Of a stretch of DNA of 64,000 nucleotides, positions 1 to 64,000 are shown in pieces (within the stretch, counting starts at the first letter, position 1; every line of letters begins with the position of its first letter). The notes beneath the pieces are model-generated. The model worked only from the letters and a program-made list of their open reading frames with translations, was not told the origin of the DNA and did no database searches. Both the position numbers and the translations under genes were made by a program. The stretch comes from Camelus ferus (Eukaryota): positions 120,962,001 through 121,026,000 of the forward strand of contig NC_045696.1 of assembly GCF_009834535.1 (NCBI RefSeq), read 5' to 3'.

Positions 1-2119
1 TGTGTTAAGTGAAGACAGTAGAACAGTCAGCTCCCAGGATGCTCAGAGGTTCCTGGGTCAGGGATTGCTGCTCTCGTCCAGCCCTTCAGACCTGTGGGAG
101 CCACTAGAGGTTGTCTGGCTGTGCTCTGCTTCTCACCGGAGTCCTGGAGACTCTGAGCCCACAGGGCCTGAATGACATCCTCTGCCTCTCAGACCTGTGA
201 GTTTGATTTGCTTTGTTCAGTGTTCAAATTATTCCACGTACATTAGGTTACACAGCAGGGTGTAAATTGTTTAGACAACATTTCTAAGAATGATTGAATA
301 AGAACCGATACCAGTAGCAAACAGGCTCATCTAGCACGTGCCTGTCTGGGCAGATTCTTCCTCTCTCCCAGCTTAGGTTTTCTCATCTATACCAGTGGGA
401 GTTTGGAGTGAGCGAATCTCCGAAGGCCCTTGTGGCCCCACTGCTGTGTCAGTGCGAGAAAACTTCTGGAGGTTTGAGTCAGGCTGTCCTCTATGGAGAG
501 GCAGTGCATAGCACACGGGTATCTTACACATACCCACACGTGTGAAAGTGTTTGGTTCAGTCTGATGATTATAGTAGTGTATAGCCCTCCTCTCTCTTCT
601 TTTTAAGAAAACTTTTTTAAAAAATAGTATAACAAGTGCTGACTTGATAACTGCCTTTTTCATTTCAGCCATTCTGATGAGCATGTCGTGTTACTGCGCT
701 GTGGTTTTAATTTGCATTTCTCTGATGGCTGATAATATTAAACACCTTCTCATGATCTGGGGCCAGTTAGTGCTTCTCAAGTCTTTTGCCTGTTTTATTA
801 CTGGATTCTCCTTTTTCTTACTGATTTATAGGAGTTTTAATTAATTTTTAACACCTTTTCGGATACCAGTCTTTGATAGATCCTTGAATTGCAAGTATCT
901 TTTCTCATTCTGTATCTTCATTTTTACCTTCCAAATGGTGTCTTTTCATGAATAGAAGTTTATGATTTTATTGCAGTCCATTTTGTCAGTCCTTAACTTT
1001 ATTGTTAGTACTTGTTGCCTTTTGTATAAGAAATCTTCACTTACTCCAAGAGCAGGAAGATATTTTCACCTGCTTTCTCTTAAAAGCTTTATCATTGTAT
1101 CTGTAATTGATTTTTGTGCATGTGTGTGCTGTGAGACGGGCCCATATACCTGATTTTCCATATGGATGCTCCACTGGACTAGCATACTTTATTAAGAGGG
1201 TCTTCTTTTCCTCGACCACAGTGCAGTTCATCTTGCATCAGCCAAGCGATTGAATATGTGCAGACCTGTTTTTGAGCCCTGTGTTTTGTTCCACTTGTCT
1301 ATTTTTTTTCTTCTTTGCCAATATCACACTTTCATAAGAAATACAACCTCATAATAAATCTTGCTATTTGGTAATACAAGACTTCCAGATTCCATCTTCT
1401 TCAGTTTCCTTGGCTGCCCTTTGCATTTCCATTTAAATGTTAGAATCAGCTTCTCAGTTCCCACAAAACAGTCTGCTAGGATTCGGATCTATATTGCATT
1501 AGACCTCCAGGTCACTCTGGGGAAAATGGACATCTTCATATTATTGAATCTTCCAGTCCAGGAGTGTGGCTCTACCCCTCCCTGGTTTTTTAGGTCTTCT
1601 CTAATTCCTCTCAGCAATGTATTCAGGTTTACAGGGCAGGATCCTGCACATCTTACGTTAGATTTATTCCTAGGTATTTAACATTTTGTGATGTTAACAT
1701 AATTGACACTTTTAATTTCATTTTTAAGTGTGTCTGTACAGGCTTATAGAAATTACCTTTGTATCCAACAACTTTGATAAATTTAATTGTTAATTCTAAT
1801 AGTTAGTAGTGTCTTTTGACCTTTATAAATGTGCTCAATCATGTTCAAATACTTAATGACGCTGTCTTTTTTAATCTTCATGGCTATGTTTTACTGTTTC
1901 TGGCCTATTGTTTGGGTGGCACCCTCACTTCAGTGTTGAATAGCAATGATGACAGTAGGCTTTCTTATCTTTTTTCTTGATCTCAAAAGTAAAGCATAAA
2001 CTTTCAGTATTTTACTAGTAAGTATAATAGTTACTATATATTTTATAACTTTAAAATCAGATTAAGGAAGTTCTCTTCCATTCCCAGTGTGCTCAGTTTT
2101 CCTCTTTTTTAAATCACAA

Positions 2120-2870
2120 ATTTTTTTTTAAATTGAAGTACAGTTGATTTACAATGTCGTGTTAGTTTCAGGTGTACAGCAAAGTGATTCAATTATACAT
2201 ATATATGTTCTTTTTCATATTCTTTTCCTTTATAGATTATTACAAGATATTGAATATAGTCCCCTGTGCTATACAGTAGGACCTGTTGTTTATCTATTTT
2301 ACATATAGTAGTGTGTATCTGTTAATCCCAAACTCCTAATTTATGCTTCCCCTCGACTCCTTATCCCTTTGGTAACCATAGTTTGTTTTGAGTGTCTGTG
2401 AGTCTGTTTCTGGTTTGTAAATAAGTTCCTTTGTATCTTTTTTTTTAGATTCCACATATAAGTGATATAGGATATTTGTCTTTGTCTGACTTACTTCATT
2501 TAATATGATAATCTCTAGGTCCAGCCATGTTGCTGCAAATCCANNNNNNNNNNNNNNNNNNNNNNNNNNNNNNNNNNNNNNNNNNNNNNNNNNNNNNNNN
2601 NNNNNNNNNNNNNNNNNNNNNNNNNNNNNNNNNNNNNNNNNNNNNNNNNNNNNNNNNNNNNNNNNNNNNNNNAAAAGTGCTGCTATGAACTTGGGGTGCA
2701 TGTGTCTTTTTGANNNNNNNNNNNNNNNNNNNNNNNNNNNNNNNNNNNNNNNNNNNNNNNNNNNNNNNNNNNNNNNNNNNNNNNNNNNNNNNNNNNNNNN
2801 NNNNNNNNNNNNNNNNNNNNNNNNNNNNNNNNNNNNNNNNNNNNNNNNNNNNNNNNNNNNNNNNNNCTAC
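2120..2870 (-). mobile_element. Young cetartiodactyl-type L1 3' end (tail type 1) inserted into the old L1; partly N-masked
   Basis: Poly-T followed by aattgaagtacagttgatttacaat...tagattccacatataagtgata. The old L1 resumes after the insert (cacaa present on both sides). Confidence 0.85.
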
Positions 2871-4212
2871 ACCACAATGGGTTTTGACTTTCATCGAATG
2901 TTTTTTCTGCATCAAGATAATGATGTAATTTTAATTTTCTCTTTTCTTCTATAAAAAGGTATATTCCATTGATTGATTTTTAAATGTTAAGTCAACTCTG
3001 TATTCCTGAAATAAAATCTATTTGGTCATGATATATTATCTTTTTACTGTATCATAGTATCCTATTTGAAATGCACACACTTGTGTGTGTGTTTGGATTT
3101 GTTGACTGTGTGTTGATGAAAAATTCACCTATAATTTTCTTTTTTCTATATTTTTCCTTTCTTATCTTTTCCTCATTATATGTTTATAAAAGGAGACATT
3201 GAATAAGATTGGCGTTATTTATTCCTTAAATATTTGGAAGAATTTGCCAGTACAGTAAAGCCATCTGGCTATGGAAGTTTCCCTTGTTAAATTTTTTTTT
3301 CAGTTACTATATTAAACAGTTACTTTTCTCTGTTTAGTAGATTTTCTATCTCTTCTCATATCAGTTTGCTAAGTTACATTTTTAGACTATTATTTCATCT
3401 GGTTTGTCAGATTTCTTGGAGAAAACTATGTTTGTGACGTCACCCTGACACTTCTAACACCTGTGCAGCCTCAGTGCTGCCTGCTTTCCCGCCCTGGCCT
3501 TCTTCACCTCTGTGATGTTTCCACTTTCCTTGATCAGCCTTGCTAGAGGTCTATTACATTTTTAGTGTTTATTGATTTTATTTTTATTGTATGTTTGTTT
3601 CTAGCTCATTAATTTTCACTGTTTTAAAATTTTTTTCCTTCTTTAAATTTTCTTTCTTGACTTGCTGCTCTTTTTCTAGCTTCTCAAGTTGATTTGAACC
3701 ATAGATGTTAAGACTTTTTCTTTGTTAATATATGCATTTGATACTTTCAATTTTGTTAAAAGCTTTTACTTTAGCTGCATTTAATTAGTGTTGATATTTT
3801 GTGCCTTTATTAGCATTCATTTAAAAATATTTTCTAATTTCTGTTGTGATTTCTTGTTTGACCCAGGGACTATTAAGATGTGTATTCCTTAATTTTCAAG
3901 CAGTTGGAGATCTTGTAGCTTAATGTTGTTAATGTCTAGCTTAATTTCACTGTTGTCAGGAAATACTCCCTGAAGATTTCAATTGTCTGTAAGGCCAATT
4001 TTGGTAAATGTTTCATGTGCCCTTGAAAAGAACCTGAATTCTGTCATTGTTCAGTGCATTTATGTTAATTTGCCGATTTTGGTAATTGTGTTTAGATTTT
4101 CTCTATCCTTACTGACTTTTTTCTGTTTGCTTGTTCTATCAGTTATTGGAAATGTGTTAAAGTCTTTCACACTGATTGTGAATTTGTCTATTTTTCTTTT
4201 TCTTTCTGTTGA

Positions 4213-4780
4213 TTTTTTTTAACATTTTTTATTGATTTATAATCATTTTACAATGTGTCAAATTCCAGTGTTCAGCTCAATTTTTCAGTCATTCGTGGAC
4301 ATATACACACTCATTGTCACATTTTTTTCTCTGTGAGTTATCATAACATTTTGTTTATATTTCCCTGTTCTATACAGTGTAATCTTGTTTATCTATTCTA
4401 CAATTTTGAAATCCCAGTCTATCCCTTCCCACCCTCCACCCCCCTGGTAACCACAAGTCTGTATTCTCTGTCTGTGAGTCTATTTCTGTCCTGTATTTAT
4501 GCTTTGTTTTTGTTTGTTTGTTTGTTTTTGGTTTTGTTTTTTAGATTCCACATATGAGCGATCTCATATGGTATTTTTCTTTCTCTTTCTGGCTTACTTC
4601 ACTTAGAATGNNNNNNNNNNNNNNNNNNNNNNNNNNNNNNNNNNNNNNNNNNNNNNNNNNNNNNNNNNNNNNNNNNNNNNNNNNNNNNNNNNNNNNNNNN
4701 NNNNNNNNNNNNNNNNNNNNNNNNNNNNNNNNNNNNNNNNNNNNNNNNNNNNNNNNNNNNNNNNNNNNNNNNNNNNNNNT
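4213..4780 (-). mobile_element. Young L1-derived 3' end (tail type 2); partly N-masked
   Basis: Poly-T then aacatttttttattgatttataatcattttacaatgtgtcaaattccagtgttcagc, the reverse complement of the 61603-61760 and ~46370-46490 tails. Confidence 0.85.
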
Positions 4781-5206
4781 TGCTTCACGTACACACGCAT
4801 GTGCTCACACTTACACACACAGTGTTGCTGGGTGTATGTGGTTTTAGAACTCTTGTATGTTCTTAGAAGTTTGCTTTCTTTACCAGTCTACCATCTTAAC
4901 CCTAGTAGTGGTTCTTGCCCTAAAGTCTGCTTTGTCTGGTGTTAGTATAGCTACACCAGCAATATTCTGATAAGTATTTGCATGGTATATCTCTTTCTGT
5001 CAACTGCTCTGTGTTCTTATATTTAAGATTTGTTTCATGAAGAGTTATAATTTTTTACCCAGTCTGGTAATCTTTTTATTGGAGTACTGTCTATTTATGT
5101 TAAATGTAATTACTCCATATTTATAATTTTCTTTGCTGTCTTGTTGTTTGCTTTCTATACATCTCACTTGTTTAATGTTCCTTTTTCTGTCCTTCTTGCT
5201 TGCTTC

Positions 5207-5297
5207 TTTTTTTTCTTTTAATGGAGGTACTGGGAATTGAACCTTGGACCTCATGCATGCTAAGCATATGCTCTACCACTGAGCTATACCCTCCCCC
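5207..5297 (-). mobile_element. tRNA-Ala-derived camelid SINE (Vic-1-like)
   Basis: Reverse complement reads ggggagggtatagctcagtggtagagcatatgcttagcatgcatgaggtccaaggttcaattcccagtacctccattaaaagaaaa, i.e. A-box, B-box and A-tail. Flanked by the repeat ttcttgctt (5193-5201 and 5299-5307). Confidence 0.88.
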
Positions 5298-5994
5298 TTT
5301 CTTGCTTTCTTCTAATTTGAATTTTTATTATTTGAGTTTTTCCCTCCAGTAACTTGTAGTATGCACGTGTCAGTTACACATTATTTCACTATTCTTTCAG
5401 TGGCAACTCTAGCAATTCTAACGTGCATCCTGACGTATTACAGTCTAGTAAAAATGATTACTTCACTTTCTCAGTAATATTAGGACCTTGTGATACTTTA
5501 CCATCTTATGTCTTTTGCATTATTTTTGTCATGAAGTGTTATCCTACATATTTAAGTCCCACAAGAGAGTTGGTATTGTTTTATGGAGTTAGTATTGACT
5601 TACACATACCCACACACCACCTCCTCCAGGGCTCTACACTCCTTTCATCCCTTGTTCCTGCCTGGGATTCTCTTTCTTCTGTTGGAGGAACTCCCCTTCA
5701 GAATTTTAGTGCTTTCCTGCTGGCAATGAATTTTCTCAGTTTTTGTGGATCTAAAAATATCTTTCTTTCACCTTTATTTGAATGAAATTATTTTTATGGA
5801 TATAGAAATCAAGACGTATGCTACTACTCCAAATAGCAGTTAGTAGTCTTGCAGATGGATGCAAATTTATTGAGCTTCAAATAATTTTCATAATTTATAA
5901 GGTTTACATGGATCTTGGAATTATAGTCAATATCATGTGATTTCTCCTAACATCCCTCTCTTTCTAGTATTCCATCTGGAAATAGTTTAGGGTT

Positions 5995-6190
5995 TGGAAG
6001 GAAAAAGACTTAATTCAGGAGTCAGTCAAGGTCACTTGTGTGACCTTGGCCAAGTCATTTAATTTCTCTGAGCTGGTTTCCTTATGTATAAAATGGGGAA
6101 AATACAATATTGGCTCTATTTCACTAGGAAGTTATGAGGCTCTGTTGAGATATATATGGCACTGCTTTGTAATATGTAAAGTGTCAATCA
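5995..6190 (+). mobile_element. MIR
   Basis: Core motif tgtgtgaccttggccaagtcatttaatttctctgagc...ttccttatgtataaaatgggga. Confidence 0.75.
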
Positions 6191-7244
6191 GTTTGAAAAT
6201 TTTAGTATGATTATTGTTTACTGGAACAGAAACATTTTCAGTATGTCTATCCAGAATTTTCTTGCAAATGCACATTTTCTTGAACACCCACAAAATGGTT
6301 AAAATTATAGTATTCATGTATGTATATATTTATATATGCCTTGCCTTTTATGAGAAAGCGGAACAGTGTTTTACATAAAATACAGCTTACACAAGGTCAA
6401 CTGCAAATTTATTTCTAATCTTTCAAGCAACTAATAAGAAGAGGGAGATCTGGACAGTTACAGAATTCAAAATACCATTAAGATAAAAATAATCCATTAT
6501 CCAGAAGAACTACAGTTCTTTCTTAACACTAAGTTCAGGCAGGAATTTCCCCTTAGTTTTCTTAATGATGTAGATTATTTAAATTTTTTTTCTGCTGATT
6601 TAGAGATTGCTGATTTGCATGGTTAATCCAAATTAGTGTTGGACTCATCTAGGGGTTTAATACCCTGCTTCATGCTCCCAGAGGGAGAATCACACACTTT
6701 AATGTGAGCTGCAGGCGGTGCTCTTCCAGCCAGCTGGCAACTGGGGTCTGTTTAGAAAACTAATAAAGAATGCCGGTTTCCTTGCAAAACACTTGGACAC
6801 ACACTAGAGGGAAAGTTGGGCTAAAACATTTAAATTGTATTTCACGTACACGACATCGACTGAACTGCCTGAGGAAGACAGTATTCGCCTGCACTTTATC
6901 TTCCCTTCACAGAGGTCAATGCGCCAGTTCCTCACCACACTGATCACATGTTTATTGAGTCCCTGCTACATGTAGACATACTCCTCTCTCTCTTCGATGA
7001 AAAGTACTCATTCAGACTCACATTTTGTGCTTTCTCCTTTCACTTTTTCCTTTTTTTTTTTTTTTTTTTTTTAGTAAGCCTGCATAATGGAAAACAAAGT
7101 GTGGAACTGAAGCTTTTAAACAAACAGCTGAGGGGTTTGTTTGTGCTCACACCCAGTGCCCTGACACACCTGAGAATTTGCGTGACAATCAAGTTTAAAG
7201 TAGGACGTTTATTCCTCATTTAAATTCTTTGCCTGTGTCTTCAG

Positions 7245-7394
7245 GTCTCTAGCGTGCATTTTGTATGAGATGTGCTGCCTGAACCACGCATTCGCAGGCT
7301 CCAATTTCTTGTCCGTGGTTTTAAAGATTGTGGAAGGCAGCACACCGTCCCTCCCCTCAACGTACCCCAGAGAGCTGAACGCCATCATGGAAAG
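7245..7394 (+). CDS. NEK11: NEK11 coding exon (150 nt; about human exon 8), kinase subdomains IX-X: (W)SLACILYEMCCLNHAFAGSNFLSVVLKIVEGSTPSLPSTYPRELNAIME
   Basis: Acceptor tgtgtcttcag|G at 7244/7245 and donor AG|gtacgg at 7394/7395. The translation closely matches recalled NEK11 (SLACILYEMCCMNHAFAGSNFLSIVLKIVEGDTPSLP). Confidence 0.97.
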
Positions 7395-7486
7395 GTACGG
7401 AGAGGCTCGCATTGCCGCAGGAGGGATTTCAGTTGCACTTGTATTTTAGCGCATTTGGACAATCATTTTCTTTTTAAACATTACAG

Positions 7487-7565
7487 CATGTTGAACAAGA
7501 GTCCTTCGTTGAGACCATCTGCTATAGAAATTTTAAAACTTCCTTACATCGATGCACAACTACAG
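7487..7565 (+). CDS. NEK11: NEK11 coding exon (79 nt), end of kinase domain: (S)MLNKSPSLRPSAIEILKLPYIDAQLQ
   Basis: Acceptor ttacag|C and donor CAG|gtattt. Phase-compatible with the previous exon (AG|C = Ser) across a 92-nt intron. Contains the subdomain XI motif RPSA. Confidence 0.97.
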
Positions 7566-9033
7566 GTATTTAAATGAGCGGGAGTCCAGGAAGCACGCAT
7601 TAGCATTTATGTACATTCTAGGACTTGAAGATATGCTGTGGGAATAAGGTGCCTTAAGAATCAGTCAGGAAGAAGCAATAAGATTTTCCTGAAAATCTGG
7701 GAGTAATTATCAGTAGGCAACCTTTTTGCAAAAGAAGGGGTGTAACCTCCAGTTCCCTGGGGTCCCAGGTGCAAGAAGTTAGGATTGTGACTTTCTGCCT
7801 AAACTCAACGTCCACCCTTAGAGCACCTGGTTGACAAGTCTTCCCTCCACATTCTGTGAGCGCGTGCCTGCTGGTGCAAGGGTGCTGCTATGCTGCAGGC
7901 TCGGTCACGTGGGGCCTTGGTTTACCCCCCCCCCCCAAGAAGAGATCTTAGGGATACTTTTTATTGACTCAGTGAGTTTATTTTGTTTTCCTGTAGGTTA
8001 GAAATTTCGATGTAGAGAATCTGCCTCCGGTGATAAGGAAAAAGCAAATGGTACCCTCTGGGGAGGTTTTTCTTTTTTTTTTTCAAACTTCATAGGCTTT
8101 TACAATACAAATCCCCCAGGCAGATTCCCTTTAATTGTAGGAATAGTTTTAAGTGGACTCACAGAGCAGCCATTCACCTTCACAAATGGGCACATGTCTT
8201 CTTCATCAGCGTCCCGTTCTCCATCCACGGGAAACAAGGATGCTGACTTGAGGGGTGTTCGTCAGTTGAGCGCCAGGCACTGTACTGACACTGGAGGTGA
8301 CAGGTTGGAAGGAACAGATGTGTCTCCTGCTCTTTTGAAGCTTGACTGTTAGTAAGAGGACCCAATAACTAAGAAGGAGTCAGCAAATAAAGAAAATAAT
8401 TGTAAATGTTAGAAGTGCTAGGAAGTGCTAAGAAAGCAAACAGGATGCTGTAAAATAAGGGAAGGGAAGGGCTTGGGTGCTCGGAGGAGGAGCTGGTGAC
8501 ATTGTGACACCATCAAGGTGTGGGAAGCAGCCAGCCCTGCAGGGAGCCTGAGGAAGGGGGTTGGAGTCACAGGGCACATCCCTGACTTAGGGAGGGGGAT
8601 GTTCCCAGAGGGACCTGGGTGGGGGACGCTCCAATGCCAGCATGTGCTGGGGTGGGTGGTGAGGACGAGGAGGAACAGCACAGGAGAAGGGAGGTGCAGC
8701 AAGTTCTCAGTGCAAAGCGGGCTCCACTTGCCCACGGGCAGGCCTTCGGAAAACAGCCAAAAGTTGGTTGAGATCAAAACCACACTGGAGGGTCTGTGAG
8801 TAAACAAACAAAAAAAGAGTCGAAAGGCATCCAATAGATCCCCTGGGACTAGGGTGAGGCAGGTGAGGCATTTGTCCTGGGACAAAATTAAAGAGGACAC
8901 CAAAAACTCAGTAATCAAGATGAGTAATATTGTAATGTGGTGTTTAAAAATCCAAAGTAATGTAAAAATTCAAGGTAACAAAATATCATAAGCTCAAGGA
9001 CAGGATCCAAGAGGGCTAGGATTAAGGTGAAGC

Positions 9034-9651
9034 TGAAACTGGGCAGGACCCTGTGGGGCCTTCCGGGCATGAAAGCCTCGTGTGTCCCCCACTTCCCGTT
9101 TCTAGGGAAAAAGGCTTCAGTCTTCAAAGAGCGGACTTAAGCAGTTATTAACTAGGGAAGGGAGGGAAAGCAGGAACAAAAGCATTCAAGCAAGAAAAAT
9201 AATGATAGCTTTAACAACAGTTCAGGGATAAAATGGAGTCCCAGTTCTTCCTCCATGGAGACTCAGAACGATCTGACACAGATCTTTGAGCTGTTCTGCA
9301 GAAACTAAGACCTCACCAAGTGGATACTGGGGACTACGTCCTGACCACAAGCACATGGACCCCAGACTGGTGAAGCAGCAGGTTGAGGTTTAAGATTCCC
9401 AAAACATCACCCTGTTACCTCACCACCAACCAATCAGAAGAAAGTGCACGAACTACAAACTTCACCCCAAATGTTACCTTTAAAAACCCTCCCTGGAGAG
9501 CCATGGGGAGTTGGAGTCTTTTGAACATTAGGCGCCCGTTCTCCTTGCTTGGCATCTGAGGAACACGCTGGGCTTTCCTTCACTACGGCCTGCGGTCAGT
9601 AGACTGGCTTTGCTGTGCGGGGGCGAGCAGACCCAAGCTCAGATGGGAACA
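9034..9651 (+). mobile_element. Solo LTR, ERV1-class (cetartiodactyl type), 618 bp
   Basis: TG...CA termini (tgaaactgggcaggaccctgtggggcc ... agatgggaaca), a perfect 4-bp TSD aagc (9030-9033 and 9652-9655), an internal CCAAT (accaatcag) and a tttaaaaa TATA-like box. Confidence 0.85.
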
Positions 9652-10162
9652 AAGCAAGTTCAGGACTGGATCCTGGCAATATTTAAACTTTTGATGTCAT
9701 ATTCTCCACAGCTTTTATCATTAGTATTGATCTGTTTTAATATTGCATTAAAATATTATTTATCCAGGTTACTGAGTTTCTTGTGCCCCTTAAATTTTGC
9801 ACCTGAGGTGAATGCCTCCCTTGTCTCAGCCTGGTCCCGGCCCTGGGCGTGGAGGCTTGTCCACTGCAGGCCTGGATGGGGAGCCGAGGGCAGGCCTGCC
9901 TGTGGCTGGAACGAGAGAGCAGGCTGTCAAGATGAAGGTGGCCAGGTGGGCAGGAGCCTGACCCCACAGATTCTGTTTGCATAAGTTACTGTGTTATTTT
10001 TTTAACCCTTTATAGAAGGACAAATGGCTACCAGTGGGTTTGTTTCCAAGCCCCCAGATATGGGTAGTTGTTCTACAGATCAGAAGGGCACCCGGGGGTT
10101 TTATGCCTTCTCATCCTTGAAGAGGAGTCTTTAAGGTGCATCGGGGGTTTTCTTTTTTTCAG

Positions 10163-10248
10163 CATCTGATGTGTCGCTATTCGGAAATCACGCTGGAAGA
10201 CAAGAATTTGAATTGTCAGAAGGAGGCTGCTTATATAATTAATGCCGT
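10163..10248 (+). CDS. NEK11: NEK11 coding exon (86 nt): HLMCRYSEITLEDKNLNCQKEAAYIINA(V)
   Basis: Acceptor tctttttttcag|C and donor GT|gtaagt. Phase 0 in, phase 2 out. Matches recalled NLMCRYSEMTLEDKNLDCQKEAAHIINAM. Not shown in the ORF track. Confidence 0.95.
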
Positions 10249-12089
10249 GTAAGTAATTGCTCTGTTTTTTTTTAAAACCCATTGAGTGTAAGTGTTAAAT
10301 GCGTTTGTCTTAAAAAGTCTATTAGCATTAAGCTGACTGCATGGAGTCTCCTAGGATTCACTTAAGTCTTGCCAAGAAATTAAGGAGCTTCAGTAACTTG
10401 GCGTTCCAAAGCCCTTCACCCCAGGTGGTAGCAAATTGAAATCATAAAAGTTTAAACCTCTGCACAGCTTACAGATCTGCAGGGTAGCTCTGCAGTTGTC
10501 TTCTAAGTATAGAGGGAAATTCATATCTCAAACATTTAGTGATATTTATGCTAATGAACATTGAGATTAAGCATAAATAGCTTCTGCACGTTGTTTGCTT
10601 AACAGGAACTGGCAGAATAGCTATTGAAAATATAACATTGAACTTCTAGGACAATTGAAAATAAGCCAAAATCCACTTTCTGGAGATAGACATGAGAACC
10701 AGAGAATGTGTGCTTCACAAAGAACCATAATTATTTCCTCATCTAACTTCTCTCTCCTACCTCACTCAAAATTTGTCATAACTTAAAAGAGCCCCAAATT
10801 CTAGGTTACTTCAGAACAGCCCTGGGCAGCTGTTCAAGCTGTGTACTGCTGAATTCCACAGGGGCACCCCTGATAAGATAAGACCAAACCTATAATTTTG
10901 CTGAAAGAACTCTCTACCTAATTTTGTAAGGACCCGATGAGGACAGTCCCTCCCAGAGCTGTACAAGGCAGCGGGTGAGAACAGGAGCCCTCACTGGCTG
11001 ATCTTCAAGGCCAAATAACACAAATATGCTTCTCTAATCCTCAGTCCAGTGGTTTCTCAACGGCACTGTGTTGGTTTTCCGTCTTCACATTCAAACTGAG
11101 AAAACTGGACCATCAAAGCTGTCAGTGTTCATTTACTGCATGAGCTCCAGCGAACATGCCCTAACCTCAGGAGGCAAGTCCTCAGACATCCTCCCATACC
11201 CTCGTTTTCTTGGATTTCTACCTATTTTTTCAGGAATGCTGGAACTTCTCATTCTATTTTATTAACAAGATATGTGAGAGTGGAAGAAATCTCATTTTAA
11301 AACTATTGGACTAATTTTAGCTCTCATTTTGCCCTGCGGTGGTGACACAGTCTTCCTGACAATGCTCACAGTTAAAGTGTGCTGGCGGCCACTTGTTTGG
11401 GTGGTCTTCCACATTATGAAGTACTGATTTCACATTGTCACTATTATTTTCTAGATCTATGACTATGTGTTAAGGAGCTCTGTTTGGTCTTACAAAATAA
11501 GGCATGTGTATTCCTGAAAACTGCGTGTCCCCTGGACTCTCTGATCTGAACTGTGTTCCAGAGGGATGAGAACTGCCTATAATGAGCGGTCATTATAATT
11601 TCCTCATAGTGTTTCTTAAGGATGGAGTTGAATGCAAAAGGTATTCTGCTGTTGGTCCTAACCAGGCCAGGCGCAGAAACAGTACCATTGAGAAGTGGTC
11701 GCACACCTTTCCGTACATGATTCATGGGGGCACGTATCCTTAACTGTAGAAAGAGTTTCTTTCATAACACTGGCTAACACTTTGGGGATGACAACCGTAC
11801 ACTTGGCTCTGTTATAAGCACTTCGAATGAATTAACTCATTTTACTCACAACCACCGTGTGAACTAAGTACCATTATCATTATCATCTAAATGATCAGAG
11901 ACGTTCTGTAATTTGCCCAAGGGCGTATGGCACGTAGCACACTGCAGACCATGCACTCCATCACCAGCCATGCCGCCATGAAAGTACCTACGGTGTGAAG
12001 CCTGGAGTGTAAGACATTCAAGAGCACCCAGCTAGAATAATACCGCCGTTTGGGGGTACTTTTATGTGTCACACCCTCTACATACATTG

Positions 12090-12245
12090 TCTCACGTGAT
12101 ACTCATGACAGCCCATTCTTTATGGATGAGAAAACTGAGGTTCAGGGAGATCAGTAACATGCCCAGCGCCACAGAGCTAGTGAGCGGTAGGGATGGGATT
12201 CAAACCCTGCCTGCCTGATTCCAAAACTGTGTCCTATCCGCGTGG
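12090..12245 (-). mobile_element. MIR
   Basis: cccattctttatggatgagaaaactgaggttcagggag...ggattcaaaccc, the antisense MIR core. Confidence 0.75.
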
Positions 12246-12575
12246 CTGAGTTAGTCTGCTGGTCTGTTCCTCCCTCAAGGCCCATTGGTCCTCATTGGTC
12301 TTCCATTATGAAAACTAGTCACAGGCAATGACATGAGCAGAAGTGTGGAAAGTACGTAACTTGCTTTTAAACGAAAATGTAATTTGAAAAATATTGCCAA
12401 TTAACCACAGTCCTGCTTGGCTCATTACCTACCCCGTGTTTATTAGTTTTTGCCTGGTGTGCCTCGAGACGCTTTTTCCCTCCTCGGTGGTATGATGGTA
12501 CCTGCTGTAAAAGGCTTGTTCCGTTTTTCTGAGTGTGATCAGGTGGGCTGCATGGGGGCTCTCTGTTACCTGCAG

Positions 12576-12695
12576 GCAGAGAAAGCTCCACCTGCAGACT
12601 CTGCGGGCACTGTCGGAAGTGCAGAAGATGAGCCCGAGGGAGCGGATGCGGCTGAGGAAGGTCCAGGTGGCTGACGAGGAGGCCGGGAAGCTGAA
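12576..12695 (+). CDS. NEK11: NEK11 coding exon (120 nt), coiled-coil: QRKLHLQTLRALSEVQKMSPRERMRLRKVQVADEEAGKL(K)
   Basis: Acceptor gttacctgcag|G and donor AA|gtaagc. Phase 2 to phase 2. Matches recalled QKRIHLQTLRALSEVQKMTPRERMRLRKLQAADEKARKLK. Confidence 0.95.
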
Positions 12696-14702
12696 GTAAG
12701 CGGCCTTCCCAAGGGGCCCCCAGGGCTCTGGGGGCAATTGTTGGAAGAGCGGAAACCACAGCAAGAAATCAAACTGCACACTCTCATTAGATATTTATCA
12801 GTTTATCCCTTCCCTCCTTCCCTCAGAAGATGGTAATTGAGCCATAGATGGTTCTGAGGTGCCAGGCACTGTTATTATGAGCCTTTATTCTTGTGTGGAA
12901 GGGAGGACTGAACATCAGGGAGGCTATCAGGGACAAAAATGTAGAGCCAGCCTCCAGACGGAGCCCCTTGCTGCTGACGCCTTGCGTGCATGCCCTGGGG
13001 AGCGGGTGAAAGGGGGCTGCTGAACCCCTCTGCCCGGAGCCTCCTCGCCCCTGGAGGGAGGAGAGTGTTCCCGCAGGGCTCTCGTGATGGCTTTAGGAAG
13101 GTTGGAAGCAGCACTGTTGTGCCGCGGGTGCCTTTGCCAAGCCTGTGCTCAGGGCAGAGCTGCAGGCGTGGGACACCATGGTGATTCGAGTCCACATGGG
13201 AAAAGGGACTTGCTTCCAGAGAGCTCTGCACTCCCAGTTTCTCAGACACTGGTTCTTCAGTTGCTAAGTGACCCAGTTTCCTAATTTTTCTTTTTCTTTC
13301 TTCCTCTGCCATCTTTCTGGTGGCTTAGAAGCCTCAGCCGAGAACTAGAGAGACCAAAAAAGGCCTGAAACTCAAATTAGTCCATCGTGTGACCTTGTTA
13401 ATGTGTCTGAAAAGTGATTCAAGGTGTCCTTGTACTTACTTACAGTGAATATCACGAGGAACTGACTAAGACCCCAAAGATGGTTTTCCCTTAATACGTG
13501 TTTTCTTTAATAAACATGAAGAGTTCCGTCAAAGTGCTTCATGGGCAGCAGGGTGCCGGTGACTGTGTCACAGCCACGCCGGGGGTGCAGGGCCCGGGGA
13601 GTGGCTGCTGCTCTGTTTGCTGATTCCGTGGTGTAAATACTCCCACGATGGAGTTTCATGGTACCAGTGCGGTGTCACTGAATGTTCAGTTGGACAATGT
13701 ATATAAACCAGTGAATCACCGAGTGTAGATTCTGCTGAGAAAATACATTCATGAAAGTTGTTTGAATCATTGCATCAACTCCCAGTCCCAAATCTATTTC
13801 ACATACCCCGGGAATGGTTCCTAGGATTCATGTCACTGGTTGAGGGTAGAAGGAAAGTTAAATCTCCAACAGGAACAGATTTAAAAGGCAATGTAATAAC
13901 TTACATGCACAGTACAAATTATTTTTCAGATTAAAACTTTTAATACACAAAAGTCATAGATCTTCCTCATGACATTTAATATTTTTGTTATTTAAGGGAA
14001 ATTTTTAAAACAGTTTGTTCTTGATATTATGAATGAATTGTATTACAGCTGTTTTGATGATTGTTTCTAGGACTCGAGAGAGCTCACGTGTTTTAGCTAG
14101 AAAACGACTCTGTTGTCATGAGGGTTATCACATACCTGCTTTATAGACAAGGAAATCTGACTACAGGGATGTTCAGTGAATTTGCCAAAAATCAAAGTAT
14201 AAATTAGCACACAAGGAATCACAGGAACTCAAATGTTTCTTAATAGGTCTATTAAACTCAACTCTCCTGTTGTAGAGGAAACAGAAAATGTCTGGAAAAA
14301 ATTCCCCTTCACAGCGACTCTCATACTCTTTTCCATTAATTCCATGGAATGCCATCTCTGTTGCCCCTGTCTGTGGGCTTGTTACCCGGTGCACGTAGTG
14401 GGCGTCAGGGACACACGCCCCTGCCGGCACAGGCTGGGAGCGCACGGGGTGGGGACCGCCCTCTGCTGTGTTTGGGGGGCTCTGAGGTGACCGAGGGGCC
14501 AGGCATCCTGTGTGCACTCACCCAGTGGGGCTGCACCGCACTCACCCCGATGAGGGAGAGACCCGCGGGCCTGGCATCCCGACCGACAGCCCAGTTTGCC
14601 TATTGAAACAGGGATCACGCTTAGCTGTGTAACATAGATGTGGTTTTGTTAATGTATGTAAAGTACCTTTTACAGCTCCTTTTCTACGTTCACATTATGC
14701 AG

Positions 14703-14796
14703 AAAGCTTGCGGAAGAAAAGTATGAAGAAAACAACAAACGAATGCAGGAGCTGAGACGTGGGAACTTTCAGCAGCTAACTGCTGACGTGCTCCAT
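14703..14796 (+). CDS. NEK11: NEK11 coding exon (94 nt), coiled-coil: KLAEEKYEENNKRMQELRRGNFQQLTADVLH
   Basis: Acceptor cacattatgcag|A and donor CAT|gtaagt. Phase 2 in, phase 0 out. Matches recalled KIVEEKYEENSKRMQELRSRNFQQLSVDVLH. Confidence 0.95.
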
Positions 14797-16449
14797 GTAA
14801 GTGCCCTTCCATCTTAAATCTCACCTAAGACCTCTCCTTGCCTCAGATGCTTGGGTAGGAAGAGAGACAAGGTGGGGGAAAGCACCCAGACCGACTGCAC
14901 AGGTCCCGGGAGGAAGTCCTGGGGGCGTTTGGGGACGTGGGCGGACAGTGAGCACGCGGACTCAGAGCAGCTGTGCCGGGCGCTGGCGGGGAAGGACGAC
15001 CAGAGCTCAGACCGGGACCCTGCCGGGCAGACGTGGGTGTGTGTGGTTCTGAGTCTCAGCCATGCTGTCGTTTTCTTTACCTAGCTAGTCCATTGTTCTT
15101 TTTCTGACTTATTTTTCATTCTTCCCCTTTTACTTTCTGTCTCTCAACCATGTGATTGTGCATTGTGTTAATAACCCCTTTCAAACTTTGAAGGATTATC
15201 ACAGATGGCCGATAATACACGGGGTTGCAGACTCACATGAAATGTCCCCAAATGCGTGTCCTCTGCACCCCAAGCTCCTGAACAGCAAACACCATCCCCC
15301 TAAGGGTTAAAAACATCTTCATAGGCCTTGGTGTGGGTGTTGAGACTTGAGGTGGTCTTTCTTCAGGGTCGTATTTGGATAGTAGGCATGGACACCAGCC
15401 TCCTCGCTAGGTAGGTAACAGCAGCTTGGGAAGGAGTCATTTCTGTGGAGGACTTAACTCTCTCAAATTCTGGTTATTTGTTCGTTGGAGATCCCTCCAT
15501 CTGAGGGAGATTCTTTCCTTTAGCAGGAGGAGCCGAGCCCCCCATGGCTGTGGGGGTGATCCCTGAGGTCAGGGGAGGCTGGTTTTGCTGCAGCCCAGTA
15601 ATCAGAGGGCCCCACGCCCTGGGCTGTGCAAGCCCCAGCAGAGCTCACTCTCAGACAGGCCAGAGCCTCAAACGTTGTCTTATGCCTCCCCTCAGTTACT
15701 GAGGGGTTGCGAGCCCTTTTGAGTTCTGAAAACACAAAGCTGGACGAGCCAGGGCCAGCCCTTTCTGACCTTATGAGTCTTCCTCCATTGGACCCTTTAG
15801 CAGATGGTGTGGGGACGCTGATGAGGCACCCCCCCCATCTCCACCCACCCTCCTCAGTGAAGCCAGCCCAGAGACATGGGAGGGGGATGGTTCCTGCTCT
15901 CAGACAGAACCTGGTGAGGGGAGGAATGGCTGGATCCAGGGGTGAGGGGTCAGCAGCTGTGTCTGTCAAACCCCGGCCACTTCCGGGAAGGGTCTAGATG
16001 CCACCAAGCCCCCTCCAAACACGGAGCACCCTCCTTCAGCTCCCCAGCACTTTCTTGGCCCTGAAATGCTGACTTGTGGGGGCAGATCTTCTTCCCCTCA
16101 GGACTGAGAGCTGCAGGTCCACAGACCCTCACAGGGAGTCTGGAAGGTGTTAAGAAGTCTGCCTTTGTTAATGTATGTAAAGTACCCTATTTAATCAGCT
16201 GATAGAAACCAGGACTTTTTTTCAGGAATGCTCAGGGTCCCCTGCTTCCAAGGTACTTTGCCCCCAGAGGTTGGAAATTGAGAATTACAGGCCTGGTCAC
16301 ATTTTGTTTCATAAAACCTAAATAACTGTATTCTTGGAGTTACCACATGGCAAATAAAAATGTAGTTTCCAGATTGAGCTTACATTTTAGTGTCTGATAA
16401 CTTACTTAACTTTTTTACTTTTCTTCTATGACTTTTCCAAATAATCATT

Positions 16450-17540
16450 TTGGGAAGAAAAGATAGTCTCTTCAATAAGTGGTGCTGGGGAAAGTGGACA
16501 GCTCCCTGTAAAAGACTGAAACCAGAACATTCCCTAACACTATATACAAAAATAAACTCAAGTGGATTAAACACCTAAATGTAAGACAAGACACTATAAA
16601 ACTCATAGAAGAAAACATAGGCAAAACACTCTTTGACATGCATTGCCCCTGTATTTTTTGGATCCATCTCCNNNNNNNNNNNNNNNNNNNNNNNNNNNNN
16701 NNNNNNNNNNNNNNNNNNNNNNNNNNNNNNNNNNNNNNNNNNNNNNNNNNNNNNNNNNNNNNNNNNNNNNNNNNNNNNNNNNNNNNNNNNNNNNNNNNNN
16801 NNNNNNNNNNNNNNNGGGATTAATTTCCAAAATATACAAGCAGTTCACACAGCTTGATATCAAAAAGAACAAACAACCCAATCAAAAAATGGGCAGAAGA
16901 CCTAAATAGACACTTCTGTGAGGAAGACATGCAGATGGACCACAGGCACGAGAAAATAAGCTCAACATCACTACTTATCAGAGAAACACAAATCACACCT
17001 GCAATGAGGTGTCACCTCACACCAGTCAGAATGGCCACCATCAAAAAGTCNNNNNNNNNNNNNNNNNNNNNNNNNNNNNNNNNNNNNNNNNNNNNNNNNN
17101 NNNNNNNNNNNNNNNNNNNNNNNNNNNNNNNNNNNNNNNNNNNNNNNNNNNNNNNNNNNNNNNNNNNNNNNNNNNNNNNNNNNNNNNNNNNNNNNNNNNN
17201 NNNNNNNNNNNNNNNNNNNNNNNAACCCCAATTCGAAAAGATACATGCACCCCAATGTTCACAGCAGCACTATATACAATAGCCAAGACATGGAAACAAC
17301 CTAAAAGTCCATTGACAGATGGCTGGATAAAGAAGCTGTGGTATATTTATACAATGGGATACTACTCAGCCATAAAAAAAAAATAAAATAATGCCACTTG
17401 CAGTGACGTGGATGGACCTGGAGATTGTCATTCTAAGTGAAGTAAGCCAGAAAGAGAAAGAAAAATACCATATGATATCACATTTATGTGGAATCTAAAG
17501 AAAAAAAAAGACAAATTTATTTACAACACAGAAACAAAAA
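16450..17540 (+). mobile_element. L1 ORF2 3' fragment with truncated 3' UTR; two N blocks
   Basis: ORF2 C-terminal motifs [62 protein letters not shown]. Confidence 0.9.
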
Positions 17541-17730
17541 TGGGCTTCTTAAAAATATTTTGTGACTATTTTCACAAATGACTCACCACAGTGTGGCACG
17601 GCTTTGTTTTACTCATTCATTTAAGATTAATTTGAACTTTCTGCTTTTGATAAGAAGACTGTCTTGGAGTAGTTCTCCATGAAAGCCGTTTATCAAGTAA
17701 AATTGGTCAGTTCAGCATTAGCTCTGGGTT

Positions 17731-17734
<4 letters not shown>

Positions 17735-17765
<31 letters not shown>
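17735..17765. repeat. (CA)n microsatellite, about 15 units
   Basis: Uninterrupted acac run. Confidence 0.95.
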
Positions 17766-17767
<2 letters not shown>

Positions 17768-18328
17768 GATTACTTGAAATCCCTACTGATACATTTGAGA
17801 AGTTTACCTTTTGCTTTTTTGAAGTGTAAATCCTTTCATGTCACCTGTCAGAGCTCTTTCTTTTAGAAAATTGAAATTCATAGACTCATGGAACTTTTAA
17901 AGCCAGAAGAAACTTGGATGTCCTCCAGGCCAGCATGTCCAGTTTTGAGATGCTGAGAACAGGCCTGGACAAGGGTCGGGTCAGTGTGAGGCCCCAGGTG
18001 GGCGGCTGAAGGAGCTCCTGGCTCTCAGCTGCCGATCAAGTGAATCTCTCCTTCGATTGTGCCCTGGGGCGTCCACCTGCCTCACCCTGAAACTAAGGTC
18101 ATGGAGGGTTAAATGCTTTGCCCAAGGTCACACCTGTCCATTGATTCAAGACTGTTTCTCTTATTCCAAGCTGCCTTGCTGAGATTGGAAAATGTTTTCA
18201 TGTTTGAGGAAGAGGATTAGGTAGGCTTTTGTTTCCAAATCGTCTTCTAAACAAGCATCTTGTTTCATTTGTGGCAATGCTGTTTCCTCCTGCCGGCTTC
18301 TCATGAATTGTTAATTATTTTCCACAAG

Positions 18329-18443
18329 GAATTTGATGCCCCAGCTGCAGAGGACCTGCCTGCATCTCAGCCCGTTCCTTCCCCGGACCTTGGCGCACGG
18401 GAGTCAAGTGTGGAGGACACCATAGCTGACCTTGGAGATCATG
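18329..18443 (+). CDS. NEK11: NEK11 coding exon (115 nt): EFDAPAAEDLPASQPVPSPDLGARESSVEDTIADLGDH
   Basis: Acceptor attttccacaag|G and donor G|gtatga. Phase 0 in, phase 1 out. Aligns to recalled ESDEPTLENLPESQPIPSMDLHELESIVEDATSDLGYH. Confidence 0.9.
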
Positions 18444-18689
18444 GTATGAGTTTGCACCAATTTTCAGAAGGCTGCCCTTGATGACACGTGGGTTGGTGTG
18501 GCTGACCCATCAGTAGGTCTGGATGTCTATGACCGTCTTCCATCAGTTTCCCGGATCTTGGCTGGGGTCAGAGTGAAAAGCAGAGAAGCCAGGGGTTTGT
18601 CTGTCCTCTCCTGTCTTCTTTGTCGCAGGGAAAATGAGTTGGAAACTCGCACCAGGCGAGGGACCTCCTCTTCTGCATGAGTTACGCAG

Positions 18690-18730
18690 CATCATTAACA
18701 TGGCTCTGCGTCATCATTAACATGGCTCTG
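18690..18730. repeat. Tandem duplication of catcattaacatggctctg (19 bp x2, period 22)
   Basis: Exact copies at 18690-18708 and 18712-18730. Confidence 0.95.
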
Positions 18731-19189
18731 GAGCAGTGTGGGACTGGGAACGTGCTCAAGTCCTGTTTCCCTCTGTATGTGGCTTCCCTGGCCCTCATAA
18801 ACCAGAAAGAAAAGTGCTCAGAGCTCTGACCCAAACTGGGGAGATACGTCATGGCCTGATGGTTAAAAACATAAGTTTTGGAGTAAGACAGCTGGCCCTA
18901 TCAGGGAAGCCCCTGGCAACAGTCTCTCAAGGTCCCAGCTTCCTCATCCATGAAACGAGAATGGAGTAAATGAGGTCAGACCCGTGGCATCTCTCAGCTC
19001 CGAACCCAGCACAGGGTAAGAGCCACAGAGAGTGGAGCAGTTCATGGCCCTGAGGGGGACGGTTGTGAACGGAGGCCTCACAGTCTTTCCCCCCATCTCC
19101 CCAGGGTCTTAGACAAAGTGCCAGGAGAATCACAGGCCCTCAATCAATATTTCTTGAGTGAATGAATGAGTGGGTGAGTAAGTGAATGG

Positions 19190-19600
19190 ATGACATATTG
19201 TCTGGACCTCTGAGAAGCAGATGCCAAGATGGGACTAAAAGTGCAAGGATGTTATTCGGGGAAGTGTCTGCATGAAAGGAATTAGGAAAGGGGCTGGGAG
19301 AGGCTGAGAGGACCATCAGACCACCACTGGAGTCTCGTTCCGCGTCTTGTTCCGCGACGTGTACTAGCCTGCGAGGCAGAAAGGAGGCAGCAAAGACACC
19401 AGGAAGTCCCTCGGGAGAGCCTGCCCTCAGAGGCCTTAGTGTCCCTGCTGCACTTGAGCAGTGGCCTGGGGGGACTTGGTGGCCTCTGGCAGGATGCAGG
19501 CTCAGGTCTCAGGACCCAGCCGCAGGGGCCCTTGGCTAGTTATGCCCCTTGTGGTTGGCAGTCTTGGAGGTGCCTCCTCGTGGCTGCACAGGGGTGTGAC
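19190..19600. mobile_element. Old MaLR (MLT1-type) LTR fragment
   Basis: ggacctctgagaagcagatgccaagatgggactaaaagtgcaaggatgttattcgggg resembles MLT1 LTRs. Similar text occurs at ~49180 and ~26000. Limits approximate. Confidence 0.55.
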
Positions 19601-21829
19601 TGCTCTCCTTAGCAGTAGGTGAGCTCTCTTTTCAAAGAATGGAGTTAGTGAAACTTGGATTGGCTGGTCCTCTCAGCCCGAGTCTGCATTGGTGACCCCC
19701 CCACCCCCTCTAGAGCTGTGAGCGCTGGAGTCCCTCCTCCAGCCATAAGGGGCCAGCACCCGAAGCTCTTCAGATTGGCGTTTGCCAGTGTTGAAAATGA
19801 TGCCATGGAGGCCACCTGGTAACAGGGTTACGGGTGCCAGATGGATTTGCATCTAGATTCTTTTCAGGTAATTCTTTAGTACATTGCTATTTTCCAAGGA
19901 TAAAATTTGGAAGCATAGAAATGTCCCATGGGCCTTTCTTTCCAAGACTGTAAAATTGAGAGGCCATTGAGTAGCCCCTGATGTGGACGGCGTGTGCCCT
20001 GCTGGCAGAGGAGGCCCCAGACGGGATGTGGAGTGGGTGGCCTTGGATCAGGCTGGGCCCAGCCTCCAGATTTCAAATAGGAAAGGTGCTTATTACTCCC
20101 TTCACAGTTGAGAAACCAAAGACAGTAAGTAATTTGCTCAAGGGCTCCCAAGTTCCTGCTTTCTAGCACAAATTACTCTAAGCTGGCTCTGACCACAGGG
20201 CTGCCAGGACACTCGGGCTGGCGTCCTCCTCACCTCTCTGTCTGTCTTCCGTCGGGAGGTTAGTGTGGCAGCCCGTGTGGTGAGTCACCAGCCAGACGGG
20301 AAACGGCGGGTCCGCTCCTTCCACCGCCTCGTGCAGTAAGGAGACTCTACTTAGAGCCCATGGTGAGCTGTGAGATCCAAAAAACACATGGTAGTTTGAG
20401 CTGGGCCAAATGCCCTGCAGGATACTTTAAGCATTTTCCTTACTTTTTCCTCTCTGTAGTTCATACTTTACAATTTCTTAAATATTAAGTTGAAAAGGGA
20501 GACTTAGAAGTGTGAAAATGTCACCTTTGGGTTGGTGATGGACTGGAATGGTGAGCAACTAAATGATTAGTGATCACAGAGCTTGAAATTCTGAGACATG
20601 AGACTAATTTGTTGGTGAGCCCTGAAGTGATTATTTACCCTATTCTTTTTGCTTTTGAAGAAGATTTGACTCCAGACTTTCAGCACCCAAAGGAAGTTTT
20701 TATTTATTTTTTTATCTGACTTGTATATGTAAAATAAAATTACACATTCTTTTTAAGCTCCTACACCAGATGTTTCATCAGCCTTTGATGTTGAATCGGG
20801 ACTTTCCCTCTGGGGTTGAGGCATTAGCTGCGGAGAAGGAAGACAGGGGCGGCATTATTTACATCTGATATGCATTCAGTTGATTGCAGCTGATTTAATC
20901 TAGCCAAAGTTGTGGATAACTATTATAATCAAATGAGAATGCACAACTGGAACGTTGAATGAATTATCCTCTTTTAACTCCTTATGTGAAATGCTGCTGC
21001 TTTCTTGCACAGGAATTTTTGCCAGGAACTTCGTCACACTCTAGCCTTGTTTTCAGGAATTCACAGCTGAGCTTCAGAATTGCATTTCTTGCAAAGCTGG
21101 GAGAGCCTGAGACTCAGGGCCCCCAGACCCACCTAGAGCATAGGCCTCATGACACAGAGGCTGCAGTGGTGTAGGCCTTGGCTGCCCGCCCACTCCCTGG
21201 CCAGCTGTCCCCTCCTAACCTACCTCCTGTTGAGCCGCTCCTCGAGCACATCCTGAGCCTCTTCCCTGTGCTCAGAGAAAGCTCTGACCTCAAGGGGGTC
21301 GTACTTGGCTTGCCTCTGGGAAGTCCACGTGCCCTTTACGGCCGTGCGCCAGCGATGCCTTCTCTTCCCTTAAAATGTTGAAGTGGAAACGAGGTGATTT
21401 GAACTCTGTCAGACAATGATATATTTTTATTGTTTTAATTTTAAGAGAGAAAATGTTTACTCACTGCAGTCCCACTTTTAGACAGTTACTGGGGAAGTGA
21501 AAGCACGTCTACAGAACATCTGAACACAAATGTATTTATAGTATCAAAAATTAGAGACAAGTCAAGTGTCATTCCACAGGCCAGTGGGCAAATAAACCTG
21601 TAGCTTCTCCGTCCCAGGCAACACTACTCAGCAATGGAAAGGAGCAAACTTTGTGCCACACGCTGCAGGTGGCCATCAGAGCTCTGGGCGGAGCGGAAGG
21701 AGCCACACACAGAAGCACTGCTAGTGAGTGGTTCTGTGTCTGTGAGTCCTCCGACCAGGAGCGCTTGTCTCTGGTGACAGGCGTGAGGCCAGTGGCTGCC
21801 TGGTGTCGTGGTGTGGGAACGGACCCCAG

Positions 21830-22100
21830 ACATGCACAAGGAACCTACCTCCTGTGGTGATGGAGTTCGCTATCTTGACAGTGGTGACGGTTACCCAGAT
21901 GTATATACTTGTCATAACTTACTAAACTCTATTTTTTTTTAATTTTTAATGGAGGCACTGGTGATTGAACCCAGGACCTCGTACATGCTAAGCATACGCT
22001 CTACCACTGAGCTACACCCTCCCCTTTGAACTCTGTACTTTAAATGAGCGCATTTTATTGTCTATAAATTACACCTCAATAAAGTCAATAAATTTTAAAA
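21830..22100 (+). mobile_element. Old L1M 3' end, interrupted by a SINE
   Basis: ttgacagtggtgacggttacccagatgtatatacttgtcataact...tacacctcaataaagtc, the typical L1M terminus. Confidence 0.75.
21932..22024 (-). mobile_element. tRNA-Ala-derived camelid SINE (Vic-1-like), second copy
   Basis: Reverse complement ggggagggtgtagctcagtggtagagcgtatgcttagcatgtacgaggtcctgggttcaatcaccagtgcctccattaaaaattaaaa. The repeat aactct flanks it (21925-21930 and 22029-22034). Confidence 0.88.
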
Positions 22101-25044
22101 ATGATAAAATACCCAGAAAAGAAGAAAACAGGAGTAATACCTGTTAGTCTGCATTTTAGCTGCTGAGTGTCTGGGAGAGACTCGTGTGGCACTGTGGACA
22201 CAAACAGCAGCTGGGACGATGTCTGGGCACCACTTTGGTTACAAAGTCCTTAGTCCAGAAGACAACCCTGGGTTTTCTTCTAATGTCACTGTTGTCCTCC
22301 GCAGGGAGTGCTGACAGAGTGTGGGGGTCTTCTCTCGGGAGGAGCGGAGGCTGGGGGCTGGGATCCCTTAGCTCCCCTCTCAGCCCTTGGTTGGAGGGCT
22401 GACGGCGGCGTGGTTGGGGACCCAGGCCGGCAGGTCTAAGGTGACCTCGGAGCCACTAAAGAAGCTGGAGCCTAACAGGACAAAACCTGACAGCCCAGCC
22501 TGCAGAACCCCCAGGACAGAGACACTGGTGGAGCCACCTGGCTTAGCAGCTCTCAGAAGGGAGGACCCCGTGCTGGCGGCCATCCCCCTGGTCCCAGATG
22601 TCCCGTCACTCCAGGGCTGTAGCCGTCTTGGAGACGTGAGTGATACATATACACTGATGGCGGTTTTGTTCCATGATGTCACACGCTCCACTGAGTTGCA
22701 CTTGTGTTTCCACCTGACTGTCTCATTGACTCCCAGGAATACAGGCCCCTGCAGGCACTCCCTCACGTGCTGAGCTCTGGAGGATAAGTAGGACGAAGCT
22801 AGGACTAACTGAAGACACACGGACCCCACCCTGAGGCACACTTAATGAATCAGAGAGCTCCTGCATGCTGAGCTGATGGGCGCCTCTAATGGAAATTTAA
22901 AAGATTGTATCCAAGTTGCAAAGCAGAAGTGGAGGCAGGGTCACCCCTGCCACGGCAGCCACTGCACCGCTGTGTCCTAAGCAGGCATCCTAGAAATGAG
23001 GAAAACCAGTCTCCAGAACCTCAACTCTCGTCATAAAGAAAATCAGTGACGTGGGCCTCTCACTTGGGAAAGATGTCTGTGGTCCCATGGTCCCCCCACC
23101 GTGGCTAATATAAATCACACAGTGCTTATGAACCGAGGGCTCTACTGGGGGCGGAGAGCATCCTGAAGTGGCTGCGCCTGGCCTATCATGGTTAAACTTT
23201 GGAACGAATCAATTAAGCAGAAAATCAAATAAGCATCAGTCATGGCTTTAAGGTAGGACAGAACACAAAATGTAATAGACTGAGACCTCATATAATGTGT
23301 GCCTCAGATGGCGTTTGGGACACACCATGCATGGTTTTCCCTTAGTCGATGAAATTGTTTTCCACGCGTGCAGTTTCACAGTCACACTCAGGGCTCCTGC
23401 ACCCCTCACCTGGAGATCATCCTTACGATGCCCAAAGCAGGCTGACCTGCTGGAGAAAATTAACACAGCCAGGTTGGCAGCGTCCAGTCCAGTCCATGAG
23501 CATCTTTGACTCATATGCTAGTATTTTGGTTGAAGTGACTGAAAAATTTTGCTTTGGTCTTAGGCCAGACCTTAATCTAGGCATTTGTAATAGGCATTTA
23601 AATTTGTCCTCCCTGATCTTTGTAAAGGGCTTTCTGTTCTGTTTCGTGGCACTGAGAGCCTGCTCAGTGTCAGCCAGCTCCCATATCACTTGTCAGACTC
23701 ATTTCTTCAAGTGAAATAACATGTCTCCAGAAAAAAAAAATCAACAAAACCTTTCTGGCCAGGAAAGACGGCAGCAGTATGTAATTCCTTTTGTCACTCA
23801 GGACTAACAGCATTTTCTGCCAGCTCTTCTTCTCTTGCTTCTAAAAAAATTCAAAATAGAAAAATAGGAAACCTGCAAAAATGTCCAAGATGATTGTCAT
23901 GTTTTGTAATAGTATGTCCATGTGTGAGCAGTGATATGAATTTGACTTATTCTAGAAAAGTCCATTTTTCCGTGCATGCCTGCCAAGAAGTGTTTGAGGC
24001 ACGGCCAGCATTTACAGCTCCCCAGCTGGACCTGCCTCTGAGGTTGCAGGAGGGGGTCTTCCTGGATTCACCTTGCTGTTCTGTGCACTGGCATCCATGT
24101 GTCAGAACACACGTCACACAAATCACGAGTGTGTGGTGTGACTGCACACCCGGCTTCACAGCTCACCTTGACCATCCTTTCCTGTGAACCCCTGACTTGT
24201 TTGGTCTCTTTTTGTGGCCATGGCTCCTTTAAATTGTTAATGGGCGTCTCTTCTTACAGGTAAAGATTAGCAGGCAAGTACAGAGTTGAAGATGCGTTGA
24301 AGGTGCCACGATCTTCCACTGCGTTTTGCGCTGGACGTGTGCGGTTGTGGGGCTCAAAGGGGGTGTACTCTTTTGATGTCTCAGATTCATTTTCTCTTTT
24401 GAATCTAGGACAAATGAACAACCCCAACTCCTCTCCCCAGCTTGACTCTACGTGACCTGTTTTCCTGGCTTCAAAAAGCTTACAGTTAAATTAATCCCCT
24501 CCCCCCTCTGTCCTCCGCCCCCCACAACCCCACTTTAAGGCACCTGATAGTTTGCGTGAGCAGCTGATCAGGAATCCGCGGCCTCCTCTTATTTGTGAGG
24601 TTACACATTTGAACAGGACTAACCTTTGTGCGTTTATGGTCCCCTGGAGGAGAAATTTCAGTGGGACAGTCACTCGAGAGGGCCAGAAAGTGACCACTAG
24701 TCAAGAAAAAGCAGGCTTGGGAAAAATTCTAAATGTTCCGGCCCCGTTAGCTGTGTGTCGCTGGTGGGGAGGGCTCAGTGCCCTGCTCATGCGAGCGTGT
24801 TCACGGCCACGTTCCCACCTGCTCCTGGGGACGCCCTCGCTCTTGGGAGCCGTCCTGACGTCATTCCACACCTCACCTCTCACTTTTTACTCCATGAGTC
24901 ATACTTCTGCATTCTTTGATCCCCAACCCAGTAGGCACCCCGGTAAGAGTGTATGTTTCCCATTACGTTGACAGAATTCATGGATTCACATTTGATGGCA
25001 TCCTCGAGAGGTGCTCGCGGCCCCGCAGCTGAGAGCCAGGGAGC

Positions 25045-25170
25045 CGGCCCCTCACCACTCAAAGCATGGTCCAAGGGCCGGCGTCACTACACCTGAGGAC
25101 TTGTTAGAAATGCAGGCTCTCGGACCCCAGCCCAGGCTCCTGGGTCAGAAGATGCAAAAGCCCAGTTATC
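25045..25170. mobile_element. MER5-family hAT-Charlie fragment
   Basis: cactcaaagcatggtcc...cacctgaggacttgttagaaatgcaggctctcggaccccagcccag. Confidence 0.65.
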
Positions 25171-26494
25171 TGTCTGCACGTGAAAGTGTGAGAAGCGCTG
25201 GGTGGGGTCTACCTCGCTGAGGACATGGTCCTGGATTCTGTTTCATCTTTTCCTTCTCACCTGCTGACACAGTGACTGGCTCTGAGTTGATCACTGGTAA
25301 ATATTTGCTGAGTGAGTGACTAAACCTAGGGGGAAGTCCTGTGAGAACACTAATGCTTTTTGTCACAAGCAGCATGCCTTTCTTGCCCAGATAAAATCAG
25401 TTGAGCAAACAGGAGAATAGCAAGTTGCCATAGGAGGCAATTTGTGTGCGCTGGTGTTCACCTGTAATTTTTGACTCTTGAGGGAGGTTGTAATCTAATG
25501 TTGCCAGGTGGACACCAGAAAGATGAAAATTAAAGGAGGAATTTCAGAGAGCTGGGGATAGAAATCCTCCAGGCATGCTGAGTGGCCTAGCCTTTGCCTC
25601 CCTCTTTACAGATACTCCCACATTTAAACAGTCTCTTATGTAAGCCACCAGCACTGCAAAAATGTGGTTTCTTCTTCTGCAGTAACAATAGGTGAGTATT
25701 TCATTTAATAAATACTCATCTAAGTATCACCCTAAGCTAATCCTCAGGCTCCTTCCATGACCGCTGAGTGTGCCCCACAGTGGGAACGAGGGGCTTTGTG
25801 AAGGGGAGCCTGTGTTCCAGGTGCATGGTCTCCTTCGTGTCTCCCCCATGGAGCCCATGGCAGCACCTCACGTGTGACAGCATGAGCAAGTGCTGATTGG
25901 TGGGTTTTCTTGGTTCTTTTGGCTGGGTCCCCTGGAAGCGGACACTGACGCGGAGTTTGAAGTACAGAAGACATATCGAGGGCAAGGTCTGTTGAAAGGA
26001 AAGTGGGCATGGGGTCAGGAGCAGGCAGAGAGGGTCTCCGGACTGTGACGTGTGTCTGACACTGTGAAAGGTGTCAGGAAGGAGCAGGAAGGAAGCAGAG
26101 TGTAGGGAGAGCCTCAGGCTTCACTGAACTTCTCCGCCGGCTCCAGGTGGTTTCTAGATGAGAGGTTTCCCACAGAGGAATCTTCCGTCGGGCAGAATGG
26201 TTGCGCCCTACTGCCCCCGACAGCTCCAGTGCTCAGCAGGTCCAGGATGCCGCAGTCTCCTCGGCAGGTTTGGGGCAGGAGGTCTGAGAGGCGCCCTCCA
26301 CAGGCGCCGCAGTAGGTCACCTGAGTCATCCATGTGCCCAAAATGAAAAAATAGTGTGCACAAACTGGCCTAGAATTGAATACTTTTCTCTAACTTTGAG
26401 TAACCTTATCTGCAGTATCAAAGTAAGAATGGCTGAAACTGCTGGAATAACCATAGACATGTCACAAAAATCTGCTAGACTAGAAACCACTGGT

Positions 26495-26705
26495 GTACAT
26501 GAGAGAGGTTTGGAGCCAGACTATCTCTTCCCCACTTCTGCCACTGTGTGACAGCCGTGTGAACTTGGGCAGAAAAAAATTAACATTCCCAAGCCTCAGT
26601 TTTCTCATCTGCATAATGGGGATAATAATAATAATACCCACTCTTCAGGGGCTAAGTGAGGAGTAAATTAGATGGTACACAAAAAGTTCATGAAACATAG
26701 AAAGC
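26495..26705 (+). mobile_element. MIR
   Basis: gtgtgaacttgggcag...cctcagttttctcatctgcataatggggataataata. Confidence 0.75.
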
Positions 26706-27846
26706 ACATATCAATCTCTTACTGAAAAAATATGTCAAAGCCAGTTGCAATATTTTCTCAAGTTCCACTTAAAACCTTTGAAATTGGGGGTGAGATAATA
26801 TTTCAGTTTTTAACCACTCCAGAGACCTGATTATAGTTTACAAGCACCTTCACTGTATGAATTAAATATGATTTGGAATACAGTACTTTTATTTGCTGTA
26901 GTTTTTGTATTTGTGGGAAATACAAAATCACTCAGGCTGGTTAGTTCCCCCTGTCAAATCATGGTCTTAATTACGTCCATCTGGGCCAATTAGTTTAGCA
27001 CCAAGGAAAATCATCTTTGTCAAGACTCCCAGAACCAAAGCCAAGTCTCTGCAGACCTGTGTTCGTTCCTGTTCATGGGTCGGAGGTGCCATGGTTATTC
27101 CCAGAAGCAGAACCTGGGACTAAGTTCTTGCTTCAAAAGATGCTCTTTTGCCAGCCATCCTGAGCCTAAAATGTCCAGCTCTTTTCTCTAAATACATTAT
27201 AAATGTAAATGTATTTTGTGCCAAGGAGATAATAAGGCAGAAATATACATTAGTGTTTCCACTCTAGTCTCACCTGGGATTTGGGCCAAACTCTGTAGAT
27301 TAAACCAAAGAGCTTGGTAGGCATGACTATGACTTTTGCAGTGGAAACATTCAGGTGGTGCATGCAGTTACTTTAATAGAACTCTGCTCTGGGTTTGTAA
27401 TGAAATCAGGGAGTTTTTCTAAATCACAGGGATTGATTCTGTACTCTACCCTGCAGGCTGTATGTGCAGTGACTGCCTGGTTTTGGACAAGTTGCTCTGA
27501 ATTCTTCCTGTTATTTTCTCCTTTAGTCCGAATATGAACGCATTTCAGCAGGCTGCTGTGCCACAGCAGAGATTCCCGGGATAGGGGAGAGTCTGCTCAT
27601 CTCACATCAGTGAACGAGCCCGCCTCCCTCAGGCTGTGCCTGGAGTTAGAATATCCAGATACGACTCTGTGCATGGCCAAGTCATTTGATTCTTACTACA
27701 AATCTGCTGAGCCAAGCAGGCCATATTTATCTTCAAGGAGGGCGTGNNNNNNNNNNNNNNNNNNNNNNNNNNNNNNNNNNNNNNNNNNNNNNNNNNNNNN
27801 NNNNNNNNNNNNNNNNNNNNNNNNNNNNNNNNNNNNNNNNNNNNNN

Positions 27847-28185
27847 GTTACATCACTTATATGTGGAATCTAAAAAATAATACAAATGAATCTATATATA
27901 AAACAGAAAGAGACTCAGACATAGAAAACAAACTTATGATTACCAAAGGAGAAAATGGGGGTGAGGGATGAATTAGGAGTATGGATTAACAGACACAAAC
28001 TACTCTACCTAAAATAGATAAGCAACAAGGATTTACTTTATAACACAGGGAACAATATTCAATATCTTGTAATAACCTGTAATGGAAAGTAATCTCAAAA
28101 TTATATATATAATTGAATCATTTTGCTGTATGTTTAAAACTAACACAATATTGTAAATCAATTATAGTTCAATTTAAAAAAAGAA
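27847..28185 (+). mobile_element. Young L1 3' UTR (tail type 1), right of a 100-N gap
   Basis: catcacttatatgtggaatctaaaaaa...cacaatattgtaaatcaattatagttcaatttaaaaaaag. Confidence 0.88.
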
Positions 28186-28199
28186 AATGAGCAAGCAAA

Positions 28200-29750
28200 A
28201 TTACCAAATAATTTCATGAAGACCTGCCACAAATGGCTAATAAGAAGGATTCCACTTAAATAATTATTAAATAAATAAAAATTAAAACTATAATGTCACT
28301 TCATAAAACAGGCAAAGATTTACAAGATTGAGAATATGCAATGTTAACAAAGGTGTGGGGGGAGAAAAGGATTTTTTGATACATTGTTCATAACATGTCA
28401 TGATAGTTTTGAAGAAATACTTTATAACATCTTCAAAAGAATTAATATTTTTATTCAACAATTTAGAAAATTGTGTGAAGTACTGTTCTAGATGTTGAGG
28501 ATACATCTAGATGTTTAAAAAATGTACATCATAGAATGTAAATAGAACTCTAGAAGTTAGAAAATAAATTTTTTTAGTAGAAATGAGATATAATTATAAA
28601 ACACAATGGAGTTCTACTTCTGATAATGCAGGCTGGGTAATACCAACAGGTGTTCACTAGACTAGACATACATGTACTCCCAGAGACTTGACATACTGGA
28701 GTTATCTGGCATAGACTATAAAATAATGATTCTTCCTATGTTTAAATAAATAAGCAACAACTAAAAGCTTGAATATATTTACAGTAAATAAGAAATTATA
28801 ATATATACTGTATTTCCATATAGCCTATTGGAAAAAAGAACCAAATAGAATTTATAGAAGTGAAAAATACTATACATTGAGATTAAGAACTCATTGAATG
28901 GATTTAATAGCAGGTCAGACACAGTTGAAGCAGAAATTACTGAATGGAAAGAAAGATCAGAGACATTACAGGATTAACTCAGGAAATGAAAATTAAATCC
29001 TCTGGGATACCACTACATACCACTCAGATGGACAAAAATTTTAAAGTTTGACAATACAAAGTGTTGTCAGGGATATGAAACTGCAAGGACAAGTTACATT
29101 TCTATGATTGGGAATGTAGATTGGTGCTTCGTCTTTGAAAACTAGCTCTTGCATCATCTAATAAAAATGAGAATATGCACAGCCTGTGGCTCAGCAGTTT
29201 CATTCCTGGGTGTGTTCCTTCTAAACATACATGCGTGTGTACAACAGGATACATACACAAGAATGCTGTAACAAACAGCCCCAAACTAGAAAGTGTGAAT
29301 GTTTAATAATAGTATAACAAATTGTTTTATATTTATACGATGGGATGCTATAAGGCAATGAAAATAAACAGATTCAGCTGTTTGTAACAATACAGATAAA
29401 TCTTGTAAATATAATATAACTAAAAGGAACAAAACCCCAAAGAATCCCTGAAGTGTAATTATTTTTACATAACCATCAAAACCAGATAAATCAAACTGTA
29501 TCATTTAGGAATTATATAAAGTTTAGAAACTGTAAAGAAAGCAAGGCAGTTATTACCATAAACATTCTTTTTTAAAAAAAGAAGGTTATTTCTAGGGTGA
29601 AGGGCAGTGTTTTAACCAGGAAGGGATATGGAATATATGAATGTGGGTGGCATTTCTGGGGCACTGGTTAATTCTAAATTTCATGACCTAGATAGTAGTT
29701 CACAAGTCTTTGCTTTGTATTTATTCACTATATTGCATATTTATGGTTTG
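28200..29750 (+). mobile_element. Degenerate old L1 (L1M/L1ME) fragments
   Basis: A-rich sequence with L1 motifs (gggataccactacataccactcagatgg...aaagtttgacaatacaaagtgttg; tttctggggcactggt...gacctagatagtagttcacaag). Limits approximate. Confidence 0.6.
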
Positions 29751-30214
29751 GTTCAGGAAGTAACATCTTAGTAGGGACTTGAATGAAATGAGAGAGCAAA
29801 CCAGGCACGGATCTGGGAGAAGTGGTCTCCCTGATTGGAATGCTCATATCCTTGACCCGGAATTTTACTTGTAGTTGTTTATCCTCCAGAAATACCCCTA
29901 CGGGTTTGCAAAGTCATATGCTCGTTGTAACATTGTTTAGAGTGTGCAAGTAATTTTGGATTGAGAGCTTATCTTCAGCGGGGATTTTTCCCAGAGCAAA
30001 CACTGAATGTCAGGTTGTAGAAGTGTCCCTCCAGAGTCGTTTCTATTTTTTCTGGCTGGCATCTTGTATAATTGTGGCACACCAACGTCATGTTAATGGC
30101 TCAGGAAATCCTACAACACGTGAGTATAAATTTCACTCTTAAACACGATTTATGCTTGAGGTTTTAATTTCTCCAGTCTGTTTGTCTTCCCCAAAGCCCT
30201 GGATGGGGTAGAGC

Positions 30215-30525
30215 TTTCTGGCAGCTCCCCGAGCCTATACCTGAGGAGAGCTGGAAGTGCCTATGGATACACACCTGGAGGCAGCCTTTTTACGGCTACT
30301 GTGTGCAAGAGTGTGCACACTCCAGTGTCTCTGCCAGTTGTCTCTAGCTCCGGGGGGTTGAGCCAAGTTACCCCTTAAGGGACTCTGCTCACTGCTGCCC
30401 CCTCGCAGGGCTCCTGCCCCTCCGTGACCCACCTCCCACCCTGCCAGGCTCTCCTGGGAGCCCTTCCTAACAAATAACCTTGTCAGAAATCCTTGTCTCA
30501 GAGTCTGTTTCTCAGGAAACCACCT
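30215..30525 (+). mobile_element. Old ERVL LTR (LTR16/LTR33-like) fragment
   Basis: 3' end ttcctaacaaataaccttgtcagaaatccttgtctcagagtctgtttctcaggaaacc resembles the LTR16-family terminus. Confidence 0.55.
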
Positions 30526-31212
30526 GGTTTTTTAAAAAGTTGGAAGTAATTCCTGACTATTGTAAGAGATCTGCTGGAGTTTTTCTCATCAGTTTTTGCT
30601 GAATTAAGCTTTTCTAAAAATTCATTCCTGTGATTTTTATTGGTCTTCTGTGTTTGTCACACGATGACCATTCGACTCACTGCACCAGTAACTGATAAGG
30701 AAACTGGTTTTAAGGAATCCCTTAAAAGTGCCTTTTGTGTGGGCACCTACTTTCCGTGCGATCCTGGTACAGCAGAGAGGATCACACCCCCGGGAGGGCG
30801 CCTTGCACAGGCCTCACTCTGCAGGGAGGCCCGTTCCCCTGGGGCCGTTCATGGTGGGCATCGGTGTTCTAACCCAGTCAGTCAGGCTCACTAGAGAGCT
30901 TTGAAAACTCCAAACGAAGTGATGATGACAGGATTTTCTGCAAATGATGGCAGAGAGAAGTCCACCAGAGGGCTGTAGACTGCTCACCATGAACACTGAG
31001 AGACCAAGGTGGCAGGAGATTCTGGTTTCTCTCTAAGTAACTGGTCCGCAAGTCAACCTTTAAGTGCTGAGGTGTCCCTCAGTACTGGAAGTGGCCTGGA
31101 GTTCTACTGTTTGGGACTTCTGTAACCTGAGGGGAAGATCTGAGTTCTCTTTGTCAACTTCAGTCACCCTCTGTCAGAATCCAGGTTGGAAAAGAGCCCT
31201 CCTGTTAGATCC

Positions 31213-31705
31213 TGTGATGGTTAATTTTATGTGTCAACTTGGCAAGGCTGTGTGCCCAGGTGTTTGGTCCGACACCAGTCTAGATATTGGCTGAGGTGTT
31301 TTTTAGATGTGATTAACATCAAGTCAGTGGGCTTTGAGGAAAGCAGATTACCCTCCACAATGCGGGTGAGCATCATGCAGTCAGCTGAAGGCCTTAGGAG
31401 AGCAGACTGAAGTCTCCTGAGGAAGATGGAACCGTCTCTAGACAGCCTTACACTCAAGACTGCAGTATTAACTCTCTCGTACATCTCCAGCCTGAGAGCC
31501 TGTCCTGCAGGTTTTGGATTTGCCATGCCATAACTGTGAGAGCCAGTTACTTAAAATGAATCTGCCTCTCTGTCTCTCTCTGTCTCTGTCTCTTTCTCTC
31601 TGTGTACGTGTCTGCGTGTGTGTGTGTAGTCACTGATACGCGTGCGCGTGCGCACACACACACATCCTATTGGTTCTATTTCCCTGGAAAAGTCTGACTA
31701 AGACA
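31213..31705 (+). mobile_element. MLT2 (ERVL) solo LTR with internal compound CT/GT/CA microsatellite
   Basis: Starts tgtgatggttaattttatgtgtcaacttggc and ends cctattggttctatttccctggaaaagtctgactaagaca, the canonical MLT2 ends. Confidence 0.88.
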
Positions 31706-32189
31706 GATTTCATTCAATGTCCCTGATCAGAGACCCTCATTCTGGACATTTCTTTGTTTAGTCGGTTCTTGCTCACTTTCGTGTAAGTTACAGCGCATGT
31801 TAGTTTTGTGGTATTTTTCTCCCCATAAGTTATGTGAATTCCTTAGAATTCTAGCAACATGCTGTGATGCTGAAAATAATTACATACTTTCTCCCCTAGA
31901 TATGATTTCAACCATTTGGAGGACAGTTTGAAATTTCAGTAGGATCTGACTATTTAAGTCCATATTTGTCCTAATGATGAGCCAAATCTTGTTACATGTG
32001 TGTTTTTCTATTTAGTCTTTTAAAGGTACAGGTATCACCAACTTGGGTATTAGGAGAATGTTGCGGTGTAAAGCCTGTCACTGATTAAGTCTGTAACCTC
32101 AATATGACAACCCAGCTATTTATACATGAAGATAAGAATGAATATTTTCCTCAAAAAACGAAAGAAAGGCTGAACTTCTAGGTAACTTT

Positions 32190-32538
32190 TCATGGCCAGC
32201 CTCCAAGACAAGATTCTTGCTTCCTGGTTATCATGCCCCCGTATGGTCCCCTCCCTTATGGAATAGGACCAACCTGTGTTGCCTAGACAATGGTGTGCAA
32301 ATTGGAGAGTGTGTCATCCACAGCCAGGTAGCAAAAGATAGAAGATAGTGCAGCTCTGCCTTGCTCTTTGGGCTGTGCCCTCTGGGGGAAGCCAGCTGCC
32401 ATGTTGTGGGGACACCCAGGCTGCCCTGGGGAGAGGTCCGTGTGCAGGGATGGGGTCTCCTGCCAGGAGCCACGTGGGAGCTTAGGGTTAGATATTCCCG
32501 TCTCCATTAAGCCTGCCCATGACTATCGCCCCAGATGA
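32190..32538 (+). mobile_element. MLT1 (MaLR) LTR fragment, cut by an L1
   Basis: ggccagcctccaagac...ttcctggttatcatgccc...gaagccagctgccatgttgtg. Confidence 0.65.
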
Positions 32539-33137
32539 CTTTTTTTTTTTCAATTGAAATAGAGTTGATTGACAATGTTGTGTTAGTTTCTGGTGTACAG
32601 CATAGTGATTCAGTTATGTATATTCTTTTTCAGGTTAGTTTTCATTGCAGGTTATTATAAGATATTGAGGATAGTTCCCTGTGCTGTACAGAAGGACTTT
32701 GTTGTTTATTTTATATATAGTAGTGTGTATCCATTAGTCCCAAACTCCTATTTATCCCTCCCTCCTCTCATCGTTGGTAACCATAAGTTTGTTTTTTATG
32801 TCTGTGAGTCTCTTTCTGTTTTGTAAATAAGTTTATATCTTTTTTAGATTCCATACTTAAATGATTGTATAATATTTGTCTTTCTCTGTCTGACTTATTT
32901 CACAGAGTATAATACCATCCAGGTCCATCTATCTTGCTGCAAATGGCATTATTTTATTTTTTTCTTTAGCTGAGTAGTATCCCATTGTATAAATATACCA
33001 CAGCTTCTTTATCCAGTCATCTGTCGATGGACATTTAGGCTGCTTCCATGTCTTGGCTGTTGTAAATAGTACTGCTGTGAACATTGGGGTATATGTATCT
33101 TTTTGAATTAGAGTTTTCTCCAGATATAGCCCAGGAT
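32539..33137 (-). mobile_element. Young 5'-truncated L1 (tail type 1), unmasked
   Basis: Poly-T then caattgaaatagagttgattgacaatg. The minus-strand ORF encodes the ORF2 C-terminus YTPMFTAVLFTTAKTWKQPKCPSTDDWIKKLWYIYTMGYYSA. Confidence 0.92.
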
Positions 33138-33474
33138 TGGCAGTTTCCTGACTGCCTCCAGCTGGACAGTTAACAGAGGGTGCTGTCAATGGGAAACAAA
33201 TATTTTCCAAGAGAAAGGAGGTAGAAAAGAGAAATTACAACTCCAGGATTTCATTGGAGAGGAAATCATGTTTGACTCACATGGTGTCCTCTCTGTCAAC
33301 AAGCAAATTGCTAGATGCGTTCAGAAGTGCCCCAGCCTCTGTTAAGGAGGAAATACAGCCAAGGGAAAATTGGAGAAAAGGCAGAGGCTTCGTTTTGACA
33401 GCATCTTAAAATCTTCAGCTTGGTAAAGTCTTAGCTATAATCTTCTGGACAAACACTTGGTGGCCCTCAGCACA

Positions 33475-33568
33475 CAGACCCACCAATTAGAGTCCAGGCT
33501 TCATCAGGTTCCTGCGTGAGTCACTCCAGACCCACCAATCGGAGTCCAGGCTTCATCAGGTGCCCTGC
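33475..33568. repeat. Imperfect tandem duplication, about 41-bp core, period 52
   Basis: cagacccaccaattagagtccaggcttcatcaggttcctgc (33475-33515) versus cagacccaccaatcggagtccaggcttcatcaggtgccctgc (33527-33568). Confidence 0.9.
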
Positions 33569-34062
33569 ACAATTCCTGTACACACTGGTCTAGTCTGTTA
33601 CTCCATGTCATACATTTGTAACCCTTAGAGCAGGAAAACAACCTGAAATCAGCTAGTTCAGGCTCCTGCTTTGAGTTATTAGTATCTGCATTTTACAGAT
33701 GAGACACCTAAGACCCAGGGAACTTAAGCCCGTTGCCTAAGGTTACAGAACTCAATGCTTTCTGCCACAAACGGCATCCAGCCATAGGAACCAGCCTTTC
33801 CTGGGCCTCTGTTCAGTCTCCCTATCTTTCCCCTTGGAGACAGTGGATTTCCTGGCCTGTATTCATTTCTCTGAATCTAGTGGGAAAAAGACAAACTTTA
33901 CCTAGTTATTTTGGCTTTTGCATTTCAAACCAGAAAATAAAGTTTCTGAGAAATGTTATAGTTTTGCCGAAGGGAGAAACAGCTTGACACCCAGAATAAA
34001 AACATAGACTTCGGAGCTTGAGGGAGACCTACTTCCAAGTGGATCATAGAGCTTATTTCTTT

Positions 34063-34088
34063 TGTGTGTGTGTGTGTGTGTGTGTGTG
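34063..34088. repeat. (TG)13 microsatellite
   Basis: Uninterrupted tg run. Confidence 0.95.
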
Positions 34089-35515
34089 AAGCGGGGAGCC
34101 CTTTTGGTGCACTTGATCAAATAGAGTGATGTCACTCGAAAAAAAATGTACAGCAGAACCTGCTGTCCTATATACATACACAAATATAAAGGCACTGTGC
34201 TGTACTTAATTTAGCCCTCCATACAGAAAGGGTCATGAATATGCATTTTGCCTAAGAAAATTACTTCTTTTCACAGCCTCATGTGTGATGCTGGAGGCAA
34301 AGCTAATCAACATGCTAATTTTAGTCTTAGTTTTGAGAATTTATTTTCGAAAAGGTCACAGTATTGGTACTAACCTATAGCTTATCGTGTGGGAGAAGAA
34401 AGAATTAAAAAGATATAGAATCAAGTAATTGCTGCACTCCTGCCCCAAGAATATAAACGTGCTGTTTGTGTTTGAGGTTTAGTTCCACTTACAGCAAGTG
34501 ATACAGTTAATAAGGCGAACGTAATCCCTGCTCTGTGGGGAAAGACACTGCCTGTCATGGGGGTCTGGGGGTCCACGAGCTGCCCTTCTCTGGGCGAATG
34601 GTGGGGGCTATTTAAGCTCCACTTGGGGACACTGTGTATAATAAGGTGGAAAGAGGCATCTTCCAGATGAGACGGTTTGGTTTGATAGGTCCTTTAATGT
34701 GGCTCTGGGGGTCGTGCAGATGAGGTCAAGGTTACAGTGGGATGGAGTCACTGCCCCTCCCTGCCGAGTCCAGGACTGTGAGTGGAGGGCCTCTGGGGCA
34801 GGTGGTTCCTCCTTCCTTTTCACAGGGTGGGGGTGTGTGGCCAGGGGAGGGGCAGAGTGGTGAAGGGACCCACATCCCAGAGCTTCAAAGAGATCTGGCC
34901 AAATTCAAACTGGAGGCTGCAGCCCAGCATGGCTGGGTATACAGAGGGAGGGCCCTCTAGAACAGTGCTGCCTGGGGGGCTTTCTGCAAGGATGGAAATG
35001 TTCCATAATCCTGTCACAGGAGGCTTTCAAGCACTTGAGATATGGCCAATGTGACTGAGTGACAGAACTGGTCATTTTAATTAATTTTAATTTTAATAGC
35101 CGCACGTATGTAATGGCTACCATACCGGGCAAGGCAGTTTTAGGAGGAAGACTCTCTAAAGCACAGAAGTTGGACAGCAAGAGCAGGCACAGGGGGAAGT
35201 GTAGAGCCAGGTTGCAGAAGCCCTGGTCCTGATGTAAAGGTGCACGTGGGAACCATCTGGGAAGCATCAGAAAAGTAATGCTGCCTGGACCCAGCCCAGG
35301 CACGCAGTCAGAGCCCCTGTCGGTGCACACCTGTGACTGAGAGCCATCAGCTCATCTGCAGGAGAGGGCAGGTCTGGGGAAGTGGGTTGTAGCCAGATGA
35401 CCAAAGGCCTGGGGTGCCAAGCTGACGGTGCCATACTCAGTTTTATCGGCAGTGGGGGAGCCGTTGATGGGGGAGACTGACATGGGGAGGGTCTACCACT
35501 GAGCTCTACCCTCCC

Positions 35516-35857
35516 GACCCCGTTCCCCTAAAATTTATATGTTGAAGTGCCAACCCTCAGTGCCTCAAAATGGGACTATATTTGAAGATAGGGTCTTTAA
35601 GGAGATGATGAAGTTAAATTGGGGCTATTAGGGTGGGGCCCTAACCCAGTACAACGGGTGTCCTTATAAAAAGAGGAGATCAGGACACAGAGAGACACCA
35701 GTGCACAGAGGGCCAACCACTTACAAGCCAAGGAGAGGCCAGACCTGCCAGCACCTTGATCTTGGACGTCTAGCCTCAAGGACTGTGAGAAAATAAATTT
35801 CCGTTGTTTAAGCACCCCGGGCTGTGGCATTCCGTTGTGGCAAACCTTGCAGACCAG
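35516..35857 (+). mobile_element. MLT1A/B-type MaLR LTR
   Basis: ccctaaaatttatatgttgaagt...gatagggtctttaagg...ttggacgtctagcctcaaggactgtgagaaaataaatttccgttgtttaagc. Confidence 0.85.
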
Positions 35858-37328
35858 CACCCCCAGCAGCTGGGGGATGAGTGTGCCAGTTATATTTTGG
35901 GCTGTGTTTGGTAAGGAGCTTTGGGTGGGATGTCAATAGCTTTCACTACACCCACTAACAAATTGGAAACCTGTGACCAGAGAGGTGAAGTGGCCTGCCC
36001 AAGGTCACACAGCCAAGAAGCAATAGAGGCCAGATTTGAACCTTTGGCAGACTCTGCAGCTGATCCTCTTAGTCACTACTCTGGATCGCCCTGCTGGAGG
36101 GAGGCAGGCTCTCTCAGAAGCAGCGGACGTCACCAGTTAACTTGGGCTTCTGTCTTTTAACCTGTTTGTCTCTGCCTTACACAAGGTGGGGCTCCCTGGG
36201 GAAACTGAGGCAGCTCAGCCTGGACACTGCACCTCACGGCGTTGTCTTTTACCCTGTTGTTCGGAGAGTGCTGTAGCACATTAATCACAGGTTTGCCCTA
36301 CATATGAGAAGATGTCTTTATTTTAAATGTTTCTTATTTTAAAAAAAATTAGGCAACATTTTTCACACGCACAAATGCCGCTTTTAGGAAAATAAGGAAT
36401 TCTGACACCTGCCTTGGCAGTGTGGTGACAACTGTTGTTATTCTGAGCGCTGCCACCCCCAGCTTGCACTGGGGGACCGTGGACTCGGGAGAGGCCACAT
36501 CAAAGCCTAACGATGAAGTGGCTTGTTTGTTATGGCCTTTGGTGCTTTATGGCTCAGCGTAAGAAAGCCATTGCCCCCTTCAGAAACCCAGGACAGAGGA
36601 AATAAAAGAGGCATTTCTGGGCAGCTGCCTGCTGGAGGTCCCACCTTATCCCTGCCCGCCCCACCGCAGCCACAATGAAGCGTACCCTGTCTTCGTGAAG
36701 AGTCTTTCTCCCATAGGGTGGATGGAGCGAGAGCCATTTAAAAAAGTATCTTGTGGATATTGCTGACTCCTTGGAGAAGAGGCAGAAAAGTGTGAGTGAG
36801 TCCGTTGGATTTCTCAAGTCACAGGTCATATGGTCTCCAAACCTGGGTCCTTTCGGACACTTTATTAGATATGCAGAGGGCGGCAGGGTGGTCTTGCCAC
36901 TGGAGCAGAGTCTGGGCACCTGGACAAGGCCACAGTCACACTGGGTAATCTGAACCGAGTCCTTGAACTTGGCAGGCCTGTGGGATGTAGCTGGAGACAG
37001 CAGTGTGAGGAAGGCAAATGTTCCTGTTCGAAGTTATGACTCTATCTGAGATTTAAGTTCAAAGCATATGTTGGGGGGAAAGGGGGTTCTCAGGGAAAAA
37101 GATCCTCATCTCCCCCTCTTCCCCCACCCCTCCCAGAAATAAAGACGAGGAGGTTCTTGGCATGATGTGCCTGTGGTAGTTTGCGAGTCCTGATCTCTTA
37201 GAGATGTGGGCATTCATTTATTCAACAGGGAGTTGAGTGCCTGCTCCAAACAGCTTGGGGATACCATGGTGAACAGGACAGGCATGGCTCCTGCCCGCCA
37301 GGAACTTCCTGTCCACACTGGGCTAAGG

Positions 37329-37511
37329 TAGTGGTTCTCAGACTTAACATACATCAGGACCCCACCCCCAGAGGGCTTGTTAAATGTGCATTGCTGGACC
37401 CTCACCCCAGTTTCTGATTCAGTAGGTCTGTGAGCCCTGAGAATTTGCATTTTTAATAAGATCCCAAGTGACACTGTGACTGCTTTTCTGGGAACCACCC
37501 TTTGAAAACTG
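37329..37511 (+). mobile_element. MER5A (hAT-Charlie)
   Basis: agtggttctcag...gtttctgattcagtaggtctg...gaatttgcattt...ggaaccaccctttgaaaac. Confidence 0.85.
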
Positions 37512-38521
37512 TTCTGCTCAGCTCCTTCCATGCATTTGCTCAAGGCAGATGGATGGTTCGAACCATTTAGGGTGATAGTGGGTGCATTGGCTGAGAAATT
37601 CCTTCCACATAACTGAATTCCTTTAAGGGAAATTTGGTTTTGCCTTTAGGCAAAGTTCTTATTTTATTGGCTCTTTTAAAAAAATTCAGTGCATTTCCTG
37701 ATTCTTTTAAAAGTTTAATCTAAAGTTGAATCTGCAATGGTGGGCTCGGGGGCCACGGGAGTCAGTTTTAACAAGGCCTCCAGGTAATGCTGGTGCTACC
37801 TCCAGCTTGAGCACATCAGAGACAGGCTAGAGACAGCTGGGCTGAGTGTGAGGGCCCCGGCATTCAGTATTCCCAGCTCCCCTCAGATACTTTACCAGGA
37901 TGACTAAGCTTCAAGTTTTCTATCTTAATCAGTCAAAAGTATGTCCCTTTTGCCTATCTCTCAGAGTGATGGAGAAGATAATCACAATTTTTATCTATGA
38001 CATGGTTTGACCAGCAAAGATGAAAATTGCTAGCTAACCTTAAAAGAGCACAAATTCAGTGGGAAAAAGATAGAATAATTTACATTCTAGGCTGGTGTCT
38101 GCCTGCCATGCATACAGCTGTGTGCCTGTGGCTGGTTGTTAGCCTGTCTGAGTCTCGCTTTCATCATCTAGAAAATAAGATTTAAAAAATTGTCCTGGTC
38201 TAACTTGAACAATTGTTGCAATGATCAAATGGAATAATGGATACGAATGTGCTTTTGCAAACTGTGAAGTGCGGTGACCTTGGCCTGCTGACTCAGGGTT
38301 TTGATCTTCCCCGTCAGTAAAATGGAAACAGTCCCCTGTAACTCCACAGAGATTGTCAGTAGTTGAAGCAATGCCTGGCACAACAGTTTGAGCTCTTCTA
38401 AAGTTTATGTCTTCATTTTTTTGTCTGTAACATAGAAATGTTGTCATATATGTTTTATTTCAGTGCTTCTGTGTGGTAAGTATATGATGGTACTTTTATT
38501 CGAACTAGTCACATCCTGAAG

Positions 38522-38700
38522 CAGTGATGTTCAAATTGTGGCCGCAGCCAAGCAGCACCAGCATCCCCTGGGAACGTGTTAGAAATGCACTCTCGGGCTT
38601 CACCCCAGACCTGCTGGGTGAGCAGCTCTGGGTGGGCCCAGCCATCTGTGTTTTAACAAGCCCTGCAGGTGACCCTGATGCTCACTGGAGTCTTAGAGGA
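38522..38700 (-). mobile_element. MER5A (hAT-Charlie), inverted relative to the 37329 copy
   Basis: cagtgatgttcaaa...agcatcccctgggaacgtgttagaaatgca...gttttaacaagccctgcaggtga. Confidence 0.8.
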
Positions 38701-39316
38701 AGGGCCTTATCAGGATCCCAGCTGACGGGTCTGACCGAGAGCATCCTTTTCCTGGGACAGTGTAATTGCTTCTCTTTTTCCCCAATGTGGATTTGCAACA
38801 GCTGTGTCCGAGCTCAGGCAGCCACTGCTGGGTTCCTGCATGATCACGCTCTGTCACTGCCGCCCAGCAAGGGGGGATCTGGCGTGCCGCTTCGGGGCGT
38901 CTGCTGCACGGCCGGCTTCAGGGTGTGAGGAAATTAAAGCTATTTGTCACAGACCATTTCTCTTCCATGACAGGAGAAAGGAGCCGTAGCCTAACAAGGC
39001 CTCAAATTGGGCCAGGCTCCAAAAACCGCAGGGTTTGACAAACACAGCTTGAGCAGACTTACATTTCTTTAGACTTTGCCCTCTGACAATGCGCCCATCT
39101 CTGAGCTGCACCAAGTCTGTGGTGCTGGCTTAGGAAACACTGGGAAGGGGTTCGCCCAGCCTGTCTCCTGACTTAGGCACGTGGGGCAGGATGGCGCTTT
39201 CCTGGCCACTTCGCTCCTTCCCAGGAGGGGTCCTTGGTAAAGAGACCAAGGCTGGGCACAGAGAGCATGTTACGGGAGGTGGGACTCAATATTTAGCAAG
39301 AGAAAAGCTTGTGGGG

Positions 39317-39514
39317 TAGAGCGTTGGTGTGATCTGGCCCCCTGCCTGCTTTTGTAAATGAAGTTTTATCGGAACACAGCCACACTTCTTTGTTTATATA
39401 TCATCTGTGTCTGCTTTAAGACTACAGAGTTGGGTAGTTGTGATGGGGACTGTAGAACCTCCAGACCCACCGTTTTTCTCTCCAGCCTTTGCACAACAAG
39501 TGTGTTAACCCCTA
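39317..39514. mobile_element. MER58A (hAT-Charlie)
   Basis: ctggccccctgcctgcttttgtaaatgaagttttatcggaacacagccac...agttgggtagttgtgatggggac. Confidence 0.8.
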
Positions 39515-42081
39515 GTGTCAAGGGTCCCTCAGGGCTGCTGGAGAGGGCCTGGGTGGAGCCAGTGGACTGCAAGGTGGGTGGGCAGAGAAGAGGGTGGGAG
39601 GTGCCCATGGTCCCTCAGCCTGGCAGCAGGGGAGCAGAGGGAGGAGCCATTCCTCATCACCCATTTGAGTTGGGTACTACGTGGATTTTTGAGAAGCAAT
39701 TCTATTTAAAATACCATTAGAAATGTTAACCTGGTGTCTATTTGTGATTGTCTAATATTTATTATCTTCCTGATGTTGAGCATTACAGACAGGCAAAACT
39801 ACACTATGTTAAATGTCAGTAACTCACATTTGTTGGGTACATACCACGTGCACAGCACTCAGCATCCTTTGTACTCTGTAATGGTCACAGCAGTCCTGTG
39901 GGATTGGTACTGTCATCCCCATTTTATAGATGAGAAAACTGACATGCAGAAAGTTTAAATAACACCTCATGTTTTGAAGCTGATGTTAAGAGTCTTGATT
40001 TAAATGCAGGTCTTTTTGATGCCAAAGCCAGCATTCTAAACCAGTGTTTTTCTTATTGGGAGCTAAGAAATCAGTATAGCAAGTGGCAACTCGGTTTTAA
40101 AAAAAATAGAATGCAAAATACCAGAGCGTGTCATACATAGGATGGGCAAATCTCGACGCATGAAACTTTTGTTTCAACTACAAAGATACTTATATATGTA
40201 CACAAATGCAAGCACATTTCTGTGGACTGGGCAACAGTGGAAATGATATTTCTTACTCTGTCATAGTCAAATTTGAAAGCAGATATTCTTGCCTGAAGGT
40301 GGGGTGTAGAGAGAAAGAGGGAGGAAATACGAGAGAGTCAATGAATGACTGACTGTCAAGAACCTGGAGAGACTCAGGGAGAGTCGCAGGGGAGGCAGGA
40401 GAGGCAGGAAGGCAGGTGGCTCCATCCACCCAGCACTCAGCAAGCACGCGCCCCTACTTGAGGGCAAAACTGAAGACCTGAGTGTCCTCTGGGCAGACTT
40501 CGGCTTTTACATGCTTCTCTTGCCGCGATCCTTTTGTCACACTGAGTGGGAGTCAAATAAAGATTTTCATAAAACATGGCCCCCGTATACAAGTAATATA
40601 TTCTATCTGGTGCTCAACTGAAATTAGCTGATCTGAAGGGAAAGCAGGCTGGATTGGAGTCACCAGGAGAAACTGCGAGATCCCCAGTGAGCCCCTCTCA
40701 AGGGATTGGCAAGGGCAGGTGTGAGTATGTGTGATTGTGTCTTTTGAACTGACCAGTTTTGATGCCATGGCACTTCCTCTTGTGTTACAGATAGCAGGGG
40801 ATTTCTACATCCACTAAATATTTCATTTTTCAAGGGATTCTGGATTCCTTGAATGAAAAGTCCATTTTTACAGATGTGGAAACTGAGTGAACATTTGTAT
40901 AAAGTTTCCCTGCATACGGATGCTTTTGTAAGAATCACACGATTGAATCTCCTTGGCTACCCTGTTAGGCTCTCCTTAGGTCAGCTTCACTGGAGAAGTT
41001 AGAGCTCAGCAAGTTCAAAGCCCTCACCTGAGTTTCTCATCGAACAAGTGGCAGAGCTAGATTCAGACTTCCCTTCTCTGACCCCAAATTCCGTATTTTC
41101 CCCACTAGACATAAAGTAGCAACAATGGGATGAACAACAGTGCTCTGTGTTATAATTTAGAAGAATAATTTTGTTTATAAGTCAGAGTATGGTGCAAAGC
41201 CTAAAATGTCCACGGTTTTAAGGAGGTGGGCGTCATTATGTAATTTCCTCCCCTCCTCCAGAAGCTTTCTCTGCTCCGAGGCCCCCGTCTGCAAACTGGA
41301 AGGGATATCACTGTGCTTTTTTGTGATCCATCCTTGGCCTTTGTTGGTTGAAGACAATTACAAGCACCAGTTATATTTTTCGTTACTAATAATATTGCAT
41401 CAGGTAACTTAGGTAGCCACTTCTTGGCATCAGCTTAACTTGGTGGCCTTTTCCTTTTGTTTGTTTGTTTCTTTAAATAAATGCTGTGTATTGATGTGAG
41501 TAAAGAGGGCCCCAGAGTGAACTACATCTCCAAAGCCTCCGTAGCCTGTTAGAGAATGACAGCGTTTTCCTCAGTTTGCCAAAATGCTGTTACTATGTAT
41601 TTGCCTGTTCTCCCCAGTAATATTTTCTTTAAAAAAAAAAAAAAAAAAAAACCCGGGAATAGTGCTGACATAACTGTGTCTGCAAAAACTTCATGTGGGT
41701 ATGAAAGAGGGTCCTGCAGCCAAGGCATCCTACCCTGCTTGTGCTCCCAAACCCCCTCATTTGTAATGAGGATTCATGCCTTTGAGTGTAAAGACTTTGA
41801 AAGAAGACATTTCTTCTTGTTTAATGGTTTAATTCTTCCACTTTCAAAATGTGGTTTCAAATAGAGTCATCCCCCCTTTCCTCCACTGGTTTACTGAGTT
41901 TGCTGAGTCTTTATTCCATTCAACTAGATGCGTTCAGAAACCAGAGATCCAGCTCCACACTCCATGAGACCTTTGTCAGTGCAAACAAGACACACATCTC
42001 TGGGAGAACATGGAGGACTTCTAGACTCATGATAGTTTTCATGACTGGTGGGACCTGGTTCTTGTTTATTCTTTATTTCAG

Positions 42082-42243
42082 AGATCCCAGAAGACCCACT
42101 TGTGGCCGAAGAGTATTACGCTGATGCCTTTGACTCCTGTTCTGAAGAAAGTGAGGAAGAGGAAGAAAATACAGTGTTCTCGGCAGGGGGAGGAAGAGGT
42201 CAAGGATGAGGAACCCCAGCCTGCGTACAGGACAAACCAACAG
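42082..42243 (+). CDS. NEK11: NEK11 coding exon (162 nt as assembled, 161 expected): (E)IPEDPLVAEEYYADAFDSCSEESEEEEENTVFSAG [+1 G] EEEVKDEEPQPAYRTNQQ
   Basis: Acceptor ctttatttcag|AG and donor CAG|gtacgt. The two halves match NEK11 in different frames, separated by a 5-G run at 42186-42190 (see findings). Confidence 0.93.
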
Positions 42244-43709
42244 GTACGTGCCACTCCCGGCAGAAGTGGTGGTGCTGTCTGAGGTGTGGATCAGCCTGTG
42301 CCTTCCCAGAGGGTCAGGGAAGTCTTAGAACCCAGGTAGGGCATGGGGAAAAGGGTTGTTATCCAGGCTCCACATGATGAGTCTGGATTTCCAAGGCCCA
42401 GGGGCAGGCAGGGTCCTCTGGAATTCTGAGATTCTGGTCTGGACCATGTTGATGAACGAAGGGCTGGAGCACCCAGTACTTATTAGGTAAGAGGATGACA
42501 CATATTACACTGTCTGCACACTGAGGAGCACCCCACGTACAGCTGCCAAATAATCATTGCAAATGTCTCTTTAGAAGAGAAGAGGAGATTTTTAAAATAT
42601 TCTTTCTGCCTGGTAATCAGATATGTGAGTCATGTCCCAATGCACAAATTAACATGGGGGGTGAGGCCCAAAGATCCTGGGCTTAGGAGACAGTCTTTCT
42701 GGCTCCTCCAAGCCTCTGAGGCCCCCCCTTACATACAGTGCTGCAGCCGTGGATTCTGTAATCCTGGACCACAGGCTGAGAAGAAGCCCTGCACGTGATT
42801 TCGCTGTTGGGCATCTGCAGAAGAGGGAACAGCAAGAGTTATGTGAGGATGAAGCAGATGGCTTTGGACAACTTATGTTCAGGTATCTGATTTCCTTCTT
42901 AGGCCATAACCTGATCATCTTCCCAGTCCTAAACTTCCGTAAGGCACAGTAGCATTTTACTAACTGGGAACCATTATGCTTGTAAGATAAAAGTCAATCA
43001 AGGGGTGCTTATGTCAATGGAGGCTTAATTCAGGAGGATTCACTGAAGGTTGTACACAATCCACTCAGTCATCTTTAATGAAGACTAAGTAGTGCATCAT
43101 AATATTCAGTGAATAAAACAGATAAGAAATGTTCTCAAATTCTCCATAAGAAAAGGAGAGAGAGGCAGGGAGAAAGGAATAGCTGGGTGTGGATATGGGG
43201 CTGAGCAGAAAGGGATGAAAGAAAGAGAAAGCATGAGAGAGAGAAACCAAGAGAGAAGCACATGAAGAGGGCAACAAACAAATATTGAGACAAATGCAGA
43301 GTCAAGGCAGGGGTGACTGAGCATGCCAAAATAAAGCCCTTTCCTTACACCATTTCCTCGTTTCTCCAGTGGGCTCTGGTGAACGGCAACACCTCCCACC
43401 ACACACTGAAAATACCACTTCCATTTGCTTCTGTGCTGCTGTCCTAGCCAACTGAGACAAATATTACTGCAATATTACAGAGCCTTCATTCTCTGCCTAC
43501 GGTTGCAAAACACACAATATACAAAATGCATACTCCACTTTTGTCCAAAACATGGACATTACTTTAAAATTTTTTAAATAAAATAAACCTGACTTCAGAA
43601 AACCAAATGAGTAAAATATATGGCAAACACCTCCCAGGTCTTAAAATAGAACTTTGCTGGCCACTCCAGAAGTTCTGTCTTTGTGGTACTTGTTAAAACA
43701 TAGGTTTGT

Positions 43710-44722
43710 ATGCAACTGACAGGGGCTTAATTTCTGGATATATCAATAGCTCATACAGCTCAGTAACAAAAAACCAAATAGCCCAAAAATGGGCAGAAGA
43801 CCTAAACAAGCATTTCTCCAATAAAGATATACAGATGGCAAATTGGCACATGAAAAAATGCTTGCTATCACTAATTATCAGAGAAATGCAAATCAAAACT
43901 ACAATGAGGTATCACCTCACACCAGTCAGAATGGCCATCATTCANNNNNNNNNNNNNNNNNNNNNNNNNNNNNNNNNNNNNNNNNNNNNNNNNNNNNNNN
44001 NNNNNNNNNNNNNNNNNNNNNNNNNNNNNNNNNNNNNNNNNNNNNNNNNNNNNNNNNNNNNNNNNNNNNNNNNNNNNNNNNNNNNNNNNNNNNNNNNNNN
44101 NNNNNNNNNNNNNNNNNNNNNNNNNNNNNNNATTCAAAGAGATTCATGCACCCCAATGTTCATANNNNNNNNNNNNNNNNNNNNNNNNNNNNNNNNNNNN
44201 NNNNNNNNNNNNNNNNNNNNNNNNNNNNNNNNNNNNNNNNNNNNNNNNNNNNNNNNNNNNNNNNNNNNNNNNNNNNNNNNNNNNNNNNNNNNNNNNNNNN
44301 NNNNNNNNNNNNNNNNNNNNNNNNNNNNNNNNNNNNNNNNNNNNNNNNNNNNNNNNNNNNNNNNNNNNNNNNTGATATCACCCATATGTGGAATCTTTAA
44401 AAAAAAAAAAAAGACACAAATGAACTTATGCACAAAACAGAAAAAGAACCACAGACATAGAACACAAACTTATGGTTACCAGGCCGGGAAGGGGGTAGGA
44501 AGGGATAAATTGGGAGTTGGGATTTGCAGATACTAACTACTATATATAAAATAGATAACAAGAGCCTACTGTATAGCACAGGGAACTATATCCAATATCT
44601 TATAGTAACCTATAATGAAAAAGAATATGAAAAGTTATATGCATATATATATAAATGAATCATTGTGCTGTACACCAGAAGTTAACACAACATTGTAAGT
44701 CAACTATACTTCAATTTAAAAA
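43710..44722 (+). mobile_element. Young 5'-truncated L1 (tail type 1) inserted in an old L1; two N blocks
   Basis: ORF2 motifs [13 protein letters not shown] and [17 protein letters not shown]. The 3' UTR ends caactatacttcaatttaaaaa. Candidate TSD agaacttt at 43648-43655 and 44723-44730. Confidence 0.9.
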
Positions 44723-45027
44723 AGAACTTTCACAAATATCAACAAAAAGACAACCTAGTTTTTCAAATGGAGAGGGACTTGAACAGCCCCCTCTCCAGAC
44801 AAGACATACAAATGGTCAACAAGCACATAGGAAGATGTGTACCAAGAAGAAAGAAACCCACAAGATGGAATTTCGTCAGAGGAAAGCACAGCCACCCACG
44901 GAAAGAGCTGTCAATGGCCAAAGCAGGACTGAACTGAGCAACCAAAGCCTGTACTGATGGATTATAACCAAAGCTTAAAGTCACTGTCCAGGTGGGGTGT
45001 CCACACTGGTAAAAATCAGTGATTACA

Positions 45028-46882
45028 TAATACAGAGGAATGAGTAAGTGACCTAGAAAACAGGACAACAGAAAGCACCCAATCAGAACAGCTGAGAGAA
45101 AAACAAATAAAAAACAATGAAAACAATATAAGGGACCTAAGGGATAATATAAAGCATGCCAATCTATGCATAATAGGGGTTCCAGAAGGGGAAGAAAGAG
45201 CAAAGATGATTGAAAAAGTATTGGAAGAAATCATGACTGAAAACTTCCCAAAACTAAAGGAATCAGATATCGAAGTACAGGAGGCTCAGAGGGTCCCAAA
45301 AAGGAAGAACCCAAACAGACCCACACTAAGACATATCACAATCAAGATGACCAGAGTCAAGGATAAAGAAATAATCCTAAAGGCAGCAAGAGAAAAACAA
45401 AGAGTGAGTTACAAGGGGACCCCCCATAAGGCTCTCAGCTGATTTCTCTACACAAGCACTACAGGCCAGAAGGGAGTAGCAAGATATATTCAAAGTCCTG
45501 AATGAAAAAAAGATGCAGCCTAGGATACTCTATCCAGCAAGGCTATCCTTTAGAATAGGATGAGAGATAAAGAACTTCACAGACAAGCAAAAACTAAAAG
45601 AGTTTAGCCACACTAAACCCATGCTAAAAGAAATATTGACAGGTCTACTCTAAATAGAAAAGAAGCAGGATGCTACAAAAATGATAAACTCATAACTGGA
45701 AAGGAGATAACTGCCATGAATTACGAAAAGAATAAACACAAAATTGTAAAAGAAGACATCTAAATCATTAAGAGTGGGAGAGGGAAGCAAGGAAAACCAC
45801 TGTGGAAAACAGTATGGAGATTCCTCAAAAGACTAGGAATAGACTTACCATATGACCCAGCAATCCCACTCCTGGGCATATATCCAGAAGGAACCCTACT
45901 TCAGGANNNNNNNNNNNNNNNNNNNNNNNNNNNNNNNNNNNNNNNNNNNNNNNNNNNNNNNNNNNNNNNNNNNNNNNNNNNNNNNNNNNNNNNNNNNNNN
46001 NNNNNNNNNNNNNNNNNNNNNNNNNNNNNNNNNNNNNNNNNNNNNNNNNNNNNNNNNNNNCCATTTGCAGCAACATGTATGTTCCTGGAGAATGTCATTC
46101 CAAGTGAAGTAAGCCAGAAAGAGAAAGAAAAATACCATATGAGATTGTTTATATGAGAAATCTGAAAGCAAAACAAAACAAAACAAAACAAAACATAAAT
46201 ACAAAACAGAAACAGACTCACAGACATAGAATACAAACTTGTGGTTGCCAAGGGGGCGGGGGGTGGGAAGGGACAGACTGAGATTTTAAAATGCAGAATA
46301 GATAAACAAGATTATACTGTATAGCACAGGGAAATATATACAAGATCTTGTGGTAGCTCATAGAGGAAAAAAAATGTGACAATGAATATATGTATGTTCA
46401 TGTATGACTGAAAAATTGTGCTCTACACTAGAATTTGACACAACATTGTAAAATAACTATTACTCAATAAAAAAATGTAAAATAAAAAAATATTTGATAA
46501 AGGAAAAACTCTAACAGTATCAATTTCTCCCTAGTAGGCAGCCATTCTCTGGAATATATTGGCGTCACAACTCAGTTGATCCTTAATTTTAGATAATCTC
46601 ATAAATTATTTTTTGTGATTTTTCTACTATATTACCCATCCCCAGCAGTGTATTTCAAAGGATCTTACTTTGATGAAAAGAAAAAAAAGATTTGTAAGGC
46701 ATAAGTTAGTACTTCTGTCAAGTTTTTTGAGTTATATATCATCTTGAAGATCTTAAAAATCTATACCCTCTAAATGTTCCATGACCATGTTTATCTTGCC
46801 TGGGCTCTGTCTGACTGAAGATACTTTGCTGAATAGCCAAGCTATAAACCACATTTCATTAAATTTAAGATACTAAAAAAAA
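45028..46882 (+). mobile_element. TSD-bounded L1-derived insertion: 5'-truncated ORF1, spacer, last ~100 codons of ORF2, type-2 3' UTR, then a 3' transduction
   Basis: 17-bp TSD aaaaatcagtgattaca (45011-45027 and 46883-46899). ORF1 motifs IIGVPEGEER, EIMTENFPKL, VQEAQRVP, ILKAAREKQ; ORF1 stop at 45651-45653. ORF2 C-terminal ccactgtggaaaacagtatggag starts at 45797. Two A-tails (~46471-46490 and 46875-46887). Confidence 0.9.
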
Positions 46883-47189
46883 AAAAATCAGTGATTACAC
46901 AGTGTGAAAAAAAAACAGCAACAAAGTTTAAAAGGTTCACCAGAGAGCAAGAGGAAATAGGGATGTGAGCCAAGTAGTGATTTTCCTCCGAGCTGGTAAA
47001 TGTGACTGGGACCTATGGACGTTTCAGGTTCTCTCTCTAGGCCTACTCCATGTTTTTTGTGTGGTTTATTTTTCCTTCCTGGTTTACTTTTCCCCCCTTT
47101 GAATTGTGTTAAATTTAGAGTTTCTTTAGGATTAAAATAAACCACATGAAAGTTCTCGGTGTGGGGAAGGAAAAAAAAAAAAGAACATA

Positions 47190-47420
47190 GGGTTGGAAAT
47201 CAAGCCACCTGCATGAGTCTAGCCCTTGTCCCTGGCAGGCTGTGGGACCTTGTGCAAGCTACTAAATCCCACTGTGCTTCAGTTTTCTAAACTGTAAAAT
47301 AGGAGGATAATGGTTCCTACCTCACAGAATACTTTTGGGGATTGAATGAAGTAATCAATATAAAGTCCTGAGAATAGTGCCCAGTATTTAATAAAGTAAT
47401 TAGTAATGAGATATTAGCTG
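47190..47420 (+). mobile_element. MIR
   Basis: tgtgggaccttgtgcaagctactaaatcccactgtgcttcagttttctaaactgtaaaataggaggataat...cctacctcacag. Confidence 0.75.
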
Positions 47421-49272
47421 TTATTATGGTAAAGCTATATAGCCATCCTTTGGCCTTCTTATAATACTTTCAAAACCCTTCGGTGCTGAAGTGAGATTTT
47501 ACCACTGCAGCATAAGGAACATCCCTTCTTACTCACTAGGGCAACTATGAACATTGGCAGCAGTTTTGCTCTCCGGACTGTGCCTTGCAGCCTGTGATGT
47601 GATGGATCGTGATTGATTTTGAGTCACTGTGAGGGCAAGGTGCTGAGGCCTCTCACATACGTGTTGGTGTTTTGTCTCACAAAACCCTGTTGAGCGGTTA
47701 TCCCCATCACTGTTTTCCAGATGAGGAAGCCGAGTTTCCGAGAGAGAAGTAGCCTGCCCACAGCCGTGCACTGGGGAAGGGCCAGAACCCTGCCTCAGGC
47801 CCAGTCGCTCACATTTCCAAGCCCAGTTTCTTCGAGTGCGGAAGGTGCCTCCCCCCAGAAGGGACCTAGCGTAACAGAGTCAGGAGGGGAGTGTCGAGAC
47901 AGGTAGTTCCAGCCCCCTTTGTCTTCCTAGTAAATCGATACAATCTCCCCCTCCCCAAAGGTGGAGGTGTGGGGTTGTGATGGGTGCTTCCCCTTCTCTT
48001 TGTAGACTATTTTGTTAGCACGGCACAGATTACAGTTACAGAGCCCGTGTGGAGGCCCAGCCCCTGCTGGCTTTGTGAACTGGGTGACAGCTGCACTCAC
48101 CTCTGGGCTTCACCTCTTCTCCCCTGCCCCCAGTCCTGCCCTTGACCTGAGCGCCCAAGGCCTACTTAGCGACCGTCATACCCACGGCTGTTCCGTGGGT
48201 CATCGGGGCAGAGCTGATTCCCTCTTCCTTCGGGTGGTGCAAAAGTCACATGGTTTCTATTTCAATGGAAGGAGAGCTTACAAACAAACCCAGCCGTGGG
48301 CTTCCCTGGCATTGATTGCGGAGTCCCGCCTGTGACGGTCTTGCCAGCAGCAGCCTCTCCTCTCCACCGCCCTTCTGTGAATCACCTGCTTGTTTCTCCG
48401 CTTCGATAGGCAGAGTGTGCCTGCCCCTTTGTCTCCAGCCCTTGTCACACTGCTGATCGCTCCTCTATGAGGGCTGTGGTCACTGAATTGGAACCAGCCT
48501 CTCAGGTCTCAGGAGAATGGGCTTCATAGCTGTCATCACAACAGGGTTCTCAACAGTATCTGGGGCCCTGTCACTGAAAAGCGTTCGTGTACTCTGGTGG
48601 ACACGTTTTAGGGTCGTGGACTGCAGGTGTTTTTGTAGACCCTTATCTGTCCCTTGCTGCCTTGACCATCATTTCCCTCTCCCCGACTAATCAGTGTCTG
48701 TGGGCACCAGTGTCGCACATACGAGGCATGTACCATTAAGACAGGACACCTCAGGAGAGGCTCTGCCGTGTGGTGAATGCGTCTTTCATTGACACTTGTT
48801 TAGAGAAGGCTCATAGGTCTGTGGGGTTTGTCCTTGTTAAGATGAAGAGCTGTAGAGAACCTGTTTCCCCAGCAAATTCTGAAGTTTTCAATATATTTTC
48901 ACCAAATCCTCCAATGATTATGAAATTTTCTCTGCACAGGAAAGTATTAGAAAAAAGCAATAATGATCTTGGAATGGTGCCACAGGGGCAGAGAAATAAT
49001 TTCAGGGGAGGCCAGGCCTAAGACTACCCTGAGGACTCTTGAATCAGATTCTCTTGGGAATAGGTGCCTCTGGCAGTGTCTTCTGTTAGTGGAGCCATTC
49101 ATTTAATCAAATCATAATTATTATAACAATAGCAGATAACATTTCCACACCTTTGTTCTGTGCCCAGTATTTTCTAAGCTGTGTCAGTTTAGGTCCTCTG
49201 GGAAGCAGATGACAAGATGGAATCAGGAATGAAAGAGAAATGCCTATGACATAGGCAGGGAGAGCCTCCAAC

Positions 49273-49620
49273 TGTTGCCAAAACTCAGTGTCCATGCCCT
49301 GACTACCAAATTGAGACTCAAGGATAGAGTTTTGGATGAAGTAGAAAAGGCAGCTGTATTTCTTTGCCAGGCAAAGGAGGTCACAGTGGGGTACTGCCTC
49401 CAAGACTGTGAGCCTGCTGGGGAGAGAAGGCCGGGGGCTTTATAGTAAAAGGTCAGGGGTTCAGGGGTGGAGCTGGCTGACATAGAGATCGCATACAGGG
49501 TGACAGATTGTTGCAGTTGTTTCTGTAGGGGCAGCAGCCCCCTTCCTTCTGCTGGGTATGAAGTTCACCTCTCGCTTTGGAACTCATTCTAATATTCTTG
49601 TGCCTGGAATAAATGTGTTT
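49273..49620 (-). mobile_element. Probable cetartiodactyl ERV LTR fragment inserted in an MLT1
   Basis: tgttgccaaaactcag...gatagagttttggatgaagtagaaaaggcagct...ctttgccaggcaaagg resembles an antisense LTR U5/R region. The right boundary and TSD were not found. Confidence 0.45.
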
Positions 49621-50273
49621 AGGAAGGGGATCTGTGGAAAAGTGCTCTAGAAAAACTTGCACAGTTTAAAGTCAGGTTGGTAAATGCTTCTAACTGTTTA
49701 GGCACAATGAGGCCTAGGACCTCTTGCTGCAGTGGGACCTGCACCTCAAACAACAGAATACAAAGAAACAAGGGACTAAAAATAACTGCCTGCGTGTATA
49801 TTTGGGGTGAGTTATGAACAACAAGATATAGAAAACAGAAGCCCAACTGCCATTTCTAAGGTGCTGGGGGCAAAGGCAGGGCACTGGGCATGATCCCCGC
49901 ACACAGCACCATGTGGGGGTTGGGTGGACCCCCCGAACTCCCTCCCCTCCAGCCCAACCCTGATCACCAAGAGCAGGAGAAAAGCCATTTAAACTATTAT
50001 ACAGTTAAGCAGTTAGAAATACCGTATGGTCACGGATGACAGTAGGGTCTTCCGGGGTTACACAGTTGTGATGCTGGCCTGCATCTTTGAGGGGATGGGT
50101 GGGAGGGAAGAAAGGAGGGTTAGGTGAGGGAATCAGCCTGCAGGGCTTTGTGGGAAAGCCTTGGCTGCACCAGGGGGAGCCCCGGGCAAAGACTGCCCAT
50201 TAGAGGAGCCCCAGTGGGGTGGAGATGGCCTGGTTCTGGTACACCCACCATGTTTGCAGCATGGGGAGCTGCC

Positions 50274-50369
50274 CAGGAGGGGCGTGGCCTTGGCGTGACG
50301 CTGCAGTGACTCGGAAGGGGCTGCGAGGGGGGCAACCAGCTCCCTGTACAACCTGCAGCAGCCCCGTGG
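50274..50369 (+). repeat. Left arm of a ~97-bp inverted repeat
   Basis: About 90% identical (roughly 10 differences by manual alignment) to the reverse complement of 51548-51644. Confidence 0.92.
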
Positions 50370-51547
50370 GTGGGGGGACTGTCACATCAAGGTCAGGCCT
50401 CCCAGCCACTCACACCGGGCTTGTGGAAGGACTGATACATCACGCTGAGCACAGCTACACTTCACCGAGGTGGGCGGCTGTCCAGCCCAGGACGCGGGTG
50501 GCTGCCCAGCCTGGGACGCGGGCTGGGATGTGGTTGGGGGAATGATTCACCTGCAGGGCTGCTGCTGCTGAAAACTGATGGCTCAAGGCAGAAAGCGTTT
50601 CTGCCCACGCACAGAGTCAAATTAATTAGGTCTGATGATGCAACATAGGTAAATCAGTCCTGCTATTTGGACTCAGGAGTTCTGGCACCTTCTAAAAATT
50701 TTTTTAAAAACTGGGAGGAGGAGAGAAATGTGTACCCATAACAGATGTGGGAGGCAGGCTCTTTTTAATTTTAGTCTTCATAACGCAGCACTTTTCCTAG
50801 AACTGGTGCAGGCCTTGCCTTGTACACAGCTCAGGAATTCTGTTCAGTAGAACAGGTCTCACCAGAGGACCGGATAATGCGGTGGCCCCTCTGCTGTCCC
50901 CTTGGACAACTGAGTACAGTGCGTTTTTCCGGTCATCGCAGAGAAGGGGGGTTATAACTGCTGTGCAGAAGACTGTAAGGCAGTGGCTACAAATGGACTC
51001 AGACTGTCCAGCCCGGCTGCGGACAAGCTGTGTGAACTTGGAGAAGTTGCTGCACCTCACTGAGCCCCAGGCTCCTCCTGTGCAGTTAGGATATAACAGT
51101 GTCATCTTTCAAGGGCCCTGAGTTTTAAAGTCCATGCTTCATACAGTAGTCACTTACAGACAAAACGAGCTGCTGCTTTTCTGAGCATCAAATGAAACGT
51201 TTCGCTTGCTTGGGAAGTGGGCTGTATGGGAAACACGTAATTTTGAACCTTATCAGTTTGGGGCAATCAGGCAAAGCACCAAGAGGCTCACAATCTAAGA
51301 GGCACACACAGGAGCTGAGGTGCAGCTCTCAGTCCGGGGCGTTCGCTTTTTGACTCAGCTGTGGGACAGAACTGCCTGGGACCCCTGACTCCACCCCCTT
51401 CCTTCCCCCACCCTCACCTTCTCCCTTGTTTGAATTCCAGCCAGTTAAAGTCTAGTTTGACTGACTTCAACCGGGATACACACCACCACATACACTTGCA
51501 TCGAAGGGTCCTTGCAAGCATTAAGTGAAGCAGTGGGTCTGCGGCAG

Positions 51548-51644
51548 CCACGGGGCTGCAGGAAGGTTGTGCAGGGAGCTGGTTGCCCCCCTCTTGGCCC
51601 CTTCTGAGTCACTGCAGCATCAGGCCAAGGCCACGCCCCTCCTG
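51548..51644 (-). repeat. Right arm of the ~97-bp inverted repeat
   Basis: See the left arm. The ORF track also shows the same peptide (RELVAPLxAPSESLQxxAKATPLL) on opposite strands. Confidence 0.92.
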
Positions 51645-51649
51645 AGTCA

Positions 51650-52340
51650 GCCCCTACTCCACATCCTTTCACTCCAGTCCTACATCCAGTCTGTAAGCAA
51701 AGCCTACTGGCTTGACCTTTGAAGCATGTTTGGAGTAAGATCACCACTTAGCACTTCTCCTACTGCCAGAGCCACTGTCACCTCCCCAGTGGATTACTGC
51801 AGTCATTTCTCACTGGCCTCCAGTGCCTTTCCCCAGCCCAGCTCACCCAGAATAAAAGGCCCCCTACCACCAATGGACACGCCCCTCCCTCCTCCACAAT
51901 GAGACCTGCCCTTGCCCGCCCTACTCCATCCGGCCAGCCTTCTTCCTGCTCCTGGGACACACCAGGCGTGTTCCTGCCTGTGGGAGCCTGGAATCCCCAT
52001 CTCCAGACACACCAGTGACTGGCTTCTTCTGAACCTTTGAGTCTCTGCTCCTGTCACTTTACTGGGGAGGAATCTGACTCATTCATAGAAGACAGCACCT
52101 GCTGGCCCAAGCATTCTCAGTCCCCTGCCCACTTTGTTTTTCTCCGCAGTCCCGTCACCATGTGACTTGCCACTGCTCATCTGCTCCTTCATCTACGGTC
52201 TGTCTCCCCTACTAGAATGCAGCTACTAGGGCAGAGAGTCTGATTGTATTTTTTTTTTTCACTGCTGCATTCCCAGCACCTTGACTAGTGTTTCCCATAG
52301 AGCAGACGCTGAGTAGGATTTGTGGAATAAATGAATGAAT
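51650..52340 (-). mobile_element. L2 3' region ending in an (ATGA/GGAT)n tail
   Basis: cctacatccagtctgtaagcaaagcc...ggattactgcagt...ctagaatgcagctactagggcagag...ataaatgaatgaatgaatggatgg. The orientation label follows convention and is uncertain. Confidence 0.7.
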
Positions 52341-52989
52341 GAATGGATGGATGGATGGGTGGATGGATGGCTTCAACAATCCAGTACACAAACAGATGAG
52401 AGTGAGTAGAAAAGGAAGAAACTGAGGTGATTGAGGAGGTGGGGGCCTGGGGAGACCTAGGGGGAGGGGGTCAGGGAGGGTTTCTGGAAGAGGACATTTC
52501 AGCTGTGATCTGAAGGGTGGGGAAAGGGGGCTGGGAGAGGAACTCCGCTCCTGAAAGGTGTCATCCTTGACCTGAGCGCAAACGTGGTGCCGAGCCAGGA
52601 AACATCTTCAGAAAGGTGTGGAGTTCATTTCCGTTTCCTCCGCTTTTCTCACGGGGTGAGTGTGTATCTGTTGAGGGCATTTATGTTCATTACATGCCTA
52701 TTTCTGGGACACTAGGAGTGAGCTGGGTGCTGGGTTAAGTTGTAATGCAGTAAAACAAGCTCTTTAGCTCCGTTCCCGAATTGTTACCTAATGCAGAACC
52801 TGATCTTTGTTATAAGTGGTCTCTTCGTCAAAACAGACAGAATTTCATTTAAATGTTAAAAGGTACAGTTGGCATCTTGTTGTATGCTATGGCTCATAAC
52901 CCATTAGTATCACTTATTTTGATCCTCACAGTACCCTAGATTTGATCAGCAGAGGAAATGTGGACATAGAGACAGAGACGTTTGTGCAT

Positions 52990-53191
52990 CAGCGGGTCCC
53001 AGCCAGGGGAGGCTTGGCCCCTCATGGACCTTTGACAGTGTCTGGTGACACGTCTGGCTTTCAGATTTCAGGGTCAAAGGAAGGGGTGATGGGTGGTCTG
53101 CTGGCATCCAGGGGGCTGAGGCCAGAGATGCTGCTCAGCAGTCTTCCCACACCCGGCCCAGACGTCAGCAGTGCCGGGGCTGAGAGACTCA
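52990..53191. mobile_element. MER20 (hAT-Charlie)
   Basis: ggggaggcttggcccctcatggacctttgacagtgtctggtgaca...ctggcatccagggggctgaggccagagatgctgct...gtcagcagtgccggggctgagagac. Confidence 0.8.
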
Positions 53192-54285
53192 GGTGTATGT
53201 GGGGGTGGATGGGGGAGGTCATAAACTTGACATCAGGGCGAAAGGCATATGGGAACTTTCATACTATTTTTGCAACTCTACTGTAAGTCTGAAATTATTT
53301 CAGAATCTTACAAGGTTTTCAATGGGCCTAGTTGGCAGTTTTACTTTTGCTGCCCTGATCTGCAGCCTGGAGGTAGAAGGTGACTCGTCCCCTGTTGGGG
53401 GTGAAGGCTCAGCTCAGTCACTGCCTGTGACCTCTGGGGTCACAGGTCTTCAGGGGCAGGCAGGGACGTTGGCAAAGGACCCAAGTGCCCACCAGGATGA
53501 CGACTGGGGTTGCTTGCTTCTGTGAGAGAGTGCACCCACACCCCCTCCCACCCCGTGCCGAGGCCACATGTAGACAGGAGTCTCCGATCTGCTGGACCTG
53601 CTCTTCCAGCCGGGGCTGGGAGCTGATGATGAAGTGCCCGCCCCGCCCCCTCCGTAGCTGCATCTTGTTTCTGGATTGCTTATATTTTATACACATCTCC
53701 CAAGGAACTGCTCTTAGGTCTCCTCGAGGTTACACCCCAGTTCCTCCAACAGCATGGTGAGCTGCTCTGGGCCGGGCTCCCTGACTTCTCTCCATCTCTG
53801 TGATGCAGAGGCTCTGGAGATGCGCTGCCTGCAGCTCCTCTTCCTAGCTGCGTGAACTTGGTTGTATTAGGGAACCTGTTTGTGCCTCAGTTTTGTCAGC
53901 TGTTAAATGGGGAGAAAAATCGCATCCCTGGCAGAGTTTAAGTGAATTAATACACGTGAGCTGGCACAACAGGGGCATGAATTAAGACCTTAATCAAAGT
54001 TAGTATTCATTCAGTCATTCTAGAGCATTAGAGTTATTCCTGCCCCAACCCCCCCACCCCCACCCCAACACACCCCTGGACAGAGCTCCTAACGTCTGTG
54101 TTAGGAAGATGTGATCGATGTGTCCCAGCCGTCCAGGCGCCTTCTGCAGCCCTGTCTCTGGCTCTTGCTGTTTCTGTTGCATTGACTCAACTCAGATGGT
54201 TATGGAGACTCTCCCTGCCGTGGGGCGGTGCAGTGGGTAAACCTCTCAGTCTTTCATGTCTGTCATCTTCCCGCCCTAGCATGCC

Positions 54286-54794
54286 TGTTGGGGGACACAT
54301 AGAGGGCCAGTACTGCAGGTGGTAAAAGAATCTACCAAAGGCAAAGGATGAAATAGGAAAGGAGTTTATTAGGTTCACCGCTACAGGCAACAGTGGGCCA
54401 CACAGACGAGAGGGGCCTGCGTGAGCCGCGAGGGTGAGTGTGCAGGGCCTGTTACTGGGGAAGGGCTGTGAGCACAAAGGGGCAGGGGACAGATTTCTGA
54501 CTGGCTGTAAACGGGCTGGGGGGCTTTGGTTCATGGGAGGAGAGCGGATTTACGACTTCAGTAAGATGGAGACGTGGGCTGACACAAGCAGGGTGGTGGA
54601 ATTTATGATCCCAATTAGGAGCAGATGTGGGCACCATGAGACTAGCCATTTCCCAGGGCTGTTAATTCTGCTGAGGCAAACGCCCGTCAGGAGTTTATCT
54701 CCCAAAGAGGAGCAGGCGGACGCCTAAGGGCTGGAAGTTTGGGGCCTGCAGGGCCTCAGCAGGCACCAGTTGGCACCGCTGTTGCACCCTTTCA
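54286..54794 (-). mobile_element. Possible ERV LTR
   Basis: Begins tgtt..., contains aggagtttatt (antisense AATAAA) and ends ...ccctttca. No TSD found. Confidence 0.4.
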
Positions 54795-55174
54795 CTAGGT
54801 ACTTCCGCTGAGCCAGACCCTGTCGTCAAGGCTTTTTATTATTCCATTTGCTTCTCATAAGAGCCCCATGTGAGGTGGAGACCATTACCCTCATCACATT
54901 ACAATGAGGAAAACTGCAGCTGGGAGATGTTAACCGCTCGACCGGGCTGCAGAGTTAAGAAGTCACCTGCTTTTTCCTCCAGTCTCCCAGGAGCGATGCA
55001 CTTTGATTTGGGGAGAACCCAGAGTTCATGCCATCCTTCTGTTTTCCCTCCTTGCAAATCACAGAAGCTGGAGGAGACACGCACAGATAAGATTTAGTGT
55101 TTGTCGCCTGCCAGTGTCTGTGCTGGGTGCCAGGATGTAAAAGCAGATATGTGGTCAGTGACCTTGGTTTGTTT

Positions 55175-55700
55175 AGTGTCTCAGTTACCTTTTGCTGTGT
55201 AACAAAACACCCCCAAGTTAGTGGATTAAAACCATGATGTATTTATTGTTCCTCCTGATTCTGTGAGTTGCCGGGGCTGAGGGGACAGTTCTGCTCCATG
55301 TAATACTGCATGAAGTCACTCCTTTGGCTGTGTTTAGCCAAGAGCTTGGCTTGGCCTCGCTCCCGTGTCTGCCAGTGCTGCTGGCTAGGGGCCAGGGGCC
55401 CTGGTTTTCCTCCCGTGGCCTCTCCTGCTCCAGGGACAACCCCAACGGACCTCTCCAGCAGAACGGCCTGGGCTTCTTATGTAGTTGCTGGCTTCCAAGA
55501 GTGAAAATGGAAGCTACACGACCTCTCAGGCCCAGCTGGAGAAGGCACACAGTGCTGCTCCTGGGCACCCCGCGGCCACAGCAAGCTGCAGGTGCCTCGG
55601 GTCGGGGAAGACCTCTGCATCATGGTGGAGGGATGGCCCCGGAGCACGAGGGCAGGAGTGATTGTCATAGCCACTTTGAAAGCAGTTAACCACACTCCCT
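55175..55700. mobile_element. MLT1 (MaLR) LTR
   Basis: tcagttaccttttgctgtgtaacaaaacacccccaagttagtggattaaaacc...tttattgttcctcctgattctgtgagttg, a canonical MLT1 end. Confidence 0.75.
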
Positions 55701-56744
55701 GTTCATCTGGCTCTTTGGCCAGGAGAATAGGGTTTTAGAGTTGGAAGTCTCCTTAACCATCATCTGATTCACAGACGCAGAAACTAAGACCTGGGAAGAA
55801 GCCAAGCCACATGGCCCGGACAAGCACAGTCAGCGGAGGGTCTGGGCTGGGATCCAGGCTGGCCTGGCTGGTGTCGCCCCTGCATCACGGTTGTGAGCCC
55901 TGCCTTCCTTCCTGCAGAGAGTATCTGTGCGCGTTCCTCTCTGACTCAAGGCTCCCCCTTTGCTAAGCGTGGAGACCACAAGGCTGTAGGAGAAGGCAGG
56001 GCCTGCCTTTCCTCTGCTGTTTCTGTGCTTGGTACCTGCCTCCCTACCCCTGGGCTGGGCGTGGGGGTCTTCCTCTGGTGCTTTGGCCTCACGAACCAGC
56101 ACTGACCAGGGATCCCCTTCTGTGCACTGGAAAATGAAATGAAAATCAAATGGGTTTTACCACATGCACAAAACCTGGCTGCCCAAACCCCACCAGGTGT
56201 TATAAAGTGGAGACCAACAGTTACGTAACATTTTAGGGGCGTTTGTTACACTGCAGTGCATGTTTCCCAAATCCATGATTACTGCAACGTGAAACGCGCT
56301 GCTTGCTGTGAAATGGGGCAGGTGAGCCACAAGGTATTACTGCCTCTCAGAGAACCCCAAGCCTGAAGATGAAAAGAGCTTCTGTTTTCCCTCCATCATT
56401 ATGATGCTTTTTTGGATATTTCTAGCCTCCTGGGTAGAGGACAGATATTTATTTTGTATTAAAGATAATATTTTGTTATCAAATACAGTTCTGGGATTCT
56501 CCCCCACCCCGACCTCCACCCCCATGGGGGTGCCGACTCTTACTGAGGGTTAAAGTAAAGAAACAGAGCATTTCCTAGGGTTACGGCCCCTTGAAGACCA
56601 TAGATATCCAAAGAACGGCAGAGATGCTCTCTTGGAAAAAATGTTGACTTGATTCTGACTGTACTGAATACAGATTGAATAGAGCCCTTTCTTCATTCTA
56701 AGAGTAGCTAGCATTTTAATAGATTAATTAAGGAATATTTGTGG

Positions 56745-56830
56745 AAAAGAATATACATGTATAACTGCTCCACTATAACACACCAGAAACTAACAAAGCA
56801 TTGTAAATCAACTATACTTCAATTTAAAAA
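56745..56830 (+). mobile_element. Very short young L1 3' tail (type 1)
   Basis: acatgtataactg...acaccagaaactaacaaagcattgtaaatcaactatacttcaatttaaaaa. Confidence 0.75.
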
Positions 56831-57415
56831 GTCATAATTAAAAAATAAAAAATAAAACGTAATCCGCCAAAAAAAAAGGTACTTTTAAAAAATTCTGTGT
56901 GTCTAGTAGGATGTAGATCACTAATTAAAAGCTGTGAAAGAAATACCTTCTTAAGTCCGGTCCCAGGGGAGGGTTAGGCTGTCTGTTCATTGGTAGACAC
57001 AGAAACCTGAAAGGAAAGTATAATCTTGAAAGTATCAATTACTATTTTAATGAAAATAATGATAACATTTTTATGAGGAAAAAGCACTATTTATTATAGA
57101 AATTCATAAGCAACTTAAGCACACAAAGGGGAAGATAAAGGCCCCCCCGTAATCCCACCTTGTAGTCACACTGCTGTTCACATTTTCACGTGTGCTCTTC
57201 CCAGCAGAGACAGAGCAACAGATACATACACATGCACATGCAGACGGACGTACAGATAGAGCTGTTTTTCGTTTAAAAATGGGATCCTACTGTACAATAA
57301 TTCTGCAGCTGGATTCTTTCAGGTTTCGTTCTGCCTAAGCATGGCGAGAGCGTTTTTCCATGTCATTAAATATCCTTCTACTTTCCGAGGAAGTAAACCT
57401 CTCTCGTTCCGACAG

Positions 57416-57476
57416 GACAGTGACACTGAAGCCCTGGTCAGGTGTCTGGAACACATCCTGGGCCACTCCTCTCTCG
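57416..57476 (+). CDS. NEK11: NEK11 coding exon (61 nt): DSDTEALVRCLEHILGHSSL
   Basis: Acceptor ctctcgttccgacag|G and donor G|gtgagt. Matches recalled DSDIEALARCLENVLGCTSL. Not shown in the ORF track. Confidence 0.93.
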
Positions 57477-57999
57477 GTGAGTAAGTCTCTTCAGATTCCG
57501 AAATCTACCTGCCGATTCTAACGGGACAGCCAAGGAGGAGAGAGCGTGGAAGGGTCTTAGAGATGTTTTAGTCCAAACTCCTCCTTTGACAGATGATGAG
57601 GCTGAGACCAACAGAGGCTGAACATCTGGCCCGCGGGCCCAGAAACACAGAGAAGGATTGGTGGTGGTTGTTGTCACGTGACCCTCCAAAGATGGATAAT
57701 TAAATTCCGCAGTCCCCTGGGGTCACATGTGCCCAGCAGGGCGCAGTGACAGGGTTTCACGGGCTTCCTGGAAGAGGACTCTCGCTAGTCCTTTGGAAAC
57801 ATCGCACTCATTCAAGCTGAAGGTCAGTCAGTTCCTGGAGGAGATTTGGCCTAGAAAACAAAGCTGAAATTTCTTTCGCGTTGTCGGGCTCCATAAATGG
57901 GATCGCTGTGCTTCAAAGATAAAACCCTATTTCTAAGTTTCTTTCTTGTTTCAATCTGACAAGCCCCAGGTTAGAAAGCCAAACATCTAGTATGGACGG

Positions 58000-58197
58000 T
58001 AATTTGCCACCTGACACGGACGGGGTAGTGGAGGACCCAGCCTGCTCTCTGCGGGCTTCACTCTCTGCGGGTTGAGCCCGGATGGAGGCCCCTCTGTTCA
58101 CCACTGCCCGCTGCCTCGGAGGGGCTTCAGCTCCGCAGGGTTTGGTGTCCGCGGGGGCTCCTGGAACCAACCCCCACGGGTACCGCGGGACGACTGC
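58000..58197 (-). mobile_element. MER2 (Tigger MITE) fragment
   Basis: Reverse complement cagtcgtcccgcggtacccgtgggggttggttccaggagcccccgcggacaccaaaccctgcgga matches the recalled MER2 5' end. Confidence 0.75.
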
Positions 58198-61100
58198 ATT
58201 CTTCTAGGTCCTGGGTGAAAAGGGGTGAGGTTTTTTTTTTTGTTTGATATTTGATTGTGAATTTTTATTTTAAATTTTTTAATTGTGTGTCCCAAAGCAG
58301 TCCCTTCCAAGGGCCTGGCAGGAGTAAAGATTAAGTGTTGGGGCGTGCCAGTGTTCACCACTGTTGTGTTAGCTTTATGCACAGTACATAGCCTTTTTCT
58401 GGCTTAGTCCACATCTCTGTGTGAGAAGGCACACTCATGACACAGCTCTCTGATTTTTCCTCCCCACTATCACCCTGTGATCTGTTTAACTGCACATCAG
58501 TAACACTGAGGGGTATATTTATCCCAAGTTCAAACTGGCAGGCCAGGAGGGCTGTCCTTTGGGCAAGCACTTCTCTCTCTGGACCTTAGTTAGACTAGCT
58601 CAGTGATTTTCAAACAGGGTTCCATGGGGAGCTCCGGGAGCTGGCGAGGGAGCAGGGGTGCCCTGAGCAGCACAGGGACAGAAGCCCTGTCTACACCCTC
58701 ATCTCTGCCTCTCCAGAGTGTCTAACATGGTGTCTGGTGCAGAAGAGGCCCTTCACATGTATTTTTAAATATTTTAAAGAGAAATCAGATGTAGACTCTG
58801 CTCCTTTCCCAGCTTCAGACAAAATAGTTTCACTCTTACCTGTTTTAGAAATTAGACTTCTACATAAGATTGTCTCTTAAAAACGATTCCACTGCAAAAA
58901 AAAAAATTAATGCTGGATTGGATAGATGATATCTAGATTCGCTTCTAGACTGCATGATTTTATAAAAATGAGCATTAGGAACAGAGGACAAAAATACACA
59001 TTCATCTCTGCCTGGAGCACCATCAAAGTGACAGGACGGGAATACAGCTGATACAAACATGCAGAAGACACAGGGAGCGGGGCGGGAGGCAGGGCGGTGA
59101 GAGCCGTGAGTGAGGCTGAGAAGCAGCAGGTGAGTGATGAGGATTTAGGGATGAGCTGGGGAAAGTGCGGAGCCTAAGATGCTGTGGGAGGGCAGAGGGT
59201 TGGGCACCGGCGGACACTGACATCAGGGGCCTTGCTTCTGAAACACCTGTTCGGGGAGGTCCTCGCAGCAGGACCCTTATTGCAGAAGAGAATATTATTA
59301 CTTTGAGGGCTCCCAGTGCTTCTCTGTCATTCCTAGAAGCCATGAAGAAATCCCCTCGGGTGGTCTGGGGGACAAGATGGCTCAGGGAGACAGCGTCTGC
59401 TTTGCTCTAGCTACATTTTGGGGAGATTCACCAGCTGTCATAATGGTTACTGCTTATTAGTCATGGTGGTTGTTGATTTATGTCAGAACGTTAACAGGGT
59501 CCAAGGGACATTGTAAACCTAATTATGTCAGCGTCTAAGTCTTGTGCCTTAAACGTGAAGCCTCTGATGCAGCTGCGTACGCTCCGTTCACAGTCATCAT
59601 CAGCACGTGCATCTCGGAAATCTGTTACCCTGTTGCCCACTAGATTGTCAGTTATCTTCCACAAATGTTTTCAAGAGCTTCTCCCAACCCTCAACAAGAG
59701 ACGAAAGAACAGCAGATGCAAATGCCCTTTCTGGTTATTTGGACCAAGAAAGCAGTAACTCTGTAGGCCTCGGATGTGCTGGCAGTGGTTCGCCCTAGAC
59801 TTCGTCTACTTTGTGACAAACGGGCAGTGATCCCCACTTCCTGTGTCCCAGGGGAGTGGAGAGGGTGGAGCGTGGAGAGACCCCAAGTTAGAAGGTGGCT
59901 TTCTGAAGTACAAGTTCAGTGCATGAGTGTCCTCTGTGCATCAAGGTCAGGTTAAAGCCTTGGCCAGTGGTTCTCACGCTCGAGGGCCCATGAGGACGCA
60001 GGTGCGCATTTCTGACAAGTCCCGAATGACGCTGCTGCTGCTGCAGGTCCAGGCCCTCCGGGACAGCCGCTCACCGCGCTCACCCACCAGCTCAGAGCTC
60101 ACGCTTTACTAAAGTATAAAATTACATTCTCTTTCTTACAGTGAGAGACAACTTGCCTGTGAGCTAAAATGCACATAGCCTCTTATAGCCACTTTTCTGT
60201 CTTTTTGTGGTGATGTCAGTGTGTGGAGGGCCACCTGGCCCTGTCCTGTGCTTCCCTGGAACCAGCATTGTATTTCTGCCTCACCCTCAGCCTCTGTACT
60301 GGACATTTAGGTGGGTTCAGGAACCTCGTGAAGACTCAGACGTGGAGATCTATCTGGAACATGGTCCCAGCCACCAGTGGGGTCCTGGACAAACCAGTGC
60401 AAAGCTTTGTAACAATAGCAGAGAGCACCCCCAGGTGCTTCCTTTGCACATGGGGGACACATCACTCCAAGTGGAGGCACTTCCTTTATGAAGCCCGAGA
60501 TCCCCCCCAAATTTCCCAGTCTTGAATAGATGCTGAGGGACCCTAGGAAGAATTAATAGAGGAAAGGAGAACAAAATTTAAGGGAGCAGGAAAGGCCAGA
60601 AATGAGGGCTGGGGGCCAGCTCAGAGTGTCGGCAGTGGCCATTTCCCCAGGGCAGGTGCTTCAGAACCTGAAACATCCATGGTTGACACGTGCAGCCTTT
60701 CTCTCCACTCCATTCTTCCCGACACACATTCACAAGCACATCTGGTGAGCCAGTGTCACAGCGGTAAAGAAAACAGGGTCCACTCCCGCCCAGCTCCCAG
60801 GTTAGTGCGGGAGGCAGATGATGCGGATACAGTGGGGAGGACCACGTGGCCTGGGAACATGGTCAGTGGAGGAGAAGGGCTGTGCTCTCCTGGGGCCTTG
60901 GGGCAGGACGAGCCCTTCTTCTCAGTTAAGTTCTCAGACTCTTAACACGTAGCCAGGCACACAGTAATTTCCAGCAGTCGTTGGATGAATGAAAGGAAAG
61001 ATAGCAGCGCTGCCCAGTGGTCGAGGAGAGGACGGGGCAGCATGGCAGCGCACAAGTGGGCACTGCCTGGGCGTCTCCATGGGCCTGTCGGGCGGTCAGT

Positions 61101-61602
61101 GCTGTGGGATGTGCGGGGTGCAGGAGAGTCGGCACGTCTGGACCCACGGGCCACGGCCGCGGAGGGCCTTGGCGCTGGGCTAAAGGGTTTGACTTTATCC
61201 TGTGGCCCAGGGATACCACTGGTTTTTAAGCATGATCAGAAAAGATCTCCTTTACCAAACAATGAGGAGGGCTCTTAGGGAGAAGTGACTTGAGATGGGG
61301 AACCGGTTACAGGCTCTTGTTACAGAGGCAACAGATGGTGTAACTGTTGAGGCCCCTCGCTACCGAGAAGATGACCTCTGTTTTCCCTTACATGGGACTT
61401 AGAAAGGAAAACTCTGTCTCTGTTTCTTAGGAAATGGATTGTGAACCAGGGCAACGTAAGAAGTTTAGCACTTTATAATGTTTGGGAAATTAGCTGTACT
61501 TCTAGAGGGCCGTCATCTGCAGACCGATGCTGTATTTACAAGGCTTGCTCCATAGATCCAAGCTGGGGGTTATCATAGGAGTCATTAGAATACAAGAGAT
61601 GC

Positions 61603-61760
61603 GGAAATATACACAAAATGTTATGATAACTCACAGAGAAAAAAATGTGACAATGAGTGTGTATATGTCCATGAATGACTGAAAAATTGTGCTGAACACT
61701 GGAATTTGACACAACATTGTAAAATGATTATAAGTCAATAAAAAATGTAAAAAAAAAAAA
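61603..61760 (+). mobile_element. 158-bp L1-derived insertion (tail type 2) with a perfect 16-bp TSD
   Basis: TSD agaatacaagagatgc at 61587-61602 and 61761-61776, preceded by tt (an L1 endonuclease-type TT|AGAA site). Ends aataaaaaatgt(A)n. Confidence 0.95.
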
Positions 61761-64000
61761 AGAATACAAGAGATGCTTCAGAACCTCTCTGTCCACTAGG
61801 GTCCCTTAGCGTGCTGGCACGTCTCACCTATTTGGCTTTTTGACAACTGTTTCCATTCAGTTCTCCCACTGAGCCTTGGTAATTACTGTTCAATCCCCAC
61901 TAAACAATGGGACTGCTTTAGACCAGAGAGGACGTCGGGGCTTCTGAATCCCTTCGAAGCCTCCTTTGCTGAAGCGCTTCAAACCCTGAGCCGTTCAGCG
62001 CGGGGATGACTGGCAGCCACTTAACCTTGCACTGCTGTGCCTTCCACCTCGACAGAAAAGAAGTTCTCCTGATCATTGCAGCGACTTCCGCAGAGTGTTT
62101 TACCTTTGGTCACTGACACGTAGAAACCACTGTATTTGGAGGAGAGGAGGGACATTGTGGATCCAAAAGCACTGGGATCATTTTGATGTGAATGCACAAA
62201 AGCTCTTTGCCACTATCCCTTCTGTTCATGTCTTACAGAAATTTAATAAGTTCCTTAACACTTGAAAGGATGCCATAAATTCAGAATTGGTGGCAGTGCA
62301 CAGAGAACCTGCTGTGTGTCTGCTACTGGCCATGAGTGTGGTGATGGGAAGGCAGTGGGGGAGAGGCTTGGTCACATACATAGATTCCTAAAACAGTATT
62401 ACTGATTGTTCTTAGCAGTATACTCCTAGCAAAGAACGTTCAGTGTGTTCCCATTACCTAGAAGAAGGTTCCAGGCATGAAGTTGAGCCTGCTAAGGGAG
62501 AAACTCCACAACCACACGTTCCTCTATCACACGTCGTGATCTCATCCAGCTTGATGGACTTTGTCGAGGAAGGTGCTGGAGCACGGCGACGTGTTAGGTC
62601 TGGGTCCTGCCATTGAAGGCCTGTAACTTCAGAGCAGGACCAGGACAAGGGCCTAAATAACTGAACAGAAGGAGAAAAGGGTTCAGAGAGTGTGGGGGTC
62701 ACTTTTAGCTGGGGGATAGACGTCATCAAGGGCCAGGAGAAGGCAGCATGTGACACAGTCCTTAGTACCAGGGGAGCTCTGGCGTGAGAGGCGGGGGCCC
62801 TGCAGGGGCAGGATGGGCGGAGGCACAGAGGCAGAAGCCGGGGCCGGAGCAGGCTGGCTGGTGGGGTGGTGGGCGCTTCCACTGGCATCGGTAGGACGTG
62901 ACCTGTCTTGGTAGCTTCCTGTCATTATTTTTCCTAAACAAATGAAGTCTTTTCCCGATAAAGGGCGTTCACTGGGCTCTTTAATATCCTTTTTGTGTGG
63001 GGAAAAAGAAGCACACTCGATTTAATGTTCAATGGATTAAACTGAATTATTAGAAAGATATTACCACCTCCTTTTCCATCATATGTGTAGCAGATTTTTT
63101 CCAGTCTATTTTATGTCATTAATTTTGTTTATTGTTTCTTTGGGATTTTTGGAGGGGGAAATTTCTTACTTTTTTTATGCAGGCAAATGTGACAACTTTA
63201 ATAGACTCTAGCTTTTCTGTTTGTTTGTTTTTTTAAGAGTGTTTTATATATAGCCTCCTTAGTTTTCTTCTAGACTTTTTGTCTTATTTTTCACACTTGA
63301 GGTGTTTACACCAGCAAAATTTATTCTTTTCCACTTAATTTAAATTCTTTTGCTCCATATTATGACTCCTGAATATTACTTGTTTATGACTCCTCCTTCG
63401 GCCTGCTGAGCTAGCTTCTGAGTCCTCGGTCAGTGCCAGAGGGTTCTCATTCCACTGCCTTTATGCAATGCTTTAATGTCTGATCAGACAGATGTCTTCA
63501 AATTTTCTTATTTTTTCAGATATTCTCCTCTTCTGACATGCATTTCCCCACATGACTTTTAGGATTCTTCATCCATCCCCAAAGGACACGCCCTTCTTCC
63601 TATTACTCAGGTCTTTATGAGAACTTAGTAACACAGCATTTATACAGGCACCTTGCAGCAACACGACAACGATCTCACACCTGGTCAGTGCAGAAACATT
63701 GTTCCACGTTTGTTCCACGTTCTGACCCCTGCAGGAGCTTGGGGCCTAAACTGTGGCTGCACTGCCCAGAGCCTGCTCCGCGATGTGCAGGCTGAGAACA
63801 GTGTTCGTCCCTCTACCCCTCGTGGTTGCTGTGGGGCCCGAGGCCAGGGGCGGCTCGGCTTGGGTGCCAGCCCATGGTCTCCGGGAAGGTTGGAGTCAGA
63901 TGTCGCTAAGACCGAGGTCATCAGAGATCTGGACGGGCGCTGGAGGATGCCTTTCCCGGCGACTCGCTCTCTCACACAGCAGCAGGTTGGCAGGGGCCTC

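What the first reader, a model, noticed from the sequence alone, without database searches (positions are those of the whole stretch)
45011..46899. L1-mediated 3' transduction: 384 bp of foreign DNA with its own ATTAAA and poly(A), inside a 17-bp TSD
Seen: aaaaatcagtgattaca occurs at 45011-45027 and 46883-46899. Between the copies lie the L1-derived body, a first AATAAA/A-tail (46466-46490), an AT-rich segment I cannot assign to a repeat (46491-46874), ATTAAA at 46858-46863, and a second poly(A) starting 12 nt later (46875) that runs into the TSD. Established: this is the signature of read-through past the L1 poly(A) signal with co-mobilisation of source-locus flank. Inference: the 384 bp tags an active camelid source element elsewhere and may define a sibling set.
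Basis: partly seen in the sequence, partly recalled or inferred. Interest (0 to 1): 0.72.

Follow-up and report, generated by a model that had tools for sequence, protein, structure and literature searches.

The report
Broken L1 copy carrying extra flank
A defective L1 jumping gene in a camelid intron was copied in together with 384 bases of non-L1 sequence, which is a well-known and ordinary by-product of L1 activity; I could not find where the extra bases came from.

Summary
An exact 17-bp repeat (45011-45027 and 46883-46899) encloses four things in order. They are an L1 body, the L1's own AATAAA and short A-tract, 384 bp of non-repeat DNA with one ATTAAA 17 nt before its end, and a pure A13 tail. 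The target reads TTTTT/A on the bottom strand. This is one L1-machinery (TPRT) insertion of a composite RNA, and L1 3' transduction is the best reading (about 0.6).

1. No second copy was seen. In contig sets of four runs from three closely related organisms, 46586-46869 is covered by one contig at single-copy depth at 90% likeness or more. No donor or sibling appeared, but the tool warns that holes prove nothing.
2. No empty site was seen. All three organisms carry the filled site, so the insertion is old and fixed.
3. The source is not shown to be active. The L1 starts inside ORF1 and lacks ORF2 up to about residue 1150, so its RNA may have needed proteins supplied in trans.

The N run sits inside colinear L1 ORF2 sequence, and its nominal length keeps the frame.

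The scan noted other putative 3' transductions in this genome on other DNA (s1-149187, s1-149556). This is an ordinary member of a known kind, of low interest.

The parts
45011..45027 (+). 5' copy of the target-site duplication. The nick site on the bottom strand reads 5'-gattttt/accag-3', which is the L1 endonuclease type TTTT/A.
45028..45650 (+). L1 ORF1 remnant, truncated at the 5' end inside the coiled coil (about human ORF1p residue 120). It holds the RRM and C-terminal domain and is broken by stops and frameshifts.
   Evidence: PF02994 E 5.8e-21; PF17490 on two pieces; PDB 2yko ORF1p, E 1e-25
45651..45793 (+). Sequence after the ORF1 stop, probably the inter-ORF spacer. It ends at an internal deletion breakpoint at about 45785-45796.
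   Evidence: Identification as spacer is inference; no reference copy exists in the window.
45794..45906 (+). L1 ORF2 C-terminal piece, starting at about human ORF2p residue 1150. Endonuclease, reverse transcriptase and most of the C-terminal domain (about 3.4 kb) are absent.
   Evidence: ORF2p chains 8uw3/8sxt/9k6g, E 3e-11, residues 1150-1182
45907..46060 (.). N run of 154, left unfilled. It lies inside colinear L1 ORF2 sequence, and its nominal length keeps the reading frame.
46061..46156 (+). Last 31 codons of L1 ORF2 and the stop codon.
   Evidence: DNA matches to other L1 3' ends in the window
46157..46478 (+). L1 3' UTR with AATAAA at 46466. Two related copies in the window end the same way (...TCAATAAAAAATGTAAAA).
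   Evidence: Pile-up of 10^5-10^6 word depth.
46479..46490 (+). Internal short A-tract (AAAATAAAAAAA), interrupted by one T. It contains a second AATAAA at 46481.
46491..46874 (+). 384 bp of non-L1, non-repeat, non-coding DNA, co-mobilised with the L1.
   Evidence: Single-copy depth in four contig sets.
46858..46863 (+). ATTAAA, the only canonical poly(A) hexamer in the 384 bp. It starts 17 nt before the tail.
   Evidence: 6.4% of shuffles place a hexamer 10-35 nt before the end
46875..46887 (+). Terminal poly(A) of 13 pure A. The last five could equally belong to the TSD.
46883..46899 (+). 3' copy of the target-site duplication. One contig bridges the tail, this repeat and the flank in each of four runs.

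Best explanation
This is a single target-primed reverse transcription event made by L1 proteins. The template was a transcript that ran from an L1 through that element's own weak poly(A) signals and genomic A-tract into the DNA downstream of it. The transcript was cleaved 11 nt after the first canonical hexamer it met (ATTAAA) and then polyadenylated. L1 endonuclease nicked the bottom strand at TTTTT/A, the A-tail annealed there, and reverse transcription copied the 384 nt of flank first and the L1 next. The copy ends inside ORF1, and a staggered second nick gave the 17-bp duplication. That makes it an L1 3' transduction.

What is shown: the anatomy, the TSD, the target site, the hexamer spacing, and the presence of the insertion in three related organisms.

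What is inferred: that the 384 nt lay directly downstream of the source L1, since no donor was found. It is also unknown when the loss of nearly all of ORF2 happened. It could have been in the source, in the RNA (for example by splicing), during reverse transcription, or later in the genome. If the RNA already lacked ORF2, the proteins came in trans from another L1.
For: - The exact 17-bp repeat is found only at the two ends.
- The bottom strand at the 5' end of the repeat reads gattttt/accag.
- The L1 identity of the body is shown by the ORF1 RRM and C-terminal domain and by ORF2p residues 1150-1182.
- The L1 part ends exactly where two related copies end, followed by a short A-tract interrupted by a T. 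That fits an aged genomic A-tail at a source better than a fresh RNA tail.
- The 384 bp is not L1, not a repeat in the window, not a known RNA family and has no ORF over 37 aa.
- Its only canonical hexamer starts 17 nt before a pure A13 tail, a placement seen in 6.4% of shuffles.
- One contig runs from the 384 bp through the tail and repeat into the flank in each of four runs. The structure is therefore real DNA in three organisms and not an assembly artefact.
- Transductions are common: about 25% of L1 insertions carry one according to the abstract of PMC13009371.
Against: - The defining proof is missing: a donor locus with the 384 bp directly 3' of an L1. In four contig sets from three organisms, 46586-46869 is covered by one contig at single-copy depth, and no other piece at 90% likeness or more was laid. 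A retained donor flank should be roughly 92-96% alike, given that the L1 part differs from its family majority at about 6 of 250 positions.
- The element lacks nearly all of ORF2. If that was already true of the RNA, cis-preference cannot have favoured it, and an L1-promoted read-through transcript is no more likely than any other transcript containing this L1 fragment.
- The 5' truncation removes any evidence on where transcription began.
Confidence: 0.6

Rival explanations
1. This is a processed retrocopy of the 3' end of a host transcript (mRNA, lncRNA or intronic read-through) that happened to contain an old, already deleted L1 fragment in sense orientation. The transcript was not started from the L1 promoter. 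L1 proteins copied it in trans like any processed pseudogene, and the copy was 5'-truncated at 1.85 kb.
For: - The L1 part cannot encode ORF2p, so trans mobilisation may have been needed anyway.
- The internal A-tract is short and interrupted, as in an old embedded fragment.
- Polyadenylation used a normal hexamer at normal spacing.
- The anatomy is identical to that of a transduction.
Against: - No donor locus was found either.
- Trans mobilisation is much less efficient than cis mobilisation of L1 RNA (established knowledge).
- The ORF2 loss may postdate the insertion.
Confidence: 0.2
2. This is a template-switch chimera. Reverse transcription began on the poly(A) tail of an unrelated cellular RNA, copied its last 384 nt, then jumped to the 3' end of an L1 RNA and went on. 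The result is a bipartite insertion inside one TSD, as in the U6-L1 and mRNA-L1 chimeric retrogenes described by Buzdin and colleagues (my knowledge).
For: The same TPRT hallmarks apply. There is an A-tract at the junction between the two parts. The 384 nt ends like a bona fide mRNA 3' end.
Against: - Known chimeras usually have a small RNA as the 5' part and L1 or Alu as the 3' part, which is the reverse of this arrangement (my knowledge).
- A jump onto an L1 RNA tail should leave a fresh, pure A run. The junction here has only 12 nt with an interruption.
- Such chimeras are far rarer than 3' transduction.
Confidence: 0.12
3. This is not a single insertion. Either the 17-bp repeat is a coincidence or the arrangement is an assembly artefact (a misjoin at the N run or collapsed L1 copies), and the 384 bp is native intron sequence.
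For: An N run lies inside the element. The 384 bp is single-copy, as native sequence would be.
Against: - A 17-bp exact repeat is not expected by chance, and it sits exactly at the L1 5' end and at the end of a poly(A).
- Independent contigs from four runs bridge the 384 bp, tail, repeat and flank.
- Both sides of the N run are colinear, in-frame L1.
- The L1 has no TSD of its own at 46491.
Confidence: 0.03

Closest known systems
L1 3' transduction (Moran et al. 1999; Goodier et al. 2000; Pickeral et al. 2000, from my knowledge; used to trace source elements in PMC7058536 and PMC13009371)
   Same: It has an L1 3' end with a bypassed poly(A) signal and internal A-tract, and a unique downstream segment of a few hundred bp. 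That segment ends at its own hexamer plus poly(A). One TSD encloses everything, and the target is TTTT/A.
   Different: No donor locus or sibling was found at 90% likeness or more in three related organisms. The L1 part lacks almost all of ORF2. The insertion is old and fixed, so it does not mark a currently active source.
Processed pseudogenes / retrocopies made in trans by L1
   Same: A poly(A) tail follows a normal hexamer, with TSD, 5' truncation and an endonuclease-type target. The template is probably unable to encode ORF2p.
   Different: Most of the copied RNA is L1 sequence, and no parent gene is known.
Chimeric retrogenes made by template switching (Buzdin et al. 2002-2003, my knowledge)
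   Same: Two unrelated RNA-derived parts sit inside one TSD with an A-tract at their junction.
   Different: The order of the parts (L1 at the 5' side, non-L1 at the 3' side) and the degenerate junction A-tract are atypical for that class.
ORF2-less L1 derivatives: HAL1 families (Bao and Jurka 2010) and spliced integrated L1s, SpIREs (Larson et al. 2018), both from my knowledge
   Same: ORF1 is retained and ORF2 is almost wholly missing. The right-hand breakpoint lies just before ...CCACTGTGG.
   Different: A family (many copies with the same junction) and splice-site use were not tested.

Membership tests
L1 (TPRT) insertion | Target-site duplication of 7-20 bp enclosing the whole insert | tested here: met
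   Exact 17-mer at 45011-45027 and 46883-46899, with no other match at 2 mismatches or fewer.
L1 (TPRT) insertion | Poly(A) at the 3' end abutting the TSD, and a TTTT/A-type nick site on the bottom strand | tested here: met
   A13 at 46875-46887; the bottom strand reads gattttt/accag.
L1 (TPRT) insertion | The body is L1 sequence | tested here: met
   PF02994 and PF17490, PDB ORF1p, PDB ORF2p 1150-1182, and 3' UTR matches to other copies.
L1 3' transduction | The complete L1 3' end, with its own poly(A) signal and A-tract, lies upstream of a non-L1 segment | tested here: met
   The L1 end is defined against two related copies. AATAAA lies at 46466 and 46481. The 384 bp is not L1 and not a repeat.
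L1 3' transduction | The non-L1 segment ends at a poly(A) signal followed 10-30 nt later by a second poly(A) | tested here: met
   ATTAAA at 46858-46863 and the tail from 46875. Shuffles give this placement 6.4% of the time.
L1 3' transduction | A donor locus where the same segment lies directly 3' of an L1 | tested here: inconclusive
   No second copy at 90% likeness or more in the contigs of four runs from three organisms. 46586-46869 is one contig at single-copy depth. The tool drops human-like contigs, lower identity was not searched, and a contig break at 46840/46869 in three runs is unexplained.
L1 3' transduction | An empty site with one copy of the 17-mer in a species or allele that lacks the insertion | tested here: inconclusive
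   All three organisms found carry the filled 3' junction without a branch. More distant outgroups could not be reached.
Chimeric retrogene (template switch) | The 3' part is the 3' end of an independent transcript with no L1 upstream at its own locus | not testable with these tools
   No donor locus is available.
HAL1-like family / spliced L1 (SpIRE) | Many genomic copies share the same ORF1-to-ORF2-end junction, or the junction falls at GT...AG sites of the full-length element | not tested

The most novel reading that the evidence does not exclude
The 384 nt has no surviving donor in these genomes, so this retro-copy is the only remaining record of a lost locus (or of an RNA not encoded in the present genome). 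It was carried by an ORF2-less, possibly spliced or HAL1-like, L1 transcript that was mobilised in trans. Such a transcript would be a non-autonomous L1 derivative able to move flanking DNA.
Probability: 0.1. Interest if true: 0.4.

Novelty: new member of a known kind. Interest (0 to 1): 0.2.

Why it matters
It matters little beyond annotation. If the donor were found, the 384 bp would tie this copy to one source element and date that element's activity in camelid ancestry. The case is also a clean example of an ORF2-less L1 RNA being mobilised together with flanking DNA. The insert places three sense-strand poly(A) hexamers in an intron of a + strand gene, which could in principle cause premature polyadenylation. 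Its fixation in three organisms argues that any such effect is tolerated.

Tried and rejected
- **Second copy inside the window.** blastn with word 9, then word 7 with relaxed scoring, and nhmmer all found only the segment itself.
- **Known RNA family.** Rfam at E up to 1 over 44700-47400 gave nothing.
- **Coding content.** No ORF over 37 aa lies within the 384 bp.
- **Exact look-ups of ORFs.** I looked up six ORFs in, across or beside the insert, hoping to fetch other assemblies of the locus or a donor. None is on record.
- **Earlier findings by sequence.** The result was blank.
- **Right flank of the N run against solved structures and Pfam.** There was no hit. Its position in ORF2 therefore rests on DNA matches to other L1 ends and on my memory of ORF2p.
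- **Mitochondrial or high-copy origin of the 384 bp.** Rejected, because depth is single-copy.
- **The 4-SNP variant path at 46534-46585 as a donor copy.** Considered and judged more likely allelic, because depths add to about 1x in X1 and X2. X7 shows about 2x, so this stays open.
- **Scan of metagenome contigs for host contamination.** Not run, as the chance of success was negligible.

Full report
**Observation.**
- AAAAATCAGTGATTACA occurs at 45011-45027 and 46883-46899 and nowhere else in the window, even with two mismatches allowed. Shuffles give 0.03 matches.
- Directly after the first copy an L1-derived body begins.
- AATAAA lies at 46466 and 46481, and a short A-tract ends at 46490.
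- 46491-46874 is 384 bp of 32% G+C DNA with one CpG.
- Its only canonical poly(A) hexamer is ATTAAA at 46858-46863.
- Thirteen A follow from 46875 and run into the second copy of the 17-mer.
- The top strand at the first copy reads ctggt/aaaaatc. The bottom strand is therefore gattttt/accag, the TTTT/A type of site that L1 endonuclease nicks (the consensus is established knowledge).

**The N run, tested first.** 45907-46060 is one of nine N runs in the window.
- Left side: 45794-45904 translates to a peptide that aligns to human L1 ORF2p residues 1150-1182, E 3e-11.
- Right side: 46061 onward matches the ORF2 end and 3' UTR of four other L1 copies in the window. It reads 31 codons to a stop.
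- Both sides use the same frame, since 46061-45029 = 1032 = 3 x 344. The nominal 154 N plus the two bases before them make 52 codons.
- By my memory of ORF2p, about 60 residues separate the GIYP and (S/P)F..TWM motifs. Here the count is 58.
- The two sides are therefore colinear pieces of one L1 in one orientation, and nothing suggests a misjoin. Whether the length is exact cannot be known.
- Most N runs in the window (2544, 4611, 17051, 27747, 44165, 45907) lie in or next to L1 ORF2 3' parts. That fits either deliberate masking or short-read gaps in young repeats.

**What the L1 body is.**
- Start: 45044-45439 carries the ORF1 RNA-binding domain (PF02994, E 5.8e-21; PDB 2yko, E 1e-25, from chain position 17). 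The copy therefore starts inside the ORF1 coiled coil.
- ORF1 end: 45480-45650 carries the ORF1 C-terminal domain in two pieces split by a stop. Stops and frameshifts interrupt ORF1.
- After the ORF1 stop come about 140 bp with no protein match. The sequence then continues at ORF2p residue about 1150.
- Endonuclease, reverse transcriptase and most of the C-terminal domain, about 3.4 kb, are missing. The breakpoint lies at 45785-45796.
- This agrees with another first-stage note on the same stretch (s1-149571).
- The window cannot show whether the loss was in the source, in the RNA, made during reverse transcription, or happened later. No other copy of this part exists in the window.

**Where the L1 ends.** Two related copies in the window end ...TCAATAAAAAATGT(A/T)AAAA... 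and then pass into their own tails. In the focal copy the same end is followed by AAAATAAAAAAA and then by the 384 bp. The internal A-tract is thus only about 12 nt and is interrupted. That looks like an aged genomic tail transcribed from a source, and not like a fresh RNA tail.

**The 384 bp.**
- It has no relative in the window by sensitive searches, no Rfam match and no ORF above 37 aa.
- One hexamer is about what its composition predicts (0.95 per shuffle). A hexamer starting 10-35 nt before the end occurs in only 6.4% of shuffles.
- The segment therefore ends like a real cleavage and polyadenylation site.

**Evidence from other genomes.**
- The run index found the 384 bp in three coded organisms: A (share of words 1.00 and 0.85), B (0.73-0.79) and C (0.79). 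These come from 20 runs in 11 studies, one of which may be the source of the window.
- I laid the contigs of X1 and X2 (A), X8 (B) and X7 (C) on 46200-47400 at 90% likeness. I left the N run and most of the L1 out of the stretch.

Results:
1. One contig bridges the end of the 384 bp, the A13, the 17-mer and the flank in every run (46840-47124, 46828-47122, 46840-47122, 46840-47122). No branch occurs at 46883. The insertion is therefore real DNA, present in all three organisms, and no empty allele was seen.
2. B and C differ from the window by about 0.6% (46623, 46763, +G after 46827, 46911 and others). The insertion therefore predates their split.
3. 46586-46869 is covered by a single contig at single-copy depth in each run:

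| Run | Depth over 46586-46869 | Depth over flank |
|---|---|---|
| X1 | 8.4 | 11.5-12.5 |
| X8 | 11.7 | 10.7 |
| X7 | 19.8 | 16-17 |
| X2 | 4.9 | 8-9 |

   The bins from 46651 to 46814 hold exactly that depth and nothing else. No second copy at 90% or more was laid, and a piece longer than about 100 nt would have appeared in the table of longest pieces.
4. The L1 part draws 10^5-10^6 of word depth. The focal copy differs from the family majority at about six of 250 positions (46281, 46287, 46294, 46361, 46366, 46406). This suggests a few per cent of decay, so a retained donor flank would be expected at roughly 92-96% likeness.

**Reading of the negative result.**
- All retro-copy models predict a donor, and even a lost source L1 would leave its flank behind. 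The missing second copy therefore does not choose between them.
- I do not treat it as a refutation, for three reasons. The tool leaves out contigs that resemble human DNA and says that a hole proves nothing. I set the cut-off at 90%. In X1, X7 and X8 the contigs break at the same place with a 30-letter overlap (46840-46869) and no bubble.
- That break needs another genomic sequence sharing that 30-mer. It could be the only trace of a copy just under the cut-off.
- Two further details are unexplained. A four-SNP variant path at 46534-46585 appears in X1, X2 and X7, with depths adding to about 1x in A but 2x in C. A one-base deletion at 46497/8 appears at single-copy depth in all runs.

**Mechanism.**
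- The best reading is a classical L1 3' transduction, at about 0.6. In it, transcription reads through the weak L1 signals and is cleaved after the first downstream hexamer. The transcript is then polyadenylated and copied by target-primed reverse transcription at a TTTTT/A nick, which leaves the copy 5'-truncated and flanked by a 17-bp TSD.
- Because the element lacks ORF2, a retrocopy of some other transcript that merely contained this L1 fragment (0.2) gives the same anatomy and cannot be excluded.
- A template-switch chimera is less likely (0.12), because of the order of the parts and the degenerate junction tract.
- Coincidence or an assembly artefact is very unlikely (0.03).

**Context.**
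- An exon with good splice sites lies at 42081-42236 on the + strand. It reads IPEDPLVAEEYYADAFDS..., and another note calls it NEK11 (s1-149439). I did not verify the gene.
- The insert is therefore in sense orientation in the following intron.
- The 5' flank contains an older L1 ORF2 fragment at 44767-44937.

**Comparison and verdict.**
- 3' transduction has been known since 1999. It is used routinely to trace source elements (PMC7058536), and about a quarter of L1 insertions carry one (PMC13009371, abstract).
- The paper on TEs in Camelus only mentions the phenomenon in passing (PMC8605555).
- The scan has noted other candidates in this genome (s1-149187, s1-149556).
- This is a well-preserved but ordinary member of a known kind. 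The claim of an active source and a sibling set is not supported. Interest 0.2.

Noticed in passing
window 45785-45796: This is the internal deletion breakpoint of the L1. Sequence after the ORF1 stop joins ORF2 at about residue 1150, just before ...CCACTGTGG. In L1s I recall, a CAG precedes that motif, which would suit a splice acceptor. That is memory, not a test.
   Followed up: partly
window N runs 2544-2672, 4611-4779, 17051-17223, 27747-27846, 44165-44372, 45907-46060: Six of the nine N runs in the window lie in or beside the ORF2 3' part of L1 copies. This suggests purposeful masking of a conserved L1 stretch or short-read gaps in a young repeat, and not random gaps.
   Followed up: partly
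window 46840-46869: Contigs of three runs from three organisms break at the same 30-letter overlap without a bubble, while a fourth run reads through. Some other genomic sequence probably shares this 30-mer. It may be a diverged copy below my 90% cut-off.
   Followed up: no
window 46534-46585: A variant path carries four linked differences (G>C, G>A, G>A, A>G). It is present in both samples of organism A and in organism C but not in B. Depths add to 1x in A and about 2x in C. It is either a shared haplotype or a short paralogue.
   Followed up: partly
window 46497-46498: A contig at single-copy depth lacks one base here in all four runs, including the run that may be the source of the window. 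The window may carry an indel error here, or a second sequence may overlap the junction.
   Followed up: no
window 42081-42236 (+): This is an exon with a cag/AG acceptor and a CAG/gtacgt donor, reading IPEDPLVAEEYYADAFDS... It runs into TGA after the G run at about 42186-42209, as another note says. The L1 insert lies in sense orientation downstream of it.
   Followed up: no
window 44767-44937 and 47143-47224: The 5' flank holds an older L1 ORF2 fragment (...QDIQMVNKHIGRC...). A short stretch of the 3' flank has 10-fold raised contig depth and joints to the L1 part, so it is a repeat fragment.
   Followed up: no
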